From NCBI RefSeq assembly GCF_006345805.1, contig NC_042999.1, forward strand, positions 59,210,001 to 59,274,000: a stretch of DNA of 64,000 nucleotides, in the 5' to 3' direction. Both the position numbers and the translations under genes were made by a program. How positions within the stretch are numbered: the first letter of the stretch is position 1; each line of letters begins with the position of its first letter. Positions 1 through 64,000 of the stretch are shown here, in pieces. Under the pieces are notes generated by a model that saw only the letters and a program-made list of their open reading frames with translations, made no database searches and was not told the origin of the DNA. The stretch comes from Octopus sinensis (Eukaryota).

Positions 1-84
1 TGCAAAACTAATTTCTTTGCTTCTTCCTAATGAGCGATTTTATTCTCCTTTATTTTATTCTTGATGCATGCGATCAGTTATAAC

Positions 85-341
85 GAACAACGTTTTAAGC
101 ATTACTGCGCTAAATGTTGGAGTGTACTTCTTTTCGGATTTACTATGAACTAATTACCGACTTACCGATATATATCTGTGTGTGTGTGTGTATGTGTGGG
201 CGGAGAATATAAACATCCGGGAAATCCTGTGCAATCTCATTCTTTCCGGTTGTTAGAAAATCACTGGACCAATGTTTGGTCAAGTGGAAACCCATAATCT
301 CGACACTGTTGCCAATAAATTCCAATATAAACAAATAGCTA
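85..341 (+). repeat. ~255 bp dispersed direct repeat, copy 1
   Basis: Aligns by eye with 2003-2254 along its full length (e.g. GTTTTAAGCATTACTGC, GGGAAATCCTGT, AAATCACTGGACCAATGTTTGGTCAAGTGGAAA, ACAAATAGCTA). Confidence 0.9.
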
Positions 342-349
342 TTTGAACG

Positions 350-812
350 CAGTGTATATAATGGACAGAGTCAAGACCATTGAAAAGGTTGCAAGACGCA
401 ACGAAAATATAAAATAAGTGGAAATTTTACCGGTGAGTGTGTTATATTATAAGGCACAAAAAGAAAATGACTCTCCCCAGACACAACAGACTTGCTTTTA
501 AAAAAGGAACCTACAAGTCCGTCTACGAGTGCTTGTGAATCGGTGATCGCCTCTAGAAGGGATGGTATGTGCGAGTCTAGTACGAGTGAGAGTGATTCGG
601 AAAACGATTATAAAAACATTTTTTTATTATAAATGATCTTGACAGTCTTTTTACTTTACATTCTACTGTTGTTTTATTGCCATTTATTTACGATTATAAT
701 AACATTTATAGGGTAAAATAAATTTTATGCGAAATTATTGCTCTGCTTTACGAGTTTTCACTTTATGAGCAGTCTCCGGGAAGAAATTAACTTGTATATC
801 GAGGCATTACTG
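350..812. mobile_element. Truncated pogo/Tigger-like DNA transposon remnant (one end)
   Basis: Right end CTTGTATATCGAGGCATTACTG|TA is the reverse complement of a Tigger-type terminus TA|CAGTAATGCCTCGATATAC; left boundary approximate. Confidence 0.5.
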
Positions 813-1709
813 TATTTACTAGCATCAATTTTATTTTAAGATTGTTTTGCTTTCTTGTTTTTTTTATTTAAAATTTATCACGACGCGAACACATGACCTT
901 GTGCTTAGAACGTTAGCCTTACATTCATTAGATCGTCGCTCTTATTTCAGGATTAGTCGATGCATTTTGTTCTTGAGCGATGTGTTTCATTTATAATTTC
1001 TCCAGTATAGTCAGCTGAAAAGGAGTACCAGCCGACCGTCGGGGCAACCTTCTTAATTTCCTCATACCACATGTTGGATGGTCAACATGTAGTATTTATA
1101 TACATATATATCTACATAATCCAATATGTATTTTCCTTTCTTAACACAACCTGGCTTCAGAGGAATGGAACACTGCAGTATGTGATTTTTTAAAATTTAC
1201 TTATCTCACATGAAGCTCTGTCTTTTCTCTTCTGTATAATATATGCAGGAAATCTAGAGGTTTCTTATTGAAATTCCAATGCCAAGTCGAAATAGGTCGA
1301 CTTCAATTAAGTTTCAAAATACTCTAATGCAACTAATTCATTAGAAGCATACCATTTACTTGCCTTAGTAGCAACAGTAAGAAAAGTCTTTTCATAATCC
1401 ACGAAGACTATAACTTTGTTGATAAACAAAGTTTCCCTCTAGCAATGTTCAACAATCGAAAAACTTAATACAAAAGAAGTAAAATTAACGTAAATTATTA
1501 AAGAAGAAAATAAAGCTATATACCAGATATCGGAAAAAAAATTTTTTTATCGTAGTAATAGAAAAATGGCTGTCTGGCTAAGACGTTTGCTTCGCAACCA
1601 CGTAATTGCGAAGTTTATCCAGTTGAACGGCCGCGCAGCAACTTGAGTAGCATTTTCTACTATAATTTCAAGTTCGTTAACATGAGGATAGACTTAAATT
1701 TTACTCTTA

Positions 1710-1712
<3 letters not shown>

Positions 1713-1766
<54 letters not shown>

Positions 1767-1772
1767 ATATAT

Positions 1773-1832
<60 letters not shown>

Positions 1833-1833
1833 A

Positions 1834-1875
<42 letters not shown>

Positions 1876-1876
1876 C
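1713..1876. repeat. (TA)n/(TG)n compound microsatellite
   Basis: Directly visible dinucleotide runs. Confidence 0.95.
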
Positions 1877-2002
1877 TTAAAAGGTTATCTAACCAAGTAT
1901 GTAGACTTGGTTAGTCAGAGTGTGACCATTGGTTTTGCACAGTTACTGCTGAGAGAACCTTATAGAAGCGCAAACAATGGTCCCTCTCTGACCAGGTATA
2001 AG

Positions 2003-2254
2003 GAACAAAGTTTTAAGCATTACTGCCCTAAATGCTGGAGTGTACACTTCTTTTCGGATTTATTATAAACAACTTACCGACTTACCGATATAAATCTGTG
2101 TGTGTGAGTCGGCGAAGAATATAAATATCCGGGAAATCCTGTACAATCCCATTCTTTCCGGTTATTAGAAAATCACTGGACCAATGTTTGGTCAAGTGGA
2201 AATCCCTAATCCCGACACTGTTGCCAAATAAATTCCAACACAAACAAATAGCTA
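2003..2254 (+). repeat. ~255 bp dispersed direct repeat, copy 2
   Basis: Homologous to 85-341. Confidence 0.9.
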
Positions 2255-2953
2255 GATAAATGAATGTGGACAGATACCTCTATTATACAAACGATCCTGA
2301 ATTAGGTGTATCGGTCTTAAACACATATCGGGATTAACACCTTCATGACTCTACAACCATCATATCACTGCAATTTCAATTTAATGCTTATTTCTCATAA
2401 GAATCGTAGATTAAAATGATATTGTCTTAATACATCCGCCAAGATAAAGATAGAGAGATTGAAGGAACATCGCTGTCATTCTCTCTTCTGATTTTGCACA
2501 ATCACGTAAGCAAGGAACAGTAGGATTAAAGTATTAGCATATTGAAGCTTTGAATTATTGCTGAAAAATATTTCGAGTCAACTGAATCTTCTCTTGATTA
2601 TGGTAAACAATTCTATTTACGCACATTCTATAGATTAGACAAGCTATTGTTGTTCACTGGATGGATAGTTACGTTTGAAGTATATTGGGAATATTACTAA
2701 CATGCTTCAATTACAAATTTGTGAAGATGAATGATTATAAATTAGTCCAGATTAATCCGTTGACAAAATGTAGCTATATAATTCTACATTATCAACTCAG
2801 GATATATGTATTTCTTTACCACAAACCCAAATGCTATGTTCTTGTACGCCAAGATTTCTTCACTGCCAATAGATACATGAGTCTATATGTATCATAAATT
2901 TCCTTGGGATCTAATTCGTCGATATTTTTCACTTGTTTACAAATACTATTGGT

Positions 2954-3262
2954 GGTGGCACATGGCCTAGTAGTTAGAGCAGCGGACTCGCAGTCGAGGG
3001 ATCACGGGTTCGAATCTCAGACCGGGCGGTGTGTGTGTGTTTGTGAGCGAAAACACCTAAGCTCCACGCGGCTCCGGCAGAAGTTAATGGCGAACTTCTG
3101 CTGACTCTTCGCCACTACTTTCTCTCACTATTTCCTCCTGTATCTTGCAGTTCACCTGCGACGGACCGGCGTCCCGTCCAGGTGGGGAACCTATACACCA
3201 AGGAAACCAGGAAACTGGCCCTTATGAGCCAGGCGTGGCACGAGAAGGGACAAACAACAACT
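2954..3262 (+). mobile_element. tRNA-derived SINE, family C
   Basis: Pol III A box (TGGCCTAGTAGTTAG) and B box (GGTTCGAATCTC); body shared with 5251-5568 and 48147-48511; (CAA)n tail. Confidence 0.85.
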
Positions 3263-3683
3263 AAGACTATTCAACATTATGACAGTTTATTTCCCATAAA
3301 TTTCAATATGTCTGTAATATAACATTCTCTTATTTCTTCTTATTTAACAAACATTGTCTTTCTTAATATTCTCAAGTTCACGAACATAGATTTTCCTATC
3401 CTTAAACTTCACGTTACTTTAAAGATTTGTAATATCATAGCTATTTTTCTTAAACGTCATCCGTCCTTTATGCATATCACGTACCTTTAATCTTGGAAGT
3501 GGTGTCTCGTGCCTGTAACAAAAATCTATATTCAAACCACTCACAATCATCTGTATGACGTGTTTCATTACAAGATGTGAAACGATATTGACTTTTTATC
3601 CTGATCCACAGTTTCTTCGCATTTGACTACGCAACTAGCATATCTGAGACAAATAGACTGATTTTCCACTTCTTTCTTTTCAT

Positions 3684-4083
3684 GCGCAGGAGTGGCTGTG
3701 TGGTAAGTACCAACCACATGGTTCCGGGTTCTGTCCCACTGCGTGGCACCCTGGGCGAGTATCTTCTACTATAGCCTCGGGCCGACCAACGCCTTGTGAG
3801 TGGATTTGGTAGACGGAAACTGAAAGAAGACCGTCGTATATTTCTACATATATATGTATGTGTGTATATATGTTTGTGTGTCTGTGTTTGTCACCCCAAC
3901 ATCATTTGAAAACCGATGCTGGTGTGTTTACGTCCCCGTAAATTAGCGGTTCGGCAAAAGAGACCGATAAAATAAGTACTAGGCTTACAGGTAATAAGTC
4001 ATGGGGTCGATTTGCTCGATTAAAGGTGGTGCTCCAGCATGGCCACAATCAAATGACTGAAACAAGTAAAAGAGTAAAAGAGA
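3684..4083 (+). mobile_element. tRNA-derived SINE, family A (CORE-like central segment)
   Basis: GCAGGAGTGGCTGTGTGGTAAG head, GGTTCCGGGTTC B-box-like, GGCACC(T)TGGGC(A)AGT segment, internal (TA/TG)n, (GTAAAAGA)n tail; several copies in the window. Confidence 0.88.
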
Positions 4084-4660
4084 GATTAAGAGTTCAACTA
4101 CACACTGTTTATTATAACAAAACCCCTTCTATGTATCTGTAGCCCACAGAGCCTGCTTTGCGCGTATGATCCCTTTTGATGTGTTTCCAGGTTTCCTCAT
4201 TCGATTCCCCCCCCCCCCTTTTAGTTTTATACTGTTACTCTATGAAAGGGTTTTGAACCCTTTCACCGTGACACTAGTATACTATATTCCGTCGATCCTG
4301 CGGTTTGTACTCCATTTTCATACATGCTCAAATGTACTTCAATTCTTCTCATCAAGACTGGACACAAGCACACACACAAAAATACACATGCACACGTCCA
4401 CACACACGAACACACACCCTATGTTCCTCAGTTTCTGAGTGGTTTTGCCATCACGTATAAAATTCTATCAAATCAAACTGAATTTCCGTTCCTCAAAATG
4501 ATAGATTAACTAGCTATCGTCTATGGCTACCACCTCACCTCATGCGATTAAACGAATAAATAAAATAACATTAGGGAATTTTGATTCCATTTTTGCTCTA
4601 TTATTTGACAATTATAACAAAGAGTCACAGATGAATTTGCTTTGAAAATATCTGCAAATA

Positions 4661-4784
4661 GGTGTAGGAGTGGCTGTGTGTTAAGTAGCTTGCTTACCAG
4701 CCACATGGTTCCGGGTTCAGTCCCACTGCGTGGCACCTTGTGAGTGGATTTGGTAGACGGTGGCTGACAGAAGACCTTCGTATA

Positions 4785-4821
<37 letters not shown>

Positions 4822-5046
4822 GTGTGTGTATATGCTTGTGTGTCTGTGTTTGTCGCCCCAACATTGCTTGACAGCCGATGCTGGTGTTTTATGTCCACGT
4901 AACATAGCGGTTCGGCAAAAGAGACCGATAGAATAAGTCCTAGGCTTCCAAAGAATAAGTCATGTGGTCGATTTACTCGACTAAAGGCAGTGCTCCAGCA
5001 TGGCCAGAGTCAACTAACTGAAACAAGTAAAAGAGTAAAAGAGTAA
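4661..5046 (+). mobile_element. SINE family A with internal deletion
   Basis: Same head and tail as 3684-4083; lacks about 45 bp between two CCTTG microhomologies. Confidence 0.88.
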
Positions 5047-5250
5047 ATAAAATGTGCAATGCAAACCAAAGTACCTGCTCTTCATATGATGCTTGGGGTA
5101 CGCCTTTGCACAATCTTTGTCACACTATGCCAATAAAATTGTATGTACCTAATCTGATGAAATGCTAGAAATATCAGTTAAATTTTCTTCGTTGTCTAAT
5201 ATAAGCAAAATTTCCCATTGGATGATGTTATTGATTATGTAACTATAAAA

Positions 5251-5568
5251 GTGGAGGCGCAATGCCCCAGTGGTTAGGGTAGCGGACTCGCGGTCAGAGG
5301 ATCGCGGTTTCGATTCCCAGACCGGGTGTTGTGTGTGTTTATTGAGTGAAAATACCTAAAGCTCCACAAGACCCCGGCAGGGGGTGGTGGCGACCCCTGT
5401 TGTACTCTTTCGCCCCACCTTTCTCTCACTCTTTCTTCCTGTTTCTTGAGTAATGCTGCGATGGACCGGCGTTCCGTCCAGCTGGGGAGGAACACATACG
5501 GCATAGAAATCGGGAAACCGGGCTCATGAGCCTGGCTAGGCTTGAAAAAGGCGCATAAATAAATAAAA
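5251..5568 (+). mobile_element. tRNA-derived SINE, family C, with 13-bp TSD
   Basis: A/B boxes; flanked by ATGTAACTATAAA at 5237-5249 and 5569-5581. Confidence 0.9.
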
Positions 5569-6581
5569 ATGTAACTATAAATACGAGATGGTTACAGCTG
5601 GTAAACTTTTCGTCAAATTTTGGCTCAGCCAGACCGAGCTAGGGCTAAAGGATACCAATAACTTTTATCACATATTTTAATCATAATAACTAACCTGGTG
5701 TATCAGAAAATCCACTGTATAAAATTCGTTGTTTGCTCGTCAGATTCACTTGAATCCACTCGTTGTTCAGGCAGTACTTGTCTTAAATATTGTTAACTAA
5801 TTTCCACATTTATTGATTGTGGTCATCTTTAAGCCATGTATTGAAATCAATTCATGACATTAGTTCAGTTAGAAGTTACTACAACAAGAATAATAATGAT
5901 AATGAATGAAATCTCTTGATTTAGATGTCAGTACATAGAAATAAATATGAAGAAACGCATAAAGAATATAATAGGAGAGGAGGCCAGAACGGATATAAAA
6001 CAGTTGCTGTAAGATTTGTTAACGAAAATCAATGAAGTCTATTCATAGTTGAGTGATTCAGAAAATTGAATAATTCACAACTTCAGGAGACTGAAGAAAA
6101 TTCGGGAACTTTGTACAAATAAAAGAAAAATAAATATTGCTTTTAAATTGTTTACAAACCAATATCGATTTTTTTTATTCGTTCGTCTTCAAATAAAAAT
6201 ATTTAAATGATAATTTGTTTTATTTCACTTGAAGTCACAAAAGAAGTATTAAGTTTGACTAACATTGCTACAAACGTGCATCAGATAGTGATGGTGTAAT
6301 AGCGAGTTAACCTTTCCTTCCGAACTAAAAGAATCTTCTCCAGATGAATATTCTCAATGTATTCCTGAATATTGTTCCATTGTGTAATATTTACCAACAT
6401 TTTACGTATTTTAAAATTTCTCAACTAGCAGAGGATTGGCTGTACTCATTATTCATTTCGGGGCCGCCGGTATTGATAAGAGGAAATTATTTTAAGGCCC
6501 AAATGCATGCAACGGTATGCATTCTGCTATATGCACATATTGAGCAGGTAGTGGTCATAAACCGAGGGAGGCATTCATCAA

Positions 6582-7695
6582 CAGGATGCAAGCGGCATTT
6601 GAGGACACTTAATTATTACTATACTCCTCTCTTCAAACTAATTAAATGGTTTTTACTTCTTACACATTGGTTGCCAAATTAAGAAATGAAAAGATCTGCA
6701 GTCGTTTTGGCCACATGTACAGAAGAGCGATTTACTAATTCTCAACTGTAGAAATGCTGCAAGATTTTTTGATCACGTATTTCATTGGCTATGTTTGACA
6801 GGACCTTTTCCATTGTATCGAGAAAAATATTCTAAACGTTCGGACAAGGACACCACCGTTCATATAACAGGTGTAAAATACTGGTACTGATCCCAGAAAC
6901 TCAATCAGGATCATCTCCACAAACTTCAGGTTTCGACGTGGATTATCAGAACTATACTGTGAGAAGATTCGATACAAGCCATATAATCTGATGAGAGGCC
7001 AATTCATGTCTGCAATGATACAAGAAACCAGTTCGATGTGTGACGAGGTCTTACTCAGCAAGGCTAAACGAATAATGCTTCCGTTCTTCTCTGATGAGAA
7101 AAACTTCGGTTAAGACCAAATGTGTAGCAGTAGAAATGACAGATAGTTATGCGCAAATTCCTTTGATGTCGCCAGCGAGATGCAACTAAGTTGAGATGGT
7201 TTTATTTGTGGTAACAAAGGTTATGTCGCCTCACATCTTTCCACGATGTCTTAGAATTTATGCTACTGAAGATAGTTGTTTAGCCTTAGATTAATGATGG
7301 TCATATTTGCTTCAGCACGACCCAGCGCTTTCTCCCAAAGCCAAAGTAATCCAAGACTAGATGACAGCACATCTTCACAGTTTTTACGTTATTGGACTAT
7401 CTTTATGTAACAGCCGAACTGTGGCCTCCAAACTCGCCAGTTTATATCCCATGAGCCACGACCTCTGGAACGTTGTTGACAGTCGACTTCCTCACAATTC
7501 CATAGATTTACTAAAGGCTACCATTGTGCAGGCGATGTCCGAAATGAATAAGGACCATTTAATCCAGATATACCAACGATTTCGGTCCTGCATTGAAGCA
7601 GTCATCGAAGACGGAAGTGGATTTATCAACATACATTTGGTTTTTGTTATGTTATCAAATTACCAAATATGTCCTCAAATACACCTCGCATCCTG
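6582..7695 (+). mobile_element. Decayed Tc1/mariner-superfamily transposon (maT/DD37D-like)
   Basis: Imperfect TIRs CAGGATGCAAGCGGCATTTGAGGACA / TGTCCTCAAATACACCTCGCATCCTG|TA; broken transposase motifs FFSDEKNF (~7085), WPPNSP (~7421) and C-terminal FRSCIEAVIEDGSGFI in ORF 7361-7777. Confidence 0.75.
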
Positions 7696-8899
7696 TATAA
7701 CCGTAAAAGTACGTTTTTACATATTTTCAATGTTAAGAAAGAGAAAACGGTTAATTTTTATGTTTTTCGTCACCTAACTAATATAAATGATGAAAAGAGA
7801 AATTATAGTGTTTCGTTAGAACATCTTTTACGAAGGTCGTGTTTGATTAGAATCACTTCCCATAACCAATACATTAATGTCTCTCTCACATATTCTTCAT
7901 TCCTTACTACTTAATATCCACAGTGTAAAATACTTTGAGAATAACACCAATACCTATATAGCATTAAAATTGGCCGTTACATCATCGTTCGACCTAATAG
8001 AAATATCAACAAATCTATTCTAAATTACTTCATAACTTCTCAAAAATGTGGACACATTAGACAATGAAGTTCTTGATGTCCTTAGTAATAAGATAGGATG
8101 CTTTTGTTGGGAATGTCTTCGATCGCAGTTATACTCTATTTGAACGGAATTAACACTAAGAAATTAAAACGATCAGTGGAACTACTATCGTATAGCAGTG
8201 AGTATCTATACTTGTATTATTGTCGAAAGCATGAAATTCTGTTGGAGATATGTAGACAATCTTTACATAATGAAAATAATTGTTTTTACCAAGAAGTTAT
8301 ATATATTCCAAAACAACGAATAACCAGTGAATCTTTGATAGATTACCGGGTAATCCCATCCCCTTTCAGGACAGTAAACTAAATCTAATGCCTGGTTTAA
8401 CATCAACACGTTTGCGGGTGATTTTAGCGGAATCGAGTCAATTGCATTCACTTGACTAAGTTTCTCGCATTGGCCTCGAAGGTCACGAATGACGCAATGG
8501 GTGTCGTCATAACTAAATCATGAAAATATATTTTAATCCTTTAAAAGTTTTCAGCTCTTAAAATGAAATAGTGGATAATCTTTCTATATTTTTTCAGACG
8601 ATTTGAACCATGGAATATTATTGTTATAGTTTTTGCTTTATAGGTCGAAAAATATATCAAGTTTCATTTGTTTTGTCTTTTTATTTAAAACAAAGAATAA
8701 GTTACATTTTATATAATATCCCTGATTTACCCGTGATTTTTACGAATTATAATAAAACATTTACGAACACACATATTGATGTTTTCATCAGATTTCTTAT
8801 GTATTCTTATTGGCAATATTTCAAATATTTCCAGAACCACTCTACCGTCACCTTAGCTGTTTACTATATCGACTACCTGATAAAACTCTCACAGTAGTC

Positions 8900-8938
<39 letters not shown>

Positions 8939-9459
8939 CTCGTTCCTTCTACTTCACAATACTTACCGTACTCTTATTCTCTATGGTTTCCATCTTAATC
9001 ATTTTCTGTCTCTACATCTAGCCAATTCCCTCCCAGTTTTTACTTCCGCCGGCCATTACGCTATCACTCTCCGTCTTATTACCTTTGTTCAATGTATAAG
9101 TGTTTTTCTTTACCTCAGGGCAACGAAACTTATTGACAAATACAAACTCTCTTGGAGTTTATTTCCAGCGGAAAGTCTGTAACCCTCTACTTACAATTAG
9201 AATTAGCCGAAGCGACACAGATTCATATCAATTATAAGTATCGTAGTTCAAAGGTTACTATAATATCACAGCTTTAAATCTAGCTTCTTGATATTATAGC
9301 CACATATTATTGATTTGTTAGCAACCAGAAATACTAATGTCTTCCTGCCGAAGGATAAAACTTCGTATAGCTTCGAAAGAGTTGCATATTTAGGCTCAGT
9401 CCTTGCGAAATATACACTACTTTAAACATTGTCAGGTGATTATTACATAAGGAAATAAA

Positions 9460-10570
9460 GGCGGCAAGCTGGAAGAATCGGTACGCCAGACAAAAATGCA
9501 TAGCAATCTTTCCTCTGTCATTACGTTCCGAGTTCAAACTTCAACAAGGTCGACTTTGCCAACCATCCATTCTGATTCGATAAATTAAGTACCAGCTGAA
9601 CACTAGGAACAATGTAATAGACTAGCCCCCTTCCCACAAAAGTTCAGGTTTTGTGCCAAACGTAGAAATGATTATTAGCTAAGGAAAAAAAAGGCGGCGA
9701 GCTGGTAGAATCATTACCTTGCTGGGCAAAGTGCTAACCGGTTCAGGGTACAAATGCTGCTGAAATCGACTTTGGCTTTCATTCTTTCATGTTCGATAAA
9801 ACAAGTATCAGTTATGCACTGGGTTCGATGTAACCGACTTAGCCTCTTCTCAAGTATACTTTCATTATATCGAAAATCGGAAACAATTATTGACTAAAGA
9901 AAAGATTGCGAATTGCTGCAATCGTAAATGGTGTTGGAAACAATGATTTACGGTATTTGTTCCGGTTCTTTACGTTCTGAGTTCAAATCTCGCCCAGGTC
10001 AGCGTTGGCTTCCATTCCCCCCAGATTCGATAAAATGCGGTACTAGTCGCGGGCAATAGTATCAACTACTCCTTATCCCATAAATTTTTAACCCTATGTC
10101 TAAATGAGAAACCATTTTTAATTAAGGAGCATTTTGCTATCTTACACTGACGAAGACGTTATTAACTCGAGATGCATCAGTATAAAGTTATAACAGATAA
10201 TAAATGCAGTCATATTACGCTCTGTTGTTACTGAATTTTTATTCACTTTTATTTAGAAATAAAAGTATAAGAGAAGAAACGTTGCATCTATAATCCTATC
10301 AAGAAAGTTATCAATGTTATATATCATCCAATATCTTTCTTTTAATCCTTATTTTACTTGAACTTAGTTCATCAACCAATAGGCGATTTCCTAGTGTTAA
10401 AGTTTGATCGCGAGCCGGTGAAATTTAGGTTCAGAGCTGAAATTACGACGAAATGATATTTACCTTTTATCCTTTCAGGATCAATAAAATAAGTACCCGT
10501 TGAACATTGGTGTTGGCATAACCCACATACCTCCGGCACGAACTTGCTGGCTTTGTACCAAAACCAATAT
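9460..10570 (+). mobile_element. Cluster of degenerate family B SINE copies
   Basis: Repeated GGCGGCGAGCTGG head and GTCGACTTTGCC...GATAAA..AAGTACCAG domain at about 9460, 9692, 9905 and 10400. Confidence 0.7.
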
Positions 10571-11040
10571 TCAATGCACCCTTTCTACGTTTTGCTTTTA
10601 ATTTTCGTAGAATTCGTCTTTCAGTTTCATCGTTCTGAAGTTGAGAAACGAAAGTTCAAATCAAGCATTGCTGCTGATTTAATCGACACAACTTGTGTGG
10701 TATTGTAACAGTGTTAAGAATAAAATCTCATAAAAATAAAATTCCATAACTCCAACGGGATGCGCGAGTGAAATAGCTAAAATCTAACTTTTCGGGCAAA
10801 ACAGTTCTTCGGAAAGAATTAGATTACTAGTTGTGGAGAATAAATTGAAACCAGTGAGAATAAGAAATAAAGTAACAGTGCAATAAAAGGAAGAGGAAGA
10901 TATTAACACGAGGAAAGAAATAATAATCGTAGGAGAACGGCCGAGTAAAGTGATTGTGAACAATATAGTACTATCAATTTTGAGAAACATAGCAGGGACG
11001 AGTTTATATCACGAATTTCAAAGAACTCAAAGATATGTAT

Positions 11041-11072
<32 letters not shown>

Positions 11073-11939
11073 ATATATATATATATATCAAGGATTAATT
11101 AGACAGAACACAACAAGGAGAAAAAGTTAGACGAAAGTAGAGCAAACGGGAAACTAGACGAATATTTAAAGGACGGAGAATATAGACAAAGACACGATAG
11201 ACGGAATGTTCGCAGCTTAGTTTTCCTCGTCAGTCAATTACACAAAATATCATCGTGGTTTTGCACCATTATCATTGAGACCACTCAATCTTGGAGGTAC
11301 CAGTGATGTCATTAAGCTACTGGGGAAAAAGGAGTGTTTGTTTCTATATGCTAGCGATGGAGTGAGTAGAGTAAAAGCGAGGTGTTTGTAGATTAGTTTT
11401 GCGTTTTCAACAAGAGAGACAGCTCAAACAGTGATTTGTTTGCTAAAATGAGAATTCAGACTATCGCTTCGGATGGCAGGTGGGCATTATTCTGGATGAA
11501 GGAGATGTACAAGAAAGCAATTACCATTGTGAACACTCGGTCGGATTCAATAATTTATCAATGTCTGGAGGCATGGGTCAGATATAGATCAGCTTTTACA
11601 GTGTTAGACTACATGCCTTGCCGAGATTGTCCAGTTTCTCAAGTCCTGATATCAGGTCTCCATGAAGCCAAATTTTTACTTTCATGCTTTCGAAGTACAC
11701 ATTTCGAAGTACCTCTCATTTACTAGCTCGATTATAAACGATTGTTCTCTCTCAATAAAGATTAGTTCTTGTGTATATACAAGACATCAATGTTTTATGA
11801 ATTTCTTTGAAGGCAGTAGCTCTTAGCATTGATCCATCATCCGTTTATCTTATTTAGATATGTCGCCACTTAAAAGACCGAATTATCTAATACCGAATCA
11901 ACTTTATCTTTCATCCAACTAAGGTCGAACGAATAGAAT

Positions 11940-12365
11940 TTGTTTCGAATTTCGTCACAAAGACATCTGTTTGAGGGGAGGAGTGAGTCGATTACACCGA
12001 CGTAAGTGTCCAACTGGTACTTATTTTATCGACACCGAGACGATGAAAGCCAAAGTCGAATTCGGCGGAACTTGAACGAAGGAGCTAAAGGCGGGCGACC
12101 TGTCGCTAAGCATCTAGCCTGGCATCCTAATCGTTCCGCTAGATCTCTGCCTCAAGTGCAAGCTAAATATTGGTTTCAAATTTTGGCGTAAGGCTAACAT
12201 TTTGGGGAAAGATCTAAGTCGATTACATTGACGGCCGTGCTCTACTGCAACTTATTTTTATTGACCTTGAAGTCGACCTCGGCCAAATTTGAACTCAGAA
12301 TTTCAAGCCGAACGAAATACCGGTAAGCATTTTCCCGTAGTGCTAACAGTCCTGCCAGCTCGCAG
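11940..12365 (-). mobile_element. Two degenerate family B SINE copies
   Basis: Reverse-complement matches (CTGGTACTTATTTTATCGAC...AAAGTCGA...TTGAAC) to the 21648-21877 copy. Confidence 0.7.
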
Positions 12366-13256
12366 CTGTAAGTACAAACTAAGTATTCAGATAGATTTTA
12401 TAGATTGTGCACTCCCCTACAATATATCACTACATTAGAATCTAATCTTTTTATCGTTTTCCATGTCGATAGTATATCATTTCTAATTACTTATAATTAT
12501 TCCTTAACAATAATCTTCCAATGATTTTATAAGCATGTCACTTTCGTTCATAATATTCTAAAATTCATATCTGTAAATACTCGAAATCATTGTTAATATT
12601 CTTCAGGTTGCGTTGAACCTCATGCAGTTTAATTTCCTTCTGCTGTAAAATTTGATTTTGGGTGCCAATGAACTAAATGTGTGTGTATGCGCGCGCGCGC
12701 GTGTGTGTATGTTGCATCTTCAATATCATATATTTTGCATTATCTATAGGTTTCCGATGCAAGGCAAGCAATCTTGAGGAAAGGGAACCAGTGAGTTCTA
12801 TCGACCCAGCTACTTCACTGCTCATTCCTTTTCATAACCCAGAAAAGATGAAACGCAAAGTGATCTATGGCGGAATTTACGAATTTGATGCAGAACATAA
12901 AAAGTCGGAAGTAATACTGCAGAGAATTTTCCAAGATTCTAACTAATCTGATAGTTCACTACCTTATTCTTTCTGTTTTTATCATAATAGCTGTCTTTTT
13001 GTTTTTATATTTCAGCGGGAGCGTTATGGCTGAACGGTTAAGATGCATTTTTATAGCCTCGAGTCAGCCCATAAATCTTGAGTGAAATTACCTAGATGAA
13101 AATCATATAGAAATCCTGAGTCTGCACTAGAATTCTATTAATGGTGTATATGTTGGGGAATGCTTAGACAAAAATAGGATCAAAGCTCCTTCCTGAGTAT
13201 ATAGGCTCAGAAATCTTAAGTGTTCTGTGATATATATATATATATATATATATATA

Positions 13257-13450
13257 AGTTCAGCAAAATTTAGATTCAAATGAATATGGTACTTAAGGTA
13301 AAGGCACCAGGATTTTGTATGATATTATCCATATAAATCAAATGGGGTGATTATAATAAAAGTAAGCAACAAGTATATCCAAGGTAGAATAGCATGAAAC
13401 AATTGTACTACTACTCTACCTTGGATATACTTGTTGCTTATTTTGATTAT
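13257..13450. mobile_element. Fold-back fragment of a hammerhead-bearing element in (TA)n (same family as 53912-55000)
   Basis: Inverted arms 13353-13392 / 13411-13450; the loop contains the hammerhead 3' half GAAA-CAATTG-TA-CTA; shares TGAATATGGTAC, GGGGTGATTATA and AAGCAACAAG with 53940-54050. Confidence 0.7.
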
Positions 13451-13871
13451 ATATATATATATTTCTCACCCCACCTGACGTCGCACGATTACGCATTCTC
13501 CCCCAACGGAGTGAACTGGAGCGACGTCAAATGGTGTGTTCTACTCAAGAATACAATGCATCGCTGGTGCAAGAATTGAAACCACACTCTTACGATCACG
13601 AACGCAACACACTAAGCACTAACCCATGCGCCTCAATGAATGTCTAGGTATTTAGTCGTTAATTCGGAAACAGGTGATTCAGTTGATCGAACAACCGAAA
13701 CCTGATTATTGAACAATTATGTTATTACTTACTAGATGTATTCAAACTAATAATCTCATCTGGATTGTTAAATTCACAACCTTGTGAGCATAATAACAAA
13801 TTTGAGGACAGGATTCTATTTCAGTTTCTATAATAATGCTTTCGTTATTTTATATTCTATATAGATAATAA

Positions 13872-13934
<63 letters not shown>
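13872..13934. repeat. (AAT)n microsatellite
   Basis: Directly visible. Confidence 0.95.
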
Positions 13935-13936
<2 letters not shown>

Positions 13937-14222
13937 GAGGTAACCAGAATGTGGAATCTAAAAACAGAAACAATTCCTATCATAGTAGGTGCATTAGGTA
14001 TGATAAAAAATATTCAGACAAATACATAACAAAAACACCAGGACTTACAAACACATATAACATACAGAAAATTGCACTACTAGGCACTGCACATATCCTA
14101 CGCAGAACACTTTCCATACAATAACCATCAGAGCATCACAACAAATCACAGCACATACCCAAGGCACACAGAGCTGCGCTCGGTAGTGAAGTGAAAGCAC
14201 GCTATAAAAAATAAAACTACTG
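13935..14222 (+). mobile_element. 3' end of R4/Dong-like non-LTR retrotransposon (restriction-like endonuclease C-terminus plus 3' UTR)
   Basis: Translates (one frameshift) as EVTRMWNLKTETIPIIVGALGMIK...IQKIALLGTAHILRRTLSIQ*; flanked by (AAT)n on both sides. Confidence 0.8.
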
Positions 14223-14242
14223 AATAATAATAATAATAATAA

Positions 14243-14351
14243 GTGGAATATAAATTAAGTGTGGAGTATTAATTAAGATGTGGAGTATAAATTAAGAGTA
14301 GAGTATAAATTGAGAGTGGAGTATAAATTAAGAGTGGAGTATAAATTAAGA
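14243..14351 (+). repeat. Six tandem copies of an 18-bp unit GTGGAGTATAAATTAAGA
   Basis: Directly visible; encodes the VEYKLR repeats at the start of ORF 14280-14831. Confidence 0.9.
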
Positions 14352-15000
14352 CATGACAGAGTTGGCCAATATCTACACTGGCTAATAAGTCGGCATTACA
14401 ATATCAAAACTGCCGACAAGTGGTATAATCACCACCCTGAAGCTGTAACTGAAGGAGAAAATGTAACGATTCTGTGGGACTTTCCAGTACATACAGACCG
14501 AACCATCAAAGCCAATAAACCGGATATTGTTGTGAAAGATCAAAACAATAACGTTTGCTTATTGATCGACATGAGCATCCCCTGTGATCATAATATCTCG
14601 GCGAAAGAGTTTGACAAGCTCAGAAAATATAAAGACCTGCTCATTGAAATTGAGAAAATGTGGCATCTCAAGGCGGTTACAATACCAGTGATCGTAGGAG
14701 CACTAGGAATGTTCAAGAAGGGAACCGAAAATTATATGAGAATGATCCCTGGCTTACCATCCCTGCAAGAAGTGCAAAAGATTGTCTTAACTGGCACATC
14801 ACACGTATTGAGAAGAGCATTGTCGATGTGAGAACTGTTACTACCCATGTATTTTAATTTAACTTTAAAAAAAAATGAACGAACTAGTGAGTTTAGTTTA
14901 ATGACCTACCAATGTATACTATAAGTTTCTGTGCCCTAGGAGTCGGGAAGACACTCGGCAAGAAATGGAAGCAAATTTGAAAGAAGAAAAAAAAGGATAA
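14334..15000 (+). mobile_element. 5'-truncated R4/Dong-like non-LTR retrotransposon with intact restriction-like endonuclease ORF fragment (to 14831)
   Basis: RHD...LHW, ILWDFPVHTDRTIKANKPDIVVKD, IDMSIP, KYKDL and PVIVGALG are the PD-(D/E)xK endonuclease signature of R2/R4-group elements; ends in (TAA)n at about 15000. Confidence 0.85.
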
Positions 15001-15012
15001 TAATAATAATAA

Positions 15013-15105
15013 TATAGCATATGGAAGTAGTCTAGGGACAGTAGAAATCAGAAGAGGCATCTTCCAAGGAGACTGCCTGTCCCCACTGATCTTTGTACTG
15101 TGCAT
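15013..15105 (+). mobile_element. Reverse transcriptase fragment of an R4/Dong-like element
   Basis: Translates LGTVEIRRGIFQGDCLSPLIFVLCM (RT QGDxLSP motif). Confidence 0.8.
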
Positions 15106-17096
15106 GAAAAATACATGTTTCTGCCCAACATTTTTAAACGTGTATGTTTTTGAATATCTCTTTCTGCTTAACATTTCTGAAAGTGTTTCTCACCATAGAA
15201 TCAGATTCTGGCTTGTACAATCCCTAGGTCCATTTTCTAGCCATTATTTTTGGAAACGTATGTTTCATAATATCTGTTTGTGTCGAACCCTTTTAAAAGT
15301 GTATCTTTTCTTAGAACCAGATTCAGCCTAACATTTTTGAAACTATCTCTTACCTAATACCCGTTTCTGCCTAATATTTTTGGATGTTTATCTTTCCTAA
15401 TACCATTTTCCTCCCATTCATCATTTATTTATAATAAGCAAGTCAATATTCTGTATTTTAAGGATGATAATATTTCATGTTTCCTTTCTTGATGAATCAT
15501 TTTCTTCTTATTTTTGTCACTTATGTAATCTTATTTATCTTTTCTACTCAAGTAGTTAGTGTCATCTCAGCTGTTTGTTTCGCAACCATAGGCGCCATTT
15601 ATCTATCTTAGTTTTTGTGTTTCATATATCGCAATATATTGTTCATTTAATCTCGGAATTTCTATTGCTGAAATTATAAGAACTCATAAGAAAAAATGTT
15701 TTACGCACATTTATTATTTGGTTTTGGTATGCTGCAGTGCCGAAGGACTTTTTATTCGTTTCATATAATCCATGTTTATTTAACTTATAATCTAAAAATC
15801 CTATTACATATTATTCTGGCGCTACTTCAGAGTGACTTTGACATCGACAATTGGTTGAATCAAATTGCTAAAGATGAGTTCCGATTGATCCAGTAAAGTA
15901 GATTATTATTTTTCATTTTCATCGTACTTTTTGTTGTTGTTGTCTTCGAGATCTATAATGAAGAATAGACACAAGTACGATAAAGAACATTCCGATTTAA
16001 CCCTCTTATCATTCTTCATGCATACAGTATGCGCAAATCTATTATCCAATATATCATTCCGCCTTTTACGTCGGTAGCAAGTGATTTAATGATGGTGTAA
16101 TTGCTATTTCTAGCAGAATGAATTACCGGTAATGCCCGTTTTCTATTTGTGCAGCCTCAAAGGCAGTTGTAATCGGGCTGTCCAATGGTACGGCGGTACT
16201 TGTTGTGTAACCCTCGGGTCAGCTCTTTCTCATGGCAAGTTGGTAGTTGGTTGAACGACCAGTCGCGAAATACAGATTTGCTTCCTTTTTCCCGCTATAT
16301 TATTATTTCACCGAGCCAAGAACAATACTGCACATTCCGATATACAATTTCAGATTACACATGGGCTTGTGGTTGGACTCTTTGGAAAAACTCCTTTTTC
16401 TCTCTCCTCCTCCTCCCTCTACTGTGCAACATGATTCAAGTTGATTGTAGTTTCAACTGGTATCAACATCATAAGCTATTCTTATGCACATTATTGTGCT
16501 TGAAACCTCCAGAGTATTATTTGGTGCTAATAATGCAGATTAAGCATAAACGCATTAAAACCTTACATATATTAAACAGAAATATTAAACAGTTTTGATC
16601 AGCTGATGTTATTGTAGTTCGGAGCTATTCAAGTTGTTATATTCTGTGTGTATGTGGTTTATTTTTATGCATTTCACAGGTAAATGATAGATGCTGTTTT
16701 TAGGATGCTGTTTTCTTAGTTTTCTGAAGGTGTTTTATATGAGTGAGCTTGAAAATGACAATTAATGATGTGAGGGGGACTGTCATGATTTAAGTTTGTA
16801 GCAACACATTGTATCCCTTGCATACACAGGCAATATAGGATTTTTTAGTTATTTTTTTTTCGCTGTGTATTGGTGTCCAGTGGCAGTAGTGTGTCATGGA
16901 TTCAGATGCTCAGTAGTGCCTTATTTTGTATTCTATATAGACCGTTGTAAATTGATGTGAAAAAACTGAGGGATTCAGAAGAAATGGCATAATCTATGTT
17001 ATGTCTAGTGTACTTTTATTTTTTTCTGTTGGCATCTATATTTTACCATAATTATGTCCCGCTTCGTTTTGCATTCTACATTGTAACAAATATGTA

Positions 17097-18327
17097 CGAA
17101 GTGGTATCAAAAGCTTCCAGGAATAGTTCTGTAGTGTGCTGTCAAATGGCAGTACACGGTTGAGTGCGCAGTGAGAGCTAGCAGTAACCTTCATGAGGCG
17201 GTGTGCCGAGTGGCATGGCTGCGTTTACTTCGTGAGCTGTGAAATTTGTGTTTCTGTGATAACGTGTATGCTGTACTCTGCGATTTTGTTATGGACCGGA
17301 AGCTGGAACAAAGAACCAGCGTCGTTAACTTTGGGACCACTGGTACAGAGGCGTTGAGCATGCTTCACCAAGCTTGCGGGTACGAGGCAATGAGTTGTAC
17401 ACAATGTTTCGAGTGCTAGGGGCGCTTCATAAGCGGAAGAACATCTCTGGAAGATGACGAACGACCTGAAAAGCCTGCCATGAGCATCAACCCCGGATAT
17501 GTGGAGAAAAAATCATCAGGTTGTGTATCAGGATCATTGGAGGACAATCAACGACATTGCTAACGTCTGAATTGAGCATGTGGCGTGTCTCTGCCAAGTT
17601 TGTCCCCTGTCTGCTGACCACTGAGTAGAAAGGACACTGCGTTGAAATCTGTCAAGATCTCTGTCAACATGTCGAGGATCATCACCGGTGACGAGACTTG
17701 GGTCGACGGGTGCGACCTTGAGAAAAAACAGCGATCGTCACAATGGAAGTGGCCTTCCTCTCCACGACCGAAGAAGCCACGACAGAGCCGCAGATCAATC
17801 AAGAGCATGCTCATCGTTCCTTTCAATATCTGCGGAATTGTGCATCGAGAATTCAGACCATCAATTGAGAGTTTTGCTGCAAAGTTTTGAAGCGTTTGAG
17901 GAAGAACATTTGGCGAAGAATTTTGTTCTTTGGCGAAGAATTGGATTCTTCACGTCGACAATACACTCTCTCACCAAGCTCTCCTCCCTCGTGTTTTTCT
18001 CACCAAAAGCAACATGGTATCCCCTCTGCACCTACCCTATTCGTTAGATTCAGCGCTTGCAGACTTCTATCTTTGTCCCAAAATCAAAAATGCAACTCAA
18101 ACGTCGTCGCCTTAACATCGGTGTCGCGATTCAGAGCGATTCGCAGAAGGTCCTCGACTTGCTTACGGAATACAACTTCCAGGCCGGATTCCAAAAGGAT
18201 CAGGAACTCTGGGACCGGTGTATTGCTGCTCAAAGTAACCGTTTCGAAGGACGTGATATTAAGACTTAGGTAAATGAGGTATTTTTTTTAAGCATAACTA
18301 GTCCGAGAACATAGCAATATCACATCG
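17097..18327 (+). mobile_element. Full-length but decayed mariner (DD34D) transposon
   Basis: TA|CGAAGTGGTATCAAAA left terminus with a degenerate right TIR; transposase motifs IITGDETWV, SPRPKK, MLIV.F...GIVHREF, WILHVDN and HLPYSLDSALADFYLCPK across frameshifted ORFs 17642-18269. Confidence 0.9.
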
Positions 18328-19238
18328 GATATTGTCAATGCTCTGGTGTCGTTGCATGTAACTCTAGCAATTTATGGTTGCATAGTAGCATATTAATGTT
18401 GCTGTGTTGGATTGTTGGTTGCATTTAATGTTCTCTGGTGTTTCTTGTAAGAAGTGAGTCCAGTGAGTCAATCGATTTGGAGGATCGATCTTAGTCGTCT
18501 TAACATTGTGTGCGTAGAACTATAATTCAATGTATTGTTCCATTATTACGGTGGCAAGATCCGGGCTGATAGATAATTCCTTTAAATTGAAGTAGTTGTA
18601 GAGTTGTGAATTTGTCGGTGACATAAATTGAGAGAATATGTGTGATATCATCAGTGTGTGAGTTTCTTTATTTGTACTGATGTTTTGAGAATGTACAGGA
18701 AGTTTTAGTGGGTACACCTAGAGAAATGTTGGTGAGAAGATAGAACCTTGAGGTAATTTGTTCGGGGAATTGTAAATCCTGGAATTATTGTTTTTGTATA
18801 ATACATAGAATTAATGATCTGGATGGTTTTATTCCATTCTGTATTTTATATGATTCATATTGAGGTTTTGGGTATTTTGTGTAGAAGACGATAGTCGGTG
18901 GAAGTATCAACACGGGACACGTTTTTGCTATTTTGTTTATGAAGCCCCTGTGTAACCCCTCAGTTAAGTTGGTGAAAATCATGATGGCTCAGCGTTTTAT
19001 TTAGAGAGGGACTGCATAAGTTGATTAAGTCAAGGATTAGATTTTCATGATAGATCATATTAAGCAACTTGGGGTTTTGTTGGGTTTTAGAATTCTGACG
19101 ATATTGTGAATTAGACGGTTTTGCTATAAATAGCGGTGATTGAAGTGTTTTCCCCAAGTCTTGGTTATTTATCTATGTGTAACTTCGCTTGAGTATGAGG
19201 CCGTTGTGTTTTTAGATTTCAGTAGCCTTGGTCTATAC

Positions 19239-19473
19239 CAGTGTTTCTCAGCCAGTTTTTAATTATAACCCTTTTGATTCCTATTTTACTCGGAGACACC
19301 CTAATAACCATTCGATATTCCAAACATCCTTCTATATTATTAAAATTAAATATTAGCAATGGTATCTGAAAATTAAAATATTCTGTTATCTTATAGGAAA
19401 CCAGTTTTTTGTACATAAATCTTAAGAGCAAAATCTTCCGTAGACCCCAAGGGTCCCCGATTGATAACCACTG
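19239..19473. mobile_element. hAT (Charlie/MER5-like) MITE
   Basis: TIRs CAGTGTTTCTCA / TGATAACCACTG; 8-bp flanks GTCTATAC and ATCTAGAT resemble the NTCTAGAN target-site consensus. Confidence 0.7.
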
Positions 19474-20202
19474 ATCTAGATAGGCAAGTAATTCTAGAGC
19501 GTACATAGTATATTGGTGACTGATTTTCGAAAATATCAAAGAGATTTTGGTTAGTGTTTGAAAACAGTTATGATATTTGAATTCTTTATTTAGTGACAAG
19601 TAATGGAATGACTCCTACTGTTATTGATGTTGCTAATTACTTCATATATTGGTTTCTTGTTTGTTTTGTGATGTATATTAAATATAAATATTTGCCAATT
19701 TTCTGTGTGTTTATTGTTTACTTTGTTATTATTTTCTTGTTATGTTGTTTGATGGTGAGTTTTATTCCTGCCGGAATGTTCGTGTACTGGGTTTGAGATT
19801 ATCGCTGATTTTTACCAGGATGCCTCTTTCTGATGTGTAATTGAGACCGTAATTTATTTTATATTGCCTCGTGGGATACAGTTTATAGATGCATCTATAA
19901 TAATTTTGTTGCATGTGTGTCCTACAGTGTCATAAGCGCTGAGGGTTGAATTTCCTGAAGTACAAAATATTTGATTCTCTCTTTAGTGGAACTGCTTCTG
20001 CTGGGATGTTTTGTAGTTTTCAAAAGCGATTTTACTTTGTTCATTCATGTGCGAGTGTTTTGTAATGATAAAAGTTAGGTTAGAGAGGAGAAATGGCGGA
20101 GAAGAGGGATGTTTGTAAAATTATTGTGGTATTTGGATGTATGTGGCAGAAGGTACTTGGGGGAGATGTATTGTTGTATTGTTGTTGACATTATGAAGTG
20201 TG

Positions 20203-20784
<582 letters not shown>

Positions 20785-20785
<1 letters not shown>

Positions 20786-21574
20786 TAGCAGCATAGCCCG
20801 GCGTTGCCCGGGTATGTAAGAGCCCCTAGTAGGCAACGACTAATCCCAATCTAGTCCTTTCCCTCTAGGGAAAGAAGGCGCATGTGTAGGTTGCAATGTC
20901 TTCTCTTCACTCCCAAATAACTATCAAACAGCTATCGATAATTCAACCCAACCAATTCCTACCAGGAAGAAATTACATTCGAGACTTTACCTCCAACACC
21001 GCCACTTCTGCTAATAGCTGCTGCAGCCGCAAGTTATTCGAATACTTTTTTTGTTTACACTTTCTTTATAACTACCACCTCAAACGTTTTACCTTAAATT
21101 TTTGACCCTAAGGGTCCTCGGACGCTACTTGTAAACTCTTGGTTTATTATAAACAGCTTTTGTCGTGTGCACCAAAAAAACCTTTTCCATTCGTTTGTTC
21201 AGTTTGGCCACTTTTGACTTTTTCGTTGTTGTCACTCACATTGCTGCCCGCTTTTTTGCCGTTTTTGTACACTTTTATACATTTCGGGATACTTACCACA
21301 CATGTTCCGAGAGGTAAAAAGGTCGAGTTGCGTCCCCTAGACAGTCTGTAGAAAATGTGTTGCATGTAAAAAGCTTAGATTCTCGACCTATGTCGAATTT
21401 ATTGAATTTTTTTCAGAACTGGGGGAACCTTTCAAAATTTTCGATGCGTTAGTTTTGAATTATGACATTGGGCTATGTGTGTGTCAAGTTTCATCAGAAT
21501 CGGTTGAAAGCCGTGGTCAGGGTGAGGGTACAACCTGACAGACACACAGACACACAGACAGACAAACTGCCGTT

Positions 21575-21602
<28 letters not shown>
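20785..21602 (-). mobile_element. Non-autonomous Helitron-like element
   Basis: CTAG terminus at 20785-20788 next to a GC-rich hairpin (CCCGGCGTTGCCCGGG); the other end has AAGTTTCATCAGAATCGG, (CAGA)n and TATATAGA, i.e. a 5'-TC start on the minus strand. Confidence 0.7.
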
Positions 21603-21638
<36 letters not shown>

Positions 21639-21647
21639 TATCTCGAA

Positions 21648-21877
21648 GGCGGCGAGCTGGCAGAAACGTTTGCACGCCGGGCGAAATGCGTAGCCGTATT
21701 TCGTCTGCCGTTACGTTCTGAGTTCAAATTCCGTCGAGGTCGACTTTGCCTTTCATCCTTTCGGGGTCGATAAATTAAGTACCAGTTACGCACTGGGGTC
21801 GATGTAATGGACTTAATTCGTTTGTCTGTCCTTGTTTGTCCCCTCTGTGCTTAGCCCCTTGTGGGTAGTAAAGAAAA
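21648..21877 (+). mobile_element. tRNA-derived SINE, family B, well-preserved copy
   Basis: GGCGGCGAGCTGGCAGAAACG head, GAGTTCAAATTCC B box, GTCGACTTTGCCTTTCATCCTTTCGGGGTCGATAAATTAAGTACCAG central domain, CCCCTTGTGGGTAGTAAAGAAA tail. Confidence 0.9.
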
Positions 21878-21894
21878 AAAAAATATATATATAT

Positions 21895-22300
21895 GTGGCT
21901 GTGTGGTAAGTAGCTTGCTAACCAACCACATGGTTCCGGGTTCAGTCCCACTGTGTGGCACCTTGGGCAAGTGTCTTCTGCTATAGCCCCAGGCCGACCA
22001 ATACCTTGTGAGTGGATTTGGTAGATGGAAACTGAAAGAAGCTTGTCGTATATATATATATATATATGTGTGTGTGTATGTTTGTGTGTCTGTGTTTGTC
22101 CCCCTAGCATTGCTTGACAACCGACGCTGGTGTGTTTACGTCCCCGTCACTTAGCGGTTCGGCAAAAAGAGAACGATAGAATAAGTACTAGGCTTACAAA
22201 GAATAAGTCCCGGGGTCGATTTGTTCGACTAAAGGCGGTGCTCCAGCATGGCCGCAGTCAAATGACTGAAACTAGTAAAAGTAAAGTAAGTAAAGTAAGT
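21895..22300 (+). mobile_element. SINE family A
   Basis: Near full-length match to 3684-4083; (GTAA)n tail. Confidence 0.9.
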
Positions 22301-24565
22301 ATATGCACATGTATCGATATACACTCATAAACACGCATGTATGTGCGCATAGTTAATATATGCATTGTATTAATACATTCCCGATTGCCGCCTCTCATTT
22401 TGATTAACCAGATCATTTTTTAGAATTTAATTAACGGTACCTGATTACGTGTATGCTGTGTGGTTCTCTGCCTTTTGATAAACACAATGTAACCGTCTTA
22501 AAATGAAATTTGGTATTTAAGTATATTTATATTTTAAAACAATTTGTTTCGTGCTAATTAGGTTGACTTTTATGCGAGACTTATTCAGGTTGTTTTGCTG
22601 TATTTTATCCAGACAACTGCATATTATAACGTAATTTCCTGCTTTGATGTTTTCCTCATTATCGCCATAATATCGTGTACTGGTCATTTTGTAAATAAAG
22701 TTTCAAATAATGTTTTTGTGCCAATACATTGTTTCAGTCGTCTCTTGTTTACGTTCACACTTAGGACAAATATTTCTCTGCGACTAATTCAGTTTATTCA
22801 ACCGTCAATTAAAATCGTAACTTCTTTTTCCGTAACGTAATCTTTTGGGTTGAGTTACAAGTATAGCCATCTGTTATTAAGACGTTAGGGTATAATCTAG
22901 AGGAGAATTGGCTGCAATTGTGATTGGCCGAGCAACCGTTTGAACTTCATGTTTCTCATATTCTGACAATGTCGGAGATGAAGGCGAGCACTGTCCCTAT
23001 CCTTCTCAATGTTTCTAAAGAAAAAGTAACAAGTTCAATGAATAAGTTTCCATTTCTCTATTAAATTAAATTCCCATTTGCTTCTTGTATATTTTCCTCG
23101 ACTCTTATTAACATCTCTAACCATTAATTCCTTTCTCTCTGTGTTCGCTACTTCCCGCTGCTACTTCATAAGTGACTCAAAAGTTCATATCCCCAGAGGC
23201 GCTGCTGAATTAATTTCGTTGCAACGATGGCAGTATGGTGTTTGAACATCCAATAAATAAATTTTCAAATGTGTTCAAACGAGACAAGGCAATAAGATTC
23301 AATTTTACTTATTTGCTTGGATTCTACATTGCTGAATCCTCACAATTTGCTAGAATGTAAAGAATGAAAACACCGTGGACTTGCTTCTGAATCTATCGAG
23401 ACAAGGATATCCACTAAACATAATTGTTTCAACACCTTAAATCTTGCTTTATTTATTTTCTTCTGTACCATCTCCTGATTTTCAATCATATTAATTTCTT
23501 CAACTCCTAATATCCCAGTAGGAAGTGACATGACTATAACGAAGATCAATTATCACACCTCAGCATCTTTGATTTATAAAGTGTTACGATGGTTTCCCAA
23601 GAATAATGCATACGTAGCAAAAATTAATGAATGACGTTCACCAACCAAATATCAGTAGCGGCTATAGGAGAGAATCTTAGCAAATTTATTTTGCTGCGTT
23701 CAACATTACACATGGAAAATGTGTCTTCTAATATAAAAACAGAAATTTCCCATTTTGCTTTTCACTTAGACAAAGAATTGCAAACCTTACGAATGTGTTC
23801 AAGGAGGTGGTGGAGCGAGAATTCTATCCTCAGAGTAGAGTCCTTGCATGAATGCTACCATAGTAGACTCCACAAAAGACACCCATAAACGAGATGATAC
23901 TATTAAATTTACAGATTACATTTACCGCCAAAGAGTGGTAATGGTTGCTCCAAATAGTTTCCACGTTTCCTGTCTGCTAAGTGCCATTCACAAGGCTCTC
24001 AGCTGAGACAATAGCTCGGAGAGGGGCAATACATCGTGTTCTTGATGGAAACACTTAATTTTCTTTTCCTCCGTTACTTTCAGATGTTAACGAGTTCTAG
24101 TACTAGCTGGGAGGCTAAACCTACGACACACCGGCGCCTCGTCCAGGAAAGTGTGTTGCGACCTCACTCACTTATACGGCATGAAACCTGAGTTTAGCTC
24201 CGTCGTAATGAATCCTTGGTTACATGATAGGCATACACATAGTTGAACTGGGGTTGTATGGAGTAACATTTTCTGTACAGAAACAGCTCTTCACGAATAA
24301 AATGCATAGCCACCATAAAAATCTTTCCAGAAACTCTTTCTAGAAAGAATTTATGTATTTACACACACACACATACAAATACGTTCTGTGTACATATAAC
24401 TGATTTTCTCAGTAACCCTTGCTTGTACGCCACCCCCTTGTCTATCTATCTATCTATTTATCTATATGTGTCTATATGTATATATATATATATACATATA
24501 CAGATGCATTTATATATACACATATATATGTATATATATATAGATTATATATATAAATATATATG

Positions 24566-24610
<45 letters not shown>

Positions 24611-25504
24611 ATATATATGTATTAAGTTATTTCACATGCAATGTCGCATTTTAACTACTTATAATTTAATAATTTAAAACGCAGTTATGTGTGAAGATTA
24701 CGTGAAGATTACGGCTGTTTCGCAAATTCCATGGTGTAATAATTTCAGTGTTGAAGAAATTATGTCTGCATGTTTACATTAATTTGCATGCTCAGCATTA
24801 TACAATTGTATTATAAAATACCGAACATGTATATTAATGTAAACATGTAAACACAGGTTCTTCTACACTGAAATTGTTAACATATGTTGAATTTCCATCT
24901 TTTCTGATCTCCTGGATTTCAGCTGCGTTCGATTACTTTGTGGTATGGTTACCGAGTCCGTTAGAGGAGCTTTCTTTTAGCCAAGTAATTCTCTGAATTC
25001 AAATTATATGACAAATTTATATAGATACACACAGGCGCGCACGCGCACACATATTTCTATATATATACATGTAAGTGAGTGTATGTGTGTGCGCAAATAT
25101 ATTCTTTTATTACATGCAGTCCGAGTGTTGAGAACATGGCGGAGCATTTCCTATGGAAATTGTACGGATTCAGCAGTATATATATCCTTTTGTGAACGAG
25201 AATGTCCCAACCTGTGAAACTGATCCGTCTTGGATTGATCCCAGCATAATACGCTGGCTACTTGAATGCATTTATACAAACTCCATCTATGTATCGGTAT
25301 CTCTTTCAACTTCCTTCTCAAGATATTCAAAAACTATGAAGCTTTGAAAGCTTTTACAGCAGTATGCCATGATTTTCAATAGAATCTGTAGGATCTTTAG
25401 AACTGTGCTGCCGGAATAAGTTCGGGCATAAGCACTACCATCATTACTGATCTTCGGGGGGAATCCTGCAAGTATCTCCTCTAAGATACCTGTAATATAT
25501 AATA

Positions 25505-25862
25505 TCACACACACCACACACACACACACATATATATATATGTATGTACGCATATCCATATCGACAAAATTCTATATATGTATCTGTATATCTGTTTGTC
25601 TTTCTGTCTGTCTGTCTCTCTATCTATCTACGTGTATATATATATATATATACATTTATATATATATATATATATACATTTATATATATAAACAAATATA
25701 CATATATTTATTTATACTTATATATATATATATACATTTATATATATATGTATTTACATTTATATATATAAACAAATATACATATATTTATTTATACTTA
25801 TATATATATATACATTTATATATATAATATATATAAACATATATACATATATAAATATAAAC

Positions 25863-25918
<56 letters not shown>

Positions 25919-27019
25919 ATATATACATATATATATATATACACACACATACACACATACACACACATATATATGTATATATATATATATATATATACTG
26001 ATACATACCTGCATACATACAATAATTACAGTACATGTATACGTATTAAATTCAATCTGAGTGCAAATTACTCAATACATTAAGTATACATACACAACGT
26101 GAAGGCTGGAGCGCACACAGGCATAACCGCTCATATATACACACACACACACACACAAATACTCACACATATACATACGTACACACACGTGTACACTCAC
26201 CGATACATATACACATCTATTGACATCGCCCTTTTCATTGTTATTGAAGCTTTGGAACGGTTACCGACACAAAACTTCAAAGGGTTGCTTCAAAAAAAAA
26301 AAAAGCAGCGGCCTGTGAAGTGGTTAACATCTACACACAAGCAAGAGAAACAAATAGAAACATCTAGAACAAGCACAAGTGCAAAATACACAAAATACAA
26401 AACTACTAAACAACAACAACGACACAAACAACTACAACAATAACAGCAACATGAACGACGGTAGCAAGTGCAACAACAAACATAAGTAGTGTTAAAAATA
26501 ACAGAAACATCAAATTGTAAGTTAATTTCGTGTGCTGTTTGATAAGTCCTGATCAGCGAAGACTACGAAATATACTAATGGAATCAGCGAACGATTTATT
26601 TGAAGTTACCTCTCTTGGGACGCACTAAAATCGTAATGTTAAAGGAATAAAGATAAGACGGTGTTTTAATGAAATCAGTAAATTAATAATATAACGATAA
26701 TCATAAAACTAATAGTAATAATATTAATAATAACGACGAAGATAATTTACTTTATTGCTACAAGGGAGGGCAATATTACACGAAATTACAAAAGCGGCGA
26801 CCGGTTTCACTTCTGGCATCATGGGATAGGTGAAGAGAGTACACGCGCTTGCTTGCGTTCATACACAAGCACTAACGCTCACTCATGCATGCATGTATGT
26901 GTGTAGTACACATACGTCTCTAATCATACATACGTACAAATCCACTCACGAAACACACAAAACACACTCATACACACATACATACACACACACAGACATA
27001 CAAATAGCTGTATGAATAT

Positions 27020-27090
<71 letters not shown>

Positions 27091-27656
27091 AAACATATAT
27101 ATATATATATATATACATAGATGTATATACATATTGATATGAATATATATACGTATATACATATATATACATACATATATGTATATATATGTATATATAC
27201 TCTTACATATATATGCATGTATATAGATTTATATCTTAACAATTTATTATTATATCTCATTGTATCTTCATATATATATATACAAACATATATATATATA
27301 TACATACATACACACATATACATGTTTATATATATATGCATATAAATTCATATACATATATAAATTTCAGCTACATATATATATATATGTGTCTGTGTAT
27401 GTATATATATATAAACATATACACACTTATATTTATGTATTTTTGTGCATATGTGTAAATTTATAGCTATATACATACATACATAAATATATTTATATAT
27501 ATGTACATGCATAACTATAAATTTATGTATATAAGTGTGTCTATATACTAACACACACACTCTCACAAATACATCGATGCGGGTACTTATGTAGGGATTT
27601 TTTGAATAAAATTTTATCCGTATATAAACAAAAATATACAGAATTATTCTACAATA

Positions 27657-27711
<55 letters not shown>

Positions 27712-28052
27712 TACTACTACTACTACTACAGGTACTGCTGATGATGACAAAGATGAAATTGAAGTTGATGCTGCTGCTACGGTTGCTACTACCGCCATTG
27801 CAGCTCTTGCTGCTGATGTTCATGATGTAAAAAGAAACAAAACTTCAACGAGAGGCGGTTAATTCTATAGCTGAAAATGACTACGTGGTTAGTGATCCGT
27901 GAAGATAACTTCATTACTTATCAAGGACGGAGGTCAGTTATCAATAAGTTGAGACAAAATATGATTGTAGTGAAGAGTTAATACGGCTTCCCACACTCTA
28001 CATACATATACACATACATGGAAACATACATATAACTACACAGACAGAAACT

Positions 28053-28095
<43 letters not shown>

Positions 28096-28134
28096 TATAA
28101 ACACATATATACACATATAATGTGTGTGTTGGTG

Positions 28135-28176
<42 letters not shown>

Positions 28177-28595
28177 ATATAATATATATATATATATATT
28201 ATATATATATACATATGTATACACACATCTTACATTTATAAGACCTCGTAGACATTGATAAAAATATAGCTAAAATTATCATCAGGTAAATAATTATCTG
28301 CGGGCATTTAAGTAGTTTTCATTGTATGCAATTATATCGACAGTCTTTGGTGTTTATATAAATATATGCACTTATGCATATATGCATACCAAACTTTGCA
28401 TGACTTTATGTTGGTGTAGGTCTATACTTGTGCTGTAATGTTTGGTGGCGGTGTTGGGTCTGTGGAGGTGATCGTTCTTATTATCTCCATGTTTGTTCAT
28501 CTGTGACTATGTAATTTCCTTAATCGTAACTTATAACTGTTTTGATTTTCGTGCGTGCATACATGTACATATATGTATGTACCTATATATATATA

Positions 28596-28672
<77 letters not shown>

Positions 28673-28830
28673 ATATATATATATACATATATATACATGT
28701 ATATGTGTTTGTTTGAGCGTGTTAAAATGTGTACATAGATACATATATGTATCTATGTATGCATTTATACACGTATGTATGTATGTATGCATGTTTTTAT
28801 GTCAGTATCTGTAAATGTGTTTGTATAAAT
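25505..28830. repeat. Large low-complexity block of (TA)n, (CA)n, (CATA)n and (TAC)n microsatellites with short unique spacers
   Basis: Directly visible; (TAC)n at about 27655-27730. Confidence 0.85.
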
Positions 28831-28944
28831 ACAAAGATACATTGAGAGAAATAAGACGAGGATAGATTTATAGAAAGATAATTTAGTCGACAGACAAATA
28901 CATATGTATGTGCTTGAGTGTTTGTGTCTGAGTGTAGGTTGATG

Positions 28945-29374
<430 letters not shown>

Positions 29375-30467
29375 GTGTACTTAATGCAGTTCCGTGTTAG
29401 AAGTCAGTTGAAACTGATAAATGTTTATTCATACGTCAGGTAAACAAGATTACACACCATCTGGAGTACGGTTTTGTTAAATCTGCGATCTGGTCGACTG
29501 TGCATATCAGCGGATTGAGAAGAAATGACTAATGATGGTTCACAATGCGTTCGTTGTGCTTTCAAGTAATCACAGGGTCTTTGATATCAATTCCTATTCA
29601 TCATGCATCAGAAGAGTATGTTTTGAAGTTAAGAAGAAAGAATTTAAGCATTTGTCCGCAGCTCATAATAAGTAATTTTCTTTTGTTTACGATTCATGTA
29701 GCGTAGCGAATGTTATGAAGTTTCTCTTTAAGACACAATGTTACGATTTATTCCTAACTGCTGATGCACTCTGTGTTACTGGCTATAGAAATGCGATGTT
29801 TTCTCCTTTATCTCTTAATTTTCAAATACATTTCGATTGTTCTGTGATGTTCCAGTCACTGGTGACAGAATGGGCAGTGTTTGATTGAGTATTCGATGGC
29901 TTCTCTATAGGTTCGTCATGTGTTATTAGCAGAGATATGAATATTGTAAAAGCGCCTAGAAGAAGAAGTCACGGTTTGAAGTATTCATATCTCTCGTTAA
30001 GATGTCAAATCGTTATTTTACAACATATGCAAGCTGGTTATTTTCTCTCTTTGATTGTTTACAATAATCAAGCTTTATGATTCTTAATGATATTGGACAT
30101 GTGTTGCATACAACTGCAGCTTACTGTACGTTGTGTTTGTTGAAAAGCTGATAATGATCGTGTCCATTTTGTAAATATTCTCTGCATGGAGAGCAAAAAT
30201 ATTTTATAAAATTTGTTTTTATCATGAATATCCTATGGTAAATATTTGCAAAATAAGCAGTTGGTAGATGTTATCGGTGAATATCATGATCCTGGTTATA
30301 AATTTCTTAAGGATATTTTCATAACTATACATACTAAACACTACTAACAAACGAACCTATAAATATTCGTTACATCTTATAGAAACAGCGAACAAATATT
30401 TGTATATATTTATTCATACACACAAACACACTACACATACAAACACTCACACAACTATACATAACAC

Positions 30468-31100
30468 ATTGGTTTCAAATTTTGGCACGAGGACAGTAAT
30501 TTCGGGGGCAGGGGAGGGATTAACCGATTATATCGATCGAATGTTCAACTTATACCTATTTTATCAACCCCGAAAGGATGAAAGGCGAAGTAGACTAAGC
30601 TAAATTTGAACTCAGAAAGTATATGGCTGACGTAATGCCGCTAAGCATTTTGCCCGGCTTGCTAACGTTTCTGCCAGCTCACTGCCATGCGTATGCATAA
30701 AATATTCTTTTCTACTCTAGATATAAAGCCCGAAACTTTTGGGGGAGTGTGCCGGTCCATTAGATCGACCCCAGTACTTAATCTATTGAACCCAAAAGGA
30801 ATTTGAACTCATACACTAAAGTCAGACAAAATACCGCTAAGCTTTTTGCCTTACGTGCTAATGTTTTTTTTTATTTCTTTACTACCCACAAGGGGTTAAA
30901 CACAAAAGGGACAAACAAGGACTGACAAACGGATTAAGTCGATTATATCGACCCCAGTGTGTAACTGGTACTTATTTAATCGACCCCGAAAGGATGAAAG
31001 GCAAAGTCGACCTCGGCGGAATTTGAACTCAGAACGTAGCGGCAGACGAAATACGCCTACGCATTTCGCCCGGCGTGCTAATGTTTCTGCCAGCTCTCCG
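30468..31100 (-). mobile_element. Three adjacent family B SINE copies
   Basis: Reverse-complement matches; 30870-31100 is near-consensus. Confidence 0.85.
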
Positions 31101-32463
31101 AATTAAATTGAAAGTGTCTTTGTTTTTCCTATTGTTTACGTATGATTAAAATCATCCACATAACATACCTTTATTAATAACTAATTGCCAGGAAGCATAA
31201 TTTTGACAGCTGCAATGAGCTGTCGCTCATTAAACATAGTACAGACCGTGGTACACGGCATCTCAGCTTATTAATATTTATATTGTGCACAAGACACTCT
31301 ATACGTGTGGAATTTACGCGTTAAATATTTATCTGTTAGTTAATATTTGCGTTGAAACCATGAAGACTTTTATTCTTCTCCACCAATGAGAATATTTTGT
31401 CGTGACTTCGTTCGTTAATCCTACTAATCGTATTTGCTTAGTGTCGGCCGAAAATTTCGGATTTTCCTTCAATGTGTAAAATGAGATGTAAATTTATATA
31501 CTCCTGATTTAGGTAAAAACTAGTGAGAATAGACATTTACTTACCTCTTGGAGGACGCAATGATAAATACGCCAGTCAACACAAAATCAAGAACCACTAT
31601 AACATAGGCACACATGAATGACGCTGTAAATTACCCTCTTGTGTAGCAGTGTCGAATCTATAGTTTTCAATACTTGATTTTTTCTGCTGTAATTTGTATT
31701 GCGTAGTTTTCTCCTGACACAATTTTCTTGTCTATTTTTGCAATGGGAGACCTATATTTATCACGTACAATTAAATACCTTGTGCTTTCTTTGCATTTTC
31801 AGTTTTGTCATTGTGTTGTTCGATTTCTTTATTTTTCGAGAGTTTCCTCGGCTTCTTCGTTTCTTTCTTTTTCTTTCCTTTCATTTTCGTATTCCTTCTC
31901 TCCTGAGTTTGGCTTCTATTTTTGCTGGTGTTTCCTCTTGCCGTCGTTTTACTGCACTTCTCACCAATTGACATCAACAATTGATTTTTTTTCTTGTATT
32001 AATATTCATTCTCTCTCTACAGTTAGATGTCAAACAGCCCCTGTATTCTAGGAGAAAAGTCTCCTTCCATCTGACGAAATGTTTAATATTGAACGTTTAA
32101 AACGCTGAGTTGCTGTACTCCTAAATTTAACTAGATTTACTCCGTGCACTACTTTCTGCCTTCTTTCATCGATGTGTTTTATGTAATTTAAATATGTAAC
32201 TTTCGAAATAGGAATAAGTGATATTTCCAAACCATTCAAATAACGAAAAGGCATAATCAGTCGTATACTATGGTAACAATAGACCAAAGAGTAAATGACA
32301 GAAACAGAAAATAAATTATTAGCAGCGTATTTCAATAATAAAAATAGTTAATGAGAAGAATAAATGTACAATTGTTCACCCCAACTCAGAGTATGTTTTT
32401 TTTTTATTTACCAATGACTAAATTACCCATAAGAGTGGGTAAACGCAACAAGACACACACCAG

Positions 32464-33635
32464 GCATTTCATTCATTTCCAGCTCAAAGATTCGAGCCTC
32501 GCCCTATGCTCGGGTCAAGGCATAGAAAGCAACTCCGCGACCAGCAGCGATCCCCGACAGCATATGCTGGTTTACTCCCACCGCATCATGCTGGTTTGCG
32601 TATCCCTTTGAGCAACATCAAATTCACTCATCCGTACGCAAACACTCTCCAAACTTTTCTATTATTTATAAGCCTTCTTACCTCTCTCACTCCAGCACGT
32701 AACAACCAAAGCTTTCTTCACTCCGTCCATCCACACAAACCTAGGTCTGCCTCTGGTTCTGTTGCCTACTACCTCTAACATCTATTCTCTCCATACGGCC
32801 AAACGACCTCAACATTCGTCCATCCATTCTCGTACATAGATTTTCTCTCACTCCTGCTCGTCTTCGCACCTCCTCATTCCTCATCCTGTCCATCCGTGCC
32901 ACACCAACCATAGTCCTCAAACATCTCATCTCAAACACATCTAGTCGCCTCCTTTCCGCCCCTTAAGACCCCACGTCTCTGCACCATATAGCATTATCGG
33001 CACAATCACGCCCTCATACACACTACTTTTCGCATTCACGCTCTACCTTTTATCTCTTAGCATACCTTTCACAACTCCAAACATCTCACATTCCTCCCTC
33101 ACTCTATATCCCGCATCCTCATTCAACTCCCCATCCGCCGTCACATGTGATCCCAGATACTTTATAACACTCACCTCCTCTACCTTCTCACCATTTATAC
33201 TCACATTCATCCTACCAACCATTCCATCTCTCGAACATCTTATCATCTTACTCTTAGCTACTTTCACTTTCAGTATCCTCCTCACACACTTTTCCAAACT
33301 TTACCACCAGTCTCCTCAGTTGTTCTCACCGAATCCGCCACTAGTGCTGTATCATCAGCAAACAACAACTGATTCCCCTGCCATATATCTCCATTTTCCC
33401 CCACCATTGGGCTTCCCCTACCAAAGTTTCTTGCATTCACCTCTCCACACACCATCCATATATAGATTAAAACAGCAGCGGAGATATCACACGACACTGT
33501 CTTAACCCCGACTTCACATCAAATCCCTCACTTACTTCACCACCCACCCAAACGCATGGCCTACTTTCTCTACAGAAACTCTGTACAGCTCTCAACAATC
33601 TGCCATCTACTCCATACAACCGCAACACCTGCATC
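32464..33635 (-). mobile_element. RTE-clade LINE 3' fragment (RT plus C-terminus, frameshifted)
   Basis: Minus-strand ORFs give VKSGLRQCRVISPLLF, QLLFADDTALVADS, KYLGS and FEMRCLRTMVGVARMDRMRNEEVRRR; (GAAT)n tail at about 32465. Confidence 0.85.
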
Positions 33636-33865
33636 ACTATCCACAAGGCAAATATTAAGAAAGAAAAATAAAATTTGCAAAAGTTATACATACGACCATA
33701 TAGATACACGCACACTGCACACGCACTCACGCACAAACAAATGAATAAACAGAATACATGTAAACGTACACACACGCATACATATATATGCATACATACA
33801 CACACGCATACATGCATACATACATACATACATACATATACTCATACATACATACATGTATGCAT

Positions 33866-33903
<38 letters not shown>

Positions 33904-34051
33904 CTAAAACAGGTAAGATAAAAAAAGAAAGAAAGAGACCTCAATATTATGTAAATAGAGGAAATTTATCTGTAAAATAATATGTGTCAATTATTCAATA
34001 GTCAAGATAAAACTCTGAGTTTTATTATTTTATTATTTTACAGATAATATA

Positions 34052-34102
<51 letters not shown>

Positions 34103-34164
34103 TATATATATTATATATATATATATATATATACTTAAATATATATGTATATAATTATATATAT

Positions 34165-34395
34165 AACAATAATAAATCTCTGAACGAGATATAAACAATA
34201 ACCGCTCGACAACGTAAGGTGTATTGGCCATCTGAATGTGGCTAGCCACTGGGTGGGGTGTTACTGATGTTTTAGCCCCAGGGGATCAACGTCGTCTAAA
34301 GTCCTTCTGGTGACGTTGATCGCCTGGGGCTAAAAGCATCAGTAACCCCCCCCCCAGTGGCTAGCCACATTCAGATGGCTAATACACCTTATGTT
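34165..34395. mobile_element. Fold-back element in (TA)n, homologous to the 39795-40316 ribozyme element
   Basis: Inverted arms 34211-34293 / 34312-34395 with several mismatches; shares CCTGGGGCTA, TAGCCA(C/T)ATTCA(G/A)ATGGC and TGTTTATA.CTCG.TC.GAGATTTAT with 39850-39964. Confidence 0.8.
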
Positions 34396-34419
34396 ATATA
34401 TATATATACATATATGAAT

Positions 34420-34491
<72 letters not shown>

Positions 34492-34500
34492 ACATGTATA

Positions 34501-35387
34501 TAGTGGTTTGATCAGTAGGCATCTAGAATGTTGCCATAGTAACGAAGCTAAAACAAGCATAGTAAAGCTTCTTGGTACAGATTGGTTTCGATCCCTGTTG
34601 TGCCTGCCTACTAAATTTTAACGTTGTAGCTCACTTCCACTGTCTATAGGTTTGCTTGGAAGGAAGGCGTGTAGCGTGTGATCGTTGCATTGAACAATAC
34701 AGAGAAATTTGAGCACAGAATCTGTATCAAGTTTTGCTAAAATCTTGGCGATGCCTGCTCAGAAGCCAACGCAAAGTTTTCAGTGTTTTCATCGTTCTCG
34801 ATACAATCCAGGAGATCTTGCGCAACTGAAACCCGAGTGTTATTTTGGTCAGCTGAAAGCAGTTTTGGCACAAACTTGGCAGACACGCGTTTCATATCCA
34901 AATCTTCAGTGATTATAGAATGAACTGAACCGTAACTAATCTGCACATCATCTGATAATACACGGATGGTGATTCGACGATTTCTCCTTACAGCTATACG
35001 CACATCTGCGATGTTTTTCTCAGTTCCGTTGGTTGCGGTTCTTCTAGAATATTCGTTAATATCGACATTTTTTCAGCCATCTTAGATATATCTGAACCAC
35101 TCGTACACTTGTGTGTGGATTATACAATCCGTACACTTGCTGCAACTTTGTGCCGGCATCTGATCAGGTATGGCCATGACAAATTTCTCTTACATGGTCA
35201 AGGTGACGATCACACGCTGCACACATTCCTTCCAAGCACTGCAGGAAATAGCGGAAGTGAGCTAGGACGTTAAAAATTAATGCACATGCACAGCAGAGAT
35301 CAAGCTCAGTCTTTGCCAAGTGGCATTACTCTGCGTGCTTTAACTTCGTTACTATGGCAACATAAGGATACTTGTTGATCAGGCCCC

Positions 35388-35388
<1 letters not shown>
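34501..35388. mobile_element. Mariner derivative built from two inverted 5' ends
   Basis: 34501-34780 and 35160-35388 are inverted homologues (TGTTGCCATAGTAACGAAG, AGCTCACTTCC, CGTGTGATCGT); the minus-strand ORF 34737-35003 gives the mariner segment RRITIR...ISYGSVHSIITEDLDMKRVSAKFVPKLL. Confidence 0.8.
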
Positions 35389-35432
<44 letters not shown>

Positions 35433-35484
35433 ATATGTATATATACACATATATATATATATACATACACATATAAATAAATAA

Positions 35485-35525
<41 letters not shown>

Positions 35526-35549
35526 CACATATAAATAAATAAATATATA

Positions 35550-35606
<57 letters not shown>

Positions 35607-35612
35607 ATATAT

Positions 35613-36086
35613 ATGGGTTGGACAAAATAATGGAAAAACCTTAAAATTACAAACAAATTTATTTTAAGATGGAGTAGGACCGACTTTGGCAGTAATTACA
35701 GCTTGGATTCTACTAGGTATGGACTCACACAAAGTTTGAATTGTTTCCAAAGGAAATTTTGTCCACAACTTCTTGTTGTGATGATGGTGAAGGATATCGA
35801 CTCCTTACTTGTCTTTCTAAAATGCACCATAAATGTTCAATAATATTGAGATCTGGGGACTATGGTGGCCAGATAAGATGTTCAACTTCATTAGAATGTT
35901 CCTCATGCCATCCAGTAACAATTTAGCCGTGAGAATTGGTGCATCATCATCCTGAAAGATTGTGTTTCCCCCGGAAACAGTTCAGCAACCATACGATGAA
36001 TTTGATCAGCTTTTGACAGTTTTATAGATATTTCACACTTATGATGATATGATGTTAGTTGTGTCCATTATTTTGTTCAACCCTTG
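35613..36086 (-). mobile_element. Internally deleted Tc1 element
   Basis: TIRs GGGTTGGACAAAATAATGGA / TCCATTATTTTGTTCAACCC; minus strand encodes FQDDDAP and HLIWPP*SPDLNIIEHLW. Confidence 0.85.
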
Positions 36087-36099
36087 TATATATAGTAGT

Positions 36100-36770
36100 A
36101 ATAGTTATTCGTCGGTCTCGAAGGGCCGTGGATCTGCACCCAAAGAAATCATTTCATCTGCTGATGGTGGTACAGCATTAGTTGTGCTTGCACAGGTCCA
36201 CAAGGGGAGTAGCATTCACACATACAGCGATTGCATCTGGAGGAGTTTTCTGCCAGTGCTACTGATTTTTCCTTATGTTGAGTGCGCTTTTCATTGGTGC
36301 CAAGTTCCTGTTTTTCTTCCGCCTTCTTCATTCGTTTTCGCAGTATTTGCCTCTAGTGTGGACGATCATTTGCAACCTCCCCCCTCTCAGGACGTCCAGA
36401 TCAAGCGACGTCACATTCCCCTTACGGACGTCTTTGAAACGAAGATGATTTGGTCCTTATGCCGGTAGCCAATTCTCCATACAGGATATCTTTTCGGATC
36501 CTTCTGTCTGGCATGCGATGAATATGACCGAGCCATTGCAAACGATGCGGCTACCAGACGTGTATACTGGCTATCTTGGCTTTGTTGAGGACTTCCTGTT
36601 AGTGATGTAGTCGTTCTACATGATGACCAAGATACGTTTCAAATGACGAAGGTGAAAGACGTAGAGACGCCGCTCCGGTCTAGAGTAGAGACCCCACGTC
36701 TCTCTCTGTCGTAAAGTACCGTACAAAGGAGAGGCATTATTGACAACAATTTTGATGTTTGCAGCCAGTT
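36100..36770 (-). mobile_element. RTE-clade LINE 3' fragment
   Basis: Minus strand encodes LYGT..TW..Y....RRLYVFHLRHLKRIL and WLGHIHRMPDRRIRKDILYGELATG. Confidence 0.8.
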
Positions 36771-37233
36771 TTCTTTCTTTTTTTTGTTTTCTTAAACTCA
36801 CTTTGTGAGCCTGGTACATATCATTTATATTATATATATAAATACAGACTTTATTTATATTATATATATATATACATACACACACACACACGCATATATC
36901 TATGTATATTTACACACAAACACATATATATTTAAGTATGTAGTATTATATACACAGTGACCTAGTTATGTTTACTGATTGATCTACCAAGATAAAAAAA
37001 AATAGAAGAATCAAATAACGAAAAAGTTTCCTATTTCCAAAAATGTTATTCCTGGGAGAGAAGAATTAGAACGAAAAGGAACAAAACAAAATAATATTTT
37101 CCATAGAGAAAAATCTCCTGCTGATTTACAAGATTTTAAGATTTTGTTTCATATACGACGAAATATTCATGGTTAGACAAGCAGCTCACGGTTCAATAAG
37201 ACAACAAATATCACAAAATGATGACGATCACAA

Positions 37234-37234
37234 C

Positions 37235-37306
<72 letters not shown>

Positions 37307-37340
37307 TGTTGTTGTAGTGGTGGTGGTGGTGGCAGTAGTA
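37234..37340. repeat. (TAG)n/(TGG)n trinucleotide microsatellite
   Basis: Directly visible. Confidence 0.95.
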
Positions 37341-37626
37341 AGTTGTCGCAAGAATGATGGTTTTGATGACTATTCTGGAAAGAATTTTTATTTACTTCAG
37401 GTAAAAAAAAAAAATTCTTACATTTTTGCAAAGAATTTAATCTAACAATAGAACTTCATTAAGAATGTTTCAATAGCTTCAGCAAAGGAATTTAAGTATG
37501 CTTCTAAGCATATGTGTACATATATAGATTTAGATACATACACACACAATCATACATATATACGTACATATAAGTTACTCTTACAAAGTGAATATATATA
37601 TATATATATACACATATATTTATGTG

Positions 37627-37660
<34 letters not shown>

Positions 37661-37808
37661 ATATGCGTGTCTATATATATATATATAATGAGTGTATATG
37701 TAGGCTTATATTAATTAGGTGTGTATTCATGTCTGTATATATATATATATCTGTATATATATATGTATATATACAATCATACATACATACACACACATAT
37801 ATGGATGC

Positions 37809-37839
<31 letters not shown>

Positions 37840-37942
37840 ATATATATTATGTAATTTTGCATGCAGGTATATATACAAATTCATATAAACGTTTGCTTTA
37901 TATATATATGTATATATGTATATATGTGTATGTATATATATG

Positions 37943-38006
<64 letters not shown>

Positions 38007-38757
38007 TACACATGTGTGTGTGTGTGTGTGTGTGTATAACTTGTGCGCCACCCTTTTCACATCTGCCTGCTTACATTAGCTAAAATGTTCATGACAAAGT
38101 CAGCAATTAACAATAGCTCTCGAAGTGTAAGATCTTTTGCAAATATTTCACTTTACTCAAATACAATACACTATATTTAAAAAGAAACAATCAGAAAATC
38201 GCGCGTAGAAAACTATGGCGAAAACATAAAAATCTATATCGGGTTTTGTTCCTAAACACGAAATAATACTTGTTGTAACACAATACAGACTCAGAACTCG
38301 TGATTTTGTCGTGTTTCTGTTTAGCAGTCGGGAGTATAAAATCTTTAAGCGAAATATACTGAAGTGTTATAAAGGATTTACTATTTTAAAATAATGATGC
38401 TTCGACATTTTAGCTTAACATTTCATTTTAAACCATTGTTTTATACATTGATCGTGTGAATAAGGGGCCTTCTTCGAGGTCGTTTGATCTACTGGAACTA
38501 ACCAACAAAATCACTTTCAAATGACAGTATGTCACGTGTTTCTTTATATTTTGTTTTCTTTAAAAGAGTGTATTGATTAAGTCTGAGAAAAACTGTCTCA
38601 AAAGACAGGATGGAGACATTAAGACAACTTTAAACGCAGCTCTGTTTGGCTGGGGCTGGCCTCAGGATACACATTACACAAACCACTACAAACGGTGGAG
38701 AATATAATATTCTTTCCAGAGACACATGCACGTACGCCTGTGTACTCGTGGATGCAG

Positions 38758-38796
<39 letters not shown>

Positions 38797-38800
<4 letters not shown>

Positions 38801-39785
38801 CATGCTGGAAGTCAATATATACCTTTAGTTTTCAAAAGATCTGATCTAAGCATCTTAATACATTTTCAGCAATGTAGAATTTACAATGCAATTATTCTTT
38901 TTTCATTCCAGTTACCATTATATTAAACATGTGCGAAGATTAACAATGCCACGCACAAAATATTCAGCAGTACTGGCAGATTTTCAAGGAGGTCGTATTG
39001 TTGGGCAATCTGAGGCTGGTCTTAGTCAGCGAAAATTTGCTGAAAATCTTCAAATTCCTCTTGCTGCTATGAATAGAAGAATGATAGTGCATTTCGGAAG
39101 CCAAGGAAAAGGATCGATCCACAGATTCCCGTCCCTGCCGTCACAGGCCCTCAAAAAGGAAGCTTCACTGTTTGAAGAGAATTGTGGAAACGAATCACGT
39201 TCGAAGGCTTCTGGCATTGCAAAATAGCTAGAAGTTAATCCAAGAACCTCTGTTACAAAACTGCATAAGCTTGGGTATTATGGACGAGCAGCTGGAAGGA
39301 AACCTTTCCTTCAACTAATTAATAGCATGAAAAGAAAGAACTGGGTAAAGGAGATGTCAGAAAAATTCAGTTAATTTTGGGATAGATTTATTTTCTCAGA
39401 TGAAACGAGATTTGCATTATTTTTCAGACAGTTGACGTGTTTGGGTCTGGAAGCTTCCCAATCAAGAATTTGATTTGAAATGACTACAACCAACTATGAA
39501 ATATGGCGGTATCTCTGTAATGGTATGGGGAGCTGTCACCAACAATGGTCGTTCTGAGCTGATCGAATGTCTTGGAACCATAAACTTAAGCAAAAACTAC
39601 TTGTGATATATTCACACGATAACATAACCAAAATGGGTTTTTATTCATGGAAGATGGGGCTCCATGACACACAGCGAAAAGGAATCAATAATGGCTGAGT
39701 GTAAATGGGGTCAAAAAGCTTCCTTGGCCGAGCCAATCTCCTGACATGAACCCAATTGAAACTCTTTGGAGCATACTAGTAACAC
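38797..39785 (+). mobile_element. Tc1 (DD34E) transposon, 5' part
   Basis: TA|CAGACATGCTGGAAGTCAATATATACCTTTA TIR; HTH-like ORF 38886-39227; motifs IFSDETRF, VMVWG, FMEDGAP and [20 protein letters not shown]. Confidence 0.9.
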
Positions 39786-39794
39786 ATAGTGACG

Positions 39795-40313
39795 CAAATA
39801 CTGAGAGGACACAGATAGTGTGTCTATAGCCAGCCGGGGGAGATATCTTCCTGGGGCTACAAACTACAGTAGCATCCACCCTTATGGGTTAGCCATATTC
39901 AAATGGCAAATATTCGCCACGATGTTACCGCTACTGTTTATAACTCGCTCTGAGATTTATCATTGTTTGATTTCACTTTTTCAATATCAGTGTCAATGGA
40001 CACTGGAAAAAGTATATGTATTTGTGAAGGGATCTGACTTCTCGTCGACAACCATGTTTGTCACACGCTGATGAAAGGTAAACACCTTGAAACTCGGGTA
40101 CGTGTGTATCATGTGTTGAAGACGGGGAGGATGACTCCCCTTCACAAATACTGAGAGGGCACAGATAGTGTGTCTATAGCCAGCTGGAGGAGATATCTTC
40201 CTGGGGCTACAAACTACAGTAGCATCCACCCTTATGGGTTAGCCATATTCAAATGGCAAATATACGTCACGATGTGTTACCGCTACTGTTTATAACTCGC
40301 TCTGAGATTTATC

Positions 40314-40316
<3 letters not shown>
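39795..40316 (+). mobile_element. Retrozyme-like / Penelope pLTR-like element, 1.5 copies of a ~350-nt unit
   Basis: Direct repeats 39795-39964 and 40145-40316 flank a canonical hammerhead; ends in (TA)n; no meaningful ORF. Confidence 0.8.
40062..40106 (+). ncRNA. Type I hammerhead ribozyme (minimal)
   Basis: CACACG-CTGATGA-AAGGT(AAAC)ACCTT-GAAA-CTCGGG-TA-CGTGTG: perfect 6-bp stem I, 5-bp stem II, complete core; predicted cleavage after GUA at 40100. Confidence 0.9.
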
Positions 40317-40348
<32 letters not shown>

Positions 40349-40370
40349 TATATATATATATATATATATA

Positions 40371-40621
40371 AGGCGAATCGACGAACCGTTTCTGGATTAG
40401 AGCCGAAGGCTCATTTCCTTGTCAATATAATATTTCCTATAAATAGCGATCAATTTGGCTGCTATTTCTAATATTTTCGGTATGTGGTTTTGAGCAACTT
40501 GTTGCAATTACCCTTTATTATAATTAATTTAATCTTACCAAATATGGTCTTTTCCATACCGATAATCTACTAGGTGAAATTTATTAATTTTATTAAATTA
40601 ATTACATTTCATCCTTTTTTG
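40371..40621 (-). mobile_element. (TA)n-embedded element fragment with a decayed hammerhead-like motif; related to 55096-55200
   Basis: Minus strand TTGACAA-GGA..GAGC(CTTCG)GCTC..TCCA-GAAA-CGGTTCG-TC; 40530-40620 is an inverted homologue of 55100-55185. Confidence 0.5.
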
Positions 40622-41199
40622 TGTATATATATATATATATTATACATTCAACATACAAATAGATGTATGCATACACATGTATGCGCATTCATATATAAAC
40701 ACACACACACACATATAGATATAGATGGATAGATACATTCATCCAGTCACCCATCCATTCATACATCCATACATACTTCTGAAATATCTATACATTTCCA
40801 TATAAAATTATGTATGTACATATGTATTCATATATGAATGAATGTATAAATACATATACCTGTTTATACATATAAAAAAAAATTTTTAACAACACAGCCG
40901 AAAATATTTTTTTAGATTTCATATATATATTCTATTGTTGTTTTGAAACAATGAAAATTTTTTCTCTCATTAAAGCATAAATTGCTCGAATTCAGAAAGC
41001 TCAATGCAGCACCGGCATACATATAAGTCATTAAAAAAAAACGAAACTACAATATTCCCCTTTTCTCATGAGTGTCGTCATTTTTAGCGACATTAGTAAG
41101 ACATTTTCGTCTCCCTCCCTCACTGCTCCCCGCTGCCTGTCTGTCCGTCTGTCTCTCTTTCTCTCTCTCTCCCTCTCTCTCTCACTCTCACTCCCTCCG

Positions 41200-41232
<33 letters not shown>

Positions 41233-41254
41233 TTGTGTATCTTTTTCTTTTTAT

Positions 41255-41460
41255 CTCTTCACGTGTTTCAGTCATTTTACTGTGGTCATACTGGGGCACC
41301 ACTAAAAAAGGTTTTTGTTGAATTGTCCCCAGGGCTTGTTTTTTCAAGCCTAGTACTTATTCTATCGGTTTCTTTTTGCCGAACCGCTAAGTTACGGGGA
41401 GGTAAATCCACCAACACCAGTTGTCAAGCGATGGTGGGGGACAAACATAGCCACAGACAT
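41255..41460 (-). mobile_element. SINE family A, 3' half
   Basis: Reverse complement of the family A 3' part (AGCCTAGTACTTATTCTATCGG...TTTGCCGAACCGCTAAG). Confidence 0.8.
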
Positions 41461-42568
41461 ACACAAACATAGATACAAACACACACATACATACATATTT
41501 ATATATATATATATATATATACATATATATGTATGTATATATTTATACATGTATTTATATATATGTATATATATATATATACACACACATATGTATACGT
41601 ATATATATATATACATGTATATACACACATATATATATAAATGTATATATACATACATATATATATATATACGTATGTATATACGTATATATATATATAC
41701 ATACACATATCTACACATATGTATATACATACATAAATATATACAAATATATACAGGCATATATACATATACATATATATATATACATATACATATATAT
41801 AAACATACATATATATACATTTATATATACATATATATATACATACATATATATACATATACAATGCGTTCTAATGAATTTTCCCACCGTCTAGGCTTAA
41901 AAAAGCCCTTGTTGTTGGATTCTTTGTCCTCTCTTTTACTGTTTTTATCTTTATTTGTACTGACTTTTCTTTATTTGTATTGCTTTTACGTCCTGTTCTT
42001 GTCACATTTTTTTAGCCCTCCGCAAATTTTTTTTATTTAATTCATTTGCGGGAAGGGCTGTTTCAGCGTAGTCGTGTTTTGCCCTTACCTTCGAAACACG
42101 CAATAAGTCGAAACAGGGGCAGCTGTTGTTTGTCTTGTACTCTGTTTTTTGTTGTTAAAAAAGTCCGTTTCCTTGTTTTGTTTCTATGTTTTCGTTTCTC
42201 GCTGTGTTCTACTTTTATTTGTGGTGTCCTGTACTCATATATGCATGTATATATACATATATATGTGCGCACATACATATATATGTGCGCATAGACGCAC
42301 ATAGAGATATAAGCATGCGCAAACAAGACATACAATAGAAATACAAAATGGCTGACAGTTAGTAAAGAGAGACACAAATAAGAAAGAAGAAAACAAAGGA
42401 CCACTGATGCTGTCATAGGAGTGTGACGAAAGAACTCTGGCTGAAATAAGATTAAGATTAATGTAAAAAATAGATAACAAAATAACACCAACTATATAGT
42501 GCGTGTGTTTTTATTGGCTAAACTGGCAAAATGACCATTCCGAAATATAACAATATATATATATATAT

Positions 42569-42687
42569 CCACGTGACCACGTGACCGACCAGACCATCAG
42601 ATGTTGTTACACATCGCTGGTCACAATGCGTTCGCATTGTTTTAGCCTTCGAATGACGCCACCGCGCTGGCTAAGCGAGCAGGCCAA
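42569..42687 (-). mobile_element. Isolated GC-rich retroposon 3'-tail-like fragment in (TA)n
   Basis: About 120 bp GC-rich island with hairpin ACAATGCG(TT)CGCATTGT and a tandem CACGTGAC end, flanked by (TA)n; strand inferred from the tandem tail. Confidence 0.45.
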
Positions 42688-42695
42688 TATATATA

Positions 42696-42740
<45 letters not shown>

Positions 42741-42744
42741 TATA

Positions 42745-43319
42745 TATAAATTTATAAATAAGGGTGAAAATTGATATTAATTTAACAATACCATTAATTT
42801 AACACCGAGTGGCTTAGCACAAAAAACTAGTGAGAAAATACAAATTTATACATAAATTATTAGAGAGTTACCACTATGTGGATAGCTCTAGTGCTAAAAA
42901 TAGCTCCGAAAGTATAGCCACAGAAATGATGTTTCCAACTAGAAATAACATTACGGTTAACGGAAGGAAAGTGAAACATAACGAATAAATAGATTGACCC
43001 TGAACAATTGTTTCATTACTAATGTAATATGTAATTTTACTTACATAAACATCTATAAATCATCAGCAGAGGTTTGTCTTAAATACAATTTATTAGACCA
43101 ATACGAGCGTCAATTACACGTGCGGTTTAACCAATTGCATTTTTAGTTATGCCTCAAAATTCCCCGCGAAAGGCATGCTAAGACTCGTTGGAAACGTATG
43201 CTGCATCAAATAAAATATTTACTGCCGCATAATTATAAATTTATAAATGAGGGTGAAAAATTGATATTAATTTAATAATACCATTAATTTAACACCGAGT
43301 GGCTTAGCACAAAAAACTA
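42745..43319 (-). mobile_element. Retrozyme-like / pLTR-like element, ~490-nt unit with ~85-nt terminal redundancy
   Basis: Direct repeats 42745-42829 and 43234-43319, (TA)n on both sides, hammerhead motif in the middle on the minus strand. Confidence 0.75.
42998..43071 (-). ncRNA. Type I hammerhead ribozyme motif
   Basis: Minus strand CTCTG-CTGATGA-[long stem II with TATGTAA/TTACATA, mismatched at its base]-GAAA-CAATTG-TT-CAGGG; palindromic stem III, GUU site. Confidence 0.75.
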
Positions 43320-43462
43320 TGTATATATATGTATATATATATACATATATATATATATAATATATATATATATGTATGTATAAGGTGGAAAAGGAACACA
43401 CGGTTGATATATATGAAAAAACAAGTCAAAAATAGAAAATGCTAAAATAATTTTATAGTGAA

Positions 43463-43510
43463 CATTTCAGTACCGGTTTCGGTCATTTTGAGACCTTTTC
43501 AACTGTAACG
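43463..43510 (-). ncRNA. Minimal hammerhead ribozyme variant with U3:A8 core
   Basis: Minus strand CGTTACAG-TTGAAAA-GGTC(TCAAAAT)GACC-GAAA-CCGG-TA-CTGAAATG. Confidence 0.7.
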
Positions 43511-44204
43511 ATTAAATAATTAAATTTAGAAAAATTAGAAGAAAAGTTTTTTTAAAAGAATATTTCTATAGTAGTGTTCAGATTTAAGTGGCATTCTGCC
43601 TTTCTCTGACTCCCTTGTATGCACTTGTGTGTTGGAGGTCGTTGTGAGTTCTTGGTAGGGTAGTAGAGGAAGAAGGCTGGTGATGAAAGGGGGTGGGAGA
43701 ATCTGGGAGTGCCCTGATGGTCGTATTTTGAATGGTCAGTGGCGGCTGGCAGTCTCAGTTCAATTCAGGAGAATATTTATATTGACAGGCTTGTTTATAG
43801 AATTAGCGTAGGTGTTATACTAAAAAACATTAGTGACAAAGTTAAGGGGTAGGAGGTGGAGAAGTAGAAGAAGAAGAAGAAGAAGATGACGATGTTGATG
43901 ATGATGATGATGAAGAAGAAGAAGGAGAAGATGACGATGATGGTGATGGTGGTGATGATTATGACGACGATGATGATGATAATGATGATGATGATGATCA
44001 GGGCACTCCCAGATTCTCCCACCCCCTTTCATCACCAGCCTTCTTCCTCTACTACCCTACCAAGAACTCACAACGACATCCAACACACAAGTGCAAACAA
44101 GGGAGTCAGAGAAAGGCAGAATGTCACTTAAATCTGAACACTACTATAGAAATATTCTTTTAAAAAAACTTTTCTTCTAATTTTTCTAAATTTAATTATT
44201 TAAT

Positions 44205-44252
44205 CGTTACAGTTGAAAAGGTCTCAAAATGACCGGAACCGGTACTGAAATG
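44205..44252 (+). ncRNA. Inverted copy of the U3:A8 hammerhead variant, GAAA mutated to GGAA
   Basis: CGTTACAG-TTGAAAA-GGTC..GACC-GGAA-CCGG-TA-CTGAAATG. Confidence 0.55.
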
Positions 44253-44314
44253 TTCACTATAAAATTATTTTAGCATTTTCTATTTTTGACTTGTTTTTTC
44301 ATATATATATATAT

Positions 44315-44369
<55 letters not shown>

Positions 44370-45546
44370 TTTCATAGATATTTATCCATTTTATTCTAGT
44401 TAGTTTACATGCGTTTCCCAAAAATTCGGAGAAAGAGTTCCTAACACAAACTTTGTTGAAAACATGTTTCAACTAACTAAACAGACAAGGAATTGTAGGT
44501 TGTTTTGGAGAAAACGTAAAACGTGTCTACAAGGCGAATCCTAGAAGAAAGAAATATGAAATGTAACACAAGATGTTACTAAACTTCTATGATGAAAACT
44601 AAGACGTGTAAGAGATTTCCCCTCTTCCTATCACTATATCTCTCTTCCTCTCCTTCTTCTCTCCACTTTCAAGGATAATGAAAATAGAAAAATCGATCGC
44701 ATTTAAGCCTCATTTTTAGTTTTAATTTTAATTTTAAAATTTAATACTAATTTTAACTTTAGATGACTCTGAGAGTTTCCTCTCCTTGCCTCCTTGCCTC
44801 TATCTCCTTTTCCTTAAAAGAGAGAGCAATAACAAAACGAAACGCAACTGAAGAGGAAAATCGATCGTATTTAATTCTTAAACCTTCCAAACGTAGACTA
44901 AAGAATTTCATATTTACAAGTTATATTATACTGACAAGTCCAGAATAATGGGCGAAATAGCACAATCAACAAGTACTAAAACTATAGGGATATTCCAATA
45001 AATGAAGTTTATGAAAATATGGAAACACCATATATTTTTTCACTCATAGGAAAAAGACCGCTCAAGATAAGGAAAGAAAAACAACAAAAGATACAAACGT
45101 TAAAGTCGTTCCCACGCCTTAAGGAGAATATTCTCCCTCTCTGTCATCTCATTGTGTCATTCGCTCTCAGGCTCAGTAAGCAACTATGTGCAGGAACAGC
45201 TCTAGTCCCAGTTAAGAAATCACGTATATAGGCGCAAGATTGACTGTGTGGTAATACACGCGTATTGATATCTGTGAATGTGTGTAGATGTATGCAAGTG
45301 TGAGTCTGTGTCTGCTTGTGTATGTGTATGTTTGTGTGCGCTTACGTGTCTGTGTGCACGCATGTGCAAAATGTAACCGTCTTGAAACTCTCAAACTCTA
45401 ATAAAACTGAACAAACGACCTTCGTATCTCCTAAATTATTTATGCTAACTTAATTCGTTCACATTTATTGGGTGCCAAGTTGATATTACTAAAATATTCC
45501 AGTGCCTTCATCCATGCATACATAAGCAGTACTTACTCTACATGTA

Positions 45547-45628
<82 letters not shown>

Positions 45629-45756
45629 TATATATATATATATGCATATTTATATATATATATACATATTTATATCTGTATTATATATATATACACACAT
45701 ATATATATATATATGTATATATATATAAATATATATATATATAAATATATATATCC

Positions 45757-46381
45757 TTACTTTGATACTTTGATAGGTTTCGGCCATTATTGGCCCAGGC
45801 CATGTCTAACTTAATAGCACCACCTGGTGAAGTCTTTCAAGTCAGAATTTGGGCACTATGGCCCACTCAAGTAGAGAGTTATTGTTTACAGAGACATATC
45901 CGGGTGTAGGGGGTTTATCCGGGATTTCTTGAAGGAATCTGTCCAAAGACGTCTTGAACCCTATAGGGTCAGTTTCTATTTTAATGTGTTTTTGTGTAAT
46001 GTTAAAGAGAGCGGGGCCAATTGAGGTGAAATAATTGTGCCGTATTGTTGTTATGAGATGAGAGTGCGATTTTTGTTTTGGGCGGATGGCACGGGGCCCA
46101 AGCCTTGGATGTACCTTAAAGGTGATGCCAACATCATTTGGGCAATGCTGATGGAATATTTTCCACATCATGCAGATGATGTAGCGCTCACGACGACGTT
46201 GGAGAGAATAGAGTTTTAGCTTTTCTAGTCGACCCCAATAGTCGAGGCCTGTCATGCCATCTATCTTTTTGTGATTGCCCTTTGAGGTGCTTCAAATTTT
46301 ATGATACCTTGTATTGTGTGGGGAGACCACAGTGGACAACAGTATTCAAGGTGGGGTCGGGCAAAAGTGGAGAAGAGAAGG
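45757..46381 (-). mobile_element. CR1/L2-group LINE 3' end
   Basis: Minus strand [20 protein letters not shown]...EAPQRAITK and LDYWGRLEKLKLYSLQRRRERY (ORF 45842-46255); short tandem tail near 45760. Confidence 0.85.
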
Positions 46382-46417
46382 ATATATATGTATATATATA
46401 TATAAATATATATGTAT

Positions 46418-46450
<33 letters not shown>

Positions 46451-46499
46451 AATATATATATATAATATAAATTATATATATATATATATAATATATATG

Positions 46500-46531
<32 letters not shown>

Positions 46532-46626
46532 TATGTATATATATATATGTATATATATATATAAATATATATGTATATATATATATATAAATGTATATGT
46601 ATATATATATATAAATATATATAAGT

Positions 46627-46657
<31 letters not shown>

Positions 46658-47035
46658 ATTTTTTGGGAAAATTTTCGGTGAAAATTTTCGAAAAATTTTT
46701 GGTGACAATTTTCGAAAAATTTTTGGGTAAAATTATCGGTGAAAATTTTCAGAATATTTTTGGGGAAAATTTCCGTGAAAATTTTCGAAAAAGTTTTGGG
46801 GGACAATTTTCGAAAAATTTTTGGGAAATTCTCGAAAAATTTTTGGGTAAAATTCTCGGTGAAAATTTTCGAAAAATTTTGAGATAAAATTTTCAGTGAA
46901 AATTTTCGAAAAATTTTTGGGGAAAATTTTCGGCAAAAATTTCGAAAAATTTTTGGATAAAATTTTTGGTGAAAATTTTCGCAGTTTTTGGGGAAAATTT
47001 TCGGTGAAAATTTTGGAAAACGTTTTGGGAAAAAA
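46658..47035. repeat. A/T-tract minisatellite built on GAAAATTTTC / TTTTCGAAAA palindromes (unit about 23-37 bp)
   Basis: Repeated GGGAAAATTTTCGGTGAAAATTTTCGAAAAATTTTT variants. Confidence 0.9.
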
Positions 47036-47286
47036 CTCCACAGAAACCTAAATCTAACGAAGAATTGTTTCGATTGTCGCGTGAAAATGGGCAGAAATTC
47101 CACAAGGGACAATCACAAAGCTCATCAGTTCAATGCCAAAAAGAGATTCTGAATTTAAAAAAGGGAATATCAACTAAATACTAAAGAATGTTGTCTTACC
47201 TATCTATTACATTTCAATTGTTCATTTTGCATGTTAAATAAAACTTTTTGAAAATTAAAGGTGTCTATTTACATCTGGCATGTCTG
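47030..47286 (+). mobile_element. Tc1 transposon, 3' part (probable continuation of 38797-39785)
   Basis: Encodes, with frameshifts, [11 protein letters not shown]...[19 protein letters not shown]...KGISTKY*; right end TAAAGGTGTCTATTTACATCTGGCATGTCTG|TA is the inverted match of the TIR at 38797. Confidence 0.8.
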
Positions 47287-48146
47287 TATATATATATATA
47301 TATATATGCAACTATGCAAATAATATTGAGTTTTCTTTGTAATCACTATTATAAAAAGTAATAAAGTAGTTTTTGTGAGGTTAATACACCTGCCTAAAAT
47401 AGCAGTCTAATGTACTTCTAATCACACTCCACCGTTTTAAAAATAGAAGTGCCCGTGGATCGTCCTTCTTTATGCACCTTTTTTTCAATAAGTAACTTTT
47501 GTATCTTGTTCCAGTCCCAGACCGCTGAGAGGTTTACAGAAAGTAATCCTCAAACCATAGACACAGCCCAAATGCTTGCAATCAAAAGACGACAAAGAAT
47601 CAGAAGATAGGCATCAAAAATTCTCCGAACTCAATGAATTGGAACGTTTACCTGTCAACACACTACACTGGAATACTTGAGTTTATCATGTCAGAAAAAA
47701 TAAAAAGCCAAACTTCTTGAACGAGATTTGCATTGAATATGAAGTAGGCTGGAACAAATGCCGCAAAGTGATTTTATTCTTTCTTCGGCCTAGGACTACC
47801 ATAGCTGCCATGTCTTTCATAACAGGCCTACATGACAAATACACAGCTACCTAGTTCTTAGGTGTCCTTATCGAAGATCATATTGGTCGTTCTTTTTCTG
47901 AGGAGGTTAATCCTCAGATATGCCTATCGATTTTCAAATGTCTCAACAACAATTTTATGGAATTACTCACAAGAAAGACAGATCGGTCATGGAAAGAATA
48001 ACGTTACTGGTAGAGTGACTCTGTAGAATAACTTTACTGGTAGATTGACTGTAGATTGACTCAGGGTACATTGACTCTGTTTAAAGTTGAACAAAACAAC
48101 GATGACGTCAACAGCAATAAGAACAACAAACGTAGCAGCAGTAGCA

Positions 48147-48511
48147 GTGGAGGTGCAATGGCCCAATGGTTAGGGCAGCGGACTCGCGGTCGGTTTCGAT
48201 TCCCAGACCGGGCGTTGTGTTTTTTTATTGAGCGAAAACACCTAAAACTCCACGAGGTTCCGGCAGGGGGTTGTGGTGACCCCTGTTGTACTCTTTCGCT
48301 CTAACTTTCTCTCACTCTTTCTTCCTGTTTCTTGTCCCCGTCTTCCTACGCAATCGCTGAACCTGGATGCGCATTCATCCTTCCGTCGATGCTCTCGGTG
48401 CCGGGCGTTGACCTGCGTTAACCTCTGCGGGTCTTACGAATAGTATAGGACCATGTTTCGGACTTCTCCCATTGGGACGAAGACCGCTTCGCTCAACAAA
48501 CAAACAAACAA
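48147..48511 (+). mobile_element. SINE family C with alternative tail and 13-bp TSD
   Basis: Head and body as 5251-5568 up to TTTCTTCCTGTTTCTTG, then an unrelated tail ending in (CAAA)n; TSD AGCAGCAGTAGCA at 48134-48146 and 48512-48524. Confidence 0.9.
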
Positions 48512-50249
48512 AGCAGCAGTAGCAACATTAACAAACCGGAAATGCCATAGGTTACCGACCAATTCATATAAAAATTCAATTTATACCAAGCACGTTTTAC
48601 CAGAGGCAAAATTTAAACACTGGAACTCGATAATATGTTTAATGAATGACAATTAGTGTATCCCTGTTTGCATTGATGTATATTTAAATGTATATTTAGT
48701 CTCTCATATTTACTAATTACCAAGGTTCTCACTAATACCCAACTTTTACGAATTTGTGGAGACAACAACAAATCGTGAAACTTGACAAGATTCGAACCGT
48801 CGACGGGTGTACAAATAACACGGCTCACTACGACACCCAGCTTTATTAGATGCACTGAAACATATAAAATTTACTGTTTCCAAAAAAAGAATCTATAATA
48901 ACAGAGAAAGTTTAATATCAAAGCAATTGGGCTTTAGTGCTTCTGAAATCTGAACGTTACGAGAAATATTGAAAAAATGCAACATAAATGTTTTATTCTA
49001 ATTCCTTCAGAAATTTAAGTTCTTTCTCATTATGCAATTCGTCAAAGCAGTCTTTATCAATAAACGTTGCTATTACGTTCCTCAATAAAAGGAATCGTAT
49101 TTAATTTCGTAATAAATGCGGTAAATATATGCTTCATGTTTTATCTTCCTGATTTATTAACGACATTCACATATTGCTGATTTAAGATGAATTTTTTAGC
49201 AATATCATTAAGACATCAAGAATTCAACGACCGGAACCAGATGCAAAAAGAAAATTTACCATAGGTGTTTTTTTTTTCTACAAATGATATTAAGAAACGT
49301 AGCTGCTCATGTATGTTTGGCAATGAGCAGAGTTGCACATGTATTACATAACAATGAAAAGAGATTAGGAAATTATTGTAATAAGAATGAGGAAAGGGGC
49401 TTTATGTGGTCCACCGATCTACTAGAAATAACCAAAAGTTTCCGACGGTAAAAAGTAGAGCAGATGAACACATTGATAATATAGTTGTAGAGATAAAAAT
49501 GACTAGGCCATAACCGGAATGTTTTGATCAGAGTTATACTCAGTTTAATATGATTTGGGACAAAACAACAACCAAATGGAATATTGCGAGATCCTGAAAA
49601 AAATTGATTTCTATTGGAATCATGTTAGAAGTTTCAAAGGGATAAACCAGAATAAAGGCACTGGTGTTTTGCCCCTCTTTTAAAACGGAAGAATCATAAT
49701 AGCTATTGGAGACAGACACTTGCGATGAGAATGTAAATCGCAAACTTAGAAATTTCCGTCAGATCACAAAATAGCAAAATCTGAGAGATACCGTAAGAAC
49801 TAGTCAATATCAGACTTCCAGTTGATTCAAAGTGTTCCATGTGGTTGATGTACGATGAAATTCTTTGATACATTATAGTAAATACACTGCTGTCGAAAAC
49901 AGATAAATAAGCAACATATTCGTGTGACAAATAGTCGTCCGAGTGTTTTAATAATTTAGACAGATTAAATGATCTCCGCTCATGATCTTGTAAGTCCTTT
50001 CGATATTACTGAGAGCAATGTCGATGTTCGTCATGAACAAATGGATGAGGTTAATTGCACTGAAGATAGGATAGCGTTGAGGGTTAGAAGGATTCAGAAA
50101 AAATGGGGTACGTCTTGGAAGAGATATTTAACCATAATGTTGATTTTTTTTATCAGAATGTCCGAGAAATAAGGGTTGTTGTAAAACCAAGAGAAAAGAC
50201 AGAGCGAAGAGACAACCTGTATGTAGAATATAATTAGATATGTGTTGTT

Positions 50250-50960
50250 AACTTGCACTGCGAATTAATCAGATGATTTCTTATAAAATTATATAATCTT
50301 GTATGTTTGGGTATCCCAAGAGGATCATCGTACTCTACGTAGGAACAGCATTCCAAAATCCATCTTGCAGCAAGCGTTAGGAGTTAAAAGATTTTCTTGT
50401 GAAGAGGAAGGAAAGTATTAGTTGCGCATTATTAGCGATGTTGTGAATGTGACGGTGCCAGGAAAAACCGTCAAGGACTTTTTAGGCTTTACATTCGTAG
50501 CAACGTTTTGGGCCTCGTAGCAATTGTCTAAATTTATAGAGGAGGCATATAGTTGTATGGTGATTACTGTGCTTGTGCTGTAGAACGAGACAATATTGAC
50601 CAAATATGCCCGTTCATGACTGTTTGCGAAATCTCTGTCATAGAAATTCTACGCATCTAAAATGAAGAGTTCAGGTTGCATACAGATGAAACCAATGTGT
50701 AGAAAATAAGGAGGTTAGAGGTGTGTTATAATTTTCATAGGCGTGATCGTGGTTGGAAATAATTGGCTGGAAAAGGGGAAGCGTAGGGATTATAAACAAG
50801 TTTTGGGGCACACGAGAATTGATATAATACGGGATAGAAAAAGTTCCATCACTGCATGCCATAATTGTACGATTTTAGAGGAAACTCTTCATTCAAGTGT
50901 CTAGAGACGGTTGGAGAGAAAATGCATCCAGTCGGGCCTGATAAATACTTAGCTGAAGTT
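50250..50960 (-). mobile_element. Old decayed LINE RT fragment
   Basis: ORF 50671-50862(-) DGTFSIPYYINSRVPQ resembles the RT motif INSGVPQGS; boundaries approximate. Confidence 0.4.
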
Positions 50961-52321
50961 TTTTTCAAAATCTTACAGTTACCCGGAACCGCGATTGGGT
51001 GAAAGAGGAGAGCAAGTATCCACTAAATTTGACTTTGCAGAATCTAGATTTATGATTAAGGAAAAAGAAAGATAGAAAGACTCAAATAATTGTGAAGGTG
51101 GATTTGAACGGCATTTTCCATCACCATTGAGATGTTGGAAATGAGAGCCAAGCCATAGATCAATAGTTGGCAGGTTTAACAATGTGATTTTTGTTTTTCA
51201 GTTTCTACTCGCGATCTCAGTTGAAGTAACTCATCAAATAAACTACAACTCCGAAATTTTATTCATTTTTACTTATCTTTATTCATTTTTCTTTTTTTTT
51301 TAACTGATCACATAACGTTAGGAAAATTGATGGTTTGGCAAATATGTTCAAGACCAACACTGCGTATAATTTATATACAAAAACATCGAAAACATTTTCA
51401 GATATGTAATGATTATGATCTCGGAACGAATAAGTTTCAGAGAGAAAGAGAGAGAGAGGAGGGAGTCAGAGAAGGAGAGAGAGAGAGATAGAAAGAGAGC
51501 AATTCTATTAGCTGATCTAACATGTGAAAGGAACAATAGGGTTTATATCGATTCGACCTCATATCATTCACTCGCTGCCTGGTTATCAGAAGCTATTTAT
51601 GTGATTTCCACCGCTTCTAGTTTCATAATCGATTCTCAGGATATATTGTCGATATTTGTACAAAAGGTGAATTAGTTTTGGGTAATTATATTTTATTATC
51701 TAGAAATCGAATCTAATGTGACAGGAAAATACGTTTCAACATTTTGCATTTCAATTGACGAATTCGATGGTGTAACGATAAAAGTGTACAGTTGATTACT
51801 ATAACTTCAACCCAAACAAATTATCATATACATACGCACACATATCCACGCACCACACATAACACACATACACACACACACGCACACACATACGCACTCA
51901 TACACATACATACGCACACTCACGCTTGCACATTTACATGAATGTTTTGCTCTAACAGGGAGGCCGATTAACCGAAAAATATCTCACTGCTGTATGGTAG
52001 AGTGGAATGAAATTTATTCCTCGAATAATTTCAGTTAGACACAACCTACATTTTCCGTTTCCGCGTCAGCAGGCGACCAGTGCTAATCTGCGTTTCAGTT
52101 ATATCTCTAATTGGGAAACTTGAGAACCATTCTAAATGGGCAACAATAATGTCGCGCTTAACTCGTAAAACAGCAATATCGATTTCGAATAAAAGTAAAA
52201 AATACAAAGATACCAATATACATGTATACATATAAACGTACGTACATAGAAATACACAAGCTGTAAGCTGAACATAAAGAATATAGAAGACTTCTCTCAA
52301 GTTCAAAATGTAATATTGTTA

Positions 52322-52692
52322 ACTAGCACTATGACCCGGCATTGACGGATCATGGTGCTAGTGCATGCATACACAGCTGCGTGCGTGCGCACATACACGC
52401 GCGTACTGTCCAGATCTCCGACCAATCACATGCAGCTAGCTGGGATTCAACTGGCGTATCAAGTTTCGGGCATTTTGATTGGGTTTTGGATACAAAATTC
52501 ACAAAAATGTCACTTCTATTGATATTTTAATGGCTTTGCGGGGAGACTGGGGAAATGTAAAGATGTGCACGACCACCCTTGGACAGTTTTAAACGACCAT
52601 AGAAAGTACGAGCCCTCTAACTGAAAAATTGTGGATTTGTATAAAGCATACACACACACACACAGACATTTTGCTGTTTATATATAGAGAGA
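52322..52692 (-). mobile_element. Second non-autonomous Helitron-like element
   Basis: CTAG terminus inside hairpin ACTAGCACTATGA...TCATGGTGCTAGT; opposite end (CA)n-CAGACA...TTTATATATAGAGA as in 20785-21602. Confidence 0.65.
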
Positions 52693-52846
52693 TGTGATCT
52701 ACTTCTAACGACGGAGCTTTGCATCTTTATTAGAAAGCAGCTTCCTGATATATAACAAATAACTAAAAACGGAAAGAAACATAGGCGTGCACACATACAT
52801 ATTCATACATCCAAGCGAACATACATACAGACACATACATACATAT

Positions 52847-53061
52847 GCAGGGGTGCTGAAAAGTTCCTTGCTCGAAGGGTATCGTTAAAGGCCTGGTTGG
52901 AGACCCAACCTACCAAGTTCTATTACAGGCTTCGAAAACCTGAACGAACCCCTGCAATAACTGTGTGAATCTGAGAGGGAATGGGCTGAATAAAACCTTA
53001 ATTAACGGATCCTCCTACATTTTCTTTTACTCAAACTCAAGAACTTTCCAGCAACCCCTCG
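52847..53061. mobile_element. Mariner-derived MITE
   Basis: TIRs AGGGGTGCTGAAAAGTTC / GAACTTTCCAGCAACCCCT. Confidence 0.7.
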
Positions 53062-53134
53062 TGTATGTGTGTGTGTGTGTGTGTATATGTATGTATGTTC
53101 GTATGTATGTGTGCGTATGTATGTATGTGCCAAA

Positions 53135-53495
53135 TTGTTAGTTATTTTATCGGCTTCGAAACGATAAAAGGCAATGTCGACATCAGCGTAATTTGAACTC
53201 AGAGCATAAAGACCGACAAAATGTTGTTAAGCATTTTTGCCAGCGCGCTAACCATTTCGCTAGGTGGCCGCCTTACAATTTTGTAGAAATATTCCTTTCT
53301 ACAATGCCGGAAAATTTTGAGGATAGGGGATATGCGATAACATCGAATCCAGTACTCAAATAGTACTCATTTTATCGAGCCCGAAACTATGACGTGCAAA
53401 GTCGACTTCCGCGGAATTTGAACTCGGAACGTAAACACGGACGAAATGCCGCTAAGCCTTTTGTCCGGTGCGATAACGATTCTGACAGCTCTCGC
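53135..53495 (-). mobile_element. Two degenerate family B SINE copies
   Basis: Reverse-complement central domain and TTTGAACTC B box occur twice. Confidence 0.7.
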
Positions 53496-53856
53496 ACTAC
53501 AGTTATGAAAATATGAGAAACTAAACAATAACGGTTAAATAGAAATGAATATATTAAAACAAATTTGTGAAGGTGTCTCTATTACGACTGAGAACATCTG
53601 AAATCAAAAGATATCATATTCAGAGGTAATTGGGATATTTGGTAGTTATGATTAAGGCTGAGATTGGTCAAGAGGTATGATGATTTATTATTGTAAACAA
53701 GTATGTCTGGTTTGCTTTGAGATCGACGTACAAAACGAGCAATTAAATATATGTCAGGATGTTAATTACTCATTTATAATGGAAGAGAAAGTAAATTTTG
53801 ATTTTCACGAATACTTGAGGATAGGAATATATGTGCGTATATGAGTGTTCATATGA

Positions 53857-53902
<46 letters not shown>

Positions 53903-54059
53903 TATATATATGAAGCAATAAAGATTCAAGTTAATTTAAATGAATTTACTTGAATATGGTACCTAACTTAGATGCACCAAAAAAAAAACTATACTGTTTT
54001 AACAATACAGTAATGTGGGGTGATTATAAGCGAGAAAGAAGCAACAAGAATGGATAGGT

Positions 54060-54150
54060 TTTTAGTACAATCGTTTCATACAAGGACAGGCTTTATTAAA
54101 AGTTGTAAAAATTACAGCATATAAACGTGTCCCGTACTCATCAGCTAAAA
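54060..54150 (-). ncRNA. Type I hammerhead ribozyme (left-arm copy)
   Basis: Reverse complement of 54879-54969. Confidence 0.8.
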
Positions 54151-54878
54151 TACATGTGAGTTCTCTAGACATCCTAGTGGTTGAGGCTATACTCATGAAG
54201 TAATGTAGATAATTAAGTAACATAAACAGATTTCCAAAGTTCATTAAAGTTCTTTAAAGATGATGTACAGTCTTATCACAGAATTTAAAAAAAGTTCTAA
54301 TAGCATCACAGAGAAGGTGACCTAATCCATAGAGCACATATGAATTTCCAGAGATATGATGAGGGATTACATACTCACAGAAGACAAATTTATCCATTGT
54401 TAATCACAACGAGGTGGGTCTCAATTCCTGCTTATTAGCATTACAGAGAGGGTGAATTAATCCTTTGTATAGATGCACAATTTCCAATGGTGTAGATGTA
54501 AGTTTCCAGAGAAATGAAGAGGAATTTCATATTCACAGGCGATAAATTTATCAATGGTTGAACACAATGAGGTAGGTATCAATTCTTGTTATATGATTAG
54601 GTATTTGCCACATTAATCACATTACTGCTATTTACAAGAGGCTGTAGCTATTTTCAAGTATGTAGCTATTTAGCTGTAGCTATTTTCATATGTGCTCTAT
54701 GGATTAGGTCACCTTCTCTGTGATGCTATTAGAACTTTTTTAAAATTCTGTGATAAGACTGTACATCATCTTTAAAGAACTTTAATGAACTTTGGAAATC
54801 TGTTTATGTTACTTAATTATCTACATTACTTCATGAGTATAGCCTCAACCACTAGGATGTCTAGAGAACTCACATGTA

Positions 54879-54969
54879 TTTTAGCTGATGAGTACGGGAC
54901 ACGTTTATATGCTGTAATTTTTACAACTTTTAATAAAGCCTGTCCTTGTATGAAACGATTGTACTAAAA
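54879..54969 (+). ncRNA. Type I hammerhead ribozyme (right-arm copy)
   Basis: TTTTAG-CTGATGA-GTACGGGACA(long loop)TGTCCTTGTAT-GAAA-CGATTG-TA-CTAAAA; 6-bp stem I, about 10-bp stem II, GUA site at 54963. Confidence 0.8.
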
Positions 54970-54999
54970 ACCTATCCATTCTTGTTGCTTCTCTCTGGC

Positions 55000-55095
<96 letters not shown>

Positions 55096-55472
55096 GATAA
55101 CAAAGGTTGAAATTAATTAATTAAAAGTAATCAGTAATTTCACCACGTAGAATTCGGCATGGAAAGGACCATTTCGTGGTAAGCTTAAGTAATACTTTAT
55201 AAACCCTATTTATGAAACCTATTTATAAAGTATATATATATATATACGTTGATAAAAGCATACATAAACGTAGCTATTTAGGACACATGCATACATAAAA
55301 GGTAAATGCATTTTTGGTTATGTAAACATAATATGTACAGTTATATAAATGAATGTTTCGAATCTATGCATGCTTTGTATAAATACACGCACACACACAC
55401 AAAGATACATCACACATACACACGTATATAAATGCTTACAAATATACAGATTTGAATATATATACATATATA

Positions 55473-55514
<42 letters not shown>

Positions 55515-55566
55515 AGTGAATGGAATAAATGGAGTTGAACGAAGATTGTACAGAATACCTTTTATT

Positions 55567-55652
55567 ACATTCTACACATGTTTCGAAGGCCACAAATTTC
55601 CAAATTCTGTTTAAATAAGGGTACCATATTGCGGCTTTCTCTTCAGGAGCAT
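55567..55652 (-). ncRNA. Type I hammerhead motif (left-arm copy)
   Basis: Minus strand ATGCTC-CTGAAGA-GAAAGCCGCAA...TTGTGGCCTTC-GAAA-CATGTG-TA-GAATGT; stem I imperfect. Confidence 0.65.
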
Positions 55653-55713
55653 CTTCGTTTGAATTGCTGTGCCTCTGTTATGTTTTGTCCTGTCAACGGA
55701 ATTCCTGTTTTTT

Positions 55714-55793
55714 TTCCTGAAGAGAAAGCCGCAATATGGTACCCTTATTTAAACAGAATTTGGAAATTTGTGGCCTTCGAAACATGTGTAGAA
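55714..55793 (+). ncRNA. Type I hammerhead motif (right-arm copy)
   Basis: TTC-CTGAAGA-GAAAGCCGCAA(loop)TTGTGGCCTTC-GAAA-CATGTG-TA-GAA; stem I only 3 bp. Confidence 0.65.
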
Positions 55794-56038
55794 TGTAATA
55801 AAAGGTATTCTGTACAATCTTCGTTCAACTCCATTTATTCCATTCACTAATAATATTAAACTTCAATTATCCGCTCCAACGCACGGTTGCAACACCAAAT
55901 GGTCTTATCTCCAACCGTGCTGTTTTCCGCTGTGATTTTTGCTACCCAGGTATCGGTTAAACCTTTGAATAATCTGTTACAAGAAAATTCATCTTTCTAT
56001 TTCAACAAATATATATATATATATATATATTATATATT

Positions 56039-56096
<58 letters not shown>

Positions 56097-56475
56097 GAAT
56101 TAAGAAATAGAGTTAAATGCAGGTGTTATTCAAATCTTTATACTTCCGACATATGTTTCGAAGAAAACATTGGTATTATTCCTAAGGGAATAAGATGATA
56201 TAAAACAATTCGTTTAAAATGGCTTATTCATGTGTTTTGTTTCTCTTTTTTCTCTGACGTAATGATTACATTGTTTTACATCATTTTATTCCCTGAGGCA
56301 TAATACCAATGTTTTCTTCGAAACATATAACGGAAGTATAAAGATTTGAATAACACCTGCGTTTTAATCCATTTCTTAATTTATCTATGTTAATCAAAAA
56401 CATTTCACTCAACCCTGGAATATCTACCTTTACAAGTAGGCTGTAACATCCTTGGCATTTATAGGAATTTCTGCT
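56097..56475 (+). mobile_element. Older fold-back element with 112-bp inverted arms and decayed hammerhead
   Basis: Arms 56098-56209 / 56270-56381 with about a dozen mismatches; arm consensus TTCC-CTGAGGA-...-GAAA-CATATG-TC-GGAA. Confidence 0.7.

Positions 56476-56476
<1 letters not shown>

Positions 56477-56558
<82 letters not shown>
56477..56558. repeat. (GATA)n microsatellite
   Basis: Directly visible. Confidence 0.95.
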
Positions 56559-57191
56559 CAAAATCTGGAGTTATGAGAGCTGATGCGAGTCGGTTACATC
56601 AATCACAGTGCTTAACTTTAATAACCTCCGAAAAGATGAAAAGTAAAGTTGACCTCGGCGGTGTTTGACTTCAGAACGTAAAACCGGAAGTAATGTCGCT
56701 AAATATTTTTTGCCCGGCGTGCTAATGATTCTGTTGCACAACGTAAAGATTCTGGCAACTTACCATCGTAGATATTGATAACATAATGTTATGAGAGTGA
56801 AGTGACAATTGCAACCGTGCTACAGACTCGGTTTCGAGAATCTTACCTGCTTTCATATGCTCAGTCGTATTGTGTTGTTATATTAGTCCATTGCAGTTCA
56901 CATGTTTATCATAAAGTGTGTCCTTTCTTTGAGGAAACTTTTGTCAAAGACAGTTCACATCTTGTATTTGTTTTCAGAAAAAAATATATCCAGTGTAACT
57001 TTACTATTTTAATTGGCTTGCACATTTGTAGTCCTCTGCATTACGATGGAATCAGTGTGTTCTCTCTATCAACCACGGTCTGATGCGTAGGACCTGAGCT
57101 TGAGCTTGAGATCACATTGGTTTCATGAGCCTACTCTGCTACATTGTTTCGACACGGATTGGCAGAGGAATGCAGCTTTTATATTCATTCA

Positions 57192-57625
57192 GTCGCAGGA
57201 GTGGCTGTGTGGTAAGTAGCTTGTTTACCAACCACATTGTCCCGGGTTCAGTCCCACTGTGTGGCACCTTGGGCAAGTGTCTTCTACTATAGCCTCGGGC
57301 TGACCAAAGCCTTGTGAGTGGATTTGGTAGACGGAAACTGAAAAGAAGCCCGTCGTATATATGTATATATATTTATATATATAAATGCGTGTGTGTGTTT
57401 GTGTGTCTGTGTTTGTCCCTCTAGCATTGCTTGACAACCGATGCTGGTGTGTTTATGTCCCTGTTACTTAGCGGTTCAGCAAAAAAGACTGATAGAATAA
57501 GTACTGGGTTTACAAAAGAATAAGTCCCGGGGTCGAGTTGCTCGATTAAAGGCGGTGCTCCAGCATGGCCGCAGTCAAATGACTGAAACAAGTAAAAGAG
57601 TAAAAAAAAATAAAAAAAGAGTATT
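57192..57625 (+). mobile_element. SINE family A, full length
   Basis: Matches 3684-4083 and 21895-22300. Confidence 0.9.
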
Positions 57626-58534
57626 ATCAAGGAGGAGTGAAGTCGGTTACATTGAACCTAGTGCTCAGCTAGTACTTATTTTACCAACTCTCCACTGTCA
57701 ATAAAATAAGTACGAGCGGAATTTGCAGTCAGAACCTAAGGACGGACGAAATACCGCTAAGAATTTCGGCGTTTTAACGATTTTGCCACTCCACCGCCTT
57801 CCCGTTTTTGTGATACGCAGGTTATTTATTTAAAGAATATTTTATTTGTATTTCCAGCTGATTGACCCATATTGTAGAGATCCAGAAGGAAGAATCCCTT
57901 TACCGCAGGCCAGTTTTTACTTGCATTCAACAATAAATCCGTTCGCTTTAAAAACTCATGTGAATAAAGCTTTTTAAGCATTAAAACTAAAATAGCAAGT
58001 TTGATAATAAATTGCCGATATATGAATTTGTAAACTAAACATTTGAGAAGTTCCAATGCAGGAAAATCTGGGCCCTTAAGTTACCATGTAACTGCTACCA
58101 GTTAACATTAAAAATAGTTAAAATAAAATTTACTCAATTTTCTAAGAACAGATGCAGCCACACCATTTATTTCCCAATAATAAACAACTAAAATAAAAAT
58201 GAAATTTAATTTCTGGTGGCTTAGCAAAAGGTTCTCTGTGAACAAAAGAGATTTGCTAATGATTTCTTTCGGAATCCAATCTCTTGTACAGAAGGTTTTT
58301 AAATTCCGTTCTGTTTCAGGGGCTTCAATAAGCTTCAGTTCTACCATCTCGGTTCATATAATATTCGGTAAATTCAAAGCGATACAAACGATGAATTGCT
58401 GCATAGGAGGCTGGAACTAAGAACCACAAGATTACGAAGTGAACTTCTCAAATACACAGCTTTGTTTGCGCCTTCATATTTGCCTATGAATCTTTCTAGA
58501 ATAGAGTGGTACTAAAGAAAATTCTCCCCCATGG

Positions 58535-59620
58535 ATATTTATTTGTTTATTGCCCACAAGGGGCTGAACATAGAGGGGACAAACAAGGACAGACAACGGG
58601 ATTAAGCCGCTTACATCGACCCCAGTGCGTAATTGGTACTTATTTAATCGACCCCGAAAGAATGAAAGGCAAAGTCGACCTCGGCGGTAAAGACAGACCA
58701 AATACCTATTTCTTTACTACCCACAAGAGGTTAAACACAGAGAGGACAAAGAAGGATATACAAACGGATTAAGTCGATTATATCGACCCAAGTGCGTAAC
58801 TGGTACTTATTTAATCGACCCTGAAAGGATGAAATGTAAAGTCGACCTCGGCGGAATTTGAACTCAGAACGTAGCAGCAGACGAAATACGGAGACGCAAT
58901 TCGCCCGGTGTGCAAATGATTCTGCCATCTCACCCCCATGGATATTGGCAATCTCTTATGGACTTGGATGTAGCTTAGCCACAAACTAAGAGACAACCCT
59001 TTTCTACTCTAGGCACAAGGCCCGAAATATTGGGGGAGGGGGCCAGTCGATTAGATCGACCTCAGTACGCAAATGGTACGCAAATTTATCGACCCCAAAA
59101 GGATGAAAGGAAAAGTTGTCCTCGGCCGAATTTTAACTCAGAAGGTAAAGACAGACGAAATACTATTTCTTTATTGCCCACAAAGGGCTAAACATAGAGG
59201 GGGAAAACTGGGACAGACAAACGGATTAAGTCGATTACATCGACTCCAGTGCGTAACTGGTACTTAATTTATCAAACCCGAAAGGATGAAAGGCAAAGTC
59301 GACCTCGGCGGAATTTGAACTCAGAACGTAACGGCAGACGAAATACGGCTACGCATTTCGCCCGGCGTGCTAACGTTTCTGCCAGCTCGCCGCCTTAATT
59401 AAAAGACAATCCTAAGGCGACGAGCTGGCAAAGTGGTGAGCATGGGCGAAATACTCAGCGGCATTTTATCCGTCTTTAGATTCCGAGTTCAAATTCTCCC
59501 GAAGTCGATTTTGCCTTGCATCCTCTTCGGGGTCGATAAAATAGGAACAAGTCAAGCACTGGGGTCGATGCAGTCGAGTTATCCCCTTCATCACACTTGC
59601 TGGCCTTGTGTCAAAATTTA
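58535..59620. mobile_element. Cluster of family B SINEs (four or more on minus, one on plus)
   Basis: Repeated CCCACAAG...AACAAGGACAGACA..CGGATTAAG...AAAGTCGACCTCGGCGG units at about 58545, 58705, 59030 and 59165; plus-strand copy 59415-59620. Confidence 0.9.
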
Positions 59621-60044
59621 AGATCAAATTGAAAGACAATTCTACCACGGAGACTGGCCTTTATAACACTGATAATTAGGTAGCTACATAATATCAAACA
59701 ACTACTGCAAATCCAATGAAGTATGCACAAATATTTGTGTTATATATTACTGGGAGTGCGCGTCTACCTTGTTCTAGTTTTTTTTTATCGCTTGTTATCC
59801 GGTAATGGTGTGTTTACGTCACCGCAAAATCACAGTCCGTCACCAACCAAAAAAAAAAAAAAACAAAGAGAAAAGAGAGAACCGGTACATTAATCGTAAT
59901 TATAACAAAGTACTTAGATCCATTTGCTCAACATAAGCCCTCTAAGTAGTGCCCCAGCATGGTCGCAGTCCAAAGGCAGTAACCAATAAGAGAGTAAAGA
60001 AGTAAATTAAGGAATATTGTATGACATACTTAAGACTGCAATAT

Positions 60045-60169
60045 ATTTCTCTATATTTCTTACTTAATTTTAAAATGTTCATAATATACTGTATTGGTCT
60101 CTGTTCTTTCGCCCTGTATGTACCAAATGATCTCTCGAAGGTTCAGTAGTTAGAATATTCGGCTCACAC
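60045..60169 (+). repeat. ~125-bp direct repeat, copy 1
   Basis: Near-identical to 61282-61406. Confidence 0.9.
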
Positions 60170-60593
60170 CAACACACACACACACACACACACACTGTGA
60201 TTTGAGGTACAAGATTTCGCTTGTATTTCTATCGGATCGAGCGACTACGTTGAGGTTCTTCATCAGCATGCATATCCTGCGGTGAAATATGCGAACACAA
60301 TTCACATCGACACGATGCGAAAGATATAAAACGCATTTTATATTGCTTTTGTACATTTTATATATATTTTCCTAGATTTTACATGTGTCCTACAGATAAG
60401 TCTCTCTTTTTTTTTCTATGTTCTTGTATTTACATCTTGAAGCATTATTTATTTTCCTTTGCCTTCGACTTTCAAATCCTTCTCATCACATTCAAATGTC
60501 AAACGTGATTCCTCATGACGAACGAAATAACAGTTCTTGTCACTATCACGTCTTCTATCTGAGCTTTTAAAACCACATACATACATACATACA

Positions 60594-60668
<75 letters not shown>

Positions 60669-60704
60669 GTATATATATATTATATATATATATAATATAT
60701 GTAT

Positions 60705-60757
<53 letters not shown>

Positions 60758-60808
60758 CATACATATATTATATATATATATTATATATATATACACACAT
60801 ATATATAT

Positions 60809-60846
<38 letters not shown>

Positions 60847-60881
60847 TTTATATATTTATATATATATGTACATGTCACATG

Positions 60882-60929
<48 letters not shown>

Positions 60930-61281
60930 TACACATACACGCACACATCTATGTGCGTGTGCGGTGTGTGCGGATGCATGTATGTAAGTGTTAATATTTA
61001 TAATTTTATATATGACATTAATCTCATTTTTGACTAATTTTGGTATGTTTTTTTTCTTCAATATTTTGTCTTCCATTTTATTAAAACTTCATTCATTCAA
61101 TGTTTCTTTTTTGTCTGCACCTATTCGTTTTCTTTCTATCTTTCTTTACTTCTTTCTTTCTTTTATCCTCTTTCTTTTTCCTTCTATTCCTTTCGTTATT
61201 TCACTTTTCTTCTCTTCTCACAAGCTTATCTCCTCCTTTCGTTTCGCTTGTTCTTATCTTGGTTTCTCTCCTTCATTCTTT

Positions 61282-61405
61282 ATTTCTCTATATTTCTTAC
61301 TTAATTTTAAAATGTTCATAATATTCTATATTGGTCTCTGTTCTTTCGCCCTGTATCTACCAAATGATCTCTCGAAGGTTCAGTAGTTAGAATATTCGGT
61401 TCACA

Positions 61406-61406
<1 letters not shown>
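61282..61406 (+). repeat. ~125-bp direct repeat, copy 2
   Basis: Near-identical to 60045-60169; both are followed by (CA)n. Confidence 0.9.
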
Positions 61407-61463
<57 letters not shown>

Positions 61464-61624
61464 ACACACACACACACACACAAACACAATACACACATGT
61501 ATATACATTCAGTCGATCAACCGCCTACAAGAAGAGATTAAACCGTGAACGTATTCAGTTGCATATCTGAAACAGCTGTAAGCGTGTAATAAATAAAGGG
61601 ATATAACCCATGATTTCTCTGTGT

Positions 61625-61782
61625 GTTTCATTTGACTGCCGCCATGCTGGAGCTCCGCCCTTAGCTGAACAAATCGAACCTAGGACTTATTCTTTGTAAG
61701 CCTAGTACTTATTCTATCAATGTTTTTTTGCCGAACCGCTAGCTAACGGTTCTCAAGCGATGGTGGGGCAACAAACACAGAT

Positions 61783-61785
<3 letters not shown>
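61625..61785 (-). mobile_element. SINE family A 3' fragment
   Basis: Reverse complement of the family A tail (CATTTGACTGC.GCCATGCTGGAGC...GCCGAACCGCTA). Confidence 0.75.
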
Positions 61786-61821
<36 letters not shown>

Positions 61822-61864
61822 ACACACACACATACACACATACACACATATATGTATATGTGTA

Positions 61865-61903
<39 letters not shown>

Positions 61904-61959
61904 GTACTAACAGCAAATATTAATGATGTTCCCACATCAACTCACACAGATGATTTTTA

Positions 61960-62605
61960 TTCAGCTGTGAAGTCTCTTCTAGGACCAACTACCATTTTCG
62001 GAAGGATCGTGATACCGGTTTATTGGATAACAGAAGTAGACGCACTGAGAGAAGCTCGTTTCAGAATGAGTTGAGCGGATGATAATTAAAATGGTCAGCA
62101 ATGACCCTCAGATAACAACTGCAGTGTCCAAAGCCAATTTAACAGCTATCAGAGTTTATGTTTCAAGGTCGAAAATTACTCTGACCCTCAACTGAATGCG
62201 TATCCGTTGACAAGATGCAATTGTTGAAAAAACAATTAACTGCATGTTTAAAGTTTTGCGAGAGACTTTCTGAAGAGGCATAGATGATTTGGCACACTGT
62301 TCTGTGGTCTGACGAAACCAAACTCGAGTGATTCAGTCACAACGATAGGACCACCGCTTCGAGGAAAAGACGAGAAGCTATCAATCTGAAGAATGCCATC
62401 CCCACCATCGAACATGGCAGAGGTAGCATAATGAGGTGGAGCTCTTTTTCTTCCAAAGGCAGTGACTGGTAAATTCCAGTCGAAAGAACGATAAAATAAG
62501 GGAATTATCTCGATGTTCTGAATGAAAATCTGAAGTCATTAGCGAAGCAACAGGAATTAGGATGCTGTTATATCTTCATACAAGGCAATGATGCCAACAA
62601 TACCC
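61960..62605 (+). mobile_element. Tc1 transposase remnant
   Basis: Encodes WHTVLWSDETKLE, PTIEHGRGSIMRW and FIQGND. Confidence 0.8.
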
Positions 62606-62624
62606 CACTTTTAATCTCTTTTAA

Positions 62625-62719
62625 TCGTTCTCTTTTGCCAAACCGCTAAGTTACGGGACGTAATCACACCAACATCAGTTCTCAAGCAATAGTTGGGGGA
62701 ACGGACAAGCACAGACACA

Positions 62720-62768
<49 letters not shown>

Positions 62769-62910
62769 CGATGGGCTCCTTTCAGTTCCCGTCTACAAAA
62801 TCCACTCACTTTGGTCGGTCCGAGGCTATAGTAGAACACACTTGCCCGAGGTGCCACGCAGCGGGACTGAACCCGGAAGCGTATATCCTTGGTAAGCAAA
62901 CTACTTACCT
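62625..62910 (-). mobile_element. SINE family A, partial
   Basis: Reverse complement of the family A head and CORE-like segment. Confidence 0.85.
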
Positions 62911-62972
62911 CACATACATACATACATACAAACATACACATATATTTATAGAGGGATAGATAGATAGATAGA

Positions 62973-63656
62973 TATGTTTCTTTATTAGCCACACAGGGCT
63001 GCACACAGATAGAACAAATTACAAGGTAGAGCTTTTCTTTTGAAGGTTTAAAAAAAAAAAAAAATAATAATAATAATAAAATAAAAAATAAAATAAAATA
63101 AAAAAGGGGGGGTCGATCAAAAGGGATCGTAAAAGGAGAGAAAGAGGACAAAAAAAGGGGGGGGGGTTAAAAAAAAAAAGGGGGAGAGGAAAAAAAATTT
63201 GATCAATAGGGATCGTTATCACAGAAATGTCAATATGAAGTGTAAAGGGGAGGACAGGTGAGGTTTACCCGTGGAAAGAAAAGCCTACGGAAAAGACCAC
63301 GGTAACCTCGGTCAATGAAGTCACATGTTATATTTCTTTTTTTTTTTTGCAAATAAGCAACTCTCTGTATTAATTTTTACGGTTCATAGAATCATAGTCA
63401 AGGTGGCTTCGTCATTCATACGTGCCATCCTTGCTACATTCACCCATCTTTTTTTAAAACATTCACTAGACAAAACTTGCCTCTCTACTCTCACTTTTTT
63501 CTTCAAGTGATACTTGAAGAAGTTGATGAGAGATTGACCAGAGAGGAAAGTGTTTGTCTCTAATCCTTTCAGACGCGTCCACCAGATACATTCTTTTGCC
63601 ATAGCCACAAGTATGATAAAAATAGCTCTTCCTTCCCGTTTGAAGGAAGGAGGCGT

Positions 63657-63657
<1 letters not shown>
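62973..63657 (-). mobile_element. 3' end of an L1/Tx1-like LINE inserted in (GATA)n
   Basis: ORF 63384-63608(-) AKECIWWTR...RW resembles L1/Tx1 ORF2 C-termini; pyrimidine-rich 3' UTR ending in AATAAAGAAA; (GATA)n on both sides. Confidence 0.55.

Positions 63658-63747
<90 letters not shown>
63657..63747. repeat. (GATA)n microsatellite
   Basis: Directly visible. Confidence 0.95.
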
Positions 63748-64000
63748 GGACCAGTAAATCGATACCTCTTGCATCGTATACATATTCCATCTCTCTTGTT
63801 ATCCTTCCTTTATACTGCATAACAATTGTCCGTGGTTCTTTGCATTTTCTTTTCACATCTGTCCTAATCCCTTCCTTGCAGTCCTGACCTTCAGTTCATT
63901 TCCCCTATTCTTCTTTCCTTTGTTGATTTCTTTCTACTACTTGTATATTGTTTATTACATTCAGCCTTTCCAGTTCTTTCTTTCTGTATTCTTCGTTATG

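Follow-up and report, generated by a model that had tools for sequence, protein, structure and literature searches.

Penelope-type insertion ends and a recurrent LINE target site in a hammerhead retrozyme family of Octopus sinensis

The element considered here lies on the plus strand of a 64,000-nucleotide stretch of Octopus sinensis DNA (the window) and comprises 1.5 copies of a 350–352-bp unit. An earlier note on this DNA had described ~170-bp direct repeats with a period of 350, and these are borne out: the first repeat (39795–39964, 170 bp, unit positions 1–170) and the second (40145–40316, 172 bp) have starts spaced 350 bp apart and differ by five substitutions and one 2-bp indel. The 5′ end of the first repeat is a variable truncation point. 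The second repeat can be divided into a part that extends as far as the short 3′ end of the family (unit 129; 40145–40273) and a 43-bp “tail” (40274–40316) that reaches the long 3′ end (unit 170), the end used by this copy. An (AT)n microsatellite, the usual neighbor of the family, stands at the 3′ junction (40316–40370). On the opposite side, the start previously given, 39795, is probably 9 bp too far in. Positions 39786–39795, ATAGTGACGC, form a 10-nt inverted mini-arm (minus strand) that stands head to head with the main arm and shares its last base with it; the reverse complement, GCGTCACTAT, is the short 3′ end in four sampled arms. The four short-end 10-mers of the commonest type have two occurrences in the 64-kb window, and a mini inverted long end is present at five other single-arm loci. 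A target duplication was looked for at both flanks of the window copy, and none is readable; nor does any open reading frame of at least 90 aa lie over the element.

Outside the retrozyme, and as context only, a decayed DNA transposon occupies 38760–39779 (plus strand). Its family, with 896 candidates genome-wide, is probably Tc1/mariner-like, as judged from translated motifs. The transposon breaks off at 39779 and lacks its 3′ part beside the retrozyme; nine of nine relatives run on with sequence that is missing from the window region. Farther away, open frames at 14277–14831 and 13837–14124 have what we take to be a resemblance to the restriction-like endonuclease found toward the C terminus in R2/R4-type non-LTR elements.

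The central feature of the unit is a type I hammerhead ribozyme (40062–40106, plus strand), recognized from its sequence: stem I (CACACG/CGTGTG), CTGATGA at 40068, stem II (AAGGT-AAAC-ACCTT), GAAAC at 40089, CTCGGG at 40093, and GTA at 40098–40100, the last of which places the predicted cut 3′ of A40100. The cut triplet is GUA in this copy and GUC in relatives. The hammerhead had been called perfect, which goes too far. Its stem II is closed by an A–U pair, and its stem III has just two base pairs and a tetraloop. Taken by itself, the 45-nt core is also prone to misfold, a CUGA:UCGG fold at −13.0 kcal/mol being favored over the active fold at −7.4, a gap of 5.6 kcal/mol in a model without tertiary terms. 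In canonical hammerheads, the stem II closing pair is typically G10.1–C11.1. The GUA/CUCGGG form is a trait of the subfamily (55 of 92 pattern hits) and involves no private lesion, and the CTGATGA plus GAAA core is present in 79 of the 92 pattern hits, which come from 103 loci. No Rfam hammerhead family was detected, either at the gathering score or at E ≤ 10.

As the earlier note had proposed, stem I continues into a long helix. This rod (40018–40151, plus strand) carries the hammerhead at its tip, with its motifs at 40018, 40038, 40121, and 40136–40151, and its fold is far better than those of shuffled sequences (−61.4 kcal/mol and z = −6.54 for 40015–40155, with 0 of 200 shuffles as good; z = −6.22 for the 350-nt unit, with 0 of 100 as good). 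Pairing is also maintained among relatives. When the window copy was aligned with 29 LINE-flanked hosts, near-identical and non-host rows being excluded, 90.4% of hammerhead cells were paired, 10 of 23 pairs had changes on both sides, and 0 of 500 shuffles reached the score, although kinship inflates this test and the structure was taken from the window copy. In slid controls, pairing drops to 24–47%. From the pairing and the two-sided changes in these 30 relatives, we read the ribozyme as being under selection. The near-palindromic stem III, previously noted as compatible with dimeric cleavage, fits this picture, in that the palindrome is kept through covariation as CUCGAG, CUGCAG, CCGCGG, and CUAG; Cervera and de la Peña, in the accessible portion of their paper, link palindromic stem III to dimeric cleavage (PMC4209133). 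Among 25 sequences in which both rod arms were found, the outer nine pairs are formed in 214 of 225 cells, with both-side changes at three pairs. Because the predicted transcription start, near 40044, comes after the outer 5′ arm, this arm could pair only in read-through, monomer, or circular RNA. Self-cleavage 3′ of A40100 is a prediction from a conserved structure.

Upstream of the hammerhead, the unit carries what we predict to be a promoter of the U1/U2-like snRNA type, with a start near 40044. The predicted proximal element is a motif match (39980–39997, plus strand; core ATCAGT at 39986). In 24 of the 24 top U1/U2 loci, ATCAGT is found at −57 to −61. Its counterpart in the window lies at −58, counted from 40044, a +1 that was placed from a LINE junction (see below). 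The 11-mer around the window ATCAGT, CAATATCAGTG, is identical to U1 upstream DNA. A U1/U2 matrix gives the site 10.3 bits, the top score in the unit, and 7 of 127,966 sites in the window score as high. ATCAGT itself is a short motif that occurs 35 times in the window. Divergent hosts, down to ~62% identity, retain it at the same spacing. A second promoter-like motif, TTTGTGA, lies at −23 (40021–40027, plus strand), where it overlaps the 5′ arm of the rod; U1 has TTTGTGA/TTAGTGA at −20/−21. There is precedent in newt satellite 2, a hammerhead repeat with an internal snRNA-type Pol II promoter (Coats et al. 1994, as cited in the consulted part of PMC2220036). In the newt the promoter was shown experimentally, whereas in octopus it is a motif match to U1/U2 upstream DNA of the same genome.

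The unit belongs to a large family. In a genome of 2.72 Gb, rich in AT microsatellites, a first look gave 2,943 candidates, of which the 40 scored were mostly 91–100% identical. A 33-nt core pattern is matched exactly 190 times, and tandem arrays of 2–7 units occur. The unit is non-coding, 350–352 bp long, present in tandem copies, and free of LTR, PBS, PPT, or ORF. By these testable features, the element is a non-LTR retrozyme, an element of a known kind, and the initial retrozyme identification stands in the sense of a non-coding, hammerhead-bearing, retro-copied repeat of ~350 nt. Metazoan non-LTR retrozymes have been described by Cervera and de la Peña (2020) in coral, mussel (350–390 bp), and axolotl (330/350 bp), with cleavage demonstrated, RNA circles shown for all three, and Penelope-like elements (PLEs) proposed as the mobilizer (PMC7229834, from the available text). 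The octopus family shares with these the non-coding unit within 150–450 bp, the type I hammerhead, the short palindromic stem III, the partial or full tandem copies, and the self-paired monomer. It differs from them, as they are described there, in that most copies are dispersed, 5′-truncated, and in many cases inverted, their 3′ ends being fixed at two points next to (AT)n, and in that its cleavage and circles are predictions. The window copy is an ordinary single-hammerhead member of the family. It contains one hammerhead, whereas Li, Clavereau, and Pollet (2026), in the accessible part of their preprint, count as active those elements with two, so that it would be classed as an inactive monomer. 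With a single hammerhead, it could not release unit-length RNA alone and is likely a dead end for making circles.

How were such copies inserted? We examined arm ends, defined by BLAST, at 63 loci found with an exact 37-nt pattern near the 3′ part of the unit (111 matches); these loci, 23 of the first 30 (overlaps dropped) plus 40 fetched, represent one subfamily and include a few duplicated loci. Among 98 arms, 51 have their 3′ ends at unit 166–178, 42 at 117–135 (29 of them at exactly 129), and 5 elsewhere, so that 93 of 98 end at one of two fixed sites. The two sites lie ~42 nt apart, giving a tail of 41–44 bp, and AT repeats follow 80 of the 93 fixed ends. The 5′ ends, by contrast, are evenly spread over the unit, with a median arm of 200 nt. 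A 5′-end cluster at unit 297–318, seen in a first, length-biased sample, was not reproduced in the second and was dropped. The two 3′ ends are combined according to a rule: the 32 head-to-head pairs comprise 28 with a long end on one arm and a short end on the other, one with two long ends, none with two short ends, and three in which an odd end is involved. Leaving odd ends aside, 28 of 29 pairs are long plus short (p = 5.6e-8). The window copy obeys the rule, since it uses the long end and 39786–39795 is the inverted short end. The earlier note had looked to circularly permuted genomic copies as a sign of a circular template. This expectation fails: only the 5′ ends are spread. Elsewhere in the window, at 34165–34397, two short arms of a diverged relative, ~75% identical to the unit, stand head to head and are flanked by (AT)n runs. 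One arm apparently has the long end and the other the short end, and a hammerhead is apparently absent.

These ends have close counterparts in PLEs. According to the available text of Craig et al. (2021), PLEs have inverted truncated arms and a 30–40-bp tail at one end (PMC8557442). Frangieh et al. (2024), in the sections we could consult, report that the PLE protein PAc cuts AT-rich DNA and extends both strands, that its reverse transcription starts at two internal RNA sites bounding the tail, and that in vitro uncleaved RNA is the main template, hammerhead-dead mutants still being inserted (PMC11167929). The octopus unit resembles PLEs, as these sources describe them, in its two internal starts, its optional tail (41–44 bp versus 30–40 bp), its AT-rich targets, its head-to-head truncated arms, and the position of its hammerhead upstream of the starts. 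It differs from them in having no ORF, in looping back into itself, and in the canonical rather than minimal size of its hammerhead, and also in having no DNA homology to the autonomous PLEs sampled. Judged from the pattern of ends, with two fixed 3′ ends, variable 5′ ends, inverted arms, and microsatellite targets, the structure is the Penelope “tail” signature. The match of the fixed ends, inverted arms, and AT targets to PLEs and PAc makes it likely that a PLE protein mobilized the retrozyme in trans. Candidate proteins exist, as the genome holds young, intact RT plus GIY-YIG ORFs of 775–781 aa with 3′ UTRs ending at (AT)n; examples of intact RT plus GIY-YIG ORFs lie at G000:C1:207475531-207477873 and G000:C8:18818744-18821068. 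Two young families of this type have ORFs of 781 aa (L134) and 775 aa (L138) with a Cys-rich linker; a hammerhead-like core lies ~500 nt past the ORF in the L138 family, and a simple pattern found no hammerhead core in the L134 family 3′ UTR. Another hammerhead unit (CCGAUGA...GAAACUCAGAGUA) forms inverted pairs in (AT)n and adjoins PLE 3′ ends at four loci (L142, L131, L106, and L143).

Given such PLE-like ends, (AT)n targets, and inversions, the units might instead be solo pLTR fragments, that is, 5′-truncated insertions of an autonomous PLE whose ORF-bearing copies lie outside our sample. Two further points favor this idea: Li et al. derive frog retrozymes from pLTRs (bioRxiv 10.64898/2026.07.22.740005, in the part available), and our GIY-YIG search scored only 150 of 5,029 candidates (147 GIY-YIG matches; 46 loci fetched, 30 short and 16 long, partly overlapping). 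We nevertheless think it unlikely. None of the 63 sampled loci has the unit joined to a Penelope ORF, as the earlier note had proposed to check, so the unit is not an ordinary pLTR contiguous with an RT plus GIY-YIG ORF. Three of the 63 (two of them duplicates) lie near unrelated PLE fragments; these three loci were considered as pLTRs and rejected, because the insertions are separate and the fragments are neighbors only. Upstream, arms enter the previous unit rather than an ORF, 15 of 93 exceeding one unit, and a 7-unit array also has no ORF. Among the 46 fetched GIY-YIG loci, no DNA common to the unit and an autonomous PLE was found, apart from separate unit insertions at two of them (L128 and L138). 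The rule that fixed ends imply an ordinary pLTR therefore offered a false choice. With fixed ends and no attached ORF, both permuted circle copies and the ordinary pLTR fail, which leaves an ORF-less element with PLE ends. An ancestral origin of the unit from a pLTR is possible.

The nature of the RNA template can be approached through the 5′ ends and through the sequence of successive laps. Arms that reach the ribozyme cut site stop within 8 nt of it in 3 of 48 cases, and arms that reach the predicted start stop there in 1 of 35, in both cases versus a background of ~10%; no pile-up of 5′ ends was found at the cut, the start, or the promoter. Of the arms with fixed ends, 15 of 93 are longer than one unit and 2 of 93 contain two complete hammerheads. 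Within one arm, successive laps agree at 268 of 276 polymorphic cells, as against 68% between elements (103 loci), and the inverted arms of one element agree at 488 of 509. Divergence is 0.022 within elements and 0.044 between them (103 loci), and, as a point against, the two repeats of the window copy differ at one family-polymorphic site. The lack of stops at the cut or start, the matching laps, and the covariation of the outer rod point together to an RNA template that was likely end-less, that is, a circle or an uncut multimer. The suggestion that a 1.5-mer records reverse transcription around a circular RNA survives in part: the template had no stop at the cut site, but an uncut multimer would give the same 1.5-mer. 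Contigs from four runs, presumed to be RNA, cover the unit in pieces; strand, ends, and circles are unreadable from them, and they weigh on neither side.

Between the two forms of end-less template, we rate the circle a little above even; the scarcity of arms with two complete hammerheads and the short median arm count against it. The same Penelope copying from a linear, uncut multimer transcribed from homogeneous arrays, with no part for circles and an incidental hammerhead, is appreciably possible, though we lean against it; it departs from our preferred reading in a single step, the processing of the RNA. In its favor is PAc itself, for which uncut RNA is the main substrate and hammerhead activity is dispensable for insertion, as noted above. 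Moreover, arrays of 2–7 units exist, locally expanded arrays would likewise yield matching laps, and the lone core misfolds in the energy model. But a multimer starting at the +1 of the unit should pile some 5′ ends there, where only the single stop among 35 is seen, and arms with two hammerheads are rare. In addition, the core, the stem III palindrome, and the outer rod are all conserved by covariation in hosts down to ~62% identity. One array was considered as proof of rolling-circle copying and rejected: the 7-unit array L071 (G000:C2:197247900-197250640) has PLE-type ends, but every unit has the dead core CCAAUGA and the inner units have variants lacking in the outer ones, features that point to local expansion.

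The predicted start site of the unit is also the target of a second element, which, like the promoter-like motif, is absent from the earlier note. A LINE was recognized as the shared 5′ flank of three unit loci, this flank being the LINE 3′ end. With the last 351 bp as query, 403 candidates were obtained and 40 scored; 38 were examined, two segmental duplicates being dropped, and one further locus brought the sample to 39. At 36 of the 39, alignment of the 3′ flank with the unit falls in one register and scores above all of 200 shuffles. Of the other three, one has a target copy followed by a second, stacked LINE, one is off target, and one is rearranged. Target duplications of 13–21 bp are present at 29 of 39 loci, and their sequence varies with the host. 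The LINE inserts repeatedly at one site of the retrozyme unit family. In the window copy, the corresponding 20 bp (40042–40061, plus strand), which are duplicated upon insertion in sister copies and lie within the rod at the predicted start, are empty. Across 34 loci, LINE 3′ ends share a median identity of 95% (lowest, 90%) and their hosts one of 79% (lowest, 62%), and 107 of 297 pairs whose LINEs are at least 95% alike have hosts below 80%. LINE and host identities are correlated (Spearman 0.47), so that in some composites LINE and host may have been copied as one.

The LINE encodes a CCHC-type ORF1 together with an ORF2 containing APE, RT, and zf domains (Pfam PF00098, PF03372, PF00078, and PF13966). 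The best PDB match of ORF2 is human LINE-1 ORF2p (E = 2e-51), and a homologue search gave nine unnamed proteins at 26–29% with no named Tx1 reference among them. From architecture and targeting rather than from a tree, we would assign it to the L1/Tx1 type. It shares with Tx1-clade LINEs, as far as the accessible descriptions go, the APE-RT-zf order, the CCHC ORF1, and a single site, with duplication, in a multicopy repeat or snRNA gene. Tx1 LINEs nest in transposons, satellites, and snRNA genes, with examples that include Tx1L in Tx1D, Keno in U2, Tx1-Mar in Mariner-N4, and Tx1-9_AMi in Harbinger (Kojima 2015, PMC4494074, in the part consulted). Unlike the Tx1 LINEs known from that text, the octopus LINE has as its target a hammerhead retrozyme at a predicted start, and the same lineage is also found at the +1 of U2 and U1; “Sat” targets in Kojima's figure could include hammerhead repeats. 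A literature search, with most subscription papers, Repbase, and supplements outside its scope, turned up no publication that describes a LINE with a retrozyme as its target or retrozymes with PLE tail ends. In the available portions of PMC10886601, PMC13282606, and PMC10294476, there is nothing on the retrozyme element; the second of these lists, for Octopus vulgaris, families of L1-Tx1 and Penelope that were active recently. Several loci are of separate interest. At L170, L161, L163, and L164, LINE copies are stacked head to tail with a target copy between them, the upstream LINE being of a different subfamily in three. At L181 (G000:C24:11650110-11650452), a truncated LINE with a 16-bp duplication sits in a far more distant hammerhead repeat that still has an upstream ATCAGT.

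The frequent junction of the two, at 36 of 39 LINE loci, raises the idea that the L1/Tx1 LINE mobilizes the unit, either as a SINE-like partner or as a terminal part of itself. The 5′ junction of L069 might be cited in its favor, because the ~75 nt of host sequence that precede the LINE match a different host subfamily (compare L066 and L156) and the remaining host does not; this mismatch could reflect either a carried donor flank or later conversion. The idea is, however, largely refuted and in our estimate very improbable. The LINE sits within the unit, between host-dependent target duplications; truncated and stacked copies occupy the same site; there is no 3′ tail common to unit and LINE; LINE DNA adjoins only 1 of 103 unit loci; and the same LINE lineage is present in U1 and U2 genes.

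Those snRNA junctions, two in U2 and one in U1, were found by two patterns. One U2 case and the U1 case have sister LINEs ending at the +1, and the other U2 case has no match to the retrozyme LINE. Over its last ~590 nt, the U2 LINE copy has 93–94% identity to LINEs of a sister subfamily that occupy the retrozyme site at three loci. It begins with a 14-nt 5′ leader that matches a retrozyme start at 13 of 14 positions, as would be expected, in this one case, if the LINE RNA began at the +1 of its donor. At L290 (G000:C7:27338779), a U2 gene is directly preceded by an AATAAA-ended sequence unlike the retrozyme LINE, possibly another element inserted at the U2 +1. Does the promoter guide the LINE? 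The site might be set by the sequence preference of the endonuclease (T-rich/ATCG plus flanks), the promoter match being incidental, a proposal that we consider serious though short of an even chance. U2 (TTT|ATCGC) and older hosts (TTC|ATCG) have the same first bases, the off-target insertion L149 has a clean 13-bp duplication and partial likeness to the target, and Kojima's accessible text holds target choice to be mainly endonuclease-set (PMC4494074). Against this, the targets diverge past ATCG (U1, ATACTT; U2, ATCGCT; retrozyme, GTCGAC) and all keep ATCAG(T) near −58, a comparison drawn from only one U1 and two U2 junctions, one of the latter without a match to the retrozyme LINE.

Putting these observations together, we think it quite probable that the window holds a 1.5-unit copy of a non-LTR retrozyme that has two fixed ends, mostly beside (AT)n, and was copied in trans by a Penelope-like RT/GIY-YIG protein from an end-less RNA. 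In such a scheme, first, the U1/U2-type promoter within the unit would start an RNA near 40044, 57 nt before the cut. Second, paired hammerheads in tandem copies would cut via the palindromic stem III and free a ~352-nt monomer, which would fold into the rod and then be circularized. Third, cDNA synthesis, presumably by the Penelope-like enzyme, would start at unit 129 and at 170–173, each start serving one flank of a double-strand cut in AT-rich DNA. This would account for the pairing of a long-ended with a short-ended arm, head to head, and for the random 5′ stops. Fourth, the LINE inserts at one site of the unit with 13–21-bp duplications, a choice that may be due to the snRNA-type start. 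A more ambitious extension would be a three-tier parasite system, in which a Penelope protein copies a ribozyme-made circle from two fixed starts and a Tx1-type LINE homes to snRNA-type starts, moving among U1, U2, and retrozyme promoters and borrowing them, its RNA opening with the first bases of the host. This extension is tentative, and we place it somewhat below an even chance.

Precedents exist for the element class, for the snRNA-type promoter (in newt), and for Tx1 nesting in other repeats; this locus contributes the rule by which the ends are paired, together with evidence that the template was end-less. For the reverse transcription of animal retrozymes, a PLE helper has been proposed from co-occurrence and homology in the parts of the literature available (PMC7229834; Li et al. 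2026). Li et al. regard vertebrate retrozymes as non-autonomous PLE derivatives, and only one of nine predicted frog dimers was cleaved, which counts against the cleavage step. The octopus family suggests the same PLE dependence, but where the frog evidence, as presented there, consists of co-occurrence and pLTR homology, here it is an insertion-end signature, and in an invertebrate. The family bears the footprint of a PLE enzyme base by base, each arm using one of two start sites, and copying did not halt where the ribozyme is predicted to cut. A defined substrate, priming sites, and young candidate proteins in one genome make an in vitro test of circle versus multimer possible, and with the LINE at the predicted start and at the +1 of U2 and U1, one could test if a promoter, rather than sequence, can aim a LINE. 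If a Penelope protein does copy a ribozyme-made circle, the octopus family would prove, from genome sequence, the step that is missing from the retrozyme cycle of animals.

Follow-up and report, generated by a model that had tools for sequence, protein, structure and literature searches.

A 575-base non-coding insert at positions 42745-43319 of the 64-kb window (the whole stretch of DNA analyzed here) holds 1.17 copies of a 490-nt unit with a hammerhead ribozyme motif at its center. It would work like a non-LTR retrozyme, and we regard the locus as a copy of the monomer class within a non-autonomous family that bears a hammerhead and is of the Penelope-like element (PLE) type, a category that a 2026 preprint merges with retrozymes in the part available (bioRxiv 10.64898/2026.07.22.740005). 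We consider it fairly probable that the insert is a non-autonomous retrozyme-like element mobilized by a PLE that targets (TA)n, probably by way of circular RNA.

The window consists of AT-rich animal DNA crowded with transposon remnants and with (TA)n, (CA)n, and (GATA)n tracts, and the 490-nt unit occurs in it a single time. Read in the sense of the ribozyme, the element is ordered as an 86-nt copy of the 3′ end of the unit, the full unit, and (TA)n:

43320..43382, no strand assigned, (TA)n-type tract on the 5′ side of the element, adjoining the 5′ repeat
43234..43319, minus strand, 5′ repeat in the ribozyme sense, a second, truncated copy of the last 86 nt of the unit, resembling a pseudo-LTR (pLTR)
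42830..43233, minus strand, unique part of the 490-nt unit, non-coding
42745..42829, minus strand, 3′ repeat, whose sense 3′ end is the AU-rich palindrome UAUAAAUUUAUA merging into the TA tract
42687..42744, no strand assigned, (TA)n tract on the 3′ side of the element, the putative target

A sequence-only reading had described direct repeats of about 85 bp with a period of about 490 and (TA)n on both sides, and the alignment bears this out. The repeats at 42745-42829 (85 nt) and 43234-43319 (86 nt) are 96.5% identical over 86 columns (E 8e-35), differ by two substitutions and one indel, and are spaced 489 nt start to start and 490 nt end to end. (TA)n-type tracts at 42687-42760 and 43318-43382 abut both ends of the insert. 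Its description as a terminally redundant ribozyme unit also holds: the 5′ repeat copies the last 86 nt of the unit, i.e., it is a partial tandem that forms a pLTR, and the hammerhead is central. Both flanks lie inside a TA microsatellite, so that a target-site duplication is unreadable at the insert. The unit comprises a few hundred non-coding bases with a GC content below 50% and lacks LTR, PBS, or PPT design. Its longest stop-free frame, on either strand of the circularized sequence, is 61 aa, and it contains no reverse transcriptase or GIY-YIG reading frame. A Pfam search of 13 of the 69 long frames returned no domain, a tRNA gene scan of the DNA found none, and a promoter scan, of a kind not suited to animal DNA, stayed at chance level.

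Between the terminal repeats, at 43071-42998, lies a complete minus-strand hammerhead, in which three stems connect CUGANGA, GAAA, and NUH in the order of type I:

42998..43071, minus strand, type I hammerhead motif found by motif scan
43067..43071, minus strand, 5′ strand of stem I, CUCUG, forming 5 bp with CAGGG at 43002-42998
43060..43066, minus strand, core CUGAUGA, in which some family copies have A for U at N7 and C for U at position 4
43015..43059, minus strand, stem II, 45 nt, with a U·U base, 16 predicted pairs, two internal loops, and a GUAAAA loop
43003..43014, minus strand, GAAA, 2-bp stem III within the 10-nt palindrome AACAAUUGUU, and the GUU triplet

The central minus-strand hammerhead of the sequence-only reading was thus located, together with its CAAUUG palindromic stem III (which sits within the 10-nt palindrome), its GUU site (N17 at 43003, with the predicted cut between 43003 and 43002), and its long stem II, which is predicted to fold. 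The predicted cut lies 258 nt upstream of the sense 3′ end of the element. Stem II opens with a U10.1·U11.1 mismatch and then pairs, reaching −10.4 kcal/mol when folded alone; family differences there mostly keep or improve pairing, so its closure, on which that reading had been made to depend, stands. No such hammerhead appeared in 20,000 dinucleotide shuffles of the unit with both strands scanned, and the whole window holds four motifs against a mean of 0.0 in 60 shuffles. U·U is the best-tolerated mismatch at the base of stem II (PMC3088659), and active natural precedents indicate by analogy that it is compatible with a hammerhead at 10.1-11.1. The axolotl retrozyme HHR_Amex2, with U·U and a 2-bp stem III, is cut to 22% as a monomer and much better as a dimer (PMC7229834). 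The U4C change seen in the family reduces activity in vitro (PMC3088659). Loop 1-loop 2 contacts of the canonical type I kind were not evident by eye, and the opposite strand of the unit has no hammerhead even with one core mismatch allowed. Rfam, at E up to 10, gave no hammerhead family and no other real match at the unit, a miss probably due to the long stem II; its microRNA matches were rejected as TA/CA repeats.

The fold prediction places the hammerhead in one large structure:

42929..43197, minus strand, predicted long rod carrying the hammerhead close to its tip

The minus-strand monomer is predicted to fold better than all of 100 shuffles (z = −5.2), and the plus-strand unit also exceeds its shuffles, to a lesser extent (z −3.4). 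The monomer is nonetheless predicted to misfold with the core trapped: the active fold lies 4-5 kcal/mol above the minimum and makes up about 1e-4 of the predicted ensemble in all four contexts tried. In the predicted cofold of two copies, pairing through the palindrome frees the core, and the active helices amount to −34.0 kcal/mol in the dimer versus −22.8 kcal/mol for two monomers, a gain of about 11. These models predict that cleavage of the unit would be slow and dimer dependent. Most animal retrozyme circles, by contrast, are predicted with the hammerhead left free (PMC7229834, as far as available), and its predicted blockage in the monomer counts against the retrozyme-type reading. Conservation of the fold was gauged with 38 of the 85 family differences, drawn from mixed subfamilies, set on one predicted fold, and leaving out two differences in the left repeat. 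Ten of them break predicted pairs versus 16.9 for random placement (P 0.007), or 12 when compensated pairs are counted as breaks (P 0.047), which would lend modest support to selection on structure.

Parts of the insert are present in 20 listed runs from 10 studies. The family was analyzed in contigs of four of them: two DNA runs (X3 and X1), one of which may be the window's own source, and two runs guessed to be RNA (X8 and X12), whose contigs served as family sequences only. Contigs matching the unit number 605 and 526 in the DNA runs and 59 and 8 in the other two; they come from two coded organisms, and many are less than 95% alike. The unit therefore belongs to a multicopy family, with hundreds of distinct contigs in two DNA runs. 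Among the 32 of 1,216 pieces listed, two diverged X8 contigs span the unit junction at 43233/43234, namely record 29, which covers 43006-43292 with 34 differences, and record 32, and an insertion variant at this junction recurs in X3, X1, and X8. Because diverged contigs cross the junction, the 490-nt unit length is a property of the family and not a local accident.

Within the hammerhead, N7, the free position of the core, varies across the family, as judged from the 40 differences listed of 85. U4C accounts for 21% and 25% of the depth in the two DNA runs and is also carried by the deepest X8 contig, and X3 and X1 each have three contigs in which the cut site is GUA and the matching stem I strand UAGAG. 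Read by eye, changes at 43047/43048 might let one of the stem II loops pair in a shifted register, although the script counted the one at 43047 as breaking a pair. The same 40 of 85 differences include none at position 10.1; a diverged sister sequence in X12 (loose end 43049) keeps the core, and U at 10.1, in register, and one loose end of 14 nt in X8 hints at G10.1 in a further relative. Both repeats of the insert carry G (42807/43297), whereas A makes up 93-100% of the depth at 42807 in three runs; the shared G fits one template or one source locus for both repeats. RNA editing was dropped as an explanation of the sense A-to-G differences, as most were found in the DNA runs too. In metagenome, viral, and genome contigs, a 21-nt motif of the unit had no match; 23 metagenome loci with the 18-nt core motif were set aside as chance, none extending beyond 24 nt.

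Loose ends, where contigs leave the reference, revealed how copies terminate. Among 24 of the 191, sense 3′ ends at 43239, 43245, and 43256 (equivalent to 42750-42766) enter TA-type microsatellites that differ from the flank of the insert at 42745-43319. Sense 5′ ends fall at 43319, 43316, 43301, 43045, and 42840, the last continuing into a 15-nt inverted piece and then TA. There are also two opposite-strand joints, one of which lies in a hairpin and may be an artifact. These 24 of 191 ends suggest that the family has a 3′ end fixed in TA-type microsatellites and 5′ ends that are variable and sometimes inverted, so the free permutation of genomic copies implied by the sequence-only reading gives way to a pattern in which only the 5′ end appears to vary. 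Three joints in DNA contigs go back from 43311, 43312, and 43296 to about 42821-42834, i.e., roughly one unit, hinting either at copies longer than the insert or at an assembly path through the repeat. Partial tandems, which make the pLTR in PLEs, 5′ truncation, and inversion are the typical insertion pattern of these elements (PMC8557442, in part), and the ends of the 490-nt family suggest the same pattern. One unit position differs between the repeats, being A at 42760 in the terminal repeat and G at 43249 in the junction repeat, and two loose ends of other copies show the same split (A beside the TA flank, G at the junction). If this were general, which these few cases leave tentative, the two repeats would not be copies of one circle position.

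The preferred account, mobilization by a (TA)n-targeting PLE probably through a circle, adds inferred or predicted biochemical steps to the observed anatomy, family, and part of the end pattern. A source locus with at least two tandem units would be read through on the minus strand, and two hammerheads, paired via the 10-nt palindrome, are predicted to cut at GUU and release a 490-nt monomer, which a host ligase may close into a circle as in other retrozymes. The reverse transcriptase/GIY-YIG nuclease of a PLE would nick a TA tract and prime at the AU-rich palindrome, 258 nt past the cut, the putative priming point at the sense 3′ end. Synthesis would then cross the re-joined cut site, round the circle, and stop at a variable point; a stop 86 nt into the second turn would yield the terminal repeats and central ribozyme seen here. 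As a hammerhead-cut linear monomer ends at the cut site and the insert runs through it, the template was presumably a circle, a multimer, or an uncut transcript. With its one hammerhead, the insert could not itself release a unit-length monomer. An active non-LTR retrozyme is defined by two or more consecutive units with complete hammerheads, and the locus, which has one hammerhead, is therefore not classed as such.

A rather unlikely, though serious, alternative is a non-autonomous PLE that moves as linear RNA: a read-through transcript would be primed at its 3′ end in (TA)n, and the pLTR would stem from a jump of the reverse transcriptase to a second RNA, the proposed origin of pseudo-LTRs. 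The hammerhead would then be a pLTR motif retained by descent, either weak or serving to trim precursors. This would suit the observation of a 1.17-mer only, the predicted misfolding of the monomer, and the frequency of U4C in the family. In the same direction point the Naiads and non-autonomous Chlamys elements such as MRC1, which form pLTRs mostly without hammerheads (PMC8557442, in part), and the eight of nine predicted Xenopus retrozyme dimers that stayed uncleaved (bioRxiv 10.64898/2026.07.22.740005, in part). However, the rare allele in both repeats, the whole-unit fold with z −5.2, and the fixed junction would be expected from a circle, although one source locus explains them as well, and the core remains in register in the diverged X12 sister sequence.

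Very unlikely is that a longer autonomous PLE gave rise to the insert as a rare event at this locus alone, by internal deletion or by two random truncated pieces that came to adjoin. Such an origin could account for the summed contig depth, which does not equal copy number and which, in the DNA runs, peaks over the 3′ 170 nt and drops beyond about 42915, as well as for loose ends that leave the reference at 42910 in X8 and X12. Against it, overlapping contigs of other copies, from two coded organisms, span 42773-43292 continuously (X8 records 25 and 29, X12 record 9), and no coding remnant is present, given the 61-aa longest frame. The sequence that leaves at 42910 still resembles the unit by eye and therefore looks like a sister subfamily. 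An endogenized viroid-like replicon that copies RNA to RNA would agree with the viroid-like size and with both polarities folding better than shuffles, but it is highly improbable in view of the missing opposite-strand hammerhead, the absence of any Rfam ribozyme, and the many genomic copies with apparently PLE-type ends. Least credible is a miniature LTR element (a TRIM or LTR retrozyme) with 85-bp LTRs, which direct repeats at both ends of a short non-coding core might evoke, because the repeats lack TG...CA ends in either orientation (ends read from the sequence), the hammerhead is type I and lies outside them rather than being the type III motif in LTRs that, with TG...CA ends and a 4-bp duplication, marks such elements, and 5′ ends appear to vary among copies.

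In the available parts of the literature, several element types come close to the 490-nt unit, each with differences. Metazoan non-LTR retrozymes are likewise non-coding, AT-rich, self-paired, and multicopy, with one type I hammerhead and no LTR features (PMC7229834; bioRxiv 10.64898/2026.07.22.740005). HHR_Amex2 shares with the unit its stem II base, 2-bp stem III, and tetraloop (PMC7229834). Solo monomers are common in metazoan families, and 490 nt falls within the 51-972 bp of the preprint (bioRxiv 10.64898/2026.07.22.740005). In contrast, metazoan retrozymes form tandem arrays rather than a 1.17-mer, their circles measured 170-400 nt in 2020 versus a longer unit known here as DNA, and their stem II has about 4 bp versus 45 nt (PMC7229834); the hammerhead of the octopus unit, unlike theirs, is predicted to be blocked in the monomer. 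Minimal or small-palindrome hammerheads of metazoan PLEs share a palindromic helix III suited to dimers, a short helix I, a longer helix II, and low expected activity, but they retain G10.1-C11.1 and lie in the repeats on either side of a coding frame, whereas the 490-nt motif lies between the repeats; circular templates have been proposed for more-than-unit PLE copies (PMC4209133). MRC1 of Chlamydomonas, a non-autonomous PLE, similarly mimics an LTR element with a short non-coding unit and a pLTR-type repeat. Elements of its type have 3′ sequence in common with a known autonomous family, a partner not found for the 490-nt unit in the sequences searched, and hammerheads are missing from most Chlamys elements (PMC8557442). 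Elements of this kind have already been described in other animals; a stem II of 45 nt and the long cut-to-end distance are unusual, not unique. A report of a cephalopod retrozyme or hammerhead was not found in the literature searched, whose scope ended short of the supplements of PMC7229834 and the 2026 preprint, Repbase, and Dfam, and neither "ribozyme" nor "retrozyme" occurs in the text and supplement of a 2026 O. vulgaris repeat paper. The 490-nt family is probably a cephalopod addition to retrozyme-type elements.

The available parts of the literature leave the enzyme that moves animal retrozymes, and the priming of the circle, as unresolved (PMC7761336; PMC7229834), and link vertebrate retrozyme families to PLEs by sequence only (bioRxiv 10.64898/2026.07.22.740005). 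Hydra-clade PLEs are our first candidate helper, as a lead rather than a result. They seem to share with the unit and its family a (TA)n target, the target of nearly all 25 families, a sense-strand hammerhead upstream of the 3′ end, partial tandems, and inverted 5′ pieces (PMC8557442, in part). Their hammerheads frequently have U·U at the base of stem II (14/25) or a GUU site (10/25; both in 8/25; PMC8557442 File S2, by eye), although U·U also occurs outside Hydra elements. On the other side, they carry a reverse transcriptase/nuclease frame that the unit lacks, their stems II have 3-7 bp versus 45 nt (PMC8557442), and the 14 families for which the cut-to-end distance was computed span 29-152 nt versus 258 nt here. 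In octopus, Hydra-1_Obim (Octopus bimaculoides) and three Naiads target (TA)n; stem II of Hydra-1_Obim begins with G·U instead of U·U (PMC8557442), and the core motif of this family is absent from the 64-kb window. Motifs of the unit had no exact match in the PMC8557442 supplement as available, where line breaks can hide matches, and neither there nor among the window elements was a sequence link to an autonomous PLE found.

The 490-nt insert has company in the window, where a relaxed scan detected six hammerhead motifs in five elements. The four elements besides the insert are:

39795-40316, plus strand, 350-nt unit with repeats 39795-39964 and 40145-40316 (170/172 nt), hammerhead at 40068, GUA site
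43407-43718 and 43997-44308, 312-nt inverted repeat immediately to the right of the 490-nt insert, with a U3-A8 hammerhead variant, intact at 43502 (minus strand)
54025-54344 and 54685-55004, 320-nt inverted repeat, 99% complementary, with a hammerhead with a 60-nt stem II per arm
55510-55860, inverted-repeat element adjoining a TA tract, with a hammerhead-like motif at 55717, 53-nt stem II, and 3-bp stem I

A frame in the inverted repeat at 43407-44308 ends in KYSPELN, which we take to be possibly the tail of a GIY-YIG domain. The U3-A8 core has been described for PLEs (PMC4209133, in part). In four of the five elements the sense 3′ end runs straight into TA, as does the inverted arm of the fifth, and two are long inverted repeats (a third by eye), the other PLE signature, so that TA-targeting PLE activity is plain in this genome. 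The 350-nt unit had been called unrelated in sequence to the 490-nt unit yet identical in design. Both points hold: the alignment score is 18-19 against a shuffle mean of about 20, and the 350-nt unit likewise combines a partial tandem, a hammerhead in the middle, and a sense 3′ end in (TA)n. That end lies 216 nt after the cut; the 350-nt unit folds with z −7.9 and is inserted at the end of a Tc1/mariner-like remnant (recognized by eye). A stretch AUUUAU(A/C)AUU is common to the end of the 350-nt unit and the junction of the 490-nt unit and may be chance in AT-rich DNA. The 320-nt inverted repeat at 54025-55004 runs into (TA)n 37 nt after the cut, a typical PLE end with an inverted copy. At 41862-42560 lie two more TA-flanked pieces with partial hammerhead-like words (e.g., CUGAUG...GAAA near 42404), which the hammerhead scan did not accept and which are possibly decayed PLE ends. 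The window further contains a degenerate 12-13-nt tandem array of the TTTTTGGGGAAAA type at 46657-47034, whose minus strand has an open frame of 283 codons, and several copies of a dispersed SINE-like repeat of about 235 nt (21640-21883, 30867-31106, and 58540-59398), which points to an octopus host.

The readable, apparently fixed 3′ end, the microsatellite target, and the long cut-to-end distance of the 490-nt family make the choice between circular and linear RNA testable from genome copies alone. It is possible, rather than probable, that this is a cephalopod retrozyme family with a Hydra-type hammerhead, in which the reverse transcriptase always enters the circle at a single AU-rich palindrome distant from the ribozyme and the circle is copied into (TA)n. 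If true, a helper clade and a priming site would be named for an animal retrozyme, and this genome would hold several unrelated families of the same build.

Follow-up and report, generated by a model that had tools for sequence, protein, structure and literature searches.

In a 64,000-nt stretch of the Octopus sinensis genome (hereafter, the window), a near-perfect palindrome between positions 53912 and 55000 carries a predicted hammerhead ribozyme on each strand. The locus raises the question of whether such a structure is a stand-alone RNA device, an artefact of sequencing or the product of an insertion and, in the latter case, how two copies of one sequence came to lie head to head.

The inverted repeat aligns 54025-54344 with 54685-55004 over 320 nt at 98.75% complementarity (E 1e-162), which excludes chance. 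Four mismatches separate the arms, and a single one (54742/54287) falls within 54685-54992, in agreement with the first-pass annotation, which had described 308-bp arms differing by about one substitution. The palindrome is confirmed as real in the assembly. That it is a fold-back artefact of long-read sequencing or assembly is extremely improbable: none of the listed contigs, which are short, bridges the junction, but the arms differ in length at both ends as well as at the four mismatched sites, and a 31-nt templated filler lies between them. Additionally, a fold-back read would mirror the flanks, whereas the flanks beyond the (TA)n tracts differ, and the regular pairing of unequal arms over many loci, described below, has no artefactual cause.

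Table 1. Positions of the features that make up the palindrome and its target in the window.
Feature	Positions	Strand	Remarks
(TA)n target, left side	53857..53911	.	TRF
Tail of about 115-120 nt, long-ended arm only	53912..54029	-	leads towards the ORF start in the parent element
Long-ended arm, the 3' end (pseudo-LTR) of the element	53912..54653	-	-584 to about +151 from the hammerhead cleavage site
Type I hammerhead motif, core CTGATGA at 54144	54060..54150	-	predicted cleavage after 54066
Two diverged repeats, about 158 nt apart	54302..54600	-	inherited from the 3' untranslated region of the parent
Junction filler, 31 nt, with two extra TGTAGCTATTT copies from the end of the left arm	54654..54684	.	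unique to the locus
Short-ended arm, the same element end	54685..55000	+	-278 to about +37 from the hammerhead cleavage site
Type I hammerhead motif, core CTGATGA at 54885	54879..54969	+	long stem II; 2-bp helix III; predicted cleavage after A54963
(TA)n target, right side	55001..55095	.	TRF

As shown in Table 1, the two arms represent the same end of one element. The long-ended arm matches other copies of the family over 741 nt at 98-99.9% identity, and near-identical matches (about 99%) to the right arm are scattered across the 2.7-Gb genome. Since the element sequence of the left arm extends over the whole of 53912-54653, the apparent spacer of the palindrome is mostly the longer arm. No long ORF was found at the palindrome among the 69 frames of at least 100 aa that were checked. 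At this locus, a young Penelope-like retrotransposon of the Hydra clade has inserted into a (TA)n tract, leaving 5'-truncated copies in head-to-head orientation. The first-pass annotation had read the palindrome without a transposon, and this reading has to be replaced: both arms are 3' ends of a Penelope-like retrotransposon, and the structure is no stand-alone device but a routine retrotransposon insertion, one of several hundred.

The parent element was recognized from longer copies. Copy L031 consists of a pseudo-LTR piece, an ORF and a 1.5-kb 3' UTR that ends in the arm again, giving a unit of 4592 nt, and a sister copy (L148:1998-4838), 92% alike in the pseudo-LTR, retains a 947-aa frame without interruption, in which two Asn-rich stretches (at about residues 490-570 and 669-799) are of low confidence. 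Pfam returned nothing for the reverse transcriptase (RT) region or for five relatives, and sequence searches of the PDB were blank, so that structural folds were needed. In Foldseek, the model of the 947-aa frame retrieved TERT chains at ranks 1-6 (E 8e-9). In a structure comparison, telomerase RT was the top hit by Z (16.2; rmsd 4.2, 299 residues aligned), with a DGR RT tied within 1. The YRDD motif is invariant in 67 relatives, and among named proteins the closest relative comes from Argonauta, at 46% over the RT. The C-terminal domain is predicted to be a GIY-YIG endonuclease, from lines of evidence that are each weak alone and concordant together: the modelled last 148 residues are nearest to I-TevI and T4 EndoII (E 0.056-0.09, weak), and Pfam GIY-YIG matches this domain with an E of 0.0015, below the curated cut-off.

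The 947-aa frame contains RWK at 37, DKT at 124, a CxCx5C linker at 808, CxxC at 905 and CxH at 935. According to the accessible text of Craig 2021 (PMC8557442), the Hydra clade is defined by RWK, DKT, a CxCx5C linker, and CxxC and CxH in the EN domain. Based on these motifs, the (TA)n preference and the modelled folds, we classify the parent as a Hydra-clade Penelope-like element. The Neptune and Nematis clades were ruled out, since they need DKG and a CX2-5CxxC linker and the frame has DKT and CxCx5C. A partial-tandem pseudo-LTR, 5' truncation, an inverted copy and a tail at one end were all seen in the family (L031, L057 and L100). The legend of figure 2 in Craig 2021 describes an inverted 5'-truncated copy with the tail often at one end only, and the head-to-head architecture is described both there and in Arkhipova 2013 (PMC8557442, PMC3846280). 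The locus itself is thus unremarkable: its architecture is known, and it comes from a Hydra-clade family for which we found no published name. The present family shares with Hydra-clade C-terminal EN+ elements the RWK, DKT, CxCx5C and CxxC/CxH motifs, a canonical hammerhead, the (TA)n target and the inverted 5'-truncated copy with its tail at one end; it differs in its 4.6-kb unit, with Asn-rich inserts and the 1.5-kb 3' UTR, against usually <3 kb, and in the length of its tail, against 30-40 nt (accessible text of PMC8557442). Hydra-1_Obim of Octopus bimaculoides, the one Octopus member in the supplement as far as accessible, is a different family by a by-eye comparison, with another hammerhead and another protein (PMC8557442). 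Frames of another Hydra-like element were observed directly upstream of one family copy (L045:3210-5385, minus strand); its N-terminal region has at least 150 matches genome-wide, at 45-100% identity, which points to many related families.

The hammerhead reported on each strand was recovered by a descriptor scan, which found a type I motif in both arms, with a 6-bp stem I (TTTTAG/CTAAAA), a long stem II, GAAA and a 2-bp helix III; the CUGANGA core, GAAA, NUH and helices I-III are all present in both motifs. The core segments are identical in 91 of the 105 family arms, and in the parent element the motif occurs upstream of the ORF and again at the 3' end. An Rfam scan of the window gave no match at the gathering score, and free folding of the 101-nt ribozyme region was not better than that of shuffles (z -0.42). 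The monomer fold is predicted to lie 2 kcal/mol above the best alternative fold, and the helix III loop is self-complementary, with a predicted 8-bp self-duplex of -5.8 kcal/mol; this combination would fit hammerheads of the dimer type as they are presented in the accessible text of PMC6155905. Both arms keep sequence past the cleavage site, which indicates that the template RNA was uncut there. The two predicted hammerheads are likely passengers, one per pseudo-LTR copy.

Two sets of repeats had been proposed as template-switch scars, and only one of them is a scar. The two diverged repeats of the spacer exist, aligning over 102 nt at 77% identity with an offset of 158 nt, and are not among the repeats listed by TRF for the window; nevertheless, they belong to the parent sequence, because 54302-54653 aligns over at least 340 nt, nearly without gaps, in 44 other sampled arms, mostly at 95-99.7%. 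The reiterations of TGTAGCTATTT at the inversion junction (54643, 54661 and 54675) were correctly interpreted: 8-mers of the left flank cover 24 of the 31 filler nucleotides, which none of 2000 shuffles reached. The doubled TGTAGCTATTT pattern of the filler occurs once in the whole genome; thus, only 54654-54684 is locus-specific. Fillers of at least 20 nt with local reiteration were found at 4 of 48 other junctions (L056, L065, L089 and L102), and most junctions of the family are either blunt or have overlaps of a few bases.

Copy number was estimated with a 23-nt piece of the core, which has 1049 exact matches in the genome, against none for the reversed control. The first 100 of these matches (contig C1 and part of C2) correspond to 66 insertions, all of which were retrieved. 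By extrapolation, the genome would hold roughly 700 insertions and 500 palindromes. A (TA)n tract abuts nearly all ends of the sampled insertions and both ends at the window locus. Head-to-head copies account for 47 of the 66 insertions, and the remaining 19 are single or tandem, which means that the second arm is not obligatory; L060, scored among these 19, has a 21-nt short arm.

The 3' ends of the family lie at two positions from the cleavage site, +35 to +43 (short) and +148 to +160 (long). One end was unreadable in 3 of the 47 inverted insertions, leaving 44, among which 43 pair a short with a long end and none pairs two long ends (binomial p 3e-12 against 0.5); the exception is the complex locus L081, which is short+short. 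The window locus is of the short+long class. The arms of one insertion also share their haplotype: over 16 polymorphic columns in 44 arm pairs, the window included, they agree in 313 of 320 comparisons (permutation mean 70%, maximum 85% of 5000). Divergence is 0.63% between the arms of one insertion vs 1.72% between loci, and 15 of the 30 doubleton variants among 113 arms were found in two arms of the same locus. The value of the present analysis lies in this pairing rule of the family, not in the locus.

The 5' breaks range from +126 to -3806. Removal of 9 junction rows, which came from 8 loci that are complex or duplicated, left 39 simple pairs. In 8 of them, the 5' breaks of the two arms lie no more than 10 nt apart (permutation mean 0.85; none of 20,000 permutations reached 8); the remaining 31 comprise 17 in which the short arm extends further 5' and 14 in which the long arm does. 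Exact mirror points, several of them on short palindromes, form 6 of the 39 junctions. The position -584, considered as a special truncation hotspot, was dropped as unconvincing, with 5 of 111 sampled 5' breaks between -608 and -581. Short ends occur alone in 10 of the 66 insertions. A G added before TATA is present at 34 of 59 short ends (9 of 10 solo and 25 of 49 paired); it is not templated at the short end and is absent from 54 long arms that read through the short-end site. We also observed a G before TATA at most family ends, short and long, and TATAC at the 5' junction of several single copies (L059, L066 and L067). At L033 (G000:C11:51773000-51781000) and L103, whole insertions with the same junction are repeated 2 kb and 8.7 kb apart, reflecting either segmental or assembly duplication.

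About 500 nt from the main palindrome, the window holds a second head-to-head hammerhead palindrome (55507-56012; core CTGAAGA at 55717), which belongs to an unrelated young family. Its ends lie at +66 (short) and +222 (long). The 20 best-scoring loci of this family represent 17 distinct places, 16 of which are inverted; all 16 combine a short (+62 to +72) with a long (+222) end, or 15 of 15 without the window, which repeats the pairing rule. A GIY-YIG-like frame was observed in L124, a locus related to this family.

We propose that the window insertion was probably built by twin priming at both target ends on the same element RNA. Reverse transcription of this RNA would be primed by each of the two cut target ends, from a start site about 37 nt past the hammerhead in one case and about 155 nt past it in the other. 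The two cDNAs would terminate early, and their 3' ends would be joined, likely by microhomology. At the window junction, two rounds of local re-copying before joining would have produced the 31-nt filler, for which the RT and polymerase theta, a host repair polymerase, are both candidate makers. We infer this order of events, as well as the use of one RNA rather than of two from one source locus. In LINE-1 twin priming, reverse transcription likewise begins from both target ends on one RNA, with microhomology joining the cDNAs; the internal position used by the second primer varies, and the two parts have no overlap. Unlike in LINE-1, both starts in the present family are fixed near the 3' end, so that the same sequence is copied twice. 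Biochemical precedent comes from Anolis: in the accessible text of PMC11167929, the protein of an anole Penelope-like element cuts and extends both strands in vitro, and the RNA is used uncleaved from two internal start sites that bound the tail. Counting against the proposal, no difference in start site between the strands was seen there.

Alternatively, the second arm could arise by self-priming or snap-back, on antisense RNA, as put forward by Arkhipova 2013 (accessible text of PMC3846280), or by use of the first cDNA as template, followed by trimming of the centre. The haplotype common to both arms and the exact mirror points fit such a process, which we nevertheless consider unlikely. Self-priming predicts that one arm is nested in the other, and the 17 of 31 pairs whose short arm is longer 5' cannot be copies of the present long arm, whose tail is moreover absent from the short arm. 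Self-priming should also copy back to the long end, but long+long pairs number 0 of 44 and 0 of 16 in the two families. The mirror centres of L064 and L068, with a one-base loop, would be better explained by the annealing of two strands, and the solo short ends carry the same junction signature, the added G, as the paired ones, which counts for twin priming. On the other side, palindrome centres, if deleted asymmetrically, could yield non-nesting at a later time, which counts against twin priming, as do the short+short locus L081 and the 19 insertions scored as single or tandem. Taken together, the strict short+long pairing, shared haplotypes, non-nested arms and shared breaks favour twin priming over the published self-priming.

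A further variant, twin priming in which a protein dimer holds two RNA molecules transcribed from one source locus, would account for shared haplotypes and non-nesting without displacement of a cDNA, and the anole element is predicted to be dimeric (accessible text of PMC11167929). Shared haplotypes fit two such RNAs, or conversion between arms, as well, which counts against twin priming on a single RNA. Nevertheless, two RNAs alone leave the strict short+long pairing and the excess of shared 5' breaks unaccounted for, and we regard this variant as improbable, more so than self-priming.

How Penelope-like elements make tandem and inverted structures is named as an open question by Craig 2021 (accessible text of PMC8557442). 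In the open-licence literature searched, we found the architecture in print, and neither the pairing rule as a count nor a twin-priming model for Penelope-like elements. The Poseidon element PAc of Anolis resembles the present family in its two internal starts bounding the tail, AT-rich target and template uncut by the hammerhead, but belongs to another clade, and the accessible text does not address inverted-pair formation or the use of one site per strand (PMC11167929). Penelope of Adineta vaga shares head-to-head pseudo-LTRs, a tail in one arm, palindromes at junctions and an ORF with Asn-rich inserts; the mechanism proposed for it was self-priming on an antisense template, whereas the present counts favour two separately primed arms (accessible text of PMC3846280). 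Non-LTR retrozymes also carry a type I hammerhead in a short non-coding unit derived from Penelope-like elements, but are head-to-tail tandems of a fixed unit (accessible text of bioRxiv 10.64898/2026.07.22.740005); copies of the present family lie head to head without a fixed head-to-tail unit, and their 5' breaks vary, with a gradation to full-length copies, so that the family was not assigned to the retrozymes. As a young high-copy family, it offers a test bed in which counts separate twin priming from self-priming and lead to clear predictions for the in vitro system already available.

The first-pass annotation had further suggested that a transcript of either strand would fold and mask its sense ribozyme, and folding predictions agree. 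The region 53912-55000 folds at about -635 kcal/mol on either strand, the core pairs with the other arm at a probability of 0.997 or higher, and on both strands transcription reaches the antisense arm before the sense arm. Read-through RNA of either strand is predicted to form a long duplex in which the sense ribozyme is buried. Duplex RNA would arise only if the locus is read through, in which case the family would supply long duplex RNA in a lineage that edits heavily. According to the accessible text of Porath 2017 (PMC5625713), octopus has very high hyper-editing and duplex potential, and Penelope elements are heavily edited in a lizard, which makes the suggested role of the duplex as an editing substrate plausible.

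We looked for editing in the listed contigs, which for 54345-54992 come from 4 of the 24 listed runs. Among the runs on record, none from RNA is listed as containing the sequence, which is no evidence for or against expression. Run X16, guessed to be RNA, has 14 T>C places vs 2, 3 and 2 in three deeper runs, with six low-depth X16 sites (54826, 54920-54922, 54931 and 54934) at zero depth in all three. Among the listed places of this interval, no A>G cluster matches the T>C changes. The contigs have depths of 2-8, the DNA runs compared are not from the same animal, and X16 reads are assignable to the family, not to the locus. The cluster looks as expected for A-to-I hyper-editing on the antisense arm and is a weak hint at the level of the family; the suggestion thus stands as plausible, but not as a property of this locus. 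We abandoned the possibility that editing of the template RNA shows up as surplus A>G changes in the copies: A>G accounts for 2 of 14 variants private to both arms and for 16 of 141 singletons, which is no excess.

Could the host have selected this hairpin as a regulatory element, be it a ribozyme switch, an RNAi substrate or an editing substrate? The stable predicted duplex that masks the core and the clustered T>C changes in X16 speak for it, but the arms are ~99% identical to hundreds of scattered copies, the same geometry recurs in most sampled insertions and in the second family 500 nt off, the editing hint is not specific to the locus, and a search of 10 frames with Pfam, a weak test, found no host gene above the cut-off in the window. 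We consider such selection very improbable. Returning to twin priming, a broader proposal, to which we give slightly less than an even chance, is that Penelope-like elements may use it in a coordinated manner, with one RNA and two fixed starts, one per target end; the inverted repeat would then be a normal product, the tail a direct footprint, and the hundreds of near-perfect hairpins per family present here would feed A-to-I hyper-editing.

Other repeats were observed in the window. A third, older palindrome (56091-56475) has 119-nt arms at 90% with degenerate hammerhead cores in both, and its right arm seems longer than its left. A 400-nt inverted pair at 92% lies at 43319-44389, where no hammerhead core was found. 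Finally, a compact type I hammerhead-like motif at 40060-40108 (plus strand; core at 40068) adjoins a 172-nt direct repeat (39795/40145).
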